A stretch of 64,000 nucleotides of DNA from an uncultured cyanobacterium. Its GTDB lineage: Bacteria; Cyanobacteriota; Cyanobacteriia; Phormidesmidales; Phormidesmidaceae. Positions 1-64,000 of the stretch are shown here, in pieces (position 1 is the stretch's first letter; each line of letters opens with the position of its first letter). Both the position numbers and the translations under genes were made by a program. Under the pieces are notes generated by a model. The model made no database searches. It was given only the letters and a program-made list of their open reading frames with translations, and was not told the DNA's origin. Where the stretch lies: NCBI GenBank assembly GCA_963793265.1, contig CAWBZI010000001.1, positions 480,001 to 544,000 on the forward strand. Direction: 5' to 3'.

Positions 1-1
1 T

Positions 2-1369
2 ACGCTAGTCGGCATAGATTTCTTCTGCCTGGCCTGGGCCGGTATCCTTAGCGTTTTAACGCGCTTAGCTTTAGACGGACAGTTTCAGCCTTCGGTGTAC
101 TGGCGGCTGTGGCCAGTGATTTTGATTTTCATCGTGGCTTATGCAGCGGCAAATTTGTATCCGGCGATCGCGATGAGCCCAGTTGAGGAGCTGCGCCGCC
201 TGACGCTGACTACAACGCTGCTGTATCTGCTGCTAGGCTCCGCTATTTTCTTATTTAGAGAAGGCGCTATCTACTCTAGAGGCGCTTTCTTGATGGCCTG
301 GCCGCTGTCTATATTGTTTGTCATTATTGGGCGCTATAGCATCCGCTCGCTGTGCGCTAAGCAAACCTGGTGGGGCTACCCAGTAGTGGTGATGGGCGCG
401 GGCAAAACTGGGGAGATGGTGATTCGGACGCTGCAACATCAGCCGACGCTCGGGCTCAAGCCGATTGCGGTGTTAGATGATGACAGCCGCAAGCACGGCA
501 CGTTAGCGGGCGTGCCTGTCGTTGGCAATCTGTCGATGGGGCCAATGCTTGCGCGTGACTTCAACATTCCCTATGCAATTGTGGCCATGCCGGGTGTGGA
601 GCACCATAAGCTTTCTCCGTTGCTAGAGCGCTACGGTCGCACGTTTCCGCATTTGATGATTATTCCTAATTTGTTTGGAATGGCGAGCCTGTGGGTAGCG
701 GCGAAAGATTTAGGCGGCGTGCTGGGTCTAGAGGTTTGTCAGCAGCTATTTTTACCAGGGCCTCGGCTGCTAAAGGCGACTTTGGATAAGGGACTGGTTT
801 TTTTGATCGGGCTGTTTTCTCTACCGCTGATTGTGTTAATCAGCTTGCTGATTGCCTGCGATTCGCCAGGGCCAATCTTTTACCGGCAAACTCGGATTGG
901 TCGGGGTGGCAGACTGTTTAAGGCTTGGAAGTTTCGCTCAATGTCGATGAATGCTGAGGTGGCTTTGGCGCAGTATTTAGAAACTCATCCAGAGCTACGA
1001 GCGTCGTGGAAGAAAGATCATAAGTTAAAGAAAGATCCTCGAATCACACGGGTTGGAAAGCTTTTGCGCCAAACGAGTCTTGATGAGCTGCCGCAGCTAT
1101 GGAATGTGCTGTGTGGTGAGATGAGTATGGTAGGCCCGCGTCCGATTGTGCACGAGGAGGTATTGCGATACGGCGATAAGTTTGATCTGTATTTGCAGGT
1201 ATTGCCAGGTTTGACGGGGCTATGGCAGGTGTCGGGGCGCAATAACGTTTCCTATGAGGAGCGGGTCAACTTTGATACCTACTACGTTAGAAACTGGTCG
1301 GTATGGCTCGATATTTATATTTTGATTCGCACCGTTAAGGTGGTTTTGTTGGGTGATGGTGCCTATTAA
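2..1369 (+). CDS. wbaP: Undecaprenyl-phosphate galactose/glucose phosphotransferase (WbaP-type priming glycosyltransferase), 5'-partial
   Basis: Frame is open from base 2. TM helices, CoA-binding-like VVVMGAG region, C-terminal Bac_transf motifs [43 protein letters not shown]. Confidence 0.9.
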
Positions 1370-2627
1370 GTCGTCTGATACGTTATCTGGTAAGTCACCT
1401 GGGCAGGGGCGATCGCTCGTTTGGCTAGCGAGCCTGATTGTGCTGCCCTATGCGAGCTATTTGGGGCTGTTGGTGATGCTGGGGCTGCTGATTGGGGCGA
1501 TGCGATCGCGCGGTAAGCAAGTATGGCAGCTTTGCGGGCAGTGTGGGTTTGGCTGGCTAACGGCGGGGCTGCTGCTGAGTTCGAGCTTTGCTTTGAACAA
1601 AGGCGAGTCTTTTTTACAGCTCACTAATTTTTTGCCCTTTTTTCTATTTTTTGGCGTTTTAGCAACGGTGCCGAGCGTTGTTAAGCAGCCCTTTGTTCAG
1701 CTTGAGGCGCTGGCAAAATGGCTGCTGCTGACTTCAGTGCCGCTGTGCTTGATTGCGGTGGTGGAGTTTGTAATTAAGTTTGAGGCGATCGCACCCCGCA
1801 TAAAAGCACTAGCGCTGCCTACCTGGCTACTCAACTGGATTTACGTGCCTGACTTTGGCCATCGGGCTCACAGCCTTTTTGGCCATCCGAACGCGCTGGC
1901 TGCTTATCTGGCAATTGTGCTGGGGCTGGGGCTGGGACTGGGACTGAAGCGGCTGTCTGAGCGAAAAGGGTTTGGGCTAGAGGCGTTGGCGTTGGGGCTG
2001 TGTGCGATCTCAATATTCTGCACGGGGTCACGAAATGGCGTGCTGATTTCGCTGGTTTTAGTCGCGATCGCCCTTTACGCTGCTCGTCGTCATAAGTGGG
2101 TGATGCTGGCCGGGCTCTTTGGCGGCGGCGCAATTGTCGCAGCGGTGTTGAGTATGGGAATTGGGGGGCGATCGCTCTCTATGGCACTGCTTACAAACGA
2201 CCCTCGCCTCGGCGTGTGGCGGCTCGCGATTGAAATGATTCATCAGCGGCCCTGGCTGGGCTGGGGCTTTGCCGGGCTCCGATTGCTGTATGAGCCCGGC
2301 AGCATTCCTGACTATGACAGCATTGCTCATGCCCACAACGTTTGGTTATTTCTGGCCTCGGAAGCCGGTATTCCAATGATGGTGGGATTTTGCGTGGTGG
2401 TTGGAACGATTTATTACAGGGGGGTAAGGGTGCTTTTGAAAGGGGGATTGATGGGGGGCGATCGCGCTATTTTGCTAGGCTACCTGCTCGCTTTTGCAAG
2501 CTGCCTGCTGTTCTCCTTATTTGATGTCGCCCTATTTGACTCGCGAATTAACGTATTGAGCTGGGGCTTGCTGGCGGCCATCTATCGCATGAGCATTCAT
2601 CAAAAGCCAGGAAATATTTTCACGTAA
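1356..2627 (+). CDS. O-antigen ligase family (Wzy_C) membrane protein
   Basis: Multi-TM; RAHSLFGHPN, TGSRNG, RPWLGWG and HAHN motifs; overlaps the wbaP stop (start ATG 1356 or GTG 1353). Confidence 0.85.
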   Translation: MVPIKSSDTLSGKSPGQGRSLVWLASLIVLPYASYLGLLVMLGLLIGAMRSRGKQVWQLCGQCGFGWLTAGLLLSSSFALNKGESFLQLTNFLPFFLFFGVLATVPSVVKQPFVQLEALAKWLLLTSVPLCLIAVVEFVIKFEAIAPRIKALALPTWLLNWIYVPDFGHRAHSLFGHPNALAAYLAIVLGLGLGLGLKRLSERKGFGLEALALGLCAISIFCTGSRNGVLISLVLVAIALYAARRHKWVMLAGLFGGGAIVAAVLSMGIGGRSLSMALLTNDPRLGVWRLAIEMIHQRPWLGWGFAGLRLLYEPGSIPDYDSIAHAHNVWLFLASEAGIPMMVGFCVVVGTIYYRGVRVLLKGGLMGGDRAILLGYLLAFASCLLFSLFDVALFDSRINVLSWGLLAAIYRMSIHQKPGNIFT

Positions 2628-2689
2628 AAAAGGTGCGAACAACCTTTTGCCCACACCCCTCTCCAAGTCTCAAATTAAACTAGCAAATC

Positions 2690-2785
2690 CTAGATCAGCT
2701 TGACAGCTCTTAGGCCGAAGTAGAGGGCCATTGCCGTGCCCGCCAACGCTGCGAGATAAACCACATAAATTACTGCGCCGCCCAT
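2690..2785 (-). CDS. petL: Cytochrome b6f complex subunit 6 (PetL), 31 aa; not in ORF track
   Basis: Manual translation MGGAVIYVVYLAALAGTAMALYFGLRAVKLI*; C-terminal GLRAVKLI is typical of PetL; AGGAG RBS upstream. Confidence 0.92.
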   Translation of the reverse strand: MGGAVIYVVYLAALAGTAMALYFGLRAVKLI

Positions 2786-2881
2786 AATTTTCTCCTAAAC
2801 TAATGTTCTAATGCGTTCTTCTATTGAACCACAACGCCCGCTTTTCGCCCCCCAAATATCCCTGCCACTGGCCCCCTTGTT

Positions 2882-4003
2882 ATGAGCACCCTCACCAAAA
2901 CCACCATCCGCGTCAACATCCCTGAGAATCCTTACGACGTACGCATTGCGCCCGACGGCCTGGATGCTTTAGGCCAGTGGCTAACGGCTGAGGGCAAACC
3001 GCTCGTCAAGCCAGGGCAAAAGGTGCTGGTGGTGTCCAATCCGATTGTGTTTGACCTGTATGGCGATCGCGTTATCGACTCACTCACCCAGGCAGGCTAC
3101 GAGGTGTGCCAGTGCATTTTGCCAGCGGGCGAGCAGCACAAACACATGGCCTCGATTGCCACAATTCACGATGTCGCCTACGAAAATCGTTTAGAACGCG
3201 GCTCAGCAATGGTCGCCTTAGGCGGCGGCGTCATTGGCGATATGACCGGCTTTGCAGCGTCAACATGGCTACGCGGCATTGCCGTTGTGCAGGTACCTAC
3301 CTCTTTGCTCGCCATGGTCGATGCCTCTATGGGCGGCAAAACCGGCGTCAACCACCCCAAAGGCAAAAATCTAATCGGTGCTTTTCATCAGCCTCGCCTA
3401 GTCCTCATCGATCCAAGAGTACTTAAGACGCTACCTGTTCGCGAGTTCAGGGCGGGCGTGGCTGAGGTGATTAAGTACGGCGTGATTTGGGATTTGCCGC
3501 TATTTGAGAAGCTAGAAGCTGCCGCGCGACTAGACGATTTTAATCACGTGAGTGAAGCGCTATTGCAATACATGCTTGAGCACTCCTGCCAGGCGAAAGC
3601 TGATGTGGTGAGCCAGGACGTAAGAGAAGGGGGCATTCGAGCCATCTTGAACTACGGCCATACCATCGGTCATGCCGTTGAGAGCTTGACAGGCTACAGC
3701 GAAATCAATCACGGTGAAGCGGTGGGTATTGGGATGGTTGCCGCCGGGCAAATTGCTGTAGATATGGGGTTGTGGGCGCAGTCTGCGACCGACCGTCAGA
3801 ATGTGCTGATTAAGAAAACGGCGCTGCCGACTCAGTTGCCTGCGAGCGTTCGCACTGATGATATTTTGACGGCGATTAAGAGCGATAAAAAGGTACAGGC
3901 GGGTACGGTGCGCTTTGTCTTGCCAAAGGGAATTGGTGAAGCGTTTGTGAGCGATCGGGTTGATGCTGAAGATACGCGACGAGTGTTGGACGCTATGTAC
4001 TAA
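2882..4003 (+). CDS. aroB: 3-dehydroquinate synthase
   Basis: [38 protein letters not shown] and HGEAV motifs. Confidence 0.97.
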
Positions 4004-4103
4004 TCGGAAAGCCTTACGATTGCGTTGCAGGATGTTCCGAATCTGGCCTGAAAGTGGTTCAGCCTGAAGCAGGCGGTTCAACGAGGGGTGACAGCGACGA
4101 CTA

Positions 4104-5133
4104 TAGCGGTTCCTAGCTGAATGAGGTACATTTTGAGTGTAGATTTCCTTTCCTCTTTGCTGAGTCTCAATGAAAGCGTACTCTCTCGATTTCCGGCAGA
4201 AAATAATGGAGGTTCATCACGAAGGTAAAACCTCACAGCGTCAGCTTGCTAAACGATTTAACGTTGCCTTGAGTTTCGTTGAGAAACTCATCAAACAAGA
4301 GAAAGAAACCGGCAGCATCGCCCCCAAAGGGCACGGCGGCGGGTCTAAGCCGAAACTGACGGAGGCACAAAAACAAGTCGTTGCAGAACTAGTTGCTGCC
4401 GACAACGATGCGACGTTAGTCGAACTGTGCGAGCAGCTCGAAGCGCGCGTTGGCGTTCGCGTTAGCCGTTCTACAATGGGCCGCCTCACGCAACAGCTCA
4501 ACCTGACCGTCAAAAAAAACGTTTAGAGCGGCTGAGAGAGACCGAGAGGACGTACTTCAGAAACGAGTGAGCTACTGGCAACTCATCCAGAAGATACGAG
4601 TAGAAGACCTCGTGTTCATTGACGAAGCTGGCGTCAACCTAGCGATGACGCGCCTCTATGCCAGAGCGCTACGCGGCCACAGAGCAACGGCAACGAAGCC
4701 CTCAGCCAGAGGTCAGAACGTTACGATGGTGGGCGCGATCGCTTTGTCAGGCGTGATTAGCGCGTTGACTTACACTGGCGGAACAGATGGGTTGACTTTC
4801 AAGACTTTTATCGAGAAAGCCTTAGTCCCTCAGCTATGGGAAGGTGCCTGCATCGTGATGGACAACTTCAGTTCACACAAAGTCGAAGGTGTCAGAGAGT
4901 TGATTGAGGCGGCAGGGGCCAAGCTGATTTACTTACCGCCTTATTCCCCAGACTTCTCGCCGATAGAGAACTTTTGGTCTAAGGTGAAGCAACACATTCG
5001 TTCAGCAGCGGCGCGTACATCTGAAGCACTTGACGAAGCGATTACAGATGCTTTCGCAGCGGTCTCTCTTGAGGATATTCAGCACTGGTTCGCTTATCGA
5101 TGCTACTGTACCTCACTGAACTGAGAACCGCTA
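4104..5133 (+). mobile_element. IS630-family insertion sequence, 1030 bp, apparently complete
   Basis: 27-bp imperfect TIRs (TAGCGGTTCCTAGCTGAATGAGGTACA vs reverse complement TAGCGGTTCTCAGTTCAGTGAGGTACA); TA duplicated at 4102-4103 and 5134-5135; split HTH + DDE transposase. Confidence 0.93.
4170..5124 (+). CDS. IS630 transposase: ORF A 4170-4526 (HTH) and ORF B (DDE_3), joined by a frameshift at the A8 run 4512-4519
   Basis: MKAYSLDFRQKI start; FIDEAG, VMDNFSSHK and LPPYSPDFSPIE motifs; ORF B frame is open through the A-run (KKTFRAAER...). Confidence 0.9.
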
Positions 5134-5208
5134 TATACACGCCTATCGAACGTCGCTACTTCATCGTCTAACTTCAGTTTCGTTATCTAAGCGATCTTAG
5201 TTAGCTTC

Positions 5209-5664
5209 CTAGAACTGAGCATTCCGAATCTGTGAGAATATGATTCTCACCTGTCTCATGCCTAAAACAGGCGTGGCTACTAGCATTTTTCTACCATCAT
5301 AGTTCCGAAGATAAGACCGAAAAAGTCTACACTTGCTTCTTGATAAATCGATATCATCGAAGGAAAAGCGTTCTCTTTTAGTCTTTAGCATCCCTTTAAC
5401 AACGGGGCCAACGACGCCAACCTCACTGACTTCAATATCGGCTTGATTTATTAATGGTGTTGATACAAATAGCAGCAGTATTCCTAGTATCAATCCGGTG
5501 TAGAGGCCGATGTCTAGAACGCCTATTGGATCTTGCTCAGACAAGAAACCTGAGATATAGCGTGAGAAGAGACCTGAGCACAGAAAGGTAGGATACATGA
5601 TCAACACATATCGCCAGCGATAGGCTACATAAACATTTTTCATTGGGTAGCGTTTGACTCTCAA
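5209..5664 (-). CDS. Hypothetical membrane protein (two TM segments plus a soluble C-terminus)
   Basis: 151-aa ORF with two hydrophobic segments in AT-rich DNA; start uncertain (ATG 5643 possible). Confidence 0.55.
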   Translation of the reverse strand: MRVKRYPMKNVYVAYRWRYVLIMYPTFLCSGLFSRYISGFLSEQDPIGVLDIGLYTGLILGILLLFVSTPLINQADIEVSEVGVVGPVVKGMLKTKRERFSFDDIDLSRSKCRLFRSYLRNYDGRKMLVATPVLGMRQVRIIFSQIRNAQF

Positions 5665-5835
5665 CTACAACATGTTGATGTTAAAACTCGCTCTAGCGGA
5701 GAGCACTACTACTGTGCCAGTATTAAAGGCTTTTAGAAAGTGGAAGAGCGTTCTCTCTTTGAGAGCAAGCAAGTAGGGGAAATGCTGTAAACTCGTTGAT
5801 TTAGTACAAACGGTTTTTCAGGATTTCATTTTCAG

Positions 5836-6444
5836 TCAGCTAGGTCTACTAGAGGCGCTTTGCACGTGCGGGTATAGCCAGCGGTAGAACAGCCGCGTAA
5901 TACGAGGCATGACAACGTAAACCAAGGAAAAGACCGTCAGTGTTGTTAGGATAAACGCTCGTAGAAGGCTCGGTAGATCGGTCAGCAGTAACCCTAGCGT
6001 TCTACTTAAGATCTGAGACACTATAAAGACTGCTAGTGCTGTCAAAATCGCCATCTTATACCGCTTTGGTGGCTGCTTGACTAGCTTTCCTGGAAGCGTG
6101 AACCAGGTTTCAAAACCGGTGAGTACCTGCACGTCTTGATCTTTTTGAACCAGCGGCTGGGCCTTTTCCAGCCAGCGCTTGCGAATGGGCGACTCCATCC
6201 ATCGCTTCAGGTTTTGGTAACGGTCAAACTTCAAAATGATTGCATACTCAGGGTAAGTCTCATCTTGCGGACGAACAAAGCTAACACCACAGTGTCCTTC
6301 AAACTGCTGAGCGACGACAGAGACATCCCGCAACCACTTCTCATAAGCAGAAACATGCTCAGGCTTGACTAGGTGAGAGATAACCGCTGTCACATGCTGG
6401 TTGTCATCATTTGATAGCGGTGCCGAAGTTGAGAGAGAAGCCAT
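5836..6444 (-). CDS. Antibiotic biosynthesis monooxygenase (ABM) family protein with C-terminal TM helices
   Basis: VTAVISHLVKP...FEGHCG, TGFETWFTLP, PPKRYKMA, VMPRITRLFYRWL pattern. Confidence 0.8.
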   Translation of the reverse strand: MASLSTSAPLSNDDNQHVTAVISHLVKPEHVSAYEKWLRDVSVVAQQFEGHCGVSFVRPQDETYPEYAIILKFDRYQNLKRWMESPIRKRWLEKAQPLVQKDQDVQVLTGFETWFTLPGKLVKQPPKRYKMAILTALAVFIVSQILSRTLGLLLTDLPSLLRAFILTTLTVFSLVYVVMPRITRLFYRWLYPHVQSASSRPS

Positions 6445-6557
6445 ACGCAGCGATCCTGTAAGGTCAAAAAGCAATTCTGCAATCTATGAAAGCCAGTCCT
6501 TAATCGATTGTTATCCTTAGTTTGGCAACGTGGTATCAATATTAATATTTACACTGT

Positions 6558-6579
6558 ACTGAAAATTAACTGAAAATTA
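6558..6579. promoter_or_regulatory. Perfect 11-bp tandem direct repeat ACTGAAAATTA x2 in a divergent promoter region
   Basis: Seen directly. One-helical-turn period is typical of dimeric regulator boxes; function is inferred. Confidence 0.35.
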
Positions 6580-6670
6580 GAAAAGGAAGCCAATTGAATG
6601 CCTCACAGTTAGGAAATACGTTCACAGCGATCAAAGACAACACAGAAGTCCTCTTATTCGACCTAGCGCT

Positions 6671-7576
6671 ATGAACATCGACTGTAACGCCATTGAAATA
6701 TTTGCTAAGAGCGCGAATGCGTTGATTGATTCTAAACAATCGCTCATTCGTCTCGACGATAGTTCCATACATGCAGAAGGGCCAGTCTATATCCCTATAG
6801 ACGAGAGTGTTGTATGGAGTGACGTCAAAGGAAACTGTCTGCGCCGTTGGTGTGATGGTAACGTCAGTATCATCAGACAGCCCACTCACTTCCAAAACGG
6901 AAACGCGCTCGATCTGGAAGGGCGTATTGTCGCCTGCTCTCATGGGGAACGCGCCATCGTACGTCAGGAGAAAGATGGTCGGTGGCACAAGATCGTTGAA
7001 CGCTATCAAGATAAGCGGCTCAATAGTCCAAACGATATCGTCGTCAAAAGTGATGGCACACTCTGGTTTACAGATCCGCCCTTTGGCCTAACTCAAGCAG
7101 ACGAAGGCTGCGGGGGCGAGCAAGAACAAGTGGGTAGCTTTGTCTTTCGCTTCGATCCTGCTACGGGCGAACTTGATGCCGTCATTACGGATATGGAACG
7201 TCCTAACGGTCTAGCGTTTAGCCCGGATGAGACGCTGCTGTATATCTCAGACACTTCGGCTGTTGAAAGAGCCGAGATGTGTCATGACATTCGAGCCTAT
7301 GACATCATAGATGACCGCTATGCTGCCAACATGCGAATATTCGCTGTGGTTGAACCTGGTCAGCCAGATGGCTTCTGCATTGACCAAGCCGGTAATGTCT
7401 TTACCAGCGCTCAAGACGGCGTTCAGATATACTCACCGACAGGCAACCTGCTCGGAAAGATACACACGCCAGAAGTTTGTACGAATGTAACCTTCGGTGG
7501 CAAAGAACGCGATTCTCTTTTCATCACGACAAGTTCTTCTCTTTACACGATAAAGACGAAGACTAGAGGTGCTTAG
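6671..7576 (+). CDS. SMP-30/gluconolactonase/LRE family protein
   Basis: AEGPVY, NSPND, WFTDPPFG, PNGLAFSPDE, PDG and NVTFGG motifs. Confidence 0.9.
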   Translation: MNIDCNAIEIFAKSANALIDSKQSLIRLDDSSIHAEGPVYIPIDESVVWSDVKGNCLRRWCDGNVSIIRQPTHFQNGNALDLEGRIVACSHGERAIVRQEKDGRWHKIVERYQDKRLNSPNDIVVKSDGTLWFTDPPFGLTQADEGCGGEQEQVGSFVFRFDPATGELDAVITDMERPNGLAFSPDETLLYISDTSAVERAEMCHDIRAYDIIDDRYAANMRIFAVVEPGQPDGFCIDQAGNVFTSAQDGVQIYSPTGNLLGKIHTPEVCTNVTFGGKERDSLFITTSSSLYTIKTKTRGA

Positions 7577-7598
7577 CAACTTATTAATCACTTAAAGG

Positions 7599-7982
7599 CT
7601 AAGCGCCAAGATCCCCGAAGTACTCACGAAAGCCGACAACTTTGCCGTCTTTTACTTCAAAAGCGATCGCGTTGTGTCCCTTATACGGCTTGTTGACGTA
7701 TAAGCCTTCTGCTTCAAACTCAAACATCACAGAAGATTCGTCGCTGAGCGCGTAACGGGGTGAGGAAAACGTAAGGCGATCGCCTGCCGCCTCGTGGTCT
7801 TTGCACTTGGCAATCATCTTCTGTCGTCCCTCGGCTCCGCTGAACTTACCGCGATGAGTTCCCATGGGAAACCAAAAGGTCATCTCTTCAGCGAGCACAG
7901 CGATGTATGGGTCAAAGTTACCAGTTGCCCAACCCTGTGCGAATAAATCGAAAGCCTTGCGTGCTGTTGCTATATCAGCCAT
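7599..7982 (-). CDS. Nuclear transport factor 2 / SnoaL-like protein
   Basis: 127 aa; C-terminal FEVKDGKVVGFREYFGD. Confidence 0.8.
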   Translation of the reverse strand: MADIATARKAFDLFAQGWATGNFDPYIAVLAEEMTFWFPMGTHRGKFSGAEGRQKMIAKCKDHEAAGDRLTFSSPRYALSDESSVMFEFEAEGLYVNKPYKGHNAIAFEVKDGKVVGFREYFGDLGA

Positions 7983-8060
7983 AACATTGAGTTTTATTGG
8001 TGACGCCTCAATCGTACAGCTCTATAACCATAAGAGAGCCATTACTCATGGACTAAACTA

Positions 8061-9375
8061 AGGAGCCGTTCGGAATTAACTTACCGGCTTGTTATTGTTT
8101 GTGTGGCTGTATTTCGTAGTTCCAGTCGCCCTGAAAAGCATTGCGCTTTAGCCGCACAGTTCTGATTTCTTCATCAGTCACTTTTCGACCAGTTAGATAT
8201 GTTTTACTATCGAGCCAACAGTGCACTTCTAACCCCGCTTCGGTTCGCGTTGAACCTACCAAATTGACCACGACTTGATGCGTTTCTAAGGGAACGCCTC
8301 GCCAATTTCGCGTGATATGACAGAACAAGCGATGCTCAATTTTGTTCCACTTGCTCGTTCCTGGCGGATAATGGCAAACCTCAATGTTCATCCCTGTTTC
8401 GTCTGCCAATCGTTGCAGTTCAAGTTTCCACAACCGGTTGCGATGACCGTTGCTACCGCCGCTATCGGCCGTAATCAGCAAACGATATGGTTTTGTATAG
8501 CGTGGCTGGCCTAACTCGTGCCACCAACGTCGAATCGCTTCGACGGCGAACTCGGCGGTGTCGCTACTAATGCCGACGGATACACCGGCTTCATTTTCGG
8601 CCATATCGTAAACACCATAGGGAACTGCTTTGCCCAGTTTCTTGTCGGGAAAGTCATGCGTGTCTACGGCTAGTGGATTGCCATTAGGTCGGTACTCTTG
8701 TCCTTTATTCGCTTTGTTTCCCAGCACTTCTTTCTTCTTCGTATCGACCGAAATCGCAGGCCGTCCGCTGCTTTGATAGGTTTTGACTCGTTTGGCAATA
8801 TGCTTGAATTGCGCATCGCGCTCAGGGTGGTTTTTACCTTCTCTAGTTTTGCGATTACCTTGAAGCGAATAGCCTAATTCTTTGAGCAGTTCGGCTAGCT
8901 TTGTGCGACCCACCGGATAACCCTGCTGCTTCAGCTCACTTTGCAAATTCGTCAAGCTTTTACACGTCCAGCGCAGCGGCGTTTGCGGGTCGCCTCGTCC
9001 AGTCGGCTCGACTAAACACTCGACCGCAAGCGGTAAGCTTTGATGGTGATGTTCGAGCCGCTTCCGCCCGCCGCCCGCTCGCCGCTGGCGACTCGCCGTT
9101 AATGGCGTTGAGCTACGCAGCTCTTGAATACCATTTCTCACGGTTCGATCTGATAGCCCAGTGGCATTTGCCACCGCGACAATGCCACCATGCCCGATGG
9201 CCATCGCTTCGGTTGCGGCCCAGCGACGACGACCCCGTTCATCTAAATCGTTGCTTAAGGCTAGATATTTTACACGGATGGTTTCAACTGTTTGAGCGTT
9301 TGGCATCTCAACAGCGTCGCAAAATTATGCTGTTTAATCAACCTGAAATCGGTAATTTATTTGCGAACGACTCCT
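8061..9375 (-). mobile_element. ISAzo13-family insertion sequence, 1315 bp
   Basis: Imperfect TIRs AGGAGCCGTTCGGAATTAACTTACCG vs reverse complement AGGAGTCGTTCGCAAATAAATTACCG; TA on both flanks (8059-8060, 9376-9377); intact transposase. Confidence 0.9.
8092..9306 (-). CDS. ISAzo13 family transposase
   Basis: LDERGRRRWAATEA, GDPQTPLRWTCKS, ISVDTKKKE, TADSGGSNG and HYPPGTSKWNKIEHRLF motifs. Confidence 0.95.
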   Translation of the reverse strand: MPNAQTVETIRVKYLALSNDLDERGRRRWAATEAMAIGHGGIVAVANATGLSDRTVRNGIQELRSSTPLTASRQRRAGGGRKRLEHHHQSLPLAVECLVEPTGRGDPQTPLRWTCKSLTNLQSELKQQGYPVGRTKLAELLKELGYSLQGNRKTREGKNHPERDAQFKHIAKRVKTYQSSGRPAISVDTKKKEVLGNKANKGQEYRPNGNPLAVDTHDFPDKKLGKAVPYGVYDMAENEAGVSVGISSDTAEFAVEAIRRWWHELGQPRYTKPYRLLITADSGGSNGHRNRLWKLELQRLADETGMNIEVCHYPPGTSKWNKIEHRLFCHITRNWRGVPLETHQVVVNLVGSTRTEAGLEVHCWLDSKTYLTGRKVTDEEIRTVRLKRNAFQGDWNYEIQPHKQ

Positions 9376-9376
9376 T

Positions 9377-9970
9377 AGCAATGAGGCGCAACAGACTCGC
9401 GATTTAGAAGGTGACTTCACGATAGACACCTATCCCGAGTGCGTCGCGGTCAGAAAATGGCTACGACAGAACGACCGAATCGATGCCTACTTTGCGCTGC
9501 ACTCATCCGCTCTGATAGCGCCAGGCTTGTTCTTCTACGTAGGAAGTGGTTCTGAACCAGATCGTACTGACCAGTTGACTCATCTGCTTACTACCGCAGT
9601 TCCTGATTTTATTCCACTCCTATCCAGCGATCCGGCTGGCGTTGCCTCAGCGGTTTTATCTCCAGGACTTTTCGAGATACCACTTTCAAATCCTGAAGAG
9701 CTGAACCTGGTGAAGTCTAGCAACTCTCTCACATTTATCAGTCGACACTTTCAGCCTCAGTTCGTTGGTGTTTCAGAGATGCCACTAGCTGTCTGTCCTG
9801 CGCTCCAAGATGCGCCGCTATCTGAGATTGACCTGTACAATTGCAAATTTAGACAAACAGGCCAGATCGAACACTCAATTAGAGAGACTGAGCTAGGCTT
9901 ACAGCTTTCTATAATGAAAACTTTCGCTGAGGCCGTCGCACAGTTTGTTTCGCTGAACGCAACGACTTAG
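9377..9970 (+). pseudogene. 5'-truncated M14-like zinc carboxypeptidase fragment abutting the ISAzo13
   Basis: Frame of ORF 9527-9970 is open back to the IS end: RDLEGDF..YPECVAVRKWL..IDAYFALHS..VSEMP resembles the M14 C-terminal half; the N-terminal HxxE motif is missing. Confidence 0.5.
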
Positions 9971-10117
9971 TTCTTCTTTCGATGTCTCGTTATCTAGAGG
10001 TATGAGAACAAATAGATAGATTGAAGTGATACGCAAATAGTCCTTTAGTGCAACGACACTCTCGCTGAACCTTTAATGACAAATACTATGCCAGAGCCAC
10101 ATTTAGGTATTATTTTG

Positions 10118-10588
10118 CTAGGCCGCTTCAAGATGCAGCGGAACAGAATAGTCTCGGCGCTGACCGTTCTTGTCAGTCAGCAAGGAAGGCAATTCTGTCT
10201 TTTCATCGTAGTTAACGTACCAGACCCAGTTGAACCGGCGCTCGCCAGGAATCAAAGACTCATTTTCACCTGGGATAACGTATTGCAAAATATGAGAGTT
10301 TGGAAACTCATAGAACACAAAGCGTTCGGTGAAAATCTCAGCAGTCTCTGCATCTAAATCTGATTCATCGACCAGTTCTCGATAGCCCACGTAGCCTGCA
10401 TACTGAGGTTCATAAGTGGGCAGTAGCTGTTGCCGAACAGAAGACGTGATGCCGTCTGCACCAATCAGCATGTCACCGACTTCTTGCGAACCATCGGTGA
10501 AAGTCACGGTGACTTTCTCATCATCTTGAACAAGGCTCTTGAACGTTTTTCCCTGGTGGATGATAATGGCGCGATTCTTCTTTTCCAT
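10118..10588 (-). pseudogene. FAD-dependent monooxygenase remnant with an internal and a 3' deletion
   Basis: MEKKNRAIII is joined directly to HQGKTF, so the expected GxGxxG region is absent; GADGITSSVR, YAGYVGYR and RRFNWVWY are retained; similarity ends at DYSVP. Confidence 0.75.
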
Positions 10589-10643
10589 AGCCCGTTTTCT
10601 CCATCAATGCTTAGAACAACAATCAAACGCAATCTGAATAACG

Positions 10644-10967
10644 TTAGCGACTAGCCACTTTCCTCTTGTCAGCCGCTTTCTGAAAGGCAGATACTAAAGC
10701 GCTGACTGACTGTGCTCCAGGAATAGTTTGGACACCAATCTGAAGTGCAGGAACGCCGTGAATGCCTTTCAAACTTACTTGCTTCTCCATCGCTCGAACC
10801 GCTTCAATCCCTTCGGTAGAGTGCAAAAAAGACTTAGCATTTTCTACTGTCTCTACACCTACCTCAGCAGCCAGTACTGCTAGCGTATCAGCATCGCTGA
10901 TATTCTGACCTTCGCTGAAGTAAGCGCGCAAAATTCGCTCTGCCATCTCAGTTGCGAGGCCCTGCAG
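10644..10967 (-). pseudogene. FrnE/DsbA-family oxidoreductase, C-terminal half only
   Basis: RAYFSEGQNISDADTLAVLAAEVG, GIHGVP and IPGAQS are present; no CxxC N-terminal domain. Confidence 0.75.
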
Positions 10968-11240
10968 CTACTGACGCGCTCGAATAGAAAACTGACGCTC
11001 ACTGAAGCAGGCGATCGCTTCTATACCGAAGCGCAACATGTTTTAGAAGCGATCTCGCAAGCTGAAGCCAGCGTTGGCCGTCGTCAAAAGCCTTCAGGCA
11101 TACTCAGAATCAACTGCCCCGTTTCATTCGGGCAGCTTCAGGTGGTGCCCAGGCTCAAAGATTTTCTAGATCGCTACCCTGATATTCAAATCAAGCTCAG
11201 CATGAACGATCGGTTTGTAGACTTAGTAGAAACAGGTTTT
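10962..11240 (+). pseudogene. LysR-type regulator internal fragment
   Basis: Manual translation LQLLTRSNRKLTLTEAGDRFY...PSGILRINCPVSFGQ..RYPDIQIKLSMNDRFVDLVETGF; lacks the start of the HTH and most of the substrate-binding domain. Confidence 0.8.
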
Positions 11241-11265
11241 GCGCTGATGAGAATACCCCTGGACA

Positions 11266-11388
<123 letters not shown>

Positions 11389-11399
11389 CAAACTAGCCT

Positions 11400-11442
11400 A
11401 TTGCCCCCAACTGCAATTCTTGAGCAGTTGGGGGCAATTTTT
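11400..11442. terminator. Intrinsic terminator hairpin between the katG relic and the convergent pirin gene
   Basis: ATTGCCCCCAACTGC / GCAGTTGGGGGCAAT 15-bp inverted repeat followed by a T-run on the + strand. Confidence 0.8.
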
Positions 11443-11486
11443 GTTGTTCTTTTTGCGATCTAACAACAGCCGTTATGAGACTTTTG

Positions 11487-12191
11487 CTAAGCCGATAGAT
11501 CGAAGAGTAGAACTTCTGCGCTATCGGTGGTGGCTGTGATGTCTAGTTCAGGAAGCTGCGCGATCGCAACCCCATCCCCAGCCGTCAAAGCCTCACCATT
11601 TACTAGCACAGACCCGCGAGTCACCTGAAGCCAGGCTTTCCGCTGCGACGCCAGCTCATACGTTAGCTTTGCACCAGCGTTCAAAGTCGAAGTATACAGG
11701 CTCATGTCTTGATGAATCGTCACCGAGCCATCGCGGCCATCGCGAGAGCCAATCAGCCGCCACTGATCTTGCCGCTCAGCCGCTTCAAAGTGCTTTTGCT
11801 CATAGCCGGGCGCAATGCCTTTGGTGTCAGGCAGCAGCCAGATTTGCAAGAAATGAACTGGGTTGTCTGCCGAAGCGTTCATTTCGCTATGCATAACGCC
11901 TGTGCCTGCGCTCATGCGCTGTAGGTCGCCGGGGCGGATGACTGAGCCGGTGCCCATGCTGTCTTTGTGCGCTAGCTCTCCTTCTAATACGTAGGAAAGA
12001 ATTTCCATATCTCGGTGGCCGTGCGTACCAAAACCCGCGCCGGGCGCAACGCGATCTTCATTGATGACACGCAAATCGCTGAAGCCCATATGGCCGGAGT
12101 CCATGTATCCACCAAAGGAAAAGGTGTGCTTAGAATCTAGCCAGCCAAACTGCGAAGCGCCTCTGTCGTTAGCCTTGCGAACTGTGAGCAT
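11487..12191 (-). CDS. Pirin family protein (YhhW-like)
   Basis: WLDSKHTFSF, LRVINEDRV, GFGTHGHRDMEI, MSAGTGVMHSE and LQIW motifs. Confidence 0.95.
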   Translation of the reverse strand: MLTVRKANDRGASQFGWLDSKHTFSFGGYMDSGHMGFSDLRVINEDRVAPGAGFGTHGHRDMEILSYVLEGELAHKDSMGTGSVIRPGDLQRMSAGTGVMHSEMNASADNPVHFLQIWLLPDTKGIAPGYEQKHFEAAERQDQWRLIGSRDGRDGSVTIHQDMSLYTSTLNAGAKLTYELASQRKAWLQVTRGSVLVNGEALTAGDGVAIAQLPELDITATTDSAEVLLFDLSA

Positions 12192-12286
12192 GTTGAGTCT
12201 CCTTGCCCTGCAATCGGGTGTGACATTTAACTGTTTCTATTATGGATTGAATTAAATTAAAAGACAATAGTCTATTTAATACGCAG

Positions 12287-12309
12287 ATTGTATCTATTTA
12301 GAATACAAT
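12287..12309. promoter_or_regulatory. Probable LysR operator: inverted repeat ATTGTAT-N9-ATACAAT between divergent pirin and lysR
   Basis: Inverted repeat seen directly; location matches LysR autoregulatory sites (inference). Confidence 0.5.
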
Positions 12310-12334
12310 CAAAGCAGCTAAGCTAGGCACCTTT

Positions 12335-13244
12335 ATGGATAAGTTGGAAAGTATGCGAGCGTTTGCGGCTGTGGTGGATCACAGTGGATTTGCGGCGGCA
12401 GGAAGGCAGTTGGGGCTATCGCGGTCGGTGGTGAATAAGCTGGTGGCGCAGCTTGAGGGCAATTTGGATGTGCAGCTATTGCAGCGGACAACCCGGCGAG
12501 TGAGTCCGACTGATACGGGGCGGGCCTATTATGAGCGCTGTGTGGATATTTTGGCCGAGGTAGCGGCGGCTGAAGAGGCGGTGACGCAGCTTCAGAGTGA
12601 GCCGAAAGGGGCGCTGCGAATTAATGCGCCGATGTCGTTTGGCACAATGCATTTGGCAGAGGCGATCGCACAGTTCATGCAGCGCTACCCAGACATTCAG
12701 GTACAGCTCACGCTCAACGATCGCTTTATCGATTTAATCGAAGAAGGCTTTGATGTGACCCTACGAATTGCTCAGATGAGTGCAGATGAGGCTTTGGTCA
12801 CGCAGGCGATCGCACCCATCCGCAGAGTAGTCTGCGCCTCACCGAGCTATCTCGAAAAGCGAGGAACGCCCGCTCATCCCAAGCGATTTGTCAGCGCATG
12901 ACTGTTTGGAGTATGGGCATTTAGCAACGAGCAGTAAGTGGCGGCTTACAGGCGAAGACGGCAAGCTTTTGAGCGTGAAGCTGCGCTGTAAGGGCTATTC
13001 AAATAATGGAGAAGTGCTGAGGGAAGAGGCGATCGCAGGTGTCGGCATTGCGCTTTTACCCACCTTCATCGTCGGCGAAGCCATACAATCAGGTCGGCTC
13101 AAAATCATCTTGGACAACTACAGCCCACCACCGCTAACGGCCTACTTGAGCTATGCCACGAACCGCCACCTTTCTACCAAAATCCAGCTACTATCCGCCT
13201 TCTTGCAAGACTGGTTTGCTGTTCCCGTTTGGGAAACCAACTAG
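12335..13244 (+). pseudogene. LysR-type transcriptional regulator with a single frameshift near 12878-12882
   Basis: ORFs 12335-12901 and 12888-13244 join into a full CrgA-like LysR if one base is removed from CATCCCAAGCGAT (restoring [11 protein letters not shown]); true mutation or sequencing error. Confidence 0.85.
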
Positions 13245-13282
13245 CTCAATTATGCTATACGGTTTTACGTAGGTCTGTTGCA

Positions 13283-13702
13283 TCAGGTAGATACTGAGAC
13301 AGAGGAGGCGTTTGATTGCTTTTCTTTAGCCTTTGCGAGCTTTTCAGAAACCGCTGCGACTTCTTCTAACCGAGCCGCCTCTTCGGCTTCATCTGCAAGC
13401 TGCTCGTCGCCCGTATCAGAAGGTGATGATTTGGGCGCTTTAGGTGCAGGCGTCTTGGGTGCTTTCGAGCTTTCGACTGCTCGGCTAACGGGCGCTACGG
13501 CTGTAACTGTCAGGTCTTCGGTTTCGCTGATGCTTTGGGTTTGGGCCTCTAGCTGGGCATTTGCTTGAGCGATCGCTGCCTCATCTTCTTGAATGCGCCT
13601 GGCCACAAATGAAACAAACGCTACGCTGGTGAAGCCTGCGCTGAAGAGCATCCAGCCCTCAATAACGTAGGTCATTAGGTGGTTGAGTTCATGGACAGAC
13701 AT
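13283..13702 (-). CDS. Hypothetical protein with an N-terminal TM helix and a low-complexity tail
   Basis: 139-aa ORF; GAGGT RBS upstream; hydrophobic segment GWMLFSAGFTSVAFVSFVA. Confidence 0.65.
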   Translation of the reverse strand: MSVHELNHLMTYVIEGWMLFSAGFTSVAFVSFVARRIQEDEAAIAQANAQLEAQTQSISETEDLTVTAVAPVSRAVESSKAPKTPAPKAPKSSPSDTGDEQLADEAEEAARLEEVAAVSEKLAKAKEKQSNASSVSVST

Positions 13703-13875
13703 AGGTTAAAACCTCACCGAACTTAGCGCGCTAGATCACTATTATGCTAGCTGGGCTGAAAAGATTCAATCGCGGCCAGAATTGGCGGCGGATTGCTGAG
13801 GGGCTGAGGTGTTGCGATCGCCTGCACTTGAAAGTCGTAGTATGTAGAGAGTGAATTAAGTTATTGAATACGGCT

Positions 13876-14547
13876 ATGGTTTCTAGTGCTTCTCGGATTG
13901 CTGAAAATGGACTGTCTGCAAATGGGACATCTGCAAATGGGATGGCTGTGAAAAGCAGCGATCGCACCGCTTCAGTAAGCCGCACCACCAAAGAAACCGA
14001 TGTACAGGTAACGCTGAACGTAGACGGCACCGGCAAGTGCACTGCCGATACAGGCATTCCCTTTTTAGATCACATGCTGCATCAAATTGCCTCTCACGGT
14101 CTGTTTGATCTTGAGGTGAGAGCAACCGGGGATATTGAAATTGACGATCATCACACCAATGAAGATGTGGGCATTACCTTGGGAATGGCATTGCATCAGG
14201 CATTGGGCGATCGCAAAGGCATTACCCGATTCGGTCACTTTGTTGCCCCTTTAGACGAAGCGCTGGTGCAAATATCGCTTGATTTTTCAGGTCGCCCGCA
14301 TCTCAGCTACGGCCTAGAGATTCCAACTCAGCGCGTAGGCACCTACGACACGCAGCTCGTCCGCGAATTTTTTGTGGCAATCATTAACCACGCCCAAATG
14401 ACGCTACACGTTCGTCAGCTAGACGGCATTAACTCGCACCACATCATCGAAGCGACCTTTAAGGCGTTTGCGCGAGCAATGCGAATGGCCACAGAAGCTG
14501 ACCCCCGTAGAGCGGGAACCATTCCTAGCTCTAAAGGTGTCCTTTAG
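13876..14547 (+). CDS. hisB: Imidazoleglycerol-phosphate dehydratase
   Basis: [25 protein letters not shown] and [12 protein letters not shown] motifs; exact start uncertain. Confidence 0.97.
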
Positions 14548-14635
14548 CGTTAAGAAGACTTAAGACAGAGAGCGTGCTGCCTGTGGCGTGGCAAAGGAGC
14601 GCTGCGCAGGTGCTTTGGAAGAGTTGTTGGTAGTT

Positions 14636-15106
14636 CTAGGGGCGATCGGCCAATCGGTAGTTCCGCACAAAAATCTCAATTTGATTCAGCGCTTGGGCCA
14701 CAGACTTTTCAGCCGCAACGGGGCGAATTTGCTTAGCTCGCATTTCAGTCGTTGGAAGCTGAAACCACCAGGACTGAGGCGACTGTGAGTGCCGCTCATG
14801 CATTGCCGTCAGCAGCGCAGCCGGGCTTTCATCGGCTACATCAGCACTATTATTTTGAGTAGTGCCCAGCGGGCTGACCTTGATTTGAACGCTGGGCTGA
14901 TCGCAAGGCGTAATAAAAATGGCGTAGTCAGACTCAGCAACAGCATTGAATGCTGAAGGCTGATCGACTGAGGGCTGTTCGTAGATGAGCGATCGCACAC
15001 CCGGTAGCTGCCACTCAGAAACAGCTCTAGAAATCTGCTGAGTAACTTCGTTTTCTTGGCAGCAAACAATCCAGAACTTTGTTTTAGTCGCAGCAGAGGT
15101 TGACAT
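14636..15106 (-). CDS. Degenerate hydrogenase maturation protease (HoxW-like) fold protein
   Basis: WQLPGVRSL, DYAIFI, PAALL, PQSWW.LP and AQALNQI align by eye with cyanobacterial HoxW; the GNxLRxDDG motif is absent. Confidence 0.55.
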   Translation of the reverse strand: MSTSAATKTKFWIVCCQENEVTQQISRAVSEWQLPGVRSLIYEQPSVDQPSAFNAVAESDYAIFITPCDQPSVQIKVSPLGTTQNNSADVADESPAALLTAMHERHSQSPQSWWFQLPTTEMRAKQIRPVAAEKSVAQALNQIEIFVRNYRLADRP

Positions 15107-15444
15107 AGCGTTTAGTAGTGAACAATTTTTTGGTGGAACAGAGCAGTTTCGTTGAGCATGCCGTGTTTTTAATACTGACAGGGATTATGAAAGCCAAACG
15201 CTAAGATTATTTAAAGCGATTTGATTCCCAGTAATAGGTCTATGAGGACAGTTTATAGCCTCCTGAAAGCCTTTCTGTGAGCGGCTTATCTCAATTAATA
15301 TGACCTTCTTAAGGTTCCCTGCTTTTCGGGAACGATTCACCCTTTTTGATGAAATATTATTTGATGATTTGTTAAGCAAAAGACTGTTGTATTTCTGCCC
15401 TTTTATCTTCTTTTCGTAACATTTCTCCAAGGCTTCCTGACGCT

Positions 15445-16005
15445 ATGACTTCACATCCGAAAGTGCTGACAGCCCAATTTTTGCAAGCGCTGACGTTTGC
15501 CGCTGACAAACACCGCAATCAACGTCGTAAGGGCGCTGATCAAACGCCTTATATCAATCACCCTATTACGGTGGCCAATATTTTGATTAATGAAGCGGAC
15601 ATTACAGACGAGTGCGTTTTGATAGCGGCTTTGCTGCACGATACAGTTGAAGATACCGACACTACGTTTGAAGAAATTGAGCAGCGCTTTGGTAAAACTG
15701 TCCGCGATATTGTGAGTGAGGTGACTGATGATAAGTCTTTGCCAAGCCCGATTCGCAAGCAGCAGCAGATTGATCATGCCGGTGGATTGAGCGATCGCGC
15801 TAAGCTCCTCAAGCTCGCTGATAAAACGGCTAATCTTCGCGATATGGCCACTGTTCCGCCCGCAGACTGGTCAGCAAAGCGAATAGATGATTATTTGGAA
15901 TGGGGTAAGACCGTGATCGATCAGCTTCGCGGCAGACATGCTCAGCTAGAGGCTTTGTTCGATCAGGCGTACGAGGCGGGGAAAGCGACCGCGAACAAGG
16001 CTTAA
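15445..16005 (+). CDS. HD-domain protein, MESH1/small alarmone hydrolase-like
   Basis: AADKHRNQRRK, PYINHP, AALLHDTVEDT, EVTDDK and KLADKTANLRD motifs. Confidence 0.9.
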   Translation: MTSHPKVLTAQFLQALTFAADKHRNQRRKGADQTPYINHPITVANILINEADITDECVLIAALLHDTVEDTDTTFEEIEQRFGKTVRDIVSEVTDDKSLPSPIRKQQQIDHAGGLSDRAKLLKLADKTANLRDMATVPPADWSAKRIDDYLEWGKTVIDQLRGRHAQLEALFDQAYEAGKATANKA

Positions 16006-16058
16006 GTTCAAGCAATACTAACGGGCGACATAATTTTCATTTCTGGTTTGGATAGAGC

Positions 16059-17744
16059 ATGGCGGCGATTAAAAAAATTCTATTTTTAGCGGCCAATCCT
16101 CGATCGACGAGTCGGTTGAGCTTGGATGAAGAGGCTAAGAATATACGCCAAGGGCTAGAGCGGGCGAGACGGCGAGAAAGTTTTGAGATTATTACGCGCT
16201 GGGCAATAGATGCAGAAGAGTTGAGGCGATCGCTCTTAGATGTAGAGCCGCATATCGTCCACTTTTCGGGGCATGGCTTTGGCGCAGACGGGCTAGCGCT
16301 GCATACGACTGATGGCAAGGCAAAGCTGGCGAGCAGTGAGGCACTGGCAAATTTGTTTGCTCTGTTTGCCGGGCAAATAGAGTGTGTGCTGCTAAACGCC
16401 TGCTACTCAGAGACGCAGGCAGCAGCCATTCATCGGCATGTGGACTATGTAATCGGGATGAATAATGCGGTGGGCGATCGCGCTGCAATCAATTTTGCAG
16501 TCGGCTTTTACGATGCGCTCGGAGCAGGCAAGTCTTACGATATTGCCTATAAGTTTGGCTGTAGTGCTATTGATTTTGAAGATATCGTACAGAGCATTAC
16601 GCCTGTATTGATGGCGAGATCTGCGAAAGTGGTCGAGCGAGAAACCCAGAAGAATATGCCGGTAGATCCGATTAAGGATAAGCCAGCGTGGCGTTCGAGC
16701 ACTGACCAGAGTGCTGAACCAACAGGCGTGATCTTAGAGAATCCAGAGGGGCAGGTGCCTTTAACGTCTCCTTTTTACGTGAGGCGATCGCCCATCGAAA
16801 CCGACTGCTACGCCGAAATAGAGCAGCCCGGCGCGCTGATCAGAATTAAAGCGGCCCGGCAGATGGGCAAATCTTCTTTGATGACCCGAATTTTAGATCA
16901 CGGTAAAAAGCAGGGCTATCGCGCCGTTCCGATTTACTTTCAGGAGGCAGACGGCGAGATTTTTAGTGACTTAGAGCAGTTTCTTCGCTGGTTTTGCGCG
17001 GTAATTGCCGAAGAACTTAGTTTAGATATCCCGATGGATGCTATCTGGAAATCTAGTGCGCTCGGGAACAAGCGAAAGTGCACTAACTTTTTTCAAAAAC
17101 ACGTGCTGCCTCAAATCAAAGAGCCTCTAATCTTGGGGCTAGACGAGGTGGATTTGGTGTTTCAGCATCTCAAAATTGCTCAAGACTTTTTTGCTTTGCT
17201 GCGCGCCTGGCACGAGCGGGGTAAAAATCAGGTGACCTGGCAAGGCTTGCGGCTCGTAATTGTCCACTCTAGAGAAGTTTATATTCCGCTAGATATGCAC
17301 CAGTCGCCCTTTAATGTAGGGATGCCGGTAGAGCTGTCTGAGTTCAGTATTTCTCAAGTTGACGATCTCGCTAAGCGTCATGGCCTAATGCTGAGCGACT
17401 CAGAAATTTATAGCCTGACTGATATGGTGGGCGGCCATCCTTATTTAGTGCGGGTGGCGCTAAGAGAATTGGCGAGAGGTCGGCTGACGCTGCCTCAGTT
17501 TTTGCGCGTGGCTCCCACTGAAGAAGGGCCTTATGACGATCATTTGCGCAGGCACCTGGCAAATTTGCATTCGGACGAAAAGCTGGTGAGTGCGATTGAA
17601 GAAATGATTAATAGCGATCGCCCGGTCGTCATTGCAACCGATGAAGTTTTTCAGCTAGACAGCATGGGCCTGGTGCAGCGTCAGGGCAATGCAGCAGCGC
17701 CGCTGTGTGATTTATATAAACAGTACTTTAGGGAGCGGCTATAA
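16059..17744 (+). CDS. CHAT (caspase-like protease) domain + AAA_35 ATPase protein
   Basis: [14 protein letters not shown] (His), LNACYS (Cys), FYDALGAG; then PEGQVPL, RQMGKSS (Walker A), LGLDEVD (Walker B), SPFNVG, GGHPYL. Confidence 0.9.
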
Positions 17745-17748
17745 GACA

Positions 17749-20700
17749 ATGAATGCTGGATACCACGCTTCTCCTTACCAAATTGGCGGCTCGCTTCAGC
17801 TCAATGCGCCTACTTACGTCACTCGTCAGGCCGATAGTGAGCTTTATGAAGGGCTGAGCGCAGGCGAGTTTTGCTATGTGCTCAACTGTCGGCAAATGGG
17901 TAAGTCGAGCTTGCGGGTGCGGGCGATGGCGCGGTTGCAGGCAGAGGGGACGGCCTGCGTCGCGATTCAGATGACGGACATTATTGATGAGGAAACGACG
18001 CCTGAGCAGTTTTATGCGGGCGTAATCGATAGCATTACGACCGATTTGAATTTGGACTTCGATAATTTGGACTGGTGGGAAGCTAACGGCCATTTGTCTC
18101 TAGTTAAGCGATTTAGCAAGTTTGTTGAAACGGTTTTGCTTCGGCGAATTGCAAGTGACGTCGTTATTTTTATCGATGAAGTGGATCGCGTGCTTAGCCT
18201 TCCTTTTAAGGTGAATGGCTTTTTTGCGGCGATTCGCGAGTGCTACAACAAACGCGCCGACAGTTCGATTTATCGTAGGCTCACCTTTGCCTTACTCGGG
18301 GTGGCGACGCCTTCAGATTTGATCTCAGACAAACGCAGTACGCCTTTTAACGTAGGTAGAGCCGTTGAGCTGACGGGGTTTACCTTAGCAGAGGCGCGAC
18401 CTTTAGCAGATGGGTTGGGCGTTGATGACCAGGAAAAAGCACTAGCAGCTATTTTGAAGTGGACGGGCGGCCAGCCGTTTTTGACTCAAAAAATCTGTCG
18501 ACTGGTGGCGGCAGCTCATGCGCCTCAGGGGCAGTCGGTGGCGGATTGGGTGGACGGGCTGATTCAGCAGAATGTGGTGCAAAACTGGCAGTCGAATGAT
18601 GAGCCGGAGCATTTGCGGACGATTCGCGATCGCCTCCTCTCTGACGAACAAAAATCAGCCCGGCTGCTCGGGCTCTATCAACAGATCTTAGCGAGAGGCG
18701 GCTTAGCCGTAGAAAATGCGAATGCCGATCATATTGACCTGCGGCTTTCTGGATTAGTCGTCGAAAGGCAGGGGCAGCTTCGCATTTACAACCTGATTTA
18801 TGCAGCTATTTTTAATGCGACATGGGTAGGACAGCAGCTTGCGGAGTTACGGCCTTACTCGGTGGCGATCGCTGCCTGGCTAGCGTCTAATCGGTTAGAC
18901 AAATCCTGGCTGCTAGAAGGGCGAGACCTGCGCGAAGCGAAGCAATGGTCAGCCGATAAAGTGCTGCCGCCAGAGGACTATGCTTTTTTAGCGGCGAGTC
19001 AGGAGCTGGCGACCGAAGCGGTGGAAGAAGCCCGGCAAACGCTGGCGCAGGCAAATCGAACGCTGGCCGATGCGAATGTAGAATCCACGGCTAGAATCAG
19101 CAGCGCTAACAAACGCCTGCGGATCGGCTCGGGCATTTTGATGGGAACGATCGCGCTGTTTGCCTTTACGGGCGTGTATGCGAGTCAGCGGATTGGTACG
19201 GCTCAAAGTGAGAGCGAGCAGGCGCAGCAAGATAGTTTGGCAGCCGCCGATCAGATACAGCAGGCCGAGGCCGACCTAGAAGCAGCGAGCATAGTGCAGG
19301 CAGCGTTGGAAGAAAAAACAGAAAAAACAGAGCTAGAGGTGGCGCAGGCTGAGGAGAAAAGTGAAAAGATTGAAGCTGAGTCCCAGCAAAAAATTGGCGA
19401 AGCTGAGCAGAAGGTCGAGGTGGCCCAACGGCGAATAGAACAGGCGGCGGTGCAGGCGGAGCATGCGCGGGCGGCTACAGAACAGGCTGAAGCGGAACAG
19501 GCGATTGCACAAGTTAAAGCGACTGAGGCTGAGGAGAACGCCGTTGCTGCGCAAGCTCAGGTCGCCGCGGCGCAAACCCAAGTAGAAATCGCTCAGCAGG
19601 CAGAAGCCGACATTCGCCAGCAGCAACAAACTATTCGAGCAGGCATTGATTTAGAGCGTCGTAGCGCGGCTTTGTTAAGAAGACCGCCCGTTCAACAGGC
19701 CGGATTAGGCTTTTTGCTAGACGCAATAACAGTCGCACGTGAAGCAGAACAGCTATTAGCCTCATCGAACCAGGACGATGCAACAGATTTTACAAGAGAA
19801 CATCCTGCGGCCAGTTTGGCTTTAAGAACAGCGGTTAACAGCGTTTTAGAGAAAGCAGAGGTTAAGGGAGATCGTCCCGTTTTTAGCCCTGATGGTAATC
19901 GAATAGCGACTTCTAATACCTTTGAAAATCAAACATTCCTATACGACCTTTCGGGACAGCTCATACGCGCCTACGACGGAACAAACCCTCTCTTCAGTGG
20001 AGACAATCAGCAGCTACTTACCTCATCGACAGGCTCTGATATTATCTATCTGTATGATATTTCTGGCGCGCTCCGTCTGCGCTTAGACGGAAAATCTGCG
20101 TCATTTAGCCAGAACTCTCAGAAAATACTGTACGCGCAGGGAGCTGTCGCCACTTCTGTTCTTTATGATATTGCTAGCGATCGCACCGTCTCTTTCAACG
20201 GATATTCTCCCCAATTTGCACAAGGCGATCAGCGCATCGTCACCACCTCCTTTATCGATGAAAAGGTTTATGTGTATGACTTATCAGGAGAGCTTTTGCG
20301 CACCTTTGAGGGGACTTTCCCAAGGCTGAGTGAAGACGGCCAAAGGCTAGCGCTTTCATCGGGCGATCGATCTCTTTTATACGATCTTTCTGGGCGACAA
20401 ATTGCTGAGATGGAAGGAATTTCTCCTAACATTAGTAAAGACGGTCAGCGCGTAGCCACTTCAAAGCTTCCAGACGCTTACTTTTACGACGCCGCTGGAA
20501 ATCTCTTATCGTTTTTAGAAGGCAGTAGCGCCCCCGTTTTTAGTGAAGATAGTCAACATTTCGCGACTAGCTTGAGTAACCGTTTCGCCATTAACCTATA
20601 TGACTTTTCAGGTCAGCTTCTTTCTTCTCTTGAGGGCAAAACGCCTTTGTTTAATCGTGGTGGCAATCTGATAGCGGTCTCTGCAGCCGGATACAGAGAA

Positions 20701-22242
20701 CAGACTTCTTTCCGCAGGCCCTCTTCTCTATACGACTTATCAGGGCAGCAACTGGCTACTTTTAGTGGAGATATCACTGAGTTTAGTGAGGGCAATCAAG
20801 CGCTTCTAACTTCGTCCGAGGAAGCTACCACCTCTCGTCTCTACTCACTAAATAACGACAACATGCTAGCAAGCGTTCAGGCTGACAGCGCCATTATCTC
20901 ACCGGATAAGGCCAGTCAGCGTCTCGTAACCTACGCAGAAACGGATAATCTCTCTCGCCTATACGATTTCTCAGGTCAGCTTCTAGCTACTTTTGAAGGC
21001 AGCCGTCTAGCCTTATTTCCTGATGAACAGAGAGTCACTGCTATCTCTACTGACAATTCAATGGTTCGCCTATACGACTTATTGGGAAATCACCTTGCCA
21101 CGCTAGCAGGCCAGAAAAATACACTTAACGCATCCGACCGAAATGGCCAAGCCATTGTCACCTATTCTCGCGCCGACGAAACGTCTTTCGTATACGATTT
21201 TTCCGGTAAGCTTCTCGCATCTATCGCAGGTGTTCCCCGTGGCTTCAGCCCAGATGGCCGGGTAATACTGATAAATTCTTCTAATCAACTGGGAGCCAAT
21301 GCCTCACTGTACGACGCTTCTGGTCAGCTTATCTCCAACTTGATAGGCGATGAGACTCGCTTTAGTGCTGATAGTCAAAGGCTAGTGACTTATGAGAATG
21401 TTGATAACACATCCCGTCTCTACGACTTATCGGGTCAGCTTTTAATGTCTGCTACAGGGCGGCTGAGTTTCAATGAGGAGGGCACCAGACTTTTGAGCGC
21501 TTCTGCGGGTCAAACTGAGCTGTATGACACTTCAGGAAATCGACTGGCCTCCTTTCGCGGATCTTTTCCTCTTTTTGTTAATAGTCAAAGAATTCTCACG
21601 AGTCCGCCGCCTGCCGAGGGCGCTTCTCAAGCGGATTCACATAAAGTGAATACCACCAAACTGCTACACGATGCATCGGGTCAATTTATTGCAACCATAG
21701 AAGGGATATATTTCACGTCTAGCGAAGACGCTCAGCGCATAGTCACCTACTCTTTTGATGACAGCTTCTCCCGGCTATACGATGCGTCGGGTCAGTTGCT
21801 AGCTTCGCTCAACGGCAGTAGCCCTGTTTTGAATGAAGCGGCGCAAGCGATCGCAACCCGTTCACACTCAAAAGATACAACCTACCTTCACGACTTCTCT
21901 GGCCAACTGATTGCAACGCTTCCCGGCATGTTCGGCGGATTTAGTGAAGATAAGCAGAAAATGGTCATAACAGTTGCCGACGAAGATATCAGCCGTGTTT
22001 ACAACACAAACGGCGATCTCTTAGCAGAGTTTCCAGGGACATTAACTCATCAACAGGACAAGCTCGGCTTCACACCCGATAGCGACTATCTTTTCACCAG
22101 AACCCAGGATGGCTACTATCACCTCTGGCATTTAGACAACGGATTACAAGATCTACTAGCGCAAGGCTGTGACTGGGTAAGACCTTATCTGCAAGCCAAT
22201 CCTGAAGAGGAAAGGGCCCGCTTTTGTCTGCAAGCACAATAG
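17749..22242 (+). CDS. AAA_35 ATPase - TM helix - coiled coil - about 20 WD40-like beta-propeller repeats
   Basis: [63 protein letters not shown]-rich stalk; YDxSGQ repeats; ATG 17749 lies 4 nt after the upstream stop. Confidence 0.88.
19860..22140 (+). repeat. About 20 degenerate coding repeats of about 36 aa (108 nt), consensus [28 protein letters not shown]
   Basis: Counted 20 YD/HD-x-SG-like anchors in the translation; TACGAC/TT-TCxGGxCAGCT recurs in the DNA. Confidence 0.85.
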
Positions 22243-22338
22243 CTCTACCTTTCCGCAGAATCCTATAGCGCGGCTGCATTGCTAATGTAAGGAAGTAATT
22301 ATCGCTAAGTTTTCCTTAAACGAGCCGCTATCAAACCT

Positions 22339-22863
22339 ATGAAAAAACGTCATCTTCTACAGACTGGTGGAGCGCTTGTGGGCCTAGTCGCCCTCTTCCG
22401 CCTCCCCTTTTTCAGAAGCAAACTCAACCCTCCCAATCCTGAAGCCGAACCCGTTTCAAATACTGACTTCGAGATCACTAAGACAAAGGAAGAGTGGCGT
22501 GAAATATTAGGGCCCAAAGAATTTGCCGTGCTCCGCGAACACGATACTGAACCGCCTTTTAGTAGCCCGCTCGACAAGCTATACGCGCCCGGCATCTATA
22601 ACTGCGCAGGCTGTCAAAATCCGGTATACCTTTCTGAAACTAAGTTCGACAGCGGCATAGGCTGGCCCAGCTTTTACGCCCCAATTGATGAAGACGCTAT
22701 AGGCACCTCCATTGATAACACGCTGTTTATGACCCGCACTGAAGTGCATTGCGATCGCTGCGGCGGACACTTAGGCCATATCTTTAACGACGGCCCTGAG
22801 CCTACCGGCAAACGCCACTGCCTCAACGGCATCGCGCTAGAGTTCACACCAGCAGTCACTTAG
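22339..22863 (+). CDS. msrB: Peptide-methionine (R)-S-oxide reductase with an N-terminal signal-like extension
   Basis: TEPPFSS, CAGC, KFDSGIGWPSF, RTEVHCDRCGGHLGHIFNDGP and RHCLNG motifs. Confidence 0.95.
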   Translation: MKKRHLLQTGGALVGLVALFRLPFFRSKLNPPNPEAEPVSNTDFEITKTKEEWREILGPKEFAVLREHDTEPPFSSPLDKLYAPGIYNCAGCQNPVYLSETKFDSGIGWPSFYAPIDEDAIGTSIDNTLFMTRTEVHCDRCGGHLGHIFNDGPEPTGKRHCLNGIALEFTPAVT

Positions 22864-23017
22864 GGATAAAAAATTCGGTCAATTAGACATAAGCGCTTCT
22901 GCAATGATCTGCAACGGATATCCGCTACGGCGTGAACCCATGGTCTACTATAAATAACTGACCTGATGCAAGGTCTTTGAGTCGTTACTACTGCGCTTTT
23001 TGGTACGCACATTCGCT

Positions 23018-24430
23018 ATGAGCAAAGGCACCCTATTTGACAAAGTTTGGAACGCACATACCGTAGGCACGCTGCCTTCTGGCCAAACTCAGCTATTCAT
23101 CGGCCTGCACCTAATTCATGAGGTGACGAGCCCCCAAGCCTTTGCCATGCTCAATGAGCGCCAGCTAAAGGTGATGTACCCACAGCGCACTATCGCCACC
23201 GTTGATCACATTGTTCCGACTGAAGACCAGTCACGGCCCTTTGCCGATCCGATGGCTGAAAAGATGATGAGCGCGCTTGAGGCGAATACCAAAGAGCACG
23301 GCATTCAGTTTTTTAATGTGGGTTCGGGCAGTCAGGGCATTGTGCATGTGATTGCGCCTGAGCAAGGGCTGACGCAGCCGGGGATGACGATTGCCTGTGG
23401 TGATAGCCATACTTCGACGCACGGGGCTTTTGGTGCGATCGCATTCGGTATCGGCACCAGCCAAGTGCGCGACGTACTCGCCTCCCAAACCCTAGCACTT
23501 GCCAAGCTCAAAGTTCGCCGCATTGAAGTGAATGGCGAGCTGCCGACAGGCGTCTATGCCAAAGACATCATTCTGCACGTGATTCGCAAGCTTGGAGTCA
23601 AAGGCGGCGTAGGATTTGCCTATGAATTTGCAGGCAGCGCGATTGAAAGCCTATCGATGGAAGGGCGAATGACGCTATGTAATATGTCGATTGAAGGCGG
23701 CGCGCGCTGTGGGTATGTGAACCCCGATCAAACGACTTACGAGTACATAAAGGGTCGTGATTTTGCGCCTAAAGCTGAGCAGTGGGATAGCGCTGTGGCC
23801 TGGTGGGAGAGCCTGCGCAGTGACGCCAATGCTGAGTATGACGACTTTGTACAGTTTGACGCGGCTGAGATCGCCCCGACAATCACCTGGGGAATTACGC
23901 CCGGTCAGGGCATTGGTGTAAACGAGTCTATTCCCAAGCCTGAGACGATGCCGGATGATGAAAGGCCAATCGCAGAAGAAGCCTACCGTTACATGCAGCT
24001 TGCGCCCGGTCAGCAGATTGAAGGGGTGAAGGTGGACGTTTGCTTTATTGGAAGCTGCACGAACGGTCGGATTACTGACCTGCGCGAGGCGGCAAATGTG
24101 GCCAAAGGTCGCCACGTGGCCAGCGGCGTGAAGGCGTTTGTGGTGCCGGGCTCTGAGCGGGTAAAGCAGGAAGCTGAGGCTGAAGGGTTAGATAAGGTGT
24201 TTGTCACAGCAGGGTTTGAATGGCGAGAGCCAGGCTGCTCTATGTGCCTGGCGATGAATCCCGATAAGCTAGAGGGCACTCAAATTAGCGCGTCTTCTTC
24301 TAATCGCAACTTTAAAGGCCGACAGGGTTCTTCTTCAGGGCGCACTTTGCTCATGAGCCCGGCGATGGTCGTTTCGGCGGCGGTGACTGGACAGGTAACC
24401 GATGTTCGGCAGCTCGCCCCAGTCGGCTAA
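23018..24430 (+). CDS. leuC: 3-isopropylmalate dehydratase large subunit
   Basis: [38 protein letters not shown] and [10 protein letters not shown] motifs. Confidence 0.97.
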
Positions 24431-24459
24431 CAGTCGGCTAAGTTCATCGCGACTAAATC

Positions 24460-25272
24460 TTAGCTAGACGCGCTGGTGTAGAACCTTAGCGCAAACTTCC
24501 ACCACCACCTGGATGCCTGGAATAAGGCGGCAGCTAAAACCGCTGAGCCCAGTAGCCAGGTGGCTTCGCTGCGGCCCATCATGGTTTGGGCAGGCACGGT
24601 GGTGAGAAAGGCAACGGGCACGACAAAGGTGAAGAATATGCGGTAGGCGGCGGGGTAGGCAGCCACGGGAAAGCGACCGGCTTCTAGGAGCGATCGCAAC
24701 ACTTCAGTCACATTAAAAATTTTGACGAACCAAATGCTGGTTGCACCCAAAATAAACCACAGGCTGTAAAGGCTGATAACGCCCAGCGCCAAAGGCGGCA
24801 GCACCGCGAGATAGGCCACAGGCGCAAGTTCTAGCTGCGAGCCTGCATAAAAAATAATCATTAGCCCAAAAATCAAATCCGGTAGGCCCCAGGGCGAAAC
24901 CGTGTGGGTGCTTAGCCAAAATTGTGAGCTGATGGGCTTGAGCAGCACAAAGTCGAGGGTGCCTTCTTGCACATAGCCGACGATTTTATTGAGGTTAGGC
25001 ACTAAAAAGGTGGCCGAGATACCTTGCAGCAGAGTAAATAGACCCAAGACGACAAGCGCCTCATTCCATGACCAGCCGTCAAAGGTGTAGCCCGTGCGGT
25101 AAAACAAAAATAGGCCAAACAGGCTACCGGCAAGCCCGCCTATGCTGCTGATCACAGCGACCACAAAGTTAACGCGGTATTCTAATTCGGCAGCGATCGC
25201 GACTCGCCAAAATAGCTGTAGCACTCGCAGATATCGCCCTACGCCTTGCCCGCTATAAAGCCCTTTGACCAT
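24460..25272 (-). CDS. ABC-2 family transporter permease (DUF990-type)
   Basis: AELEYRVNF, GTLDFVLLKPISSQF, GRFP and FTFVVPVAFLTTVPA motifs; multi-TM. Confidence 0.88.
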   Translation of the reverse strand: MVKGLYSGQGVGRYLRVLQLFWRVAIAAELEYRVNFVVAVISSIGGLAGSLFGLFLFYRTGYTFDGWSWNEALVVLGLFTLLQGISATFLVPNLNKIVGYVQEGTLDFVLLKPISSQFWLSTHTVSPWGLPDLIFGLMIIFYAGSQLELAPVAYLAVLPPLALGVISLYSLWFILGATSIWFVKIFNVTEVLRSLLEAGRFPVAAYPAAYRIFFTFVVPVAFLTTVPAQTMMGRSEATWLLGSAVLAAALFQASRWWWKFALRFYTSASS

Positions 25273-25375
25273 CTATCTTTGACCCCAGTTCTTTAGATTC
25301 AGTTCCCAGTTTTAACTTTTTTCGCGTACATTAACTATCCGTTTGTCAATGGACATATTGCGTAACATTTGAACT

Positions 25376-25404
25376 GGAACTTCACCGCCAAAATAAAAGT
25401 CTTA
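25376..25404 (+). promoter_or_regulatory. Candidate ECF (sigmaE/SigG-type) promoter GGAACTT-N16-GTCTTA, oriented antisense to the sigma gene
   Basis: Exact GGAACTT at 25376-25382, 16-nt spacer, GTCTTA at 25399-25404. Confidence 0.4.
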
Positions 25405-25489
25405 CGATAAAAGAGCAAGAATATTAAAAGTAGTCTCACCTACAAGCGATATCTCAAGCAGTAATTGCCATGCTCTCGCCTGCACCTAA

Positions 25490-26191
25490 CTATCCTGCAT
25501 TCAAATACATTTTTAGTTTCTCTTGCAGCCGCTGCCGCGCTCTAGCAATCCGAGACTTCACCGTACCGAGTGAAACGCCTGTGATATTGGCAATTTCCTC
25601 GTACGAAAGCCCCTGCAGTTCGCGCATAGCGATGGTTTTTTGAAACACGTCAGGTAGCTCGGCCATCGCCTGCTTCAGGTGATCGTGAAACTCCTGCGTC
25701 ATCATAGAATCAGCAGGCGTAGGCTCCACTGAAGGTAGCTCCCAGTCATACTGACCATCGCTGGAATAGCGAGGCGCATCTAAAGAGACAGACCCTTTGA
25801 ACCGCTTACGTTTGCGCAGTTCGTCGTAGAACAGATTCGTCGTAATTCTACCAAGCCAGCTCTTGAACTTGGCAGGCTCCTTAAGGCGGTGAATGCTGCG
25901 GTAAACACGAATCCAGACTTCCTGAGCCAGATCAGCTCTATCAGACCAGTCAGAAGCGAGGTGATACAAAAGTTTGTCAACATAGCGCTGGTAGCGGCTC
26001 ACTAGCTCTTCAAAGGCAACCCTATCCTTGTTGCACTGGTCTTGACATCGGCTAACTAAATCGTGGTTAGACAGCTCTGTTAGCGGAATTTCACTGGCAG
26101 GTGTTGTCTGTGGCTCAGATGGCGCTCGAAGCACCTGTAAGGACGCTTTGCCAAAGGTCGCAGGCTGTTTTAATGGAATTAAACTACTCAT
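25490..26191 (-). CDS. ECF sigma-70 factor, SigG-like
   Basis: DLAQEVWIRVYR, FKSWLGRITTNLFYDELRKRKR and RELQGLSYEEIA..GTVKSRIARAR motifs. Confidence 0.92.
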   Translation of the reverse strand: MSSLIPLKQPATFGKASLQVLRAPSEPQTTPASEIPLTELSNHDLVSRCQDQCNKDRVAFEELVSRYQRYVDKLLYHLASDWSDRADLAQEVWIRVYRSIHRLKEPAKFKSWLGRITTNLFYDELRKRKRFKGSVSLDAPRYSSDGQYDWELPSVEPTPADSMMTQEFHDHLKQAMAELPDVFQKTIAMRELQGLSYEEIANITGVSLGTVKSRIARARQRLQEKLKMYLNAG

Positions 26192-26590
26192 CAGTTTTTA
26201 GAACTCAATCCTAAATGGGGCTGCACTTTTGTAGATAGAAATCTGTAAATAGAAAGTCGTAACAATGAAGACGCGGTAGACCGACAAAGCGCTCCTAGTA
26301 CAAACACTTTTGCTACCGCATCAGCATTTACCCGTACGTACGTAAGCATTTATTACTACGTGTCGCTTTGTTTAAGTCAACATAGTAAACATTACTTAGG
26401 CCATACATCAGCTAAATAGCCTAATCTTGTTCGTATTATCACTGGAAGGTTAAAAACCAATAATCGTTGAATTGATTAGAATTGATATAAAAGCATTAGC
26501 AAAGGCAGTGAAATTGATGCTCTCCTAAAAGATAGAAGGAGTCATATTTTTTACATCACTATCCATTATGCATAATGAATACATAATATA

Positions 26591-27385
26591 TTATGCGCCC
26601 ATCCCTGAGTAGCGCTTGAGGCCCGCTCGCCATAACTTACGGTTGATAACAAGAGCGATGATCCCCCAACCGGCCATTGTCAGCAGTCCTCGAACGAGAT
26701 CTACCGGTAGCCCTACTAATAGGCTGGCTGGAAAATAGATTAGGTAGGGAAAAGGCGTCCACAGTGCAAACTCTCGAATGGCCGCTGGGAAAAGCTCTAG
26801 CGGGGCGACCATGCCCGACAAGAAGGTGTAGAAGAGAAACCAAAATTGCTCGATGGCGGTCGCTCGCTCTACCCAAAAAGCCAGCATGGCAAAGGTGTAT
26901 TGAATTAAGAACCGTAGGCAAAACGACAGCATGAAAGTGAGCGATCCCCAAAAGAAAGCATAGGGTGTGGGAAGCCACATGGCGTCTGGATAGAGTAGGC
27001 AAAATAGGCCAACTAGCAGCAATATGAACGGCAGACGGGTGAGTCTTTCAGCCAAGTGACCGAAGAAGTGTCGCCAAACTGGGTCAATCGGCTGAAGCAG
27101 TAGCGGCGAAAGTTTGCCTTGCACAACTTCTTTTTCAAAATCCCAGATGACCCACACAACGGTAAGCTGCCTGGCTAAGAAGACGGCCAGGAAATATCGG
27201 GCAAATTCTGTGGGGGTAAAGCCTAAGTCGCCGCTTTGCGCTGCCTGGTTCCATAGGCCCAAAAATATGAGGGGAAAGCTACCCGAAAGCACCCAAAAAA
27301 TTAGCTCTGCGCGGTATTCAACCATGTAGGCGTAATACACCGAGAGAAAGGTTCGCGCGATTCGGAAGGGGCGCGGGCTAGTCAT
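26591..27385 (-). CDS. ABC-2 family transporter permease (DUF990-type)
   Basis: MVEYRAEL, GKLSPLLLQP, LSGMVAPLELFP and TPFPY motifs. Confidence 0.88.
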   Translation of the reverse strand: MTSPRPFRIARTFLSVYYAYMVEYRAELIFWVLSGSFPLIFLGLWNQAAQSGDLGFTPTEFARYFLAVFLARQLTVVWVIWDFEKEVVQGKLSPLLLQPIDPVWRHFFGHLAERLTRLPFILLLVGLFCLLYPDAMWLPTPYAFFWGSLTFMLSFCLRFLIQYTFAMLAFWVERATAIEQFWFLFYTFLSGMVAPLELFPAAIREFALWTPFPYLIYFPASLLVGLPVDLVRGLLTMAGWGIIALVINRKLWRAGLKRYSGMGA

Positions 27386-27411
27386 AGTGTTTCGAGCGGG
27401 TAAGGAGAATA

Positions 27412-28398
27412 TTAGAGAGAGCCGGACTGAAAGACTTTACCGATAACGTCTTCAATGGGGGGTTCGGCTACGGTGAGATCTTGAATGGCGTAGTCGTTTA
27501 ATAGTTTGGAGACGCTGCGGGTTAGGTCGCTTGCTTCTACTAAAAAGGTTGCTTTGCAGCCGTCTAGCGTTTGGAGGTTGCCGTAGGCTAGAAGCGCTGA
27601 TTTTTCGACAGACTGATGGCGCTCAAATTCGACGGAGACTTCTCGATAGGGAGCAAAGCGCTCTAGCAGGCCGTCAAGCAGGCCATCGTAAATGAGGTTG
27701 CCTTGGTGGATGACTAGGACGCGATCACACAAAGCCGTAATATCAGCCATATAGTGACTCGTCAGCAGCACAGTTGCCCCGTAGCGCTGGTTATACTCCT
27801 GTAAAAACTGACGGACGGCGACCTGCGCGTTTACATCTAGACCCAGCGTCGGCTCGTCTAAGAAAAGAACTTGCGGGCGGTGGAGTAAGGCCGCTAGCAT
27901 TTCCGCCTTCATCCGCTCGCCTAAAGACAGCTTGCGCACAGGCTGCTTAATTTGCTCTTGAATAGAAAGCATTTCAGCAAGTTCACTAATGCGCTGGCGT
28001 GATTCGGTTTCTGTCAGGTTGTAGATAGCCGCGTTTATCCTTAATGAATCAAGCGCGGGCAAGTCCCAAATAAGCTGCTGCTTTTGGCCCATTACCAGCG
28101 TGATTTGGCGCAAAAACTGAGCGTCTCGTTCAAAAGGTCTGTAGCCTGAAACGCTGACGTTGCCGGTAGAGGGATGAATGAGGCCCGTAAGCATTTTGAG
28201 GGTGGTGGTTTTGCCCGCACCGTTGGCCCCCAAAAATCCGACAATCTCTCCCGGCTCAATTGTGAAGGAAACGTTTTTGACAGCTTCGATATTGCGATAG
28301 GTGCGGCGGAAGAAGTGGCGCACCGTACCTTTAAGCCCAGGCGCTTTAATCGCGACTGGGTAGACCTTGCCTAAGTTTTGAACGTCGATAATGGGCAT
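27412..28398 (-). CDS. ABC transporter ATP-binding protein
   Basis: GANGAGKTT, LSLGERMK, LFLDEPT and TSH motifs. Confidence 0.93.
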   Translation of the reverse strand: MPIIDVQNLGKVYPVAIKAPGLKGTVRHFFRRTYRNIEAVKNVSFTIEPGEIVGFLGANGAGKTTTLKMLTGLIHPSTGNVSVSGYRPFERDAQFLRQITLVMGQKQQLIWDLPALDSLRINAAIYNLTETESRQRISELAEMLSIQEQIKQPVRKLSLGERMKAEMLAALLHRPQVLFLDEPTLGLDVNAQVAVRQFLQEYNQRYGATVLLTSHYMADITALCDRVLVIHQGNLIYDGLLDGLLERFAPYREVSVEFERHQSVEKSALLAYGNLQTLDGCKATFLVEASDLTRSVSKLLNDYAIQDLTVAEPPIEDVIGKVFQSGSL

Positions 28399-28558
28399 AG
28401 GAATGCGGCGGCGGGCGCTGCTAATTTTTCGCCGTCATTTAAGGCGCACGGTAAATCTTATCACTGGCTCACGGCTGGATCTTTCTATCTGAAGAGGGCT
28501 GGCTGTTGCTTTTCGTTTGAAGATGATGGAAATAACGGAAAAGACGATCTTTATCAAG

Positions 28559-28915
28559 ATGACAAACGTGGATTTGATGGCTATCCGCCAGGCAATTGAG
28601 CAGCAAATTAAGGCATTTCAAGACGACGATGCGATCGCTGCTTTTGCTCAGGCTGCCCCCGGTATTCAAATGCAGTTTGGGACGGCTGAGAATTTTGTAG
28701 AAATGGTCAAAGCGGCCTACCCGCCTGTGCATCGGCCTCGCTCGGTGATGTTTGAGGACTTAGTGCAAATTGAAGGGTTTCCGGCTCAGCAGGTGATGCT
28801 AATGGACAATAACGGTCAGTTGATTCGAGCGACCTATACGATGCAGCAGCAGCAGTCGGGTGCGTGGAAGATTGCGGGCTGTTATTTAACGCCGATTGGG
28901 TATGAGCAGGGCTAG
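28559..28915 (+). CDS. DUF4864-like protein
   Basis: IEQQIKAFQDDDAIAAFAQAAPGIQMQFGTAENFVEMVKAAYPPVHRP...WKIAGC pattern. Confidence 0.75.
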   Translation: MTNVDLMAIRQAIEQQIKAFQDDDAIAAFAQAAPGIQMQFGTAENFVEMVKAAYPPVHRPRSVMFEDLVQIEGFPAQQVMLMDNNGQLIRATYTMQQQQSGAWKIAGCYLTPIGYEQG

Positions 28916-28917
28916 GT

Positions 28918-30180
28918 TTAGGACTGGTGATGCTCGTAAAAGTGGCCGATGAGATAGAGTGAGCCGCATAGAACGGTAGGTGAGGTTTGGATTGCAACGG
29001 GTAGTGCTGTTTTGAGATTCGGGTGAATGCAAGTGTTGATTTGAGGGCAGATGGTTTGGGCGATCGCTGCCAGGTTCTCAGGCTCTGCGCTCGAATGATC
29101 AGGTACAGGAACTAGGTGGAGGCGATCGCCTGCCCGCAAAAGTTCTGTAAAAACGCCCTCGTGATCTTTGGTGCTCAACATGCCCATAAGCCAGGTAATC
29201 GACTGATGAGGAGACGTGCGGTTGATATAGGCTCTGAGCGATCGCGCTGCATCTCTATTGTGCGCGCCGTCAATCAATAGATCTTGCCCCTTCCACTGCC
29301 CTCGCTGCAATCGTCCTGGCCATTGGACATTCGCCATGCCTTGAGTGATCGCACTATCAGGAATTTTCCAGCCCTGGGTGCGGAGGGTTTGAATGAGCGT
29401 GATCGCGCAGGCCGAATTTATCCGCTGATGATCGCCCAACAAAGTCTGCGGATACTCAATGCCGTCATAGCTCAGCCGAGGCGGGTGCGTAGAAACTTCT
29501 TCAGCAGGTGTCACCCATACTAGGGGCGCGTCGAGTTTGATTGCATGGGCCTTTATCACCTTCGCCGCTTCGTCAGGCACAGGGCCAACGATCATTGGAA
29601 CGTCAGCCTTCGTAATACCGGCTTTTTCACCTGCGATCTCAGCGATCGTATCGCCCAGTCGCTGCCAGTGATCGCGGCTGATTGAAACAACCGCAGTAGC
29701 CAGCGGCTTTTTGAATACGTTGGTCGCGTCCAATCGGCCCCCTAATCCCACTTCTACAACAGCAATATCGACCTGCTGATCAGCAAAGTATTGCCAGGCG
29801 GCGGCTGTGAAGACCTCGAACTGAGTTGGGGTTGGGATGTTTGGTGCGATCGCCTCTATCACTACTTCCAAACTACTTTGCAAAGCTTCCCAACTAATCT
29901 GCTCACCGTCTATACAAATGCGCTCCGTCCAGTCGATTAAATGGGGTGAAGTATAGCGGCCCGTGCGGTAGCCTGCGGCAGTAAGCACCGCTGATAGATA
30001 GGCGCAAACCGACCCTTTGCCATTAGTCCCGGCAATATGAACAACCGGCACCTGCGCTTGAGGATTGCCCATGTCTTGCAGCAGCCTTTCAATCCGATCC
30101 AAACCCAAATCAACGCCAAAGCGAGCATAGGTTTGCAGGCGCGCCTCAACGGCAGCTTTCGTTATTGCAGAATTTTTCAT
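28918..30180 (-). CDS. folC: Folylpolyglutamate synthase / dihydrofolate synthase
   Basis: HIAGTNGKGS, YTSPHL, EVGLGGRLDATN, WPGRLQ, DGAHN and GSLYLIG motifs. Confidence 0.96.
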   Translation of the reverse strand: MKNSAITKAAVEARLQTYARFGVDLGLDRIERLLQDMGNPQAQVPVVHIAGTNGKGSVCAYLSAVLTAAGYRTGRYTSPHLIDWTERICIDGEQISWEALQSSLEVVIEAIAPNIPTPTQFEVFTAAAWQYFADQQVDIAVVEVGLGGRLDATNVFKKPLATAVVSISRDHWQRLGDTIAEIAGEKAGITKADVPMIVGPVPDEAAKVIKAHAIKLDAPLVWVTPAEEVSTHPPRLSYDGIEYPQTLLGDHQRINSACAITLIQTLRTQGWKIPDSAITQGMANVQWPGRLQRGQWKGQDLLIDGAHNRDAARSLRAYINRTSPHQSITWLMGMLSTKDHEGVFTELLRAGDRLHLVPVPDHSSAEPENLAAIAQTICPQINTCIHPNLKTALPVAIQTSPTVLCGSLYLIGHFYEHHQS

Positions 30181-30266
30181 TTGCGCCTCAACAAGAAAAC
30201 CTTCATCAAAAAAGGGAGATAGCAAATTGCCATCTCCCCGAAGCTGTAGAGCTTTTTAGACAGTCT

Positions 30267-30608
<342 letters not shown>

Positions 30609-30692
30609 TTAAACACACATCTCCCCAGTATTGACAGCAGCACCGAAACTACAAGCTTGGTGACACTGCATATACTAATACCATTTGCGGCC

Positions 30693-31475
30693 TTAGCGGT
30701 CGTTTAGCAACGGCTTCATGATTAAGAATCCTGCACCAAAGGCCGTCACGATGATCAAAATAATCGAAAGCGCCAGCCAAATGCCGCCTATTTCCTTATT
30801 CTCTGAAGACTCTAGAGACGTGCTGCGATAGCTTCCCCCTTTCTCCGTAAATAGCTTTGGCAAGGGCGCTTTGGCCATCGCGCTTTTAATCGGAGCCTCA
30901 GTTCGTTTGAGGGACTGCTGTCTAGCTGGCTGTCTTTGAGGCGCTTGCTGCCTGGCGATGTTAGCTCTCTCAGAAATCCTGGCAGCATCTCTAGCAGCTT
31001 CACGGGCGGCTTCTTTAGCCGCAGGCTTTACAGCAGGCACCTTCATTGAATGCTTAGCTGGGTTTTGAGCGATCGGACGTGGTACGCGGCTATGGGACGT
31101 TGCTGGTGCAGCGTTTGGTGACTGCGGGGCGCGAGGGGCCTCGGATTCGCTTCTGACGAGTTTGGCTAGCGTGTCAGGGGCGATCGCGTTGGGGAAGTCC
31201 TGGCGAAAATTCTGCCCAGTGCCTTCCCCTGCCGTCTGCCGAGCAACGCCTGCAAACTGTCCTAGCTGTAGCGCTGCTTGCACCACGTTATGAATCTCTT
31301 GCTTGAGCATTTGATTCTGGCTCAGCAACTGCTGATTTCGAGAATTCAGCGAATCAATAACGGCCTGGTTTGCTCTTAGCTCAGCCGCTAGCTCCCGGTA
31401 TACCGTCATCGGTACAGAGGGCGAATAGTGAGTTGGCGCTGAATGGCTAGACTCAGCAGGGTGTGAAGACTTCAT
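30693..31475 (-). CDS. Hypothetical protein: short coiled coil, disordered linker, C-terminal TM anchor
   Basis: YSPSVPMTVYRELAAEL + heptads; C-terminal IILIIVTAFGAGFLIMKPLL; start uncertain. Confidence 0.7.
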   Translation of the reverse strand: MKSSHPAESSHSAPTHYSPSVPMTVYRELAAELRANQAVIDSLNSRNQQLLSQNQMLKQEIHNVVQAALQLGQFAGVARQTAGEGTGQNFRQDFPNAIAPDTLAKLVRSESEAPRAPQSPNAAPATSHSRVPRPIAQNPAKHSMKVPAVKPAAKEAAREAARDAARISERANIARQQAPQRQPARQQSLKRTEAPIKSAMAKAPLPKLFTEKGGSYRSTSLESSENKEIGGIWLALSIILIIVTAFGAGFLIMKPLLNDR

Positions 31476-31754
31476 AGGTGGGGTGTGGAATGTAGTCCAA
31501 ATTAGAGCAACATCGGTGCCATTCGTCAAGGTAAAACCTGAATTAGCTGCAAATTAGCGCTAAATGACAGATCAAAACGACGAAATGCGGCGATCTAGCT
31601 TATCAAGATCGGTTGATTCAAAAAGGCAGTCTAGTTGTACCCTATTTCGCGTCAGTTCTATTGATTGTTTTTAGAGGCGCTTTAAAGGGCTATGTGTCGG
31701 TAGGCCAAATGAACGAAATTGCCTGCTACACGTCGAAGTCCTAGCAGGCGCGGT

Positions 31755-32015
31755 TCAGTAGTGATATCGGCAGGCAATAATCGTCAAGTAGCTGTCATCT
31801 ACAGCGTAGACCAGACGGTTAGTATCATCTATTCTGCGCGACCAAAAGCCAGACAAGTCTCTTTTTAGAGGTTCTGGCTTGCCGATGCCTTCAAAAGGGA
31901 GAATTTTGGTCGCTTTAATAAGCTTATTGATTCTCTTAAGTGTTTTTTTGTCTTGCTGTTGCCAATACAGATAGTGGCCCCATGCCTCATCAGTCCAGGC
32001 GAGCTGTCTACTCAT
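31755..32015 (-). CDS. yoeB: Txe/YoeB family toxin
   Basis: YLYWQQQDKKTLKRINKLI, PFEGIGKPEPLK, WSRRID..RLVY, C-terminal CRYHY. Confidence 0.93.
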   Translation of the reverse strand: MSRQLAWTDEAWGHYLYWQQQDKKTLKRINKLIKATKILPFEGIGKPEPLKRDLSGFWSRRIDDTNRLVYAVDDSYLTIIACRYHY

Positions 32016-32265
32016 TCAGTAGCGATCGCTCAGTCACCTGCCCTTTTCTATATTGCTCAATAGACCGCTTCAGGCTGGCCGAATTTGCTGGAGACTCTAA
32101 CAAATAAACCGTTTCCATCAAACTATTAAAATAGTCCAAAGACATCACTACCGCGTCGTCACCAGCATCTCTGCGAGTGATGATGGTGTAGTCTGCATCG
32201 TCGATAACGCGATCTAAAACGGCTTTGAGCTTATTTCTCGCTTCGCTGAAGGTAACTACTTTCAT
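32008..32265 (-). CDS. yefM: Phd/YefM family antitoxin
   Basis: FSEARNKLKAVLDRV, AVVMSLD and ETVYLLESPAN motifs; 8-nt overlap with the toxin. Confidence 0.92.
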   Translation of the reverse strand: MKVVTFSEARNKLKAVLDRVIDDADYTIITRRDAGDDAVVMSLDYFNSLMETVYLLESPANSASLKRSIEQYRKGQVTERSLLNE

Positions 32266-32276
32266 CGCCAGCACTT

Positions 32277-32297
32277 GACTTATATATTGTACAAGTC
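32277..32297. promoter_or_regulatory. Probable YefM-YoeB operator (imperfect palindrome containing TGTACA)
   Basis: GACTTATATATTGTACAAGTC immediately upstream of yefM; TGTACA is the known core of the E. coli yefM-yoeB operator. Confidence 0.55.
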
Positions 32298-32309
32298 TAT
32301 CACAGCAGA

Positions 32310-32780
32310 TTAGTTGAGGTTGGCCTGTCTTGAAAGGTCGTCAGCTTCTGTAGCAGCCTTTGCGAGCTGTTGAGCCTCTGACAGACTAGCCTCTGCAAAC
32401 TCGTCTAAGCTACCAGCCATTGTTTTCGCCACCTTTGTTAAGCGCTCAGCCTTTTTTAGCTTGTCATCAAAATCGTTTAAGGCCGAATCGGCTTCTGCAA
32501 ACAGGTCTTTCAAGTCTCCAGGTGGATTATCAAGCCAGTCTTCGAATGCTCTCTCTGGCGCTAGCTTTGAATCTTTAAGATCATTCTTTTGAGATGACTT
32601 TCCAGACGCCGCTTTCTCGGTTAAGTCTCCGGCTGATTTTAGGATAGCTAGTGCCTTCTCCCAAGACGCTGTGTACCGCATATCAAGAGGTTTGATATCT
32701 GCGAATTTAGCTTTGAGCTGCCTTGTCGTAGTGACATCAGCTCTGACATAAGTCTTTTTCTTAAGCTCGGCTAGCTTCAT
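32310..32780 (-). CDS. Hypothetical helical protein
   Basis: 156-aa ORF starting 2 nt after the upstream stop. Confidence 0.7.
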   Translation of the reverse strand: MKLAELKKKTYVRADVTTTRQLKAKFADIKPLDMRYTASWEKALAILKSAGDLTEKAASGKSSQKNDLKDSKLAPERAFEDWLDNPPGDLKDLFAEADSALNDFDDKLKKAERLTKVAKTMAGSLDEFAEASLSEAQQLAKAATEADDLSRQANLN

Positions 32781-32782
32781 AT

Positions 32783-33505
32783 TCAGCTCGCCTTCAAATC
32801 GCTGATCTGCTGAGCCATTTGCATTTTGTCTGAACGTAGCGTTTGGTTGAGCACTTTGAGCTGATCAATTTGCTCCTGCTGCTCGGCCAAAATGGCTCGG
32901 GCCTCATCTCTTTGGGCTCTAGCTTCATCGCGTTCTTTACGGAATCGCTTAGTGTGGGCCACACGTCCGCCTAAGCTCTGATTGTTTTTGGCCAGCTCTT
33001 TGCGCCTTTTAGCAACCTGATCAAACTCTTTCTGTAGCTTCTCAAATTCTTCTAGCAGCTCTGCATAGGCTTTGCTTTGTTCTGAGTCTGCTTTAAGCGC
33101 TTCATTTTCTGTTTTCAGCGCAGTCACTTGAGACTGAAGCTGCTTCACTTCCTGATCTTTGCCAAAAAGCTTTTCTTGAAACAGCCGAATGACTCTGCGC
33201 AAGCGTGATCGCTCTTCATCCAGCGCTTGATAGTTCGTCTCTGCTGCCGCTATTTGATCCCTCAGCAGCCCAGCCCGCCGCTGAAGCACTTTAGCGGTGC
33301 ACTCATACTTGATAATAGCAACGGTTCTATTTTGCTCTAGCTTGGGTAGCGCCTGCACTTCCGGGCTTTGCCACAATCTATCGTAGTTAGTACACTCGTG
33401 CCTGAGCGTTTGAGTCGGCACGTGCTGCACCTCTGCCATCAGCGCCTCATTTTTAAACCGAACCTGATCGTGCCAATAGTCAAAAAGTGCTTTGTTAGAG
33501 GTCAT
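32783..33505 (-). CDS. Hypothetical coiled-coil protein
   Basis: 240-aa ORF; N-terminal LRHECTNYD motif followed by long heptad repeats. Confidence 0.75.
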   Translation of the reverse strand: MTSNKALFDYWHDQVRFKNEALMAEVQHVPTQTLRHECTNYDRLWQSPEVQALPKLEQNRTVAIIKYECTAKVLQRRAGLLRDQIAAAETNYQALDEERSRLRRVIRLFQEKLFGKDQEVKQLQSQVTALKTENEALKADSEQSKAYAELLEEFEKLQKEFDQVAKRRKELAKNNQSLGGRVAHTKRFRKERDEARAQRDEARAILAEQQEQIDQLKVLNQTLRSDKMQMAQQISDLKAS

Positions 33506-33598
33506 TACCCAAACCGTGAAAACCTAGCAGAACCGCTGCTGTTACCTTCTAAATCTATACCAAGTTTTGTTGTACGAACCAGGAGAGTATTCACCCAC

Positions 33599-35764
33599 TT
33601 ATTCAGCAGTCACAAGCTGCTGAGCGATTAGGTCTTTCTCAATCGGCTGCGCAGCCCCTACCAGTGAAATCAGCGGCCCCATTTGCTCCTGCCCAGTCAA
33701 AGCTAGCTCACTATGACAGAGAAAAACCCGTTCTGTCGTACGGCCTAGCAAATCTCTGAGGGTACGCCCTAGCTGCGCTTCATTTTCGGCTTCGGTTTCT
33801 ACTAACGTGATCGGACGACCGGCCCAGTTTTGCCTAAAAATAGGTGCGCCAAACATTTCACCGCTGCTCATGCCCCAAAGCGGTGAGCCTGCATCTAGCC
33901 AAAACTGCCAGCGGTGATTGAGGCGTTGGGCGCGGTACTGGTAAATGGTGGAAAGCGTGACGCCCTGGCGTTCGAGGGCAAGCGGTTTGACGGGATAGGG
34001 ATTGGCTGAGACGGTGCCTTTGAGAAGTAGCTGAATAAAGCGGCCTACGTCGCCTGATGACTTATCAGGCCCCGGATCGGTGGGTTTGCCGTCTAGTAAG
34101 CGTAGTCGGTCTTCTACCTCCCAGAAGTGCTGGGCAGTTTCCATTAGCTCGCGCAGGGTAGAGAGCTGGTCGTAGGGCAAATGGTTGCCGCGCCACAAGA
34201 AGTCTTGAACGATGCGGTCTACTGAGACAACTGGGCTGGAGGTGAGGCGCTGCTGGCGGAGCTGTTTTTGAGCCTTTACCCACTGCAAGATTCGGTTGTA
34301 GGCGGTGACTGACTGATGGCCGAGTCTATCCCAGCGGGGGAAGGTGTCGGCGGGCAGCAGTCGCGGGTTTTCTACGTCTGGGATGAAGCAGTGGTCGGCA
34401 ATTAGCTCGGCGCGGACTGGATCGATAGAGACAAGATCGAACCAGGGGGCAGCGGTGGTGGCATCGGCGTAGCCGGTTTGAGTTGAGGCGGCCTGTGGAC
34501 TTATGGGCACCGCGTAGCCGGAGAGGCTTTGACTGAGGACGACGAGCATTTCAGCGATCGCATCTCGATCCACCAAACGCCCGAGCCCCGGATAAATTAG
34601 CGACAGCATGGTCAAAAGCGATCGCACCATCGGAGAACTAACCAGCGGCCTTTGATCGTTCAATGACTCAATGGCAATCCCACGGCTCGCCAAAATCTCA
34701 ATCAGGCTATAGCGCCCAATCGCATCTAATCCAGGGCCAATAACGGCGATTTCGCGAGGCGCTATCTGGTGAGTTTCAATCGCATTGGCGATCATCTCAG
34801 CCGTTGTCCGTAGCATGTGCCCGCGCGAGGTTTCTTGAATAAGGGCTACAGGCTCAGGCAAAACAGGAACGGCCAATGGATCTTCAACCCATTGAGCAAA
34901 GCGATCGCCCCACCGCCCTAAAGAATCTGTCAAAGGCGCTGAGAGATCTATCGATTGACAGCGAGCAGCCAATGAAAGCAAGGCATCTGGATCGGCCCCT
35001 AGCCCTAACCGCACTTTGCCTTGAGGGTTATAGGTAAATAAACAAGGCCGCTCAGCTTCTAGGAAAACGCTGAACAAAGCCGCTGTAATTGCCGGATACT
35101 CGTCTACGTCATCGGCTAGTACGCCGCTAAACCTGGAAAGCAACTGGGCCTGGTACCTTTCCATTGGCAGCAGATGCCGCCAGTACAGGGTGCTCATGAT
35201 GCCATAGGTCAACAGCCCTCTTTGCAGGCACCAATCTTGCCATTCAATCAGAGCTTCACCTGCCGTTTGCCACAGCGTTTTAGGCGCTAGGGCACTGGGC
35301 ATTCCGGCCTGTAAAATAGCGGGAATTTCTTCAATAGGGATACAGCCCTGAGCCGCTAACTGCAAAAAGTCGAGCGTCCGCCGAACCACGCGGGCTTCTC
35401 GCCAGCCTTCGACTTCTAGTGCTTTGCTGTCGAGCTTAGGTTGCCATAGCTGTGTGGCTAGCGCCTGTTCATTTTCGGGGCGCAGCTTTAAGGGAAACTG
35501 AGCTTTGAGGTCAAGGTGCTCAACGAGCAACGGCCAAAATAAAATGATTTCATCTTGGATGAAGCCTGCGGGGGTAGTGGTGAAGGTGGCGACGCGATCG
35601 CTCAGTTCCTCCACCAGTCGGCTCGCCAACATAATTCGATTGTCGCCATTGGCTGCAAAGGCCAAAAGGGGCTGACGCTGTTCGGCTCCTGTCTCTCGGG
35701 CAAAGTCAATGAGCGCGTTCGTTTTACCACTTCGGGTTGGGCCAGATATCCAACGTGCCGCCAT
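33599..35764 (-). CDS. Divergent UvrD/AddB-like P-loop protein
   Basis: Walker A GPTRSGKT, altered Walker B LADDVDE, PREIAVI, VTLSTI and LLGRTTERVFL resemble SF1 helicase motifs. Confidence 0.7.
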   Translation of the reverse strand: MAARWISGPTRSGKTNALIDFARETGAEQRQPLLAFAANGDNRIMLASRLVEELSDRVATFTTTPAGFIQDEIILFWPLLVEHLDLKAQFPLKLRPENEQALATQLWQPKLDSKALEVEGWREARVVRRTLDFLQLAAQGCIPIEEIPAILQAGMPSALAPKTLWQTAGEALIEWQDWCLQRGLLTYGIMSTLYWRHLLPMERYQAQLLSRFSGVLADDVDEYPAITAALFSVFLEAERPCLFTYNPQGKVRLGLGADPDALLSLAARCQSIDLSAPLTDSLGRWGDRFAQWVEDPLAVPVLPEPVALIQETSRGHMLRTTAEMIANAIETHQIAPREIAVIGPGLDAIGRYSLIEILASRGIAIESLNDQRPLVSSPMVRSLLTMLSLIYPGLGRLVDRDAIAEMLVVLSQSLSGYAVPISPQAASTQTGYADATTAAPWFDLVSIDPVRAELIADHCFIPDVENPRLLPADTFPRWDRLGHQSVTAYNRILQWVKAQKQLRQQRLTSSPVVSVDRIVQDFLWRGNHLPYDQLSTLRELMETAQHFWEVEDRLRLLDGKPTDPGPDKSSGDVGRFIQLLLKGTVSANPYPVKPLALERQGVTLSTIYQYRAQRLNHRWQFWLDAGSPLWGMSSGEMFGAPIFRQNWAGRPITLVETEAENEAQLGRTLRDLLGRTTERVFLCHSELALTGQEQMGPLISLVGAAQPIEKDLIAQQLVTAE

Positions 35765-35847
35765 CTAAAATCAGCTCCTAACCCATCGCGATTACCTCGT
35801 ACAGATATACTATACCGCTCGCTTAAGCCGGACTATATTTCCATAAG

Positions 35848-35881
35848 AAAAGGCTTGCCCTGAAGTGTGGGCAAGCCTTTT
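35848..35881. terminator. Intrinsic terminator downstream of psb34
   Basis: Perfect 13-bp inverted repeat AAAAGGCTTGCCC-N8-GGGCAAGCCTTTT. Confidence 0.8.
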
Positions 35882-35963
35882 GCGTAAAGAAGATGTTTCA
35901 AAAAATATAAGAGGAGAGTCTCTCTTTGAAAGCTTCCTTAACTCTGGAATATCAGGAAATAAC

Positions 35964-36134
35964 TTAAGAGACAGCAGCAGCTACTGCGAATAGAGCGACC
36001 ACCAGGCTAGCAGCAACGCTACCCAAGATGATGTAGTTACGCTTCTGTGTGCCAGTAGGGGGCTCAGCTTCGTACATCTTTGGCTCAACGGCAAAGTTGT
36101 TCATCAAGCCTGCTTCGTCTTCTGTGTAGCGCAT
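35964..36134 (-). CDS. psb34: Photosystem II assembly factor Psb34 (Ssl1498 family), 56 aa; not in ORF track
   Basis: Manual translation MRYTEDEAGLMNNFAVEPKMYEAEPPTGTQKRNYIILGSVAASLVVALFAVAAAVS*; NNFAxEPKMY...QKRNY signature. Confidence 0.9.
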   Translation of the reverse strand: MRYTEDEAGLMNNFAVEPKMYEAEPPTGTQKRNYIILGSVAASLVVALFAVAAAVS

Positions 36135-36282
36135 AGTGGTTATCTCTTGTTGTATTTATATTAAGTAATATAACAAACTAAGCGCCATTTTTCTACCACC
36201 AATGTCATAAATCTGTCATACGAGCGAGATTTATGAGTAAAAAGTAGTCTGCACGACGTTCTGAGGCGTGAGATTTAGAAAT

Positions 36283-38247
36283 TTAGCTGTTGATGGTGCC
36301 GGTTGTAGGGGAGCTAGCGATCGCGTAGCTTTTCACCGGAATCCGGCCTGACTGATAGGCAAGTCGCCCGGCCTGTGTTGCCATACCCATAGCTCGCCCC
36401 ATGGCAACTGGGTTTTTGGCTAGCGCGATCGCACTGTTCACCAGCAAAGCATCTGCCCCCATCTCCATTGCAAACGCAGCCTCACTCGGCGTCCCAATCC
36501 CAGCATCCACCACCACCGGAATCTTCGCGTTCTCGATAATTATTTCAATATTGGCCGCATTCCGAATGCCCTGACCCGAGCCAATGGGCGAACCCAAAGG
36601 CATCACAGTTGCACAGCCAACTTCTTCTAGCCGCTTAGCCAATAGCGGATCGGCATTGATATATGGCAGCACTGCAAACCCTTCTTTCACGAGCTGCTCA
36701 GCCGCCTTGAGCGTATCAATCGGGTCAGGCAGCAGGTACTTCGCGTCTGGAATAACTTCTAGCTTCACAAAATTGTTGTCTTCTTGCCCCAGCAGCTTAG
36801 CCATTTCGCGCCCTAGCCTGGCAACGCGAATGGCCTCTTCTGCGTCCTTACAGCCCGCCGTATTCGGCAACATCCATATCTTTGTCCAATCAATCGCCTC
36901 AGCCAAGCCTTCGTGCCCTGGCGCGTTGGTTTGCACTCGCCGCACCGCAACCGTGACAATTTCGCTGCCGCTGGCGGCAAAGCTCTGGCGCATTGTTTCT
37001 AAGCTGTTGAACTTGCCAGTGCCAGTCATTAGCCGCGACCGAAACGTTTTTCCGGCGATTGTTAGGGTGTCTTGATCGGGGATGGCCACTATTTCGGGCG
37101 CTACCTCGGGCGCAGCCGCTATCGGACGAGACGTATCAATCGTTTGCATAGAAACACCAGAAATAGGACTAGACAACTGAAATCTTTGGTAGCTGAAGGC
37201 GGGTAAGAGCGATCGCGCTTGCTCTGAAACACGACCCAAAATTTGCTCTGCGATCAGCTTTGCCGTCACGGGCGCGAGCAAAACACCGTTTCGATAGTGA
37301 CCTGTTGCCAGCGTCAGATTTTCACACGGCCCGGCCCCAAGTATTGGCATTTCATCGGGGGTCGCAGGCCGAAAGCCCCACCAGCATTCGTCAATAGGAA
37401 AGTCTTTGAGTACGGGGTATAGCGCGATCGCTTCACTCAGTAAAGCCGTCACCCCGGCTGGCGTATTGTGCGGCGCAAACCCCACGTCTTCTACAGTAGC
37501 GCCCAGTACAATTCTGCCATCGCGACGCGGCACGATATAGATACTGCGGCCATAGAGCACCCGCCGTAAGGGCTGAGTTTGACCATAGCCCAGGGGCACT
37601 CGCACCGACGCCATCTGCCCTTTACGTGGCGTAACTGGTACTGGCAAAATATCTTGCGACCAAGCGCCTGCTGCTGAGACATAATGCTCTGCCTGCATTT
37701 CGCCCGCTGACGTACGCAGGCCAACAACGCGCTGATTTTTTTGAATAAAGCCGTCTACGCTAACGCCACTTTTAATCTCTATTCCCGCATCCTGAACGGC
37801 TATCCTTAGCGCCTTCATCAGTGCGCGGTTGTCTACCTGGGCGTCTTCAGGATAAAAATTAGCGCCTGCAATATCGCTGCTCAGGCCCGTCTGGTAGCTG
37901 TGTGTGGCCTCAGCGCTAAGGCTAAGCGTATTGTGATCGGGGCGATCGCGCGTAAGCTGAGGGGCCAAAATGCCGCAGGGCCAATAGCCCGTATCCTGGC
38001 CGGTCAAATCTTCTAGCTTGCTAATCCAGTTTGGATACAGATCCAGGCTGCTGAAGCACAAATCAGCCATTGGGCCAGGTTCTATTTTTTCAGCGCTAGG
38101 TGCAAGCATCCCAGCGGCGGCGTGGCCTGCGGCTTCAGAAAAGTCTCGGGTTAGCACAGTGGCCTGAGTGCCCTGCTGGTGTAGTTCTAGGGCGATCGCT
38201 AGCCCGATAATGCCGCCACCTACAATTAATACGTCTGAGCGGCCCAT
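36283..38247 (-). CDS. thiO-thiG: Glycine oxidase ThiO - thiazole synthase ThiG fusion
   Basis: N-terminal [34 protein letters not shown]-terminal [39 protein letters not shown] in one frame. Confidence 0.95.
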
Positions 38248-38353
38248 AGTAGAAGTGTCGGTAAAGGCGTGAACACTCTTTATTGTACAGAGCGGCTTTT
38301 ACTCTGTGCTACTACTGAGCCTTCAAGCGTAATGATTTGACTATTATGACTGG

Positions 38354-38923
38354 CTACCAAAGTGCAGGTACGGCAGGTTGCGAAGAGGTAGCTGGCTCAG
38401 TGGTCGTCGTGTTAGGGGTCGTCGTATTTGTGCTAGACGAGGGTTGCTCAGGCGCACTCGGCTGATTAGGGACTCTGCTGTCTCCTGTGGATGCAACCGG
38501 TGCACCATCAGCATTTGGAATCACGTTAAAGGTTGTATCAGCAATAATGCTGTCTTCTTCTACGCGCTTTTGCCTCTGAATGTAGCTGCCTGCTTCATCT
38601 AGCGCTGGATAGGTCAGGTTTTGGCCTGCTGTGCTATCGGTGTTGCGATCGCCTGCATCATTAGCCAAGTTACGCTGATCAATTGCCCTGTCTATCTCTC
38701 TATCTGCCTGGTCTATTGTTTGGTCATCAAATACGCCATCAGACTGGCTATTGAAACGGTCGGCGTCACTTGCGGTATTGTTGCTACCTGCTGCAATTCG
38801 CTCTTCTGTGGTGTCTTGAGTCGAATTAGACAGCCAGTTATTTGCGCTACGTGCGCCAAACATAGCCAGCATACCAATGCCTAATATGATCCCGCCGAGG
38901 GCTTTTTTGCTAACGCCAAACAT
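38354..38923 (-). CDS. Hypothetical protein with a signal/TM segment and a low-complexity tail
   Basis: 189-aa ORF; GAGG RBS; hydrophobic N-terminus. Confidence 0.65.
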   Translation of the reverse strand: MFGVSKKALGGIILGIGMLAMFGARSANNWLSNSTQDTTEERIAAGSNNTASDADRFNSQSDGVFDDQTIDQADREIDRAIDQRNLANDAGDRNTDSTAGQNLTYPALDEAGSYIQRQKRVEEDSIIADTTFNVIPNADGAPVASTGDSRVPNQPSAPEQPSSSTNTTTPNTTTTEPATSSQPAVPALW

Positions 38924-39059
38924 ACTTTCGTCCTCACATCACCTTGAATTTACTCGGATCAAAAATTGCTCAAACCAGAATTACGCAGCGGTAGATGCCT
39001 TTTTTACCTAGTACGATCAATTTAGCACCGCCTAGCGATCTGGATATGTCGCTAACGAG

Positions 39060-39410
39060 TTATTGTGCTCTCAAAGGTGCCCAGGCAACCTGATCTTCGT
39101 GGCCCCAGAACCCAGTGAATTTAGTGACCTCAATGTCTCCAAGTACTTTAGTTTGGCAAGCCAGGCGACGAGCTTTGCTAGGGTCGTGAGGTGGCAAAGC
39201 GCGGCGAGCTGCATCACGCCAGTTCACATCTGAAACCTCACCCTTAATGGCTACAGCGCAGGTTCCACAAGTGCCGAGTCCCATGCAGTTAACATAAAGG
39301 GCCCGAGGACTATACAAATCGACGCCGTTAGCTATGAGCGCCTTGCGGAGGTTCGCGCCGGGTTCGCACTCAAACGTTTTACCTTGGGCCGTAATAGTTG
39401 GCATATTCAT
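39060..39410 (-). CDS. 2Fe-2S ferredoxin-like protein
   Basis: NCMGLGTCGTC...RLACQ cysteine pattern. Confidence 0.9.
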   Translation of the reverse strand: MNMPTITAQGKTFECEPGANLRKALIANGVDLYSPRALYVNCMGLGTCGTCAVAIKGEVSDVNWRDAARRALPPHDPSKARRLACQTKVLGDIEVTKFTGFWGHEDQVAWAPLRAQ

Positions 39411-39531
39411 AAAGAATCTTTGTTTAAAGACATTGTTAACGGCTCTCCTAAGCTTATTAGAATTTCATCAAGTGTCGTTACTCTAGGAAAGAAACTATCT
39501 TCTGGCTGCACCTTCTGGCTGCTGCGTCTCT

Positions 39532-40326
39532 ATGCAACTTTGGACTTGGAAAACCTGGGAAGACAAGCCTTTTTTAACCTGCGCTCTTTTGCCTCAGCCT
39601 CACGGTTTTTTTACGCGGCATTTCTATCCTTCTGAGCCCAGTCAAATCAGCCAAGCGCTCTCAGCCTCAGCTTCGGCGTACCGGTTAAAGCAAGTGCATA
39701 GTGCCGATGTGCTGACGCCAACGGAATTTGAGCGGGCGATCGCCTCAGGACTCCCTCAGCTCGAAGATGGCACGCAAGCGCTTTTTCCATTGGCCGATGG
39801 ACTGGTGAGCGATCGCGCTAATCAATCCATTTGGGCCTGCTCTGCCGACTGCACCCCCGCGCTCATTAGTGATATTGCCACCGGACAGTGCGCTGCTGTT
39901 CACGCAGGCTGGCGGGGTACGGCCCAAAAAATCTTGCCCGCAACGGTTTCCAGGTTGCAGGCGCAGGGTAGCCAGCTCAAAAATTTGCGGGTGGCGCTAG
40001 GCCCGGCTATCGACGGTAGCGTTTACCAAGTGCAGCACGACGTTGCCGCTGAAGTGGGCTTAAGTGTTGCCCCTACCTTGACGAGTGAAGATCTTATTGA
40101 GCACTTGCTAAACATAGAGAATCCGCCTCTACTTGGCGACCCTCAGCCTGAGAGAGTGCGCTTAGATGTAAGGCGGATCAATCAAATGCAGTTGGAGCAA
40201 ATGGGGTTGGATATAGAGCAGATTGCGATCGCGCCTCACTGCACCTATCAGGAGCCCGACAGCTTCTTTTCATACCGTAGGGCTAGAGAAAAGAAAGTGC
40301 AGTGGTCAGGTATCGTTAGCACCTGA
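39532..40326 (+). CDS. pgeF: Peptidoglycan editing factor PgeF / YfiH family
   Basis: HGFFTR, KQVHS, ADCTP, HAGWRG, GPAI and FFSYRR motifs. Confidence 0.92.
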   Translation: MQLWTWKTWEDKPFLTCALLPQPHGFFTRHFYPSEPSQISQALSASASAYRLKQVHSADVLTPTEFERAIASGLPQLEDGTQALFPLADGLVSDRANQSIWACSADCTPALISDIATGQCAAVHAGWRGTAQKILPATVSRLQAQGSQLKNLRVALGPAIDGSVYQVQHDVAAEVGLSVAPTLTSEDLIEHLLNIENPPLLGDPQPERVRLDVRRINQMQLEQMGLDIEQIAIAPHCTYQEPDSFFSYRRAREKKVQWSGIVST

Positions 40327-40335
40327 ATTTCAGCC

Positions 40336-41208
40336 CTACGCTTTATCATCTGCTGGCGGCGGATTGCCGAAGACAGGCGTTAGAAAGGCGACAATCGCAC
40401 CAATCAAAAAGCCCGAGACGTTACGAATTACCGGCAATAGCTCAGGCGTACGAGTCACGACTGGCCCCAGACCAAAAGCAATAAACAAAATTCCCCACAG
40501 TGGCGAAAACAGTAGCGCCCACTGCCAGGCAATCCCTTGACCCTCTTTACGCGGTTGCGCAGCAAAGCCACAGATAACGCCGCCCAAGATAGAGGTAATC
40601 AGCGTTAAAATCCACTGCTCGCGAGGCAGGCCAGGAACCACCGCACAGCCGCCCCGATTTAGACAAACTTCCAGGGCGTCAATCGCTCCAAGCACCGCAC
40701 CATCTTCACCGTTATCACGCACATAGAACTGGTTACCAAAGCGCGTTTGTAGCTCAATCCAAAACGTTCTAGGCAGCAGTGGATACAGCTCATCACCCAC
40801 GCTGAAGTTAAGCAAATTACCGCCCCGAGGGTCGGCCACAAGCATAATGCTTTTTTTGTTAAGACCCCAGAAGTCTTTTACAGCACGGCCCGGCGTCTGG
40901 TCAAACTGCGTGAGGACTCTCAGCTTCCAGCCTGTATTTTCTTCAAATGTAGACAGGCTTTCGTTGAGATATTCTTCTTGAGCATCGTTTAAAATGCGAG
41001 CCAAATCGATCACGACAGTAGGCTCATCGGGCAATAGTTCAGGATTGTTAAAAGCCTGAGCCGGTAGCGCTGGCGACCATGCTAGCAGCATGGCGCAGCA
41101 GGCAATCACACACTTGATTGCGCACTTACTGACCCATGCTGACAGCAGCCTTTTTGATAGTTGATGTTGAGCAGCGTGCTCAAGCACGGTTTTGAAGCGC
41201 ATTTTCAT
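40336..41208 (-). CDS. psb32: TPM-domain PSII repair protein Psb32 (TLP18.3-like)
   Basis: Signal peptide, NPELLP..VIDLA, TGWKLRVLTQ, FWIELQTRFGNQFYVRDNGE, VPGLPREQW. This is a cyanobacterial TPM-domain protein; the specific psb32 orthology is less certain. Confidence 0.6.
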   Translation of the reverse strand: MKMRFKTVLEHAAQHQLSKRLLSAWVSKCAIKCVIACCAMLLAWSPALPAQAFNNPELLPDEPTVVIDLARILNDAQEEYLNESLSTFEENTGWKLRVLTQFDQTPGRAVKDFWGLNKKSIMLVADPRGGNLLNFSVGDELYPLLPRTFWIELQTRFGNQFYVRDNGEDGAVLGAIDALEVCLNRGGCAVVPGLPREQWILTLITSILGGVICGFAAQPRKEGQGIAWQWALLFSPLWGILFIAFGLGPVVTRTPELLPVIRNVSGFLIGAIVAFLTPVFGNPPPADDKA

Positions 41209-41316
41209 TAGTACAAGCCGAAGGCAATGACGCCTCTTTACAGTTGTTTACCTAATTTTAAGATACTCGGAGCCGATACGAAAGCAATTGCTCTGACAAC
41301 AGACCTTAGGTAGACC

Positions 41317-41805
41317 TTATTTCTGGGATTTAGCGCTTTGTCCATCGCCTGATCTAGCAGCTTGTCTAGGCTCTGGCTTCAGCAGCGCTGAATTATGAGA
41401 AACGGGCGGACGACGAGTGGGCGGACGGCGACGACGACGGGCGGGGCCAACGAGTACACGCATAGCAGCCGTCGCGCCTGCAACTAGGCTACGGGTGGTG
41501 ACTTTGGCTTTTTGGGCCTGCACTTTAGCTTCTATCAGGCTCTGATCTACCTGCTGCACTACGCTACGAGCACTTTGCACGCTGCCGCTGACCTCATCGG
41601 TGAGAACGGAAAGCTCTTTGCCGGTAAGTCGTAAGTCTTGCAGCGTAGCTGGCAGTTCGCGGTTGAGGCTGTCAAGGAGCTTTTCAGCGCTCCTAGCAGC
41701 GCGGCCAAGTTCTTGTAAGGCCAAAATGGCAACGGTAAGGAGGGCCATTAGGCTAATGGCAACTAGCAGTAAAGAAATGCCGAGCCAAAAGAAAGGATTG
41801 TTCAC
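41317..41805 (-). CDS. DUF948-like membrane-anchored protein
   Basis: PFFWLGISLLLVAISL, ELGRAARSAEKLLDSLNRELPATL..LRLTG. Confidence 0.75.
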   Translation of the reverse strand: MNNPFFWLGISLLLVAISLMALLTVAILALQELGRAARSAEKLLDSLNRELPATLQDLRLTGKELSVLTDEVSGSVQSARSVVQQVDQSLIEAKVQAQKAKVTTRSLVAGATAAMRVLVGPARRRRRPPTRRPPVSHNSALLKPEPRQAARSGDGQSAKSQK

Positions 41806-41812
41806 AGGTAGA

Positions 41813-42217
41813 TCACTCGTCTTCGGCTACAGCGGGTGCGCTGCTGGTGCTGTCATTGCCATTGACTGTCGCGCTGGTCGCTACACCAGCCTCCATATTA
41901 GTGGCTGCATGGTTTGCATAGTCCGGCTGCTTGTCCCATTCCCGGCGGCTAGCGACCTGACCAGCGATGACCGCTTCTCGTAGCCTACCAAGGGTTTGAT
42001 CCCAGTTGCTTAAAGCCGTACCTGAGAGACGATCGGCTTGAAACTGAATGCTGGTTGCCAGATCTTCAGCCAGTTCAGGCAGCGCGTCGGCAGACTTTTT
42101 AAGGATGCGACGAGTGTCTTTGCCAGGGCGGGGAGCGGCGAGAATGCCTGCGACAGCGCCTAGCGTGGCCCCAATGATTATGCCACCTAAGAGCCCATCC
42201 GATTTTTGGTCTGCCAT
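41813..42217 (-). CDS. YtxH domain (general stress / gas-vesicle-like) protein
   Basis: GIIIGATLGAVAGILAAPRPGKDTRR motif. Confidence 0.85.
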   Translation of the reverse strand: MADQKSDGLLGGIIIGATLGAVAGILAAPRPGKDTRRILKKSADALPELAEDLATSIQFQADRLSGTALSNWDQTLGRLREAVIAGQVASRREWDKQPDYANHAATNMEAGVATSATVNGNDSTSSAPAVAEDE

Positions 42218-42275
42218 TGCTGATGTCCTCTCGCTATTTTCTTTGGGTTCACTTACCTCTAATGAATTCTAAGGT

Positions 42276-42575
42276 CTATCTGCGTGAATTACGCAAAACC
42301 ACGACTGTGCGGAGGAGCTGAATGAGCCGTAGGGTCTGCTGAACTTGGCGCGACCTATGCTGCCACTGCCCTAGTTGTAATCTCGCCGCTACTAGCTGAA
42401 ATCGGCGGCGGGTTAGCTCATAGCTTGCTTGCTTTGGTGCCAGGCTCATCTCTATTTCGTGACTTTGTAGCTGCTGATTAAGCCGCGCTAGCCCGCAGCG
42501 CCACTGCCACAGTCCGTAGGCGAGCCAAATTATCAGTACCGCTAGCAGCAGGTTTAAGCAAATTGCGATCGCCAT
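42276..42575 (-). CDS. Hypothetical membrane protein
   Basis: 99-aa ORF with an N-terminal TM helix, co-oriented with the flanking genes. Confidence 0.6.
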   Translation of the reverse strand: MAIAICLNLLLAVLIIWLAYGLWQWRCGLARLNQQLQSHEIEMSLAPKQASYELTRRRFQLVAARLQLGQWQHRSRQVQQTLRLIQLLRTVVVLRNSRR

Positions 42576-42599
42576 AATACTTTTGCGGGCCTAAGTTGC

Positions 42600-44267
42600 C
42601 TACTCCGGTAAATAGCTCATAATCAGCGGCGCGAGCCCTATCTCCTCAGGGCGCTTAGCCGTCATTTCAAAAAAGGCCACAATTTCTTTAATTGTCGGCC
42701 TGCCGCGCTTTGCACCACTCGCTCCGGTGGCGATAATGCAGCCACAGCAGCCGTTGTTTTTATCACTATCCTCCGCCCATTTCGACAGACTGTGGGTATC
42801 GGTAGGGTTGTCTATTTCGTACTCATTAAAGAGATGCAGGTGACCTTTGGCGGTTTGCAAAATGCCGACCTGAAAAATTTGTCCGCTGACCGGATCGTTG
42901 CCTGGATTAAAGCAAATAGAGCGAATGCCGCCTTCTGCCTGAAGCTGCTCGATAAGCTGCTGCGCTTTGGGGCGAGTGGTTTGAATAGTTAGCACTGGCC
43001 AAGTGGCGCGATTGCTCACTGGCGGCTTAACTGGCTGCAAAAAGCCTTGATAGTAAATCTTGGGCGAGGCTCTTAAGGGCGCTAGCTTCTTTTCTTTATG
43101 GTTGCCCAGCATAATCAAGGAGCCTGCTGGCACACTGTCATCAATCAATGGCGCAAGCTCAGGCGGTGCCTCGACGGCACCAATCTCTGCTAAAAAAGCC
43201 TCTGAAACTTCAGGCATCGTTGAAATTTTGACCGTTATTTTGTCGGGAATCTCACCCGCTTCCTCAATGGCCGTAGCGCCTTCTAGGCTAGAGGCTGGGT
43301 TGGGAATGCGAAACCGACTACTGACCGGCTTTAGAGCAAAATCTTCTTCGCTCAGGTCGTGCTTTTTGAAAAAGCGGTGCAGGGCTTCGAGCACCACAAT
43401 CAGGCTGGCGGCTTCTTCGGCGGCTAGCTGCGATCGCAATCCCTCTAGTGGATGCAAACTACCAAACTCATACGTTACCGCCGCCGCAGGCTGTGCGCTT
43501 TTTTTCTCACTGGCCAAAGCGTGTAGCGGAATCACATCTTCAGACGGATTGAAGTTAATAAATAGACAGTTTTGCTCTAGAAAAGCCTGCTGCATTCCAT
43601 CTGAAAAGTCATGACTGTTCAGCAGCTTGCGGCGAAACTGCTGAAGCGAAGCCAAATCCCGATAGAACAACAGGCCGTACTCCATACCCGCAAGCCCCAG
43701 CACAGAAAGATACAGCGTTTCTATCTCCCAACGGCTTAGATCAATCGCTAAAATTTCTTGTTCGCTGAGATTATTCCAGGGCGCATCTTTCCAAAGCAGC
43801 GCTGCTTTTTCTAAAAGGTCTTTTTCAAAGGCTTTGGGTAAATCTCTGGCGGGAGCCTCTGTCGCCTGAAGCTTCTCAAAAACCTCGTCAATAATCGGCA
43901 GATCAGAGACGTGCTCAACAGGGATATCAAGATCCTGTAGGGCTCCTCTTAAAAAGAACTGAATTTCGCGATCGCACACCACCACCTTTCGCGGGCGAGC
44001 GGGCTCTACGCCTCCCTGTGGCGTCTCAATCGCCTGTAGCAAAGTCCTTACAATCGCCTCATTTCCTGTTTCTTTGGGCACCACACTAATGCCACGCACA
44101 ATGCCCTGCAGGCCATCCACCCAGATAATGCAGTCGCCTTGGGCCGCATCGTCTTCGTCTACGGCCTTACCCATCGCGGCTAGCGGGCGGCGATCGCACT
44201 CCCAAACGCTCGTCAGTCGGGGCAGTTGGCTCAGGCGGCGACAGGTAAATGGACTCAGTTGATGCAT
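42600..44267 (-). CDS. Conserved cyanobacterial hypothetical protein (DUF6930-like)
   Basis: 555 aa; VWECDRRP, LWKDAPW, SVLGLAGMEYG and FGSLHPLEG blocks; family assignment from memory. Confidence 0.7.
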   Translation of the reverse strand: MHQLSPFTCRRLSQLPRLTSVWECDRRPLAAMGKAVDEDDAAQGDCIIWVDGLQGIVRGISVVPKETGNEAIVRTLLQAIETPQGGVEPARPRKVVVCDREIQFFLRGALQDLDIPVEHVSDLPIIDEVFEKLQATEAPARDLPKAFEKDLLEKAALLWKDAPWNNLSEQEILAIDLSRWEIETLYLSVLGLAGMEYGLLFYRDLASLQQFRRKLLNSHDFSDGMQQAFLEQNCLFINFNPSEDVIPLHALASEKKSAQPAAAVTYEFGSLHPLEGLRSQLAAEEAASLIVVLEALHRFFKKHDLSEEDFALKPVSSRFRIPNPASSLEGATAIEEAGEIPDKITVKISTMPEVSEAFLAEIGAVEAPPELAPLIDDSVPAGSLIMLGNHKEKKLAPLRASPKIYYQGFLQPVKPPVSNRATWPVLTIQTTRPKAQQLIEQLQAEGGIRSICFNPGNDPVSGQIFQVGILQTAKGHLHLFNEYEIDNPTDTHSLSKWAEDSDKNNGCCGCIIATGASGAKRGRPTIKEIVAFFEMTAKRPEEIGLAPLIMSYLPE

Positions 44268-44507
44268 GGACAGTTAGAAGAGGGCGTGAACGTGAATAAG
44301 GCGACGTATGGCGTAGATAAGGGCCAATTTTTGGAAGGCGAGATGTGAAGATTTTAAAGTCGATGCGCCTGCTGTAGAGCTTAAATCTATCTAGACTTTA
44401 GCTGTCTATACCGAGATCTCGCTATCTAACGAATTGAGCCGCCTATTGAAAAGGCATCAAGCTCCTACGCTAAACTAAGGCTAATCAATTAACCCATCCT
44501 AACTCTT

Positions 44508-44912
44508 ATGACTCAAGCCACTACATCATCTCCCGAAGCGGTTGTGCAAAATGATGCCAATCCAACTGCTGATGCCAATGGCAAAGGCATTTTAATGTCT
44601 GAAGCGGCCCTCACGCATGTTAAGGCGCTTCGCGAAAAGCAGGGCAGCGACCTGTGTTTGCGCGTGGGCGTTCGTCAGGGCGGCTGCTCTGGCATGTCTT
44701 ACATGATGGACTTTGAAGATATTGGCAACGTGGGCGAGCACGATGAAGTATACGATTACGACGGCTTTAAGGTGGTATGCGATCGCAAAAGCCTCCTCTA
44801 TTTATACGGCCTCATGCTCGACTACAGCGACGCTTTAATCGGCGGCGGCTTCCAGTTCACAAATCCCAACGCCAATCAAACCTGCGGCTGCGGTAAGTCT
44901 TTTGGTACTTAA
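44508..44912 (+). CDS. iscA: Iron-sulfur cluster assembly accessory protein (IscA/HesB)
   Basis: GGCSGMSY and [14 protein letters not shown] motifs. Confidence 0.93.
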
Positions 44913-45003
44913 AGCTGGCATATAGATCTATATAGACAGATCGCACACATCTTTCCAGCCCACACACAGCAAACTCATCGTCGAAATTTCCTAACCATTT
45001 AGT

Positions 45004-45423
45004 ATGCAAACACTAGAAAGCAAGTTTGACGCAGGCTTAGCCCGTTACAAAGAGGGTGAATCAGCCGCGTCTTTACTGCCTACGTTCAAAGAAATCTGTG
45101 CAAACGCACCCAAAAACAGCGCTGCGCAAACCTGCCTGGCCTGGCTATATCTACTTGCAGACAAGCCAAATGCGGCTTACAAAGCAGCTCAGCGCGCGGT
45201 CAAGCTTGCACCTACCGATCCGCAAGCTCGTATTAACCTGTCGATTGCGATGCTCGAAACCGGCAAGAGCGGCGTTCGCGAGCAGATGGAAATGGTTGCG
45301 CCCTTCTTAGCCTCTGTTGATGAGCTAAAAGCAGATATTCAGGAGAACTTTGAAGAAGGGTTAAGAAGAAAGCCGGATTGGAAGAGTTTAAAGCGAGTCC
45401 AGAAATGGCTCTTTGAAGACTGA
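45004..45423 (+). CDS. Tetratricopeptide repeat protein
   Basis: TPR-like helices (TCLAWLYLL, AVKLAPTDPQARINL). Confidence 0.8.
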   Translation: MQTLESKFDAGLARYKEGESAASLLPTFKEICANAPKNSAAQTCLAWLYLLADKPNAAYKAAQRAVKLAPTDPQARINLSIAMLETGKSGVREQMEMVAPFLASVDELKADIQENFEEGLRRKPDWKSLKRVQKWLFED

Positions 45424-45519
45424 TTCCTAGACGGGGAAAGGTGTTGGCAAGAAAATAGTGGGAGACATCACACTTATCTACTTCGCCTAACTTCATGAAC
45501 TAATGAAACGAAAATCATA

Positions 45520-45563
45520 AAAGGCGATGGGGATCGCTGATAACACCGATCCCCATCGCCTTT
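45520..45563. terminator. Strong hairpin / intrinsic terminator
   Basis: Perfect 17-bp inverted repeat AAAGGCGATGGGGATCG-N10-CGATCCCCATCGCCTTT. Confidence 0.75.
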
Positions 45564-45836
45564 CTTAATGGCTTCATGAATGGCGAGTTCAGGCGCTTTA
45601 AGTCGTTTAAACGCCCTGTTTGCAACCGTTAACAAAGCCCCGAAGCGTTTGCAACGATAACTTAACGACTGATCCCCAACGCGACTGATAAGATTAGATG
45701 AAGCGGTTGATAAGGATTACTTAAGTGTCACCAAAACTAAGGTCACTTAAATAGCTGTCCTCTATACAACGAAAACTTTGGCTCTATAAATAGAGCCGCA
45801 TCTACCACCACTTATTCACTTCGGGAGTCGCTTATT

Positions 45837-46031
45837 ATGACCTTCAAAACTGTTGCAATCAAGCCTGAAACTCGTAACCACAAGGGGTTTTTCGTTCAGC
45901 AGACAGACTACACCTTTGTCGAAATCGACAAGTCTGGTTGGGCACTCATCTGCGTTGATGACGCGGTTTGCCACTATGTTGATCCTGATAATATCCTTGC
46001 TGGTGAACTAGAAATCCCTGAAGCCATGTAG
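45837..46031 (+). CDS. Small hypothetical protein (64 aa)
   Basis: GGGAG RBS, ATG start, own downstream terminator. Confidence 0.6.
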   Translation: MTFKTVAIKPETRNHKGFFVQQTDYTFVEIDKSGWALICVDDAVCHYVDPDNILAGELEIPEAM

Positions 46032-46082
46032 GCTTTATCCCTTTTAAAAAGAAAGGGTTAGTTAGATGATATATCTTAATGA

Positions 46083-46115
46083 ATGGCTGCTTCCCCGATG
46101 AAGCAGCCATCTTTT
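46083..46115 (+). terminator. Intrinsic terminator
   Basis: ATGGCTGCTTC-N6-GAAGCAGCCAT followed by CTTTT. Confidence 0.7.
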
Positions 46116-46129
46116 ATTTGAGGGCTGTG

Positions 46130-46384
46130 ATGAAAGATCGTTTTATGAATGGGTTAAATACAGTTTTAGTATTCAATCTATTTTTTGTACTGTTTTGCTT
46201 TTTTTGGTTTGCGATCGCCCTTATCGGTCGCTCTACAAACATCAATTTAGGCTTCGACCTCTGGTACAGCCTATGGGAGCCCGTGATTATGCCGTCTATC
46301 GGCATATTGATGGCAGGCGCTTTACTTAGCGGCATCTCTAGCTGGGTGAGCAAAAAGTTCTTACAAGGCCCTTCAAAGACCTGA
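46130..46384 (+). CDS. Small two-TM hypothetical protein
   Basis: LGFDLWYSLWEPVIMPSIGILMAGALLSG; start moved to ATG 46130, downstream of the terminator. Confidence 0.7.
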   Translation: MKDRFMNGLNTVLVFNLFFVLFCFFWFAIALIGRSTNINLGFDLWYSLWEPVIMPSIGILMAGALLSGISSWVSKKFLQGPSKT

Positions 46385-46404
46385 TCAAAAACCTAAAAAA
46401 CTTC

Positions 46405-47733
46405 TTACCAGCTTCCGCGCGTTCGCTCATACCACTTCACCAGCACCCGAGCTAAGCGCTTTGGATCATGACGAACGGTGCCGTCAATTTCGCTCATCAC
46501 GTTAGCAATCACGATCCGTCGGTTTGAGTCGATCACGGCCTTGCGATCAAAAATCACGGGCGTAGAGCCTTCTTTTATATAGCGGTCAATGGCTTCTCCT
46601 GAGGGCATTTTCTTTTGCACCAAAACCGCGTCAAAAAGATACTGTCCGCAGGCGCGGTCAATCGCCTGCACATGCTCAGAAACCGTATAGCCCTGAGTTT
46701 CGCCAGGCTCGGTCATAATATTGCAAATGTATATGCGCGGTACTTTTTGCGCTGCTAGCGCCTCGACTAGCTCAGGAACCAGTAGGTTCGGAATAATGCT
46801 GGTGTACAGGCTACCTGGGCCAACAATGATATAGTCTGCCTCGTTGATGGCTTCTATTGCCTGAGGCAGTGCTGGTGGATCGGCAGGGATACAGCCAATT
46901 TCGTCGATGCTGCCGCGTGCTTTGGTGATGTTAGATTCACCTTCAATGTGACGGCCATCGCTGAGGTTAGCCCACAGGCTGACATCGCTGAGGGTAGAGG
47001 GCAGCACGCGACCGCGAATAGCGAGTACCTGAGAGCTAGCTGCGATCGCCTGCTCCCAGTCCCCCGTAATCTCATTCATTGCCGACAAAAACAAATTGCC
47101 GAAGCTGTGCCCGCTCAGTCCGCTGCCCGCCTCAAAACGATACTGAAACAGCTCAGTCAGCAGCTTTTCTTCATCGGCTAGCGCGGTCAGGCAGTTACGA
47201 ATATCGCCTGGTGGAATGCCGCCCATCTCCCTGCGCAGCCGACCTGAGGAGCCACCATCATCGGCAACCGTCACAATCGCGGTAATGTTGCCGCTGTAGT
47301 GCTTGAGCCCGCGTAGCAGCGTAGAAAGGCCCGTACCGCCGCCAATGACAACGATGCGAGGGCCTTTGCGCAGACGGCGGTGGGTAGCGATCGCATCCCA
47401 CAGATTATCTTCACCATTTGCAGGCAGCAGCACCTCTACAATTGCGCCCAGCGTGCGCGTTTGGCCCCACACAATGAACAATAGCCCGCCTAAAATCGCC
47501 AGTGGGCCGCTGACGTAGCTCGGCAGCAGGCGCGTAATTAAATTGAGCAAGTTGCCAACGAACTTTACCGTATAAAATACGGGCGTTAGCTTGAGCCACA
47601 CCATAATGCCAAGGCCCACCGCAAAAATGCCCACGGTGCTCAAAAACATCCAGCGTTTGACAAACAGCCCTGGTTTGAGCCATCTCATCCAGCGCTTAGG
47701 TCTTGCATATAACTTTTGACGATTGGGGCGCAT
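46405..47733 (-). CDS. yvcK: YvcK/GlmR (CofD-related) family protein with N-terminal TM helices
   Basis: [40 protein letters not shown] and RHDP motifs. Confidence 0.9.
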
Positions 47734-48006
47734 AGCGATAGCGAGCAACAAAACAGCCCGAAATGCAGGCTGCGCAAATGGGATCGCGCATTAGGGTTAT
47801 ACAGCAAAAAGGCTAAGGCTAATATAGATTTCGTTTAAGCTGAAAGCTATGAGCGTTTTCTTTAAGTGCTGCTTTAGATGCGGTTCGATGACCGTTTTCT
47901 TCGAGGGGAATGTCGTCAGCTTTCACGGAATTCTCATGCTTTCCGACTAATATTAGGAGAAGTTAATACTTGCCTAATATACGAAGATATTGGGCACAAC
48001 GCTGCT

Positions 48007-48846
48007 ATGGACAATTCCTATCCGCCGCCGCTTGAGCATTCAAATACCAGCGCCGATGTGCCTTGCGGAGATAAGCCGTTAGTTGAGCTAAAGGGCATTT
48101 CTAAGCAGTTTGGTAGCAACGCGGTGCTCAAACAGGTTGACTTTACGCTGAGTGCGGGGGAGGCGATCGCGATCATCGGCCCATCGGGTACCGGTAAATC
48201 CACCATTCTGCGCATTATTGCCGGGCTTTTAGCACCTGATACTGGTGATATTTGGGTAGGCGGACGGCGGCGCGTGGGCCTGATAGAAGACTCGCCTGAT
48301 CCTTTGGGTGTCGGCATGGTCTTTCAGCAGGCGGCGCTGTTTGACTCACTTACGGTCGCTGAGAACGTTGGTTTTTTGCTGTACCAGCACTCTCGCCTGC
48401 GCAACCGTGATATCAAGCGGCTAGTGATTACAGCGCTCGCTAAGGTGGGGCTTCCTGATATTTCCGATCGCTACCCCGCCGAGCTATCGGGTGGTATGCG
48501 CAAACGCGTGAGCTTTGCAAGGGCGGTAATGTCTAACCCCGAAAATCCCGAGGCTCAGCCTAGCCTTTTACTGTACGATGAGCCGACAGCCGGGCTTGAT
48601 CCCATCGCCTCGACCGTGATTGAAGACCTTATTCGCAATATTCACGATGACCGTAGTTGTAGCGCCTACTTGATTGTGACCCACCAAGAAAGTACGATTC
48701 GTCGTACGGCCGATCGCGTTATTTTCTTGCACGACGGTCGGGTGCAGTGGACAGGCGCAGTCAGCGACATTGATTCAACCGACAATCCGTTTGTACGTCA
48801 GTTCTTTAGTGCCAAGACTGAAGGCCCTATTCACGTGACCGGTTAA
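48007..48846 (+). CDS. mlaF: MlaF/TGD3-like ABC ATP-binding protein
   Basis: GPSGTGKST, ELSGGMRKRVSFARA, YDEPTAGLDPIAS; adjacent to mlaD. Confidence 0.85.
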   Translation: MDNSYPPPLEHSNTSADVPCGDKPLVELKGISKQFGSNAVLKQVDFTLSAGEAIAIIGPSGTGKSTILRIIAGLLAPDTGDIWVGGRRRVGLIEDSPDPLGVGMVFQQAALFDSLTVAENVGFLLYQHSRLRNRDIKRLVITALAKVGLPDISDRYPAELSGGMRKRVSFARAVMSNPENPEAQPSLLLYDEPTAGLDPIASTVIEDLIRNIHDDRSCSAYLIVTHQESTIRRTADRVIFLHDGRVQWTGAVSDIDSTDNPFVRQFFSAKTEGPIHVTG

Positions 48847-48948
48847 GACGTGAGCAGGTTAAAACGTGACAGGATAAGAGAAGTCAAAAGTTATAGCAGC
48901 TAAGCCGTCAGCCAAGCAGACAAATTTTATTCAAGCGCTAGGAAATTC

Positions 48949-50325
48949 ATGCGGGCACGAACAATTCGAGAAGGTTCTGTGGGACTGCTGATCTTATTAG
49001 GGATCGGCTTGTTCGGCGGCCTGATACTTTGGCTGCGTGGGTTCAATCCTGCCAATCGCCCCTACCAGATAACGGCTGAGTTTGAAGATACGATGGGCGT
49101 TCAGCTCGGTACACCTGTGCTCTACAGAGGTGTACCGGTCGGGCGCGTAACCTCTATTAATGCACTCTCTAATAGTGTGGAAGTGGGCTTGGAGATCACG
49201 CAGAAAGACCTGCGTATTCCCGATGAAGTGCTGGTTGAAACGGTAGAGTCGGGCTTAATTGGCGAGATTTCTGTAGAGATTACACCTCTAGCGCAGCTAG
49301 CGGCGAGTGCAGTGGATATCAGCCCAACAGGCCCAGACTGTGACAGCGATGTGATTATTTGCGATGGCGATCGCCTAGACGGTACAGCAGGCCCTAGCTA
49401 CGAAACGCTGCTACGTTCAGCAGGCGAAGTAGCCGATCTCTTAGCCGATCCTGAACTTATTGCACAGCTCAAAGACGTACTGACAGCAGCAAGTACTACC
49501 GCCGAGCAAACGGGCCTGCTCGCGACCGAAGCCACTGAGCTAGCCAGACTTGCTCGCAATGAGATTACGCCGCTTTCAGAGGCAGCGATCGCAACGACGA
49601 CTGCGGCTACCAGCGCGGCCCAAAGAGTAGAGAATCTGGCAAACGAGTTCACCTTAACCGCTTCAGACGTAAACGGATTAATCGGTGAAAATCGCGGCGT
49701 GCTGGTTAGTACCTTAGGCAACTTAGAGTCAGCGAGCCTTCAGTTGCGCGGTGCCGTTGATGTGTTAGGCCCCAGGCTACAAAGCGGCGAGCTAGTAAAT
49801 GATCTAGAGCTGGTGCTAACCAATGCCTCAGCGGCTTCTGCTGATTTACAGGCAATCACATCGTCGTTTAATACGCCTGCAAATCTGGTGCTGCTTCAGC
49901 AAACGTTGGAGTCTGCTAGAGATGCTTTGGCGAGCGCCCAAAAAGTAATGGCTGACGTGGATGAGATTACCGGCGATCCAGCCGTTCGTAACCAGTTGCG
50001 CGAGCTAATTAACGGGCTCGGTGGGCTGGTGTCTTCTACACAGTCTTTGGAGCAACAGTCTGAGGTAGCCCGCGTGCTGACGCCGTTAGAAGTGAGTCCA
50101 TCTGCTATTGAGCTGCCTTCCGAACGGCTAACAGTCGAGCGGCTAGCTCGTGAGCAGGCGACCAATGGTATAGACGGTGGCGTAGACAGCGAGACTGAGA
50201 ATAGCGATCGCAGCTCAAATGCTCGTCCAGTACTCGTTTTTGATGGAGAACGATACACTATTCGTCGAACTGACCGTTTAGCTGACTCTCAACTTGAGCC
50301 CATAATTGAACCTGCAAAAAAATAG
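48949..50325 (+). CDS. mlaD: MlaD/MCE family protein (Ycf22/TGD2-like)
   Basis: REGSVGLLIL TM, GTPVLYRGVPVGRV, SGLIGE, long helical tail. Confidence 0.88.
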   Translation: MRARTIREGSVGLLILLGIGLFGGLILWLRGFNPANRPYQITAEFEDTMGVQLGTPVLYRGVPVGRVTSINALSNSVEVGLEITQKDLRIPDEVLVETVESGLIGEISVEITPLAQLAASAVDISPTGPDCDSDVIICDGDRLDGTAGPSYETLLRSAGEVADLLADPELIAQLKDVLTAASTTAEQTGLLATEATELARLARNEITPLSEAAIATTTAATSAAQRVENLANEFTLTASDVNGLIGENRGVLVSTLGNLESASLQLRGAVDVLGPRLQSGELVNDLELVLTNASAASADLQAITSSFNTPANLVLLQQTLESARDALASAQKVMADVDEITGDPAVRNQLRELINGLGGLVSSTQSLEQQSEVARVLTPLEVSPSAIELPSERLTVERLAREQATNGIDGGVDSETENSDRSSNARPVLVFDGERYTIRRTDRLADSQLEPIIEPAKK

Positions 50326-50500
50326 TCTACGAAAGTGCGTAACCCTTGTAAACATTGATACTAAAGACAAAAAAATAGGGCCAATAAATCTGATAAGAGC
50401 CTGACTCAAACCCCATATCTTGGGACACATTTCGGGAACCTTGAGATCGCCAGTATCAATATTTATGTGTTTACCTCATTTTTATGAGGTCGTGCTTAGG

Positions 50501-52528
50501 GTGACTTATTCTCCGCTTCTACCAGCCGCTCCATCGGACAGTATCTCATCGCCTGATTTGTCTTGCATACTAGCCGATAGCCTACTGAGCAAAGTGGGCT
50601 GCTTGCTACACTGCCCAATCGATACACCGCTGCTTTGGCTGCAGGTACTTTCGGTATTGAGTAAGGCTTTTGAATGCACATCAGCGCAGCTCTTTTTACC
50701 GGGGCTATTAAGCGAGCAAACTCATTATTGCTGGAAGGGCGATCGCCGTGGCAAAAAATCCGACAGAATAGAAGCTTCTCAGTACAAATCAGCGCTGCCC
50801 GCTGACGCAGTATCGCTACTGTGGCGCTATTTGAGCATTAAGCAGGCTGAAATCGATGTTTTGTGGCAGCACCAGGCAACTGATTTACAGGCGCAGCTAT
50901 CAGCTTTGGCCGATGGCGGAGACTTTCACTTAAGTGGTGCTCAAGTCTATGCAGCAGCAGATTGGCCGGATGAGTTAGTGCAAATTTTTGGGACGGCTGA
51001 AGGCAGGCAGCTCGTTTTGCTGCCGCTCTGTCATGACTCTGGCGATGACAATGCCGATCCAGGTTCGATGAGAGCCCCACATTGTTTGGGTGTGCTAGCG
51101 CTATTGCGGGCTGCCGATCAGGCTGAGTGGACAACGCGATCGCTACAGCTTGTTGAGCTTGTGGGTAGTCAGATTTATTTGGCAATGCGGCGATCGCACC
51201 TCGATCAGGTGTCTCGCACCCGCAGCGCCTACGACCAGCTCACCCAGCTCCCCGACCGCGTTTTATTCAACCAGCAGCTCATCCGCTCAATCTCAATGGC
51301 AACTGAGCAGGACACCATGCTAGGGGTCGCCTTTCTAGACCTAGATCGGTTCAAGAACATCAACGATACGCTGGGCCACGAAGCGGGCGACTGCTTGCTA
51401 CAGCAGGTGGCCGGGCGATTGAAAAGCTGCCTGAGAGGCTACGATGTGGTCGCCAGATGGGGCGGTGATGAGTTTACGCTGCTGCTTTCTGGCCTACGGT
51501 CGGCTGAAGACGTTTCGGGCATTTCAGAGCGCATTTTGCAGCGACTCGCGGCCCCTTTTCAGGTGCAGGGCGAGGAGCTTTATGTGACAGCTAGCTTAGG
51601 AATTGCCCTTGCACCTTACGATGGCGAAGACGGGCAGACCTTACTGCGCAATGCCGATGCGGCGATGTATCAGGCCAAAGCCCGAGGCCGAAATAACTAT
51701 CAGGTTTATTTTGAAGAAATTAACGCGGACGCGCGCACTCAGTTAAATTTAGAAACAGACTTGCGCAAAGCACTTGATGGCGATGAGCTGTTTCTTTGCT
51801 ACCAGCCCCAAGTCGATTTGTCAGACGGCCATTGGATCGGGCTAGAAGCGCTTATCCGCTGGCAGCATCCGACGCTAGGGCTGATTCCACCTGATAGATT
51901 TATTCCGATTGCCGAAGAAACAGGTCTAATTGAGCCGATTGGTCACTGGGTATTACAAGAAGCCTGCGCTCAGTACGGTAAGTGGCACAGCCTTGGTTTT
52001 CCAAAGCTACGTTTAGCAGTGAACCTTTCTGCCCACCAATTTCATCGCAGCTACTTAGTGCGCTCTATTTTGCAGATTTTAAAGGCGACTAGCTTTGATC
52101 CGCGCTACTTGGAGATAGAAGTCACTGAGAGCGCAGCTATGCACGATGTTAGCTTCGCGATTGAAGTGCTCAAGAAGCTCTCTCATGCCGGAATGCAAAT
52201 CGCAATGGATGACTTTGGTACGGGCTACTCGTCGCTGAGCGTTCTGAAGCATTTCCCGCTAGATACGATTAAAATTGACCGCTCTTTTGTGATGGACTTG
52301 GTAGATAGCCCCAGTGATGCTGCGATCGCCTCTACCATCATTGCCCTAGCCAAAGGTCTTAACTTCAAGGTACTTGCCGAAGGCATTGAAACCCCCGAGC
52401 AAATCGCCGTACTCAGCAAAATGGGCTGTGACTATGCCCAAGGCTATTGGTATAGCCGCCCGCTTACGGTGCAGCACATCAACGACTTGCTCACTCAGGG
52501 CAAATTTTACGAGCAGGCTAAGCTTTAG
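50501..52528 (+). CDS. GAF-like + GGDEF + EAL diguanylate cyclase/phosphodiesterase
   Basis: DLDRFKNINDTLGH, RGYD..RWGGDEF, EALIRW, DDFGTGYSS, KIDRSF, AEGIE, QG; start uncertain (50420/50465/50501). Confidence 0.92.
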   Translation: MTYSPLLPAAPSDSISSPDLSCILADSLLSKVGCLLHCPIDTPLLWLQVLSVLSKAFECTSAQLFLPGLLSEQTHYCWKGDRRGKKSDRIEASQYKSALPADAVSLLWRYLSIKQAEIDVLWQHQATDLQAQLSALADGGDFHLSGAQVYAAADWPDELVQIFGTAEGRQLVLLPLCHDSGDDNADPGSMRAPHCLGVLALLRAADQAEWTTRSLQLVELVGSQIYLAMRRSHLDQVSRTRSAYDQLTQLPDRVLFNQQLIRSISMATEQDTMLGVAFLDLDRFKNINDTLGHEAGDCLLQQVAGRLKSCLRGYDVVARWGGDEFTLLLSGLRSAEDVSGISERILQRLAAPFQVQGEELYVTASLGIALAPYDGEDGQTLLRNADAAMYQAKARGRNNYQVYFEEINADARTQLNLETDLRKALDGDELFLCYQPQVDLSDGHWIGLEALIRWQHPTLGLIPPDRFIPIAEETGLIEPIGHWVLQEACAQYGKWHSLGFPKLRLAVNLSAHQFHRSYLVRSILQILKATSFDPRYLEIEVTESAAMHDVSFAIEVLKKLSHAGMQIAMDDFGTGYSSLSVLKHFPLDTIKIDRSFVMDLVDSPSDAAIASTIIALAKGLNFKVLAEGIETPEQIAVLSKMGCDYAQGYWYSRPLTVQHINDLLTQGKFYEQAKL

Positions 52529-53216
52529 CTTTTAGCCCTTTAGGCAGCAGCGTTTCTGGCTTTAGTCCGCACAGTTCATCAGCTTCAGCCGCTCGCATAT
52601 CCCAAGGCACGATTGAAAAGAAAAATAGCGTTGAGGCCATGATCAAGCCGCTGTTGAGGAACTGCCAGCGAGGACTGAGAACAAGAAAGACAATGCCCAG
52701 GCCATGCACTAAACTGGCTGCGCTAAAAGAGCGCGATCTAAGACCAACTGCCATCGCAAAATAGCCTGCTGCACAAAGCCCTAGCCACAGCGAGCAAAGG
52801 TTCATAAGCACGATGCCAATGCTACCAAAAATGCCGTAGGCAGTGACGATCATACCGCCCGTCATCAGTACAGCCCAAAGCACGATGACCCACCGCAATC
52901 TTTCACTACAAGCTAGTCGCCAGGTGAGCTGAGAGGTGCTGGCAATGCCTGCACTGGTTAAAGCGGCATCTATAAAAGCTTGTGTTGTCCAGCTCAGCGT
53001 AGAGAACTGAGCGGTTGAGAAAATGGCTAGCGCCACGATTCCCCAGATTACAAAAGCCTGATCAAGCTCGCTGAAAGGAAGGGCTGGAAAGGTGATATTC
53101 GGTTTTTTGAAACGGATTCCTTTAGCGTAAGCTTTGATGAGCCCGCTGAGATCTCGCAGGGCGATCGCTTTGGGATGTAGGGGCAGCAGATGTTCGTTTA
53201 GATCAAAAGAAGTCAT
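52518..53216 (-). CDS. Hypothetical multi-pass membrane protein
   Basis: About 6 hydrophobic segments; LWLGLCAAGY motif. Confidence 0.7.
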   Translation of the reverse strand: MTSFDLNEHLLPLHPKAIALRDLSGLIKAYAKGIRFKKPNITFPALPFSELDQAFVIWGIVALAIFSTAQFSTLSWTTQAFIDAALTSAGIASTSQLTWRLACSERLRWVIVLWAVLMTGGMIVTAYGIFGSIGIVLMNLCSLWLGLCAAGYFAMAVGLRSRSFSAASLVHGLGIVFLVLSPRWQFLNSGLIMASTLFFFSIVPWDMRAAEADELCGLKPETLLPKGLKAKA

Positions 53217-53429
53217 ATGGACGGGTATAAAATCCCAACTAACTACTCGACAGTGGCCTGAGCAATTGTTTGCTCTATATTTACCTTGGGCCGGAACGAT
53301 AAGACAGTTGTAGAATTGTAACCGATAGTTAAGGAAATATTATATTTACATTTTATTTGGGAAATGCGATCGCTCAAAAGGGGCAGTTAAGCGCGTTACC
53401 ATACTCTTCTGGCCCGTTATTACGCTTCA

Positions 53430-54458
53430 ATGACATTTTTAGATCCAATCGCCTCAGATTCAACTGCTTCTATCCGCTCGTCTTTATCCGTGCCATCGGC
53501 TGTTTTTGAAGCTGCTAAAGCTGGCGCGTTTGCGTTGGAATCTAAGGATTTACGAAAAGGATACGGTAAGGGCAAGCGTAGGCTAGAAGCTGTACGCGGT
53601 GTCTCTTTGTCTATTCGCTCGGGAGAGGTGCTGGCTTTTTTGGGGCCGAACGGTGCGGGCAAAACCACTACGATCAAGATGATTGCCGGTTTGATTCGCC
53701 CGGATACTGGCTGGGTGAAAATTGCGGGCGCGAATCCACACCAGCAGCCTCAGGCGCTACGAGGCGTTGGTGCGGTGCTAGAGGGTAATCGTAATTTGTA
53801 CTGGCGACTAACGCCGCTGGAGAATCTGGAATACTTTGGGGTGCTAAGGCAGATGCCTCGAAAGCGAGTGCGGCAGCGGGGCGAGCAGCTTCTGGAGGCG
53901 TTTGGCCTGATGGATAAGCGCAATCTGCCGGTACAGAAGCTTTCGCGAGGAATGCAACAAAAGATTGCGATCGCAGTAGCTCTTATCCACGAACCCAAGC
54001 TCTTATTACTAGACGAACCCACTTTGGGTTTAGACGTAGAGTCGGGCGAAACGGTAAAGCAACTGGTCAGACAGGTTGCGGCCTCTGGCTGTGCGATTTT
54101 GCTCACCACGCATCAGCTCAACGTGGCCGAAGAACTCTCTGATCGAGTGGCAATTATTCGTCAGGGGCAGATTGTTGCAGAGCAGTCTACACAGGCGCTA
54201 ATTCGACAGTTTTCTGATAGTGCGGCCTACAAAATTGAGTTTGATGGTGTGCTAACCAAAGAGAAGAGATTGTTGATTACTTCTTTGGGAGCAACGGTTA
54301 GCGATCGCCATATCCGCTACAGCGCTGGCCCTCAATCTGCTCTCTATAAAATCCTCAGCCTTTTAGATCCGTTGCCTCTAATAGAAGTTAGGCAAGATAG
54401 AGCTGATTTGACTGACGTGTTCTTAAAGCTGACGACAGGAGAATTAAGCAATGATTGA
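53430..54458 (+). CDS. ABC transporter ATP-binding protein
   Basis: GPNGAGKTT, LSRGMQQK, LLLDEPT and TTH motifs. Confidence 0.92.
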   Translation: MTFLDPIASDSTASIRSSLSVPSAVFEAAKAGAFALESKDLRKGYGKGKRRLEAVRGVSLSIRSGEVLAFLGPNGAGKTTTIKMIAGLIRPDTGWVKIAGANPHQQPQALRGVGAVLEGNRNLYWRLTPLENLEYFGVLRQMPRKRVRQRGEQLLEAFGLMDKRNLPVQKLSRGMQQKIAIAVALIHEPKLLLLDEPTLGLDVESGETVKQLVRQVAASGCAILLTTHQLNVAEELSDRVAIIRQGQIVAEQSTQALIRQFSDSAAYKIEFDGVLTKEKRLLITSLGATVSDRHIRYSAGPQSALYKILSLLDPLPLIEVRQDRADLTDVFLKLTTGELSND

Positions 54459-55224
54459 TTTGCTCATTGGCGAGCTGAAGCGAACCTGGACTCAGACCCG
54501 GCGCTACCCTACTGAAGTTGTAGGCGGCGTGGTGATTTTGACGACGGTGTTCTACGGCATATTTATTAGTACACAGTATATTGCGGGGCCTGCGAGTACG
54601 TTTGGCGATCGCCTAGACTCTGTAGTCGTTGGCTACGTCATTTGGACGCTGGTGCTCTACATCGTCAATGACATCGCGAATAATCTACAGATAGAGGCGC
54701 AAACGGGGACGCTAGAGCAGGTGTTTTTATCGCCGTTTGGAGCGCCTCGGGTATTTTTGGCGCGGGCGATTGCTAGCCTGAGTCTGCGAATTCTTCTAAT
54801 CGCTATCGTGTTAGGTCTAATCATTCTAATTACAGGCAGCCGAATCGCTTTTCCACCTGCTTTATTGCTGCCACTATCGACGCTTCTACTCAGCGCTTAC
54901 GGACTAGCATTTTTCATCGGTTCTTTTGCGCTGGTGTTCAAAAAAGTGCAGCAGCTACTCGGCATTTTTCAGTTTGTACTGCTGTTTCTACTCGCTGCAC
55001 CGACTGAAGACTTTACGGGCGGTGCGCGAGTAGCGGCTAATATGATGCCGATTTTGCCTAGCGTTGGGCTGCTACGAGGGTTGATGGCGAGGGGAGAAAG
55101 TTTGGATTTTAGGGTGTGGGCGATCGCGCTAGCCAACGGCCTCATCTACTTTGTTCTAGGCACCTTAGTTTTTCGCTGGGCCGAAGGAAAAGCAAAGCGA
55201 CAAGGCACTTTAGGCGGCTATTAA
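54451..55224 (+). CDS. ABC-2 transporter permease
   Basis: EAQTGTLEQVFLSP, 6 TM, C-terminal AKRQGTLGGY; overlaps the ATPase stop. Confidence 0.88.
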   Translation: MIDLLIGELKRTWTQTRRYPTEVVGGVVILTTVFYGIFISTQYIAGPASTFGDRLDSVVVGYVIWTLVLYIVNDIANNLQIEAQTGTLEQVFLSPFGAPRVFLARAIASLSLRILLIAIVLGLIILITGSRIAFPPALLLPLSTLLLSAYGLAFFIGSFALVFKKVQQLLGIFQFVLLFLLAAPTEDFTGGARVAANMMPILPSVGLLRGLMARGESLDFRVWAIALANGLIYFVLGTLVFRWAEGKAKRQGTLGGY

Positions 55225-55257
55225 AGGCTCTGTCGAATCCAGTTTAGGTCGAGCGCG

Positions 55258-56544
55258 CTAACGGTTGTTCCACTCGTCAGCAGCATCGGTCACAGCCTGA
55301 TCAACCGTTTTATCCCCTAGCATAGAAGCCTGAAGGTTGTCGTAGATGATGTTTTGCAGCTCTTTCACGTCTTCCATTGCTGGAATGAGCACCGCCGCAT
55401 CATCTAGCTGGCTTGCACTCACCGAGCGGGCAACCTCGACAGGCGAGGTATCTGCTGAGACTTCAGTAAAGTAGCTGTCTTCCATAGCTTTTACGGTAGA
55501 AGGCAACACGTTTCCTACTTTGGCAAACTCAAGCTGATTTTCGTCATTAGTGACGTAGGTGGCAAACTTCAAAGCCGCTGCTTCAGCGTCAGTAGATTTT
55601 GGGATGACCAAATCCATCGCAGCCACATTTTTTTTGCCAGTGCTACCGCTAATTTGAGGCGCTGATTTGGTGGCCGCCGCAATATCAGGCGCGTTGCTCT
55701 CGATGCTGCTTAGGAACTCCGCACCAGAAGCCAAAATAGCCGTCTCGCCAGACTGATAGAGCTGAATGGCCTGCTGATGGCCTTGAGTAAGTACTTCGCG
55801 GGGTAGCAACTCTTGCTGATAAAGGTCAGTCCAGTACTGAAACACCTTTTTGCCCTCTGGCGTATCAAAAGCAGCGTTGCCTTCTTCATCTACCAAAGAC
55901 ACACCCATTTGCACAAACGACTGAAGCACATCGGCGGCATCGTCGGGCACGAAGCTAATAAAGAAAGCGTACTTACCTGTTTTTTCCTTAATCTGCTTAG
56001 CAACTGTTGCAAGTTCCTCAAAGGTTGCAGGCGGTTCGCTCACACCTGCAGCTTCAAAAATTTCAGTGTTGTAAAGGGTTACGCGAGTGGTGAGATACCA
56101 GGGAAAGCCAAAGCTATCGCCGTTGAGCTGAGTCGCCTCCCAAATTTTGGGCAAATAAACGGCCTGCTCTTCGGGTGATAGCTTGTCGTCTAGCGTCAAC
56201 CAGGCACCTTTTGAGGCGAGCTGAGAAGCGAAGTTAGGATTTAAATTCACAACATCTGGCGCATTGCCTGCTGAAACCGCCGCCAAAATCTTTGTTTCCA
56301 TATCGCCCCAAGGCACATCTACCCACTTCACGGTAATGTCTGGGTTTTCGGCTTCAAAGTCAGCAATAAGCTCGTTAAAGTAGCCGTCAAACTTGGGCGA
56401 AAGCTGCATTGTCCAAAATTCGACCTCGGCAGGCCCGTCGGTTGAGCTAGCGGTGGTGGCGCTGCCGCAGCTAATCAGCCAGCTTGAGAATAAGCCAACG
56501 AGGGCAAGGGCAAGAAACCGTTTCCAGTGGCGGATGAATGACAT
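55258..56544 (-). CDS. Sugar ABC transporter substrate-binding lipoprotein
   Basis: Lipobox LISC, EFWTMQL, APDVVNLNP, FPWYLTT. Confidence 0.9.
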   Translation of the reverse strand: MSFIRHWKRFLALALVGLFSSWLISCGSATTASSTDGPAEVEFWTMQLSPKFDGYFNELIADFEAENPDITVKWVDVPWGDMETKILAAVSAGNAPDVVNLNPNFASQLASKGAWLTLDDKLSPEEQAVYLPKIWEATQLNGDSFGFPWYLTTRVTLYNTEIFEAAGVSEPPATFEELATVAKQIKEKTGKYAFFISFVPDDAADVLQSFVQMGVSLVDEEGNAAFDTPEGKKVFQYWTDLYQQELLPREVLTQGHQQAIQLYQSGETAILASGAEFLSSIESNAPDIAAATKSAPQISGSTGKKNVAAMDLVIPKSTDAEAAALKFATYVTNDENQLEFAKVGNVLPSTVKAMEDSYFTEVSADTSPVEVARSVSASQLDDAAVLIPAMEDVKELQNIIYDNLQASMLGDKTVDQAVTDAADEWNNR

Positions 56545-56663
56545 GGTGGGTACAACAACTCAGCGTGATGATCTGTGACTTTACAGCACAAATTGCCTGT
56601 TTGGGTAAGCCCTGTAGGCCACATTTTTGCTCAAGTTTCTGTGGGTAAGCGATCGCCGAACAT

Positions 56664-57278
56664 CTATGACTTAGCCGTCAAAACCTGCTGAGCTGTCAGC
56701 GTCAAGCCTGAAAAGCTCGGAGAAACTATTCGCTGATCGCCGCGCAGCACTGTTGTTTGATAGCGCCTGTCTTCATCAAGAATGCAAACCGTCAGCGTAG
56801 GTTGCTTAGGGCGGCCAATAAAAATTTCACCGCCGAGCCCTGCATGATCAACAATCCAATATTCTCTAATGCCTAAAATTGCATAATCTTCAAACTTACG
56901 AGCATAGTCATTCTGCCAATTGCTACTGACGATTTCGGCAACAAATTTAATCGACTGAGCCAGCATCAAAATCGACTCCCTTGCCCAAAGCGGTTCCTGC
57001 GCTAAAGTTTCACTATTTACGACCATCACATCTGGACGAAAGGCTGTGAAGTTGCCTAATGGCTTGAGGATGCCGCGCTGCAAAATGAAATAAGGTAGGT
57101 CTGCTGTATCAATCTGGACGTTGAGCTTACGATCAATAAAAGCGGCTACCTGCTCATGCGGCCCGGTCGGTTCCAAGTCAAATACCTCACCATCAATCAG
57201 TTCATAACGACTATCGTCGCCGTACTGCGATAAAAACTGCTCAACTGTTATGGGGCTTGACTGTACAACCGTCACCAT
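56664..57278 (-). CDS. Uma2 family (DUF820) endonuclease-like protein
   Basis: RYELIDGE, RPDV, VAEIVS..DY..K..DYAILGIREYWIVD motifs. Confidence 0.9.
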   Translation of the reverse strand: MVTVVQSSPITVEQFLSQYGDDSRYELIDGEVFDLEPTGPHEQVAAFIDRKLNVQIDTADLPYFILQRGILKPLGNFTAFRPDVMVVNSETLAQEPLWARESILMLAQSIKFVAEIVSSNWQNDYARKFEDYAILGIREYWIVDHAGLGGEIFIGRPKQPTLTVCILDEDRRYQTTVLRGDQRIVSPSFSGLTLTAQQVLTAKS

Positions 57279-57322
57279 AGCTATGCCTTCTCGGGTATCG
57301 CTGCTATCAAACTTTTACAGAG

Positions 57323-58582
57323 CTACGTAATTTGTACCTTATTAGCACACGCTTTAGCCCGTTCTCTCGCTTCATCTGTCGTGTTTCCTAAAGCCAAAGC
57401 CACACCCATCCGCCGATTTTTATAGGCTCTTGGCTTGCCAAATAGCCGAAGCTGACTGGTCGGTACGCTCAATGCCTCTGCCATCCCGCTAAATTGAGGC
57501 GTATCTGTCGCCTCAGTCGCTAAGATAACCGCCGAGGCACCAGGCCGAATCAGCTCAATTTCACCAATAGGCAGGCCCAAAATCGCGCGGACATGAAGCG
57601 CAAATTCTGACTGGTTTTGACTAACCATCGTCACCATGCCGGTGTCATGAGGGCGCGGGCTCACTTCGCTGAAGTAAACCGTTTGAGCGCCATCGGCTGA
57701 ACCGGCGATAAATAGCTCTACGCCAAAGAGGCCCCAGCCGCCCAGCGCTTCAGTAACTTTAGCCGCCATGTCTTGACAGGCTTCTAATGTGTCAGGCGTC
57801 AGCGCACAGGGCTGCCACGATTCGCGGTAATCACCGCTTTGCTGAATATGACCAATGGGCGGGCAAAAGTGGGTGCCAGAAACTGAGCGCACGGTGAGCA
57901 AAGTAATTTCGGTTTCAAAGTCTACGAAACCCTCTACGATCACCCGAGCTTCTTGGCCGCGTCCCGCTTCAAAAGCGTAGTTCCAGGCGGCGTCAATATC
58001 TTCGGGGGTTCGAACGGTGCTTTGCCCTTTACCTGATGAACTCATCACTGGCTTAACCACACAGGGTAAGCCGATGGCCTCAATGGCTGCTCGGTATTCT
58101 GCGGCGGTAGAAGCGAATCTATAAGGAGAGGTCTTGAGCCCTAGCTCGTCTGCAGCAAGGCGGCGGATGCCTTCTCTGTCCATAGTGAGATGGGTGGCTT
58201 TGGCGGTGGGGATGACGCGCCAGCCGGATTGTTCTAAGTCGAGGAGGGTTTTAGTTGCGATCGCCTCCACCTCCGGCACAATCAAATCCGGCTTCACAGC
58301 CTCCACCAAATCCTGCAACGCCTTCCCATCAAGCATGTTTGTTACATAACTGCTGTGGGCAAACTGCATTGCCGGTGCCTTTTCGTAAGCATCGACTGCA
58401 ATCACCTCTATACCAAGCCGCATCGCTTCTAAAGCAACCTCGCGACCAAGCTCACCAGCGCCTAACAAAAGCAGGCGCTTTGCTTGCGGGCTACCAGGAG
58501 CGCCCCACGGTGTCTCGGCAGACCTGACAGTAGCAGAATCATTGCCTGAAGGTGGCTGAGATAAGGAGGAAACGTTGCTCAT
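57323..58582 (-). CDS. purT: Formate-dependent phosphoribosylglycinamide formyltransferase
   Basis: [43 protein letters not shown] and RRMGVALA motifs; start 58582 or 58627. Confidence 0.96.
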
Positions 58583-58799
58583 AGTGGGGCCTTTGGGTTC
58601 ACCGTAGCTTTGTAGCAGCACATACATGCACGTAAGTGCACTTTGCGCTAAGGGGGCTCAGGCGCACGTCACATGTAATTTTCTTGTTGCAACCTGGGCA
58701 ATCTAGAGTCCAAATTCGGATCTTTAATTCTACCGGGATTAAACCCTAAAGGGAACCTTTTGCAGGGTTGCCGTCATCACTCACTGGGCAAGCGTAGTC

Positions 58800-59891
58800 G
58801 TGAACAGACTCAAGTCTCTATTTTCCAAAAAATCGTCAGGGGTCGGCATCGAGCTAACGCCTGAGCGCATTAATGTTGCCCGCCTCAAAAAGCAAGGGCA
58901 AAAGCTTAAGCTGCAAACCCTAGCAACCGCCGAAATTCCTGAAGGCATCTTTGAGGAAGGCCAGATTGTCGATAGCCCGGCGATGGCTGAGATTATTCAG
59001 TCCACCTTGGCAGAGCACAAAATCAAAGTTAGCCAGGCTTCTACTGCTGTGCCCGGACGCGCCGTCACCCGTGTGATTCCGGTACCCGCAGAACTCGATG
59101 ACAACGAGCTAAGAGAAATGGTTCTTAACCAAGAAGCCAGCCTGTATCTGCCGTTTCCGCGAGACGAAGCTGACGTTGATTATCAAAAGCTTGGCTTCTT
59201 TGTAGATGATGACGGCATTGAAAAGGTTCAGGTGCTACTCGTCGCTGTCAAGAAAGACATTACCGATAGCTACACCGAGACGTTTGCTCAAGCAGGCTTA
59301 AGTCTCACGGTATTAGAAACCAGCAGCTTTGCACTCATCCGCACCATCCGCGAGCAACTGCGGCAGTTCACCTCTCAAGAAGCCGCTGCCATTGTTGATA
59401 TTCAGTTTGAAAGCACTGAAATTTCAATCGTGGTAGACGGTATTCCTCACTTTTCACGCACCGTCCCGCTCGGCACCTCTCAAATTCAAAATGCTTTGAG
59501 CCGGGCAATGAACCTACCGCCATCGCGGAATGCAGATTTGCTTCAGGGCATGTCGATTCCACCGGGGCCAATGGCAGGCGGGCCAAAAGGCGGCATGAAC
59601 CCAGGCACAGCGGCCATGTTGCGCGTAGTAGGTGAGCTTTCTGACGAGCTGAGACGGTCAATCGATTTTTACTTAAACCAGGGAGAAGATATGGAGGTCG
59701 CACAGCTTCTGCTGGCAGGGGCCGGTAGCGCTATTGGCAATTTAGACGAGTTCTTTTCTCAGCGCTTAGGACTACCGGCTAGCGTAATCGACCCGGTAGA
59801 TTCTTTGGCAATTGAGATGGATGAAGAACTATCGCCGGTTCAGCGTTCAGGGCTAGCGACGGTGCTTGGCTTAGGCCTTAGAGAAGTTTAG
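58800..59891 (+). CDS. pilM: Type IV pilus assembly protein PilM
   Basis: GVGIEL, EASLYLPFPRDEADVDY, ELRRSIDFY, LGLGLREV. Confidence 0.93.
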   Translation: MNRLKSLFSKKSSGVGIELTPERINVARLKKQGQKLKLQTLATAEIPEGIFEEGQIVDSPAMAEIIQSTLAEHKIKVSQASTAVPGRAVTRVIPVPAELDDNELREMVLNQEASLYLPFPRDEADVDYQKLGFFVDDDGIEKVQVLLVAVKKDITDSYTETFAQAGLSLTVLETSSFALIRTIREQLRQFTSQEAAAIVDIQFESTEISIVVDGIPHFSRTVPLGTSQIQNALSRAMNLPPSRNADLLQGMSIPPGPMAGGPKGGMNPGTAAMLRVVGELSDELRRSIDFYLNQGEDMEVAQLLLAGAGSAIGNLDEFFSQRLGLPASVIDPVDSLAIEMDEELSPVQRSGLATVLGLGLREV

Positions 59892-59908
59892 GAAAGGAGG
59901 TTTGAGCC

Positions 59909-60661
59909 ATGTACGGAATTGATATTAACTTTTTGAACGACCGCAAAGACCGCCCAACAGAGGCGATTGTTCCGGTCAAAAAGGCAAAGGGGAGTTCAGG
60001 CAGTAAGCTGCCGATATTTGTGGGGATGGGTGTTGCTGTGGCTGCTTGCGCAGCCGTTGGTGGCTCCTGGCTGGTGCTTCAGAGCCAGCAGAAAGGACTT
60101 GCGGCTGAGAACGCCGTTTTAGACGCGCAGCTCACTGAGCTTCAGCAAAAGCTGGCGCAAGTTGATACGGTTCGCCAGCAAACGGCGGCTGTGAACAATG
60201 AAATCCAGGCGCTCGCTAGCGTGTTTGAGCGCATTCGCCCCTGGTCTGCGATTGTGCGCGACGTTCAGTCCAGAATTCCAAACCGCACTCAAATTTCACG
60301 ACTGGTACAAACAGCGCCCGCTTTAGAAGACGGCGGCTCTGCGGCGGGCGGCTTAGATTTGGGCGGCAATGCCTGTTCATTTGATGACGTTAACGACTTT
60401 TTGTTGACGCTCCAAGCCTCGCCCTTTTTAGACAGTGAATCGTTAGAAATTTCGACCGCCACTTTAGGGCAGGTGGTCGAGGGCCGTTGCCCTGGAGAGG
60501 TCGAAGACGGGTCGCCTTTGGCACTTGTCAACTACACCATCGTTGGCGATATCAAGAGCATTCCAGCCACGATGCTGCTCGATGAATTAAACCGCCAGCA
60601 AGAATCTACCGGGCTGGCTGCTCGGATTCGTGCCCTTCAAGAAACAGGAGCAATTGAGTAA
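59909..60661 (+). CDS. pilN: Type IV pilus assembly protein PilN
   Basis: INFL motif, TM, coiled coil, SFDDVNDFLLTLQASPFL. Confidence 0.9.
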   Translation: MYGIDINFLNDRKDRPTEAIVPVKKAKGSSGSKLPIFVGMGVAVAACAAVGGSWLVLQSQQKGLAAENAVLDAQLTELQQKLAQVDTVRQQTAAVNNEIQALASVFERIRPWSAIVRDVQSRIPNRTQISRLVQTAPALEDGGSAAGGLDLGGNACSFDDVNDFLLTLQASPFLDSESLEISTATLGQVVEGRCPGEVEDGSPLALVNYTIVGDIKSIPATMLLDELNRQQESTGLAARIRALQETGAIE

Positions 60662-61476
60662 TGGCTGCTATTGGAGATTTTATTCCACCTGATGATGCTG
60701 ATTTTATTGACGAACCTCTTAATCCGGTCGTCTTTGGCATTGAGATATCCCCCACTATTATTGCTGTGCTGATTGCCCTATTGGGAATCGGTGGCGCGAG
60801 CTATGGCTTTGTCAAAATGGTCAAGCCTGTGATGGAGCGTAACGATACGCTGCGTCAGGACATTGTTGCTAAAACAGGTCAGCTCGCCTCTCAACGGCAG
60901 CAGCTAGAAGACGTGGCCAAAATAGAGGCTCAGCTAGAAGATGCCATGCAGCGTCGTCGCAATGTCTATTCACTGTTTGCTAACGAAGAGACGATGGATA
61001 CGCTGCTGCTCGACATCAATCAGCGAATTGAGTCTAGCAATGCCTCGCTGAGCGGCGTACGCTCTCAAGTCTTTAGCAGAGATATCCCACCTGTTTTGGT
61101 AGAGGCTCAGCTACAGTCATTTTCGCCAACTGAGAAAGGCGTGATTGAAGATAGCTCTATGGGCGAGAGCATTAACGGCAAGCTCAGACGCGAAACTTAC
61201 TCTGTTCAGTTCACCGGAGACTATGCCCAAACTCAGTCAATTTTACGCAACTTAGAGCGTTTGGAGCCGCTGCTGCTGGTGCGTGACTTTAATATGACGA
61301 GCGGCCAAGAGGTGCTTGAAACCGTGATTGGAGAGGGTGGTCAGGTGGTAGCTCGGAGCAAAACGCCGATTAATACCTCTTTTCAGCTCGATGCGCTGAT
61401 GCCGACTGCTGACGCTGACGTACCGCCGGAGATTGCGCCGCCGCCTGTTGAAGACCCTGCCGCTGAAGGCGGATAG
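60661..61476 (+). CDS. pilO: Type IV pilus assembly protein PilO
   Basis: TM + coiled coil, TLLLDIN, GDYAQTQSILRNLERLEPLL; operon position. Confidence 0.85.
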   Translation: MAAIGDFIPPDDADFIDEPLNPVVFGIEISPTIIAVLIALLGIGGASYGFVKMVKPVMERNDTLRQDIVAKTGQLASQRQQLEDVAKIEAQLEDAMQRRRNVYSLFANEETMDTLLLDINQRIESSNASLSGVRSQVFSRDIPPVLVEAQLQSFSPTEKGVIEDSSMGESINGKLRRETYSVQFTGDYAQTQSILRNLERLEPLLLVRDFNMTSGQEVLETVIGEGGQVVARSKTPINTSFQLDALMPTADADVPPEIAPPPVEDPAAEGG

Positions 61477-61561
61477 GTTCTTCTAAGCTGTCTGGTTGCT
61501 TTCATTCTCACTTATTTTCATCTATTTAATTCACCGCTAGTTTTGACTCAAGGAGTGCCCT

Positions 61562-63412
61562 GTGAAACGTCATCTTAATTTCAGCTATCTTAATTGGCTT
61601 ATGGTTGGAGGTGCGTTAGCGGTACTAGCGGGGCCTTTAGCCTCAGCCCAACCTGCTACTGCCAAAATCACACCTATCAATGTCAAGTCAATAGGTAGCT
61701 CGCCACCTTCTAAGCTACCTGACTCGATTGAAACTGTCCCTGGTGAACCTATTACCGCTAAGAAGCCCTCAGCGCTAGCGCAGGCTCAAAGTGAAGAAAC
61801 ACCAGAGATTCTGATTCCCAACCCAGGGGTAATCATTGATGGTACGCCAGTTACGGCACCTACTCTGAATGGTGCGCCTCCATTCCTCCCCAGGGCAGTC
61901 GCACCCCCAGTTGGTGACCTTTCGGTTTCAGATATCGACTCTACTTTGGACATAATTGATCTAGGTACTGCTGAGCGAGTCCCTCGTTTGGTCTTGCGGG
62001 ATGCCTCCGCTCGTGAAGTTCTTTCTTTGCTAGCTAGGGCTGCTGGCTTGAACCTAGCTTTCACCAGTGCTGATGAGGAAGGCGGATCACCAGACGTTAC
62101 TGTATCTCTCGATATTGAGAATGAACCGGTTCAAAACGTTTTCAACTATGTACTTCAGCTTTCTGGCTTAGAGGCTAATAAAGTGGGTCGAACCATTTTT
62201 GTAGGCCCTAGATTGCCAAATAGCGCTCGCAATATTTTAGTGCGCAGTGTTCGCCTCAATCAAATTGATGTAACCAGTGCTGTGAACTTTTTGGTTTCGA
62301 TGGGAGCCGAGACTTCGATTTCTTCAGAACGTGAGGTAACTAGCGTTAACGCTGTAGAAGTTGGTGGTGGCACGGACGTTAGTGAAGTAACAACCACTGA
62401 ATCTACCGTTGAGACTCAGCGTGCGGACTATGAAGACGCTGATCCTTTGCTACGTGGGCTTCAAGCGATTGGAGATGCTCGGACTAACTCCTTGACGCTG
62501 ATTGGAACGCCGCGTCAAATTGAAATTGCAACCGCTCAGATTGTTCAGCTCGATTTGCGCCGCCGCCAGGTAGCCGTTAATCTGCGAGTGATCGATGTTA
62601 ACCTCAATGCAATTGATGCTTTTGGTACTAGCTTCTCCTTTGGGGCAGGTAATACCGACGTTACTCAAACAAACGGCCTTGGCGTGATTAACTTTGGCGG
62701 ATCTAGTGGTAGAGCACCTAATGTTGGTGCCCTGACAAACAACTTCTTAGGTACTGTTTTGGGTGGCGGTGGTGCAGTAAACCTTGCTAGTGAGTTTTTA
62801 GCGAGGCTTCAAGCTACCATAACTAGCGGTAACGGAAAAATTGTGACAGATCCGACTCTAGTAGTTCAAGAAGGCCAAACGGCTGCTGTTCAGCTTACTC
62901 AGGAAGTCGTAACGAATATTACGAGGGTAGAGACAGTAGACGATGCTGGGCGAATTGAGATAGAAACCGAGATTGAAAAAGAAGATGCTGGATTAAATCT
63001 TCTTGTTCAGATTGATCAAATTGATGACAACGGTTTCGTGAACTTATCTGTTGCACCTTCTATATCAGCACCTACAGGCGAATTCGCGAGTAGCGCAGGT
63101 ATTATTACTCTTCTTTCTCGACGACAGCTTACTTCCGGTCAGGTTCGAGTAAGAGACAGTCAAACTCTAGTGCTTTCTGGCATTATTCAAGAATCAGACC
63201 GAACAACAGTATCGAAAGTACCTATATTAGGTGATATTCCTCTATTAGGTGCTTTGTTTAGAAACACTAGCCAAACTAATGACCGCCGTGAGCTGATCGT
63301 GCTGCTTACCCCAGAAATTATTGATGATTCTGATGGAAGTGTTTACGGCTATAGCTATCAGCCCGGTGAAGATGTGCAGCAGCTTTTGGAAGACAGACGA
63401 GGCGATCGCTAA
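61562..63412 (+). CDS. pilQ: Type IV pilus secretin PilQ
   Basis: PPFLPRAVAPPVGD, DARTNSLTLIG, DPTLVVQEGQ, KVPILGDIPLLGALFR, LLTPEI; AAGGAG RBS. Confidence 0.92.
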   Translation: MKRHLNFSYLNWLMVGGALAVLAGPLASAQPATAKITPINVKSIGSSPPSKLPDSIETVPGEPITAKKPSALAQAQSEETPEILIPNPGVIIDGTPVTAPTLNGAPPFLPRAVAPPVGDLSVSDIDSTLDIIDLGTAERVPRLVLRDASAREVLSLLARAAGLNLAFTSADEEGGSPDVTVSLDIENEPVQNVFNYVLQLSGLEANKVGRTIFVGPRLPNSARNILVRSVRLNQIDVTSAVNFLVSMGAETSISSEREVTSVNAVEVGGGTDVSEVTTTESTVETQRADYEDADPLLRGLQAIGDARTNSLTLIGTPRQIEIATAQIVQLDLRRRQVAVNLRVIDVNLNAIDAFGTSFSFGAGNTDVTQTNGLGVINFGGSSGRAPNVGALTNNFLGTVLGGGGAVNLASEFLARLQATITSGNGKIVTDPTLVVQEGQTAAVQLTQEVVTNITRVETVDDAGRIEIETEIEKEDAGLNLLVQIDQIDDNGFVNLSVAPSISAPTGEFASSAGIITLLSRRQLTSGQVRVRDSQTLVLSGIIQESDRTTVSKVPILGDIPLLGALFRNTSQTNDRRELIVLLTPEIIDDSDGSVYGYSYQPGEDVQQLLEDRRGDR

Positions 63413-63480
63413 CCCTCTGCTAATCCCTTCACAAAAATCAACGTCCGTCTTATAGAACACACGCCTAGAAAGCGCCACAG

Positions 63481-63519
63481 CCGATGCATTCCATTTTTAG
63501 GAGAATGCATCGGTTTTTT
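63481..63519 (+). terminator. Intrinsic terminator of pilMNOQ
   Basis: CCGATGCATTC...GAATGCATCGG followed by TTTTTT. Confidence 0.8.
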
Positions 63520-63817
63520 GTCAAGACAGAATTTTTAATTTTTCAGCCTAAAAGTATGAACTTTCTTAAAAAAGCCTCAGATCCATACAAATTCAAGGTT
63601 TCTTGTGTTCAGATTGCGCAAGTAACCCTTAGAATGGGGCAGTAAAATTATGAGGTTTCAAGGGTTTCAGCGATTGCCCCTGCAATCGTTTTCCTCGCCC
63701 TCATAAAAACTTTAAGTTCTGCCATCAGGCAATGTGTAGTCCCTCACTGAACTCTAACTAGAGATCATTTAACTAGAGATTCAAGTAGTCCAAATCATCA
63801 CTCTTAAGGAGATAAGC

Positions 63818-64000
63818 ATGAATAAAGGTGAACTCGTTGATACCGTTGCAGAAAAGTCATCTGTTACCAAAAAGCAAGCCGACGCTGTGATTTCGGCGGC
63901 TGTAGAGTCCATTATGGAAGCCGTGTCTAAAGGTGAAAAGGTGACGCTAGTAGGATTTGGCTCGTTTGAGCCTAGAGCCCGTAAGGAGCGCGAAGGACGC
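63818..64000 (+). CDS. hup: DNA-binding protein HU, 3'-partial; not in ORF track
   Basis: Manual translation MNKGELVDTVAEKSSVTKKQADAVISAAVESIMEAVSKGEKVTLVGFGSFEPRARKEREGR; AAGGAG RBS. Confidence 0.96.
   Translation, partial: MNKGELVDTVAEKSSVTKKQADAVISAAVESIMEAVSKGEKVTLVGFGSFEPRARKEREGR

Follow-up and report, generated by a model that had tools for sequence, protein, structure and literature searches.

Genes 2 and 3 of the locus at 15445..22242 form a conserved two-gene module, and the observation that they are a real module is confirmed. Judged by sequence and domain order, the pair is one copy of the WRAP/Npun_R6612-type module, a two-gene system that is already known; no system is therefore discovered here, as this type of A/B pair has been published. 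We lean towards the view that the pair is a WRAP-type STAND module with gene 3 as a single-pass receptor (B) and gene 2 as a CHAT protease (A), most likely serving recognition of non-self or invaders with a protease response. The analysed stretch, called the window below, comprises 64,000 nt (positions 480,001 to 544,000 of contig CAWBZI010000001.1, assembly GCA_963793265.1) of an uncultured cyanobacterium (Phormidesmidaceae).

The locus consists of three open reading frames on the + strand, separated by 53 nt (genes 1 and 2) and 4 nt (genes 2 and 3); the co-oriented arrangement described in the first-pass annotation was reproduced from the ORF coordinates. Gene 3 is taken to start at the ATG at 17749, which gives 1497 aa; the longer frame proposed by the ORF finder, from 17689, overlaps gene 2. 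What bears on a possible coupling of the transcription of genes 2 and 3 is the 4-nt gap. A promoter/terminator scan of 15000-16200 gave signals no better than chance. The features are listed in the table.

Table. Features of the locus (positions in the window; functional and topological assignments are predictions)
Feature	Position	Strand	Basis or remark
Gene 1, Mesh1-like HD hydrolase	15445-16005	+	186 aa; HD_4; neighbour of the module
Gene 2 (gene A), CHAT + A-type AAA_35 / MNS-STAND ATPase	16059-17744	+	561 aa; output subunit
CHAT (caspase-like) domain of gene 2	16068..16613	+	Pfam, alignment to SAVED-CHAT
A-type ATPase of gene 2	16737..17741	+	Walker A Lys271, Walker B DExD, GxP helical domain
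Gene 3 (gene B), B-type AAA_35 / MNS-STAND ATPase, helix, stalk, cap, propellers	17749-22242	+	1497 aa; sensor subunit
B-type ATPase of gene 3	17773..18873	+	Walker A Lys52, Walker B DExD, GxP; closest solved folds SSO1545, PAB2304
Predicted single transmembrane helix of gene 3	19123..19185 (aa 459-479)	+	Basic residues before, acidic stalk after; topology inferred
A/E/Q-rich predicted coiled-coil stalk	19195..19656	+	About 155 aa
Helical cap before propellers	19666..19848	+	AlphaFold2 model
Propeller blades, about 21, roughly 37 aa each	19849..22131	+	Mutually diverged; AlphaFold2
C-terminal helices, conserved Cys pair (1474, 1493)	22132..22239	+	Model and homologue comparison

Gene A is followed by gene B in 72 of the 93 scorable A loci and in 28 of 29 genomes, while no B is found nearby at 16 of the 93 loci. 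If A carries CHAT, the pairing is seen at 32 of 34 loci, so the conservation of genes 2 and 3 as a pair, which the first-pass annotation had put forward as a test, was borne out. The genome under study has six tandem A/B pairs and one divergent pair, with CHAT on A in five of the seven, and two of the paralogues carry CHAT+TIR. Natural fusions of A and B also exist: 10 full and 2 partial chains are present among the 150 best matches of the A profile, in both orders and some of them from named isolates (at locus L098 an apparent fusion extends across a stretch of N; this locus was scored as a pair). A and B form separate clades (65/65 each), and the partners co-diverge (rho 0.76, the largest permuted value being 0.295), which indicates co-inheritance and not contact. 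The family occurs in 31 of the 41 cyanobacterial genomes searched and in none of 14 controls, with several copies in many genomes; with E 1e-30 or better it amounts to 3721 clusters at 50% identity, among which B-type and fused proteins may have been counted as well.

In gene 2, Pfam recognizes CHAT at aa 24-160 (E 1.2e-9) and AAA_35 at aa 229-559 (E 3.5e-134), and no TIR domain. The motifs HFSGHG and LNACYS begin at aa 68 and aa 112, respectively. In the alignment with SAVED-CHAT, their His72 (16272-16274) and Cys115 (16401-16403) fall on its catalytic dyad, and the dyad spacing agrees as well, with the PDB chain numbering offset by 20 residues. Both residues are present in 36 of 37 CHAT-bearing A proteins (34 by pattern, two by reading the alignment rows). 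The intact His/Cys dyad fused to a P-loop ATPase, as originally noticed, is thus found again: the catalytic motifs are intact, and protease activity is predicted.

A second, related ATPase had been proposed for gene 3, and this holds: Pfam places AAA_35 at aa 14-355 (E 1.2e-30), and the two ATPases share 26% identity over 247 aa. The Walker A Gly-Lys is present in 65/65 rows of the A and B alignments alike, and G-x-P is invariant in all 65 rows of both; the second and third acidic residues of Walker B are found in 65/65 rows of B and in 49/65 and 58/65 rows of A. A GxP helical domain following the ATPase core is a feature of STAND proteins. For the gene 2 ATPase, a sequence search against solved structures gave nothing significant. 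The fold comparison took in the B domain: its predicted model (pLDDT 92) has 2FNA and 2QEN as the best structural matches (Z 20.0, rmsd 4.5-4.6, 312 aligned residues; next match Z 16.2). We therefore class the AAA_35 ATPases of genes 2 and 3 as MNS-type STAND NTPases, clades A and B.

Outputs on A and inputs on B swap freely across the family. Among 98 loci, the N-terminus of A carries CHAT and/or TIR in 50 (CHAT alone in 18, CHAT+TIR in 19). The outputs at this position are CHAT, TIR, cyclase, kinase and DNA-binding (Trans_reg_C) domains, which is the effector swapping that the neighbourhood check proposed for gene 2 was meant to detect. The inputs of B include propeller, TPR, CHASE2, GAF, FHA and a helix-helix-HAMP receptor. 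Comparison with PADLOC, also proposed earlier, revealed no enrichment of defence genes: its models match 8 of 116 flanking genes, mostly by generic domains, versus 4 of 44 control genes (one gene on each side of the loci, small control set from this window), and gene 3 matches none of the models. One plasmid copy sits between restriction-enzyme genes, a single picked example.

According to the reading that we favour, the ATPase of gene 3 would lie in the cytoplasm and the stalked propellers outside it, in the periplasm or possibly in the thylakoid lumen. A macromolecule at the propeller face would cluster or re-register the gene 3 receptors; the nucleotide state of the B ATPases would then change and they would form a complex with the A ATPases, themselves soluble, a step suggested by the pairing and by the natural A+B fusions. 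Assembly of A would cluster the CHAT domains and switch proteolysis on, by analogy with the oligomerisation of SAVED-CHAT.

Several points speak against a receptor-protease immune model. The flanking genes compared give no defence-island signal, the surroundings of this copy in the window are housekeeping genes, and many inputs and outputs are those of ordinary signalling (GAF, CHASE2, HAMP, cyclase, kinase, Trans_reg_C). In addition, the blades of gene 3 are diverged, the hydrophobicity of its helix is moderate, B is missing at the 16 A loci mentioned above, and no conserved substrate gene was seen.

The same receptor-ATPase-protease wiring could have a role other than immunity, either in general sensing or in development, such as responses to surface contact or to the state of the envelope, or decisions about filaments or biofilms. 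The pair would then correspond to a two-component system built on STAND proteins, and CHAT would be a specific regulatory protease. This reading would agree with the CHASE2, GAF, FHA and helix-helix-HAMP receptor inputs, with the cyclase, kinase and Trans_reg_C outputs, with the lack of defence gene enrichment among the flanking genes compared and with the several family copies per genome. We nevertheless regard it as rather unlikely because of the CHAT and/or TIR domains on 50/98 A N-termini, the patchy occurrence at the hisB-HD slot (4/20 congeners, with a broken copy in one), the recent amplification of blades in homologues and, as a single picked example, the plasmid copy between restriction-enzyme genes.

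We tentatively propose a broader reading that encompasses both the family and this copy. Cyanobacteria, together with a few bacteria of other groups, may use the A/B pair as a general two-protein signalling platform of the STAND type, as modular as two-component systems, where B would carry exchangeable inputs, mostly placed across the membrane, the ATPases would act as the relay and A would carry exchangeable outputs. In this case the present copy would be an NLR-like receptor spanning the membrane: it would perceive an invader or a non-self surface that is still outside the cytoplasm and would set off a caspase-like protease on the inside. If true, this would be Toll-like-receptor logic made from apoptosome parts. 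The copy is a convenient test case since, being TIR-less, it has one output and a clean catalytic mutant (Cys115).

Both the favoured and the broader reading involve a membrane crossing. Gene 3 has one hydrophobic 19-mer (aa 459-477) with a modest Kyte-Doolittle value of 1.65. In B proteins, the hydrophobicity of this segment is at least 1.7 before CHASE2 in 6/6 cases and below 1.2 in 4/4 GAF/FHA proteins, which supports a real membrane crossing; the mean net charge of 47 proteins is +3.0 before the helix and +0.5 after it; and the helix is present in 104 of 119 B-propeller homologues, although all these counts overstate independence because the rows are related. The helix suggested by the first-pass annotation thus behaves like an N-in/C-out membrane crossing, which is the probable topology. 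It is improbable, in our opinion, that the segment packs in the coiled coil or merely anchors the protein, leaving the propeller as a cytoplasmic sensor as in Avs/NLR. The modest hydrophobicity, the CHAT domain located after the segment in L100 and L113, and the existence of homologues with the segment cleanly deleted would fit such an arrangement, 15 of the 119 B-propeller homologues lacking the helix, so that propellers also work without it; the slot preceding extracytoplasmic CHASE2 but not GAF/FHA, the charge bias and the retention of the helix in most propeller homologues argue against it.

The remaining architecture initially ascribed to gene 3, an A/E/Q stalk and propellers, was recovered with corrections. 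The stalk is about 155 and not 140 aa long, as aa 483-640 are 61% A/E/Q (it is almost missing in the close homologue P0002), and there are about 21 blades where about 20 had been counted. AlphaFold2 models the repeats as four-stranded blades (pLDDT 72.5) with a pTM of 0.48, at which packing between propellers is not readable; the blades probably form three seven-bladed propellers. The blades are atypical, their Pfam WD40 matches being under the cut-off, and the best fold match of the propeller is 2YMU. The best DNA segments of the blades are 60-83% alike, i.e., the blades are diverged and not freshly amplified; homologues P0002-P0004 have recently amplified, near-identical blades with a few variable positions, and the blade number varies widely. 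NCBIfam T9SS-tail matches on gene 3 were discarded: no single stretch passes, and they were attributed to chance similarities of a short repeat motif adding up. The terminal Cys pair was considered as a possible mark of a disulfide formed in the periplasm, since in a first set it occurs in 17/23 homologues with the helix and in 1/5 without it, but among the 119 propeller homologues all 15 helix-less ones retain it. This argument was therefore dropped, and the pair does not speak for an oxidising compartment.

Gene 1 matches HD_4 (E 1.8e-21) and resembles Mesh1 and small alarmone hydrolases (E 4e-52 to the human and fly MESH1 structures), so it is a predicted hydrolase. The HD gene is present in 20 of 24 congeners, mostly adjoining hisB. 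A CHAT-ATPase stands next to it in four of these 20, broken in one congener. A three-gene system, in which a Mesh1-like hydrolase clears a nucleotide signal for the A/B pair, is scarcely credible: the 53-nt gap, the shared orientation and the identical gene order in four congeners would suit it, but it is largely refuted by the distribution of the HD gene, which lacks an adjacent CHAT-ATPase in 16/20 congeners and adjoins only 4/100 related A loci and 0/6 other A/B pairs of the same genome. Thus the HD hydrolase, initially counted as a part of the system, was rejected as a third component; in the absence of linkage to the pair, it appears to be a mere hisB-linked neighbour.

The closest known system is the WRAP/Npun_R6612 paired-STAND operon of cyanobacteria (Dunin-Horkawicz, Kopec and Lupas 2014, as presented by Pereira and Lupas 2022, PMC9218822). 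According to the latter's account, WRAP has two coupled STAND genes, the first TIR/caspase-STAND (the caspase-like domain being optional) and the second STAND-propeller; innate immunity was proposed computationally; the propeller structure is PDB 2YMU; and Npun_R6612 has 14 near-identical blades of 41 aa. Like genes 2 and 3, these are adjacent co-oriented STAND genes with a caspase-like domain on the first, and an ATPase of the same type and C-terminal propellers on the second. The printed Npun_R6612 sequence has B-type ATPase motifs (compared with the B consensus by eye, no program score), a hydrophobic segment, a long coiled coil, a cap, blades and the terminal Cys pair. Two of the homologues that appear alongside bear the name 'AAA-like domain-containing'. 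The searched main text on WRAP (PMC9218822) has no mention of a membrane helix; the 2014 paper may have one. Genes 2 and 3 differ in that gene 2 has no TIR, for which reason we count them as a WRAP variant, and in that the blades of gene 3 are more numerous, shorter and diverged. This published match disposes of the earlier description of the locus as the best novel-system candidate.

The closest solved folds to the gene 3 ATPase (2FNA and 2QEN) belong to the archaeal SSO1545 and PAB2304, which we take to be members of the MNS clade and which, unlike genes 2 and 3, are stand-alone ATPases. Npun2340/2341 is presumably a pair of adjacent paralogues. AAA_35 may correspond to the 'Npun2340/2341 family', which is named by Kaur et al. 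2021 (PMC8195603) and goes back to Leipe et al. 2004. No experimental study of the AAA_35 A/B family was found in the literature searched.

SAVED-CHAT of a Haliangium type III-B CRISPR system (PDB 8TL0) has a compact CHAT domain homologous to that of gene 2 (E 1.3e-13, His/Cys dyad aligned) and is activated by oligomerisation (bioRxiv 10.1101/2023.06.23.546230). The oligomerising unit is the cA3-binding SAVED domain there and would be the STAND ATPase in gene 2; unlike in SAVED-CHAT, no substrate protease is encoded beside genes 2 and 3. Avs, bacterial NLR and Apaf-1-like proteins combine a STAND switch, a repeat sensor and an enzymatic effector, with caspase-like and propeller forms among them, and the supplementary files searched have no AAA_35 or Npun entry (PMC13581612). 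Genes 2 and 3 share these three elements with Avs/NLR, but there effector, ATPase and sensor form a single chain, whereas here effector and sensor are placed on two ATPases, and gene 3 has a helix between sensor and ATPase. The single-chain Avs and bacterial NLR proteins are cytoplasmic, and, to our knowledge, so are the characterised bacterial STAND receptors, all single chains. Genes 2 and 3 would represent a different wiring of the STAND switch, provided that the gene 3 helix does span the membrane and that signals are passed on through both ATPases.

Genes 2 and 3 form a two-gene module built on two types of AAA_35 ATPase, of which type A (gene 2) carries the output and type B (gene 3) the input. 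The three ORFs of the first-pass annotation, the gaps of 53 and 4 nt between them and the quoted motifs were all found in the window sequence. The estimate of about 20 blades agrees with our count, while the stalk, put at about 140 aa, is longer (table). The two ATPase domains share 26% identity. The neighbours of the pair are housekeeping genes (hisB upstream; msrB and leuC downstream), the source genome has a size of 5.68 Mb, and relatives of gene 2 are nearly all cyanobacterial.

Features of the window, of gene 3 and of selected AAA_35 loci (L-numbers; G000 is the source genome, C1 and C2 its contigs)
Feature	Position	Strand	Description
Gene 1	15445-16005	+	HD_4 protein, similar to MESH1 (Pfam and structure-sequence comparison)
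Gene 2 (A)	16059-17744	+	CHAT, AAA_35
Gene 3 (B)	17749-22242	+	AAA_35, then the five parts below, N- to C-terminus
Hydrophobic 19-mer	aa 459-477
A/E/Q-rich stretch			~155 aa
Helical cap
Repeats			~21 units, each ~37 aa
C-terminal tail			short, helical, two cysteines
Transposase, ISAzo13-type (PF07592)	8092-10946	-	beside short fragments of a FAD-binding enzyme and a DSBA-like protein
LysR regulator	12335-13244	+	split into frames of 188 and 118 aa that overlap
Uma2 protein	56664-57278	-	PADLOC candidate PDC-S03, E 8.5e-80
Gene between A and B	L017:4648-5346
nSTAND1-WD40 protein	L019:8643-12542 (G000:C2:144642-148541)		with hydrophobic segment
Short A N-terminus	L020:2946-3329
Short A N-terminus	L021:6639-6980
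Divergent pair	L021:5547-9499 (G000:C1:827546-831498)

Upstream of the module, the transposase region looks like a decayed stretch. The LysR counterpart in congeners is a single ORF of ~300 aa, and its split here is either a frameshift or an assembly error.

The HD hydrolase had been proposed as a component of the system. It was rejected as a third part, since only four of the 20 HD-bearing congeners have a CHAT-ATPase adjoining. Of 24 congeners, 20 have the gene, mostly next to hisB, and it lies near four of 100 A loci; by its distribution it is a hisB-linked neighbour. The pair sits in a variable slot after hisB-HD, which in two congeners holds a B with the same helix-stalk-propeller make-up (truncated at contig ends), in one a short B with a hydrophobic helix at its end, and in one a broken B.

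AAA_35 was present in 31 of the 41 genomes searched and in none of 14 controls. Of the 16 matches in the source genome, seven are strong (type A) and each of these has a weak match (type B) close by; the other two are singles. Six of the seven pairs are tandem (in one, a Uma2 gene lies between A and B) and one is divergent; CHAT is found on five of the seven A proteins, two of which also carry TIR. Of the 101 strong matches listed outside the source genome we sampled 100. Two were left out as no ORF spanned the match, and five of the 98 scorable loci lie at a contig edge. The conservation of genes 2 and 3 as a pair was confirmed: at 72 of the remaining 93 loci (one joined across an N gap) a B gene of the same strand lies no more than 2 kb downstream, five have a differently arranged B nearby and 16 have none, although these counts are not independent because most loci belong to one genus. 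CHAT-bearing A genes are paired in 32 of 34 loci. A and B make two clean clades whose partners co-diverge, which linkage alone could explain. Small genes often sit between A and B with the pair intact (L017, L066, L068, L079, L090, L133, L140, L162); they include Uma2 by Pfam, and the remainder look by eye like PIN-, HNH- or HsdR-type genes. At L019 a pair made up of CHAT-TIR A and WD40 B is followed directly downstream by the nSTAND1-WD40 gene.

Full A and full B are joined in one chain in 10 of the best 150 A-profile matches (three A-B, seven B-A), which also include two chains with partial B and one with two A domains. Some fusions come from named isolates, among them one shared by two Nostoc strains. 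That fusions occur in both orders is the strongest evidence here that the domains work together, and falls short of proof of contact.

The Walker A Gly-Lys and the GxP motif are present in all 65 rows of each of the A and B alignments; Walker B shows stricter conservation in the B alignment than in the A alignment. The confident model of the B ATPase (pLDDT 92) matches best SSO1545 and PAB2304 (Z 20.0, rmsd 4.5-4.6, 312 aligned; next 16.2), with NLRs, Cdc6/Orc and MalT ranking below. We take these two proteins to be MNS-clade STAND NTPases and therefore place the ATPases with this clade. The AAA_35 A/B family is presumably the Npun2340/2341 family. An MNS family of that name appears in the accessible part of Kaur et al. 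2021 (PMC8195603).

The CHAT domain matches SAVED-CHAT (PDB 8TL0, E 1.3e-13), and His72 and Cys115 of gene 2 align with its dyad. Of the 37 A proteins with CHAT, 36 have both residues. SAVED-CHAT is activated by oligomerisation according to the accessible part of bioRxiv 10.1101/2023.06.23.546230. No substrate candidate for the gene 2 protease emerged.

Effector swapping on gene 2, raised in the first-pass annotation, is borne out by A N-termini that vary across the 98 loci: CHAT (18), CHAT with TIR (19), TIR with or without another part (8), cyclase with TIR (5), kinase (5), short unnamed (38), and none or cut (5). The short ones (77-175 aa, no confident Pfam match) are probably DNA-binding; one of them gave weak HTH matches. 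Of all A classes, theirs is the one most often unpaired (17 of 37). Two non-cyanobacterial records (L164, L165) have a Trans_reg_C head on A and a helix-WD40 B; they look alike yet are labelled as different phyla, and one label may be wrong. Among the 23 B tails Pfam-scanned, of 36 outside the propeller class, we found CHASE2 (6), TPR (4), GAF (3), CHAT (2), FHA (1) and DUF2610 (1), with none at the scan threshold in six. Weak DUF4384 matches follow the helix in B proteins of L089 and L092. In the divergent pair of L021, a helix-sensor-helix-HAMP receptor has B as its C-terminal output, so that the usual order is reversed; L138 is similar.

The slot after the ATPase was scored for hydrophobicity in 64 B proteins of sufficient length. 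Scores are at least 1.7 before CHASE2 (6/6), an extracellular domain in the published descriptions as far as accessible, and below 1.2 before GAF or FHA (4/4). A stricter helix rule holds for 23 of 28 propeller types and three of six CHASE2 proteins, and mean net charge is +3.0 before the helix and +0.5 after it. The gene 3 helix is thus predicted to be, probably, a true membrane crossing. It is optional in the family, since 15 of 119 further B-propeller proteins lack it (104 have it); 14 of the 15 seem to form a single clade with a clean deletion. The Cys pair is retained in all 15 and is therefore uninformative on location. In one B-WD40 group (P0211, P0217-P0219, P0222 and others) helix and stalk are cleanly lost, a natural cytoplasmic version. 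The 155-aa coiled coil would span ~23 nm; P0002, a close homologue, has almost no stalk.

Among the relatives of the 37-aa blade type for which an AAA_35 domain is listed, the six closest are B proteins. In the homologues P0002-P0004, blades number from a handful to ~21 and are near-identical. Their few variable positions map, by model strand assignment, to the d-a junction and b-c loop, the face with which WD40 propellers usually bind. Gene 3 blades have diverged from one another. Differences from near-identical marine-metagenome DNA cluster at 20686-20950, with six changed and five silent codons at aa 980-1068 and 5/5 silent in gene 2, a weak hint since 40 of 93 differences are listed and metagenome contigs may mix strains.

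We consider it somewhat better than an even chance that the full mechanism operates, in which a propeller outside the cytoplasm would sense non-self, B and A ATPases would assemble and the CHAT protease would be switched on. An immune role is favoured by the presence of CHAT, TIR or both in 50 of 98 A proteins, patchy and sometimes broken copies, amplified blades, 39 plasmid records and one copy between restriction genes. Against it, flanking genes matching PADLOC models show no excess (8/116 versus 4/44 in controls), there is no PADLOC match for gene 3, and ordinary signalling domains make up many of the inputs and outputs. Elsewhere in the window, the Uma2 protein strongly matches a PADLOC candidate.

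The claim of a novel system was not upheld: the system was described computationally in 2014. The top fold match of the gene 3 propeller is 2YMU. According to the accessible parts of PMC9218822 (Pereira and Lupas 2022), 2YMU is the end of a STAND protein, and the gene for this protein is coupled to another STAND, one that has TIR; the operon shows conservation among cyanobacteria, a caspase domain may be added to the TIR protein, and rapid turnover pointed to innate immunity (cited there from Dunin-Horkawicz et al. 2014). The words "transmembrane", "periplasm" and "signal peptide" are absent from the main text of PMC9218822, and we found no experiment on the A/B pair in the accessible parts of that paper, PMC6805158, PMC5587647, PMC7159879 and PMC13581612. 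The present work adds evidence for membrane topology, the natural fusions and the wide range of domains that are swapped. The sequence of Npun_R6612, the published prototype, as printed in the accessible supplement of PMC9218822, has B-type motifs together with a hydrophobic segment and a coiled coil, and also a cap, 14 blades and the Cys pair; gene 3 thus shares its architecture. The family assignment is near certain. The copy studied here differs from the published system in lacking TIR and in its diverged propeller; the pair is real as a two-gene module and represents a variant of the 2014 system that is TIR-less and has a diverged propeller.
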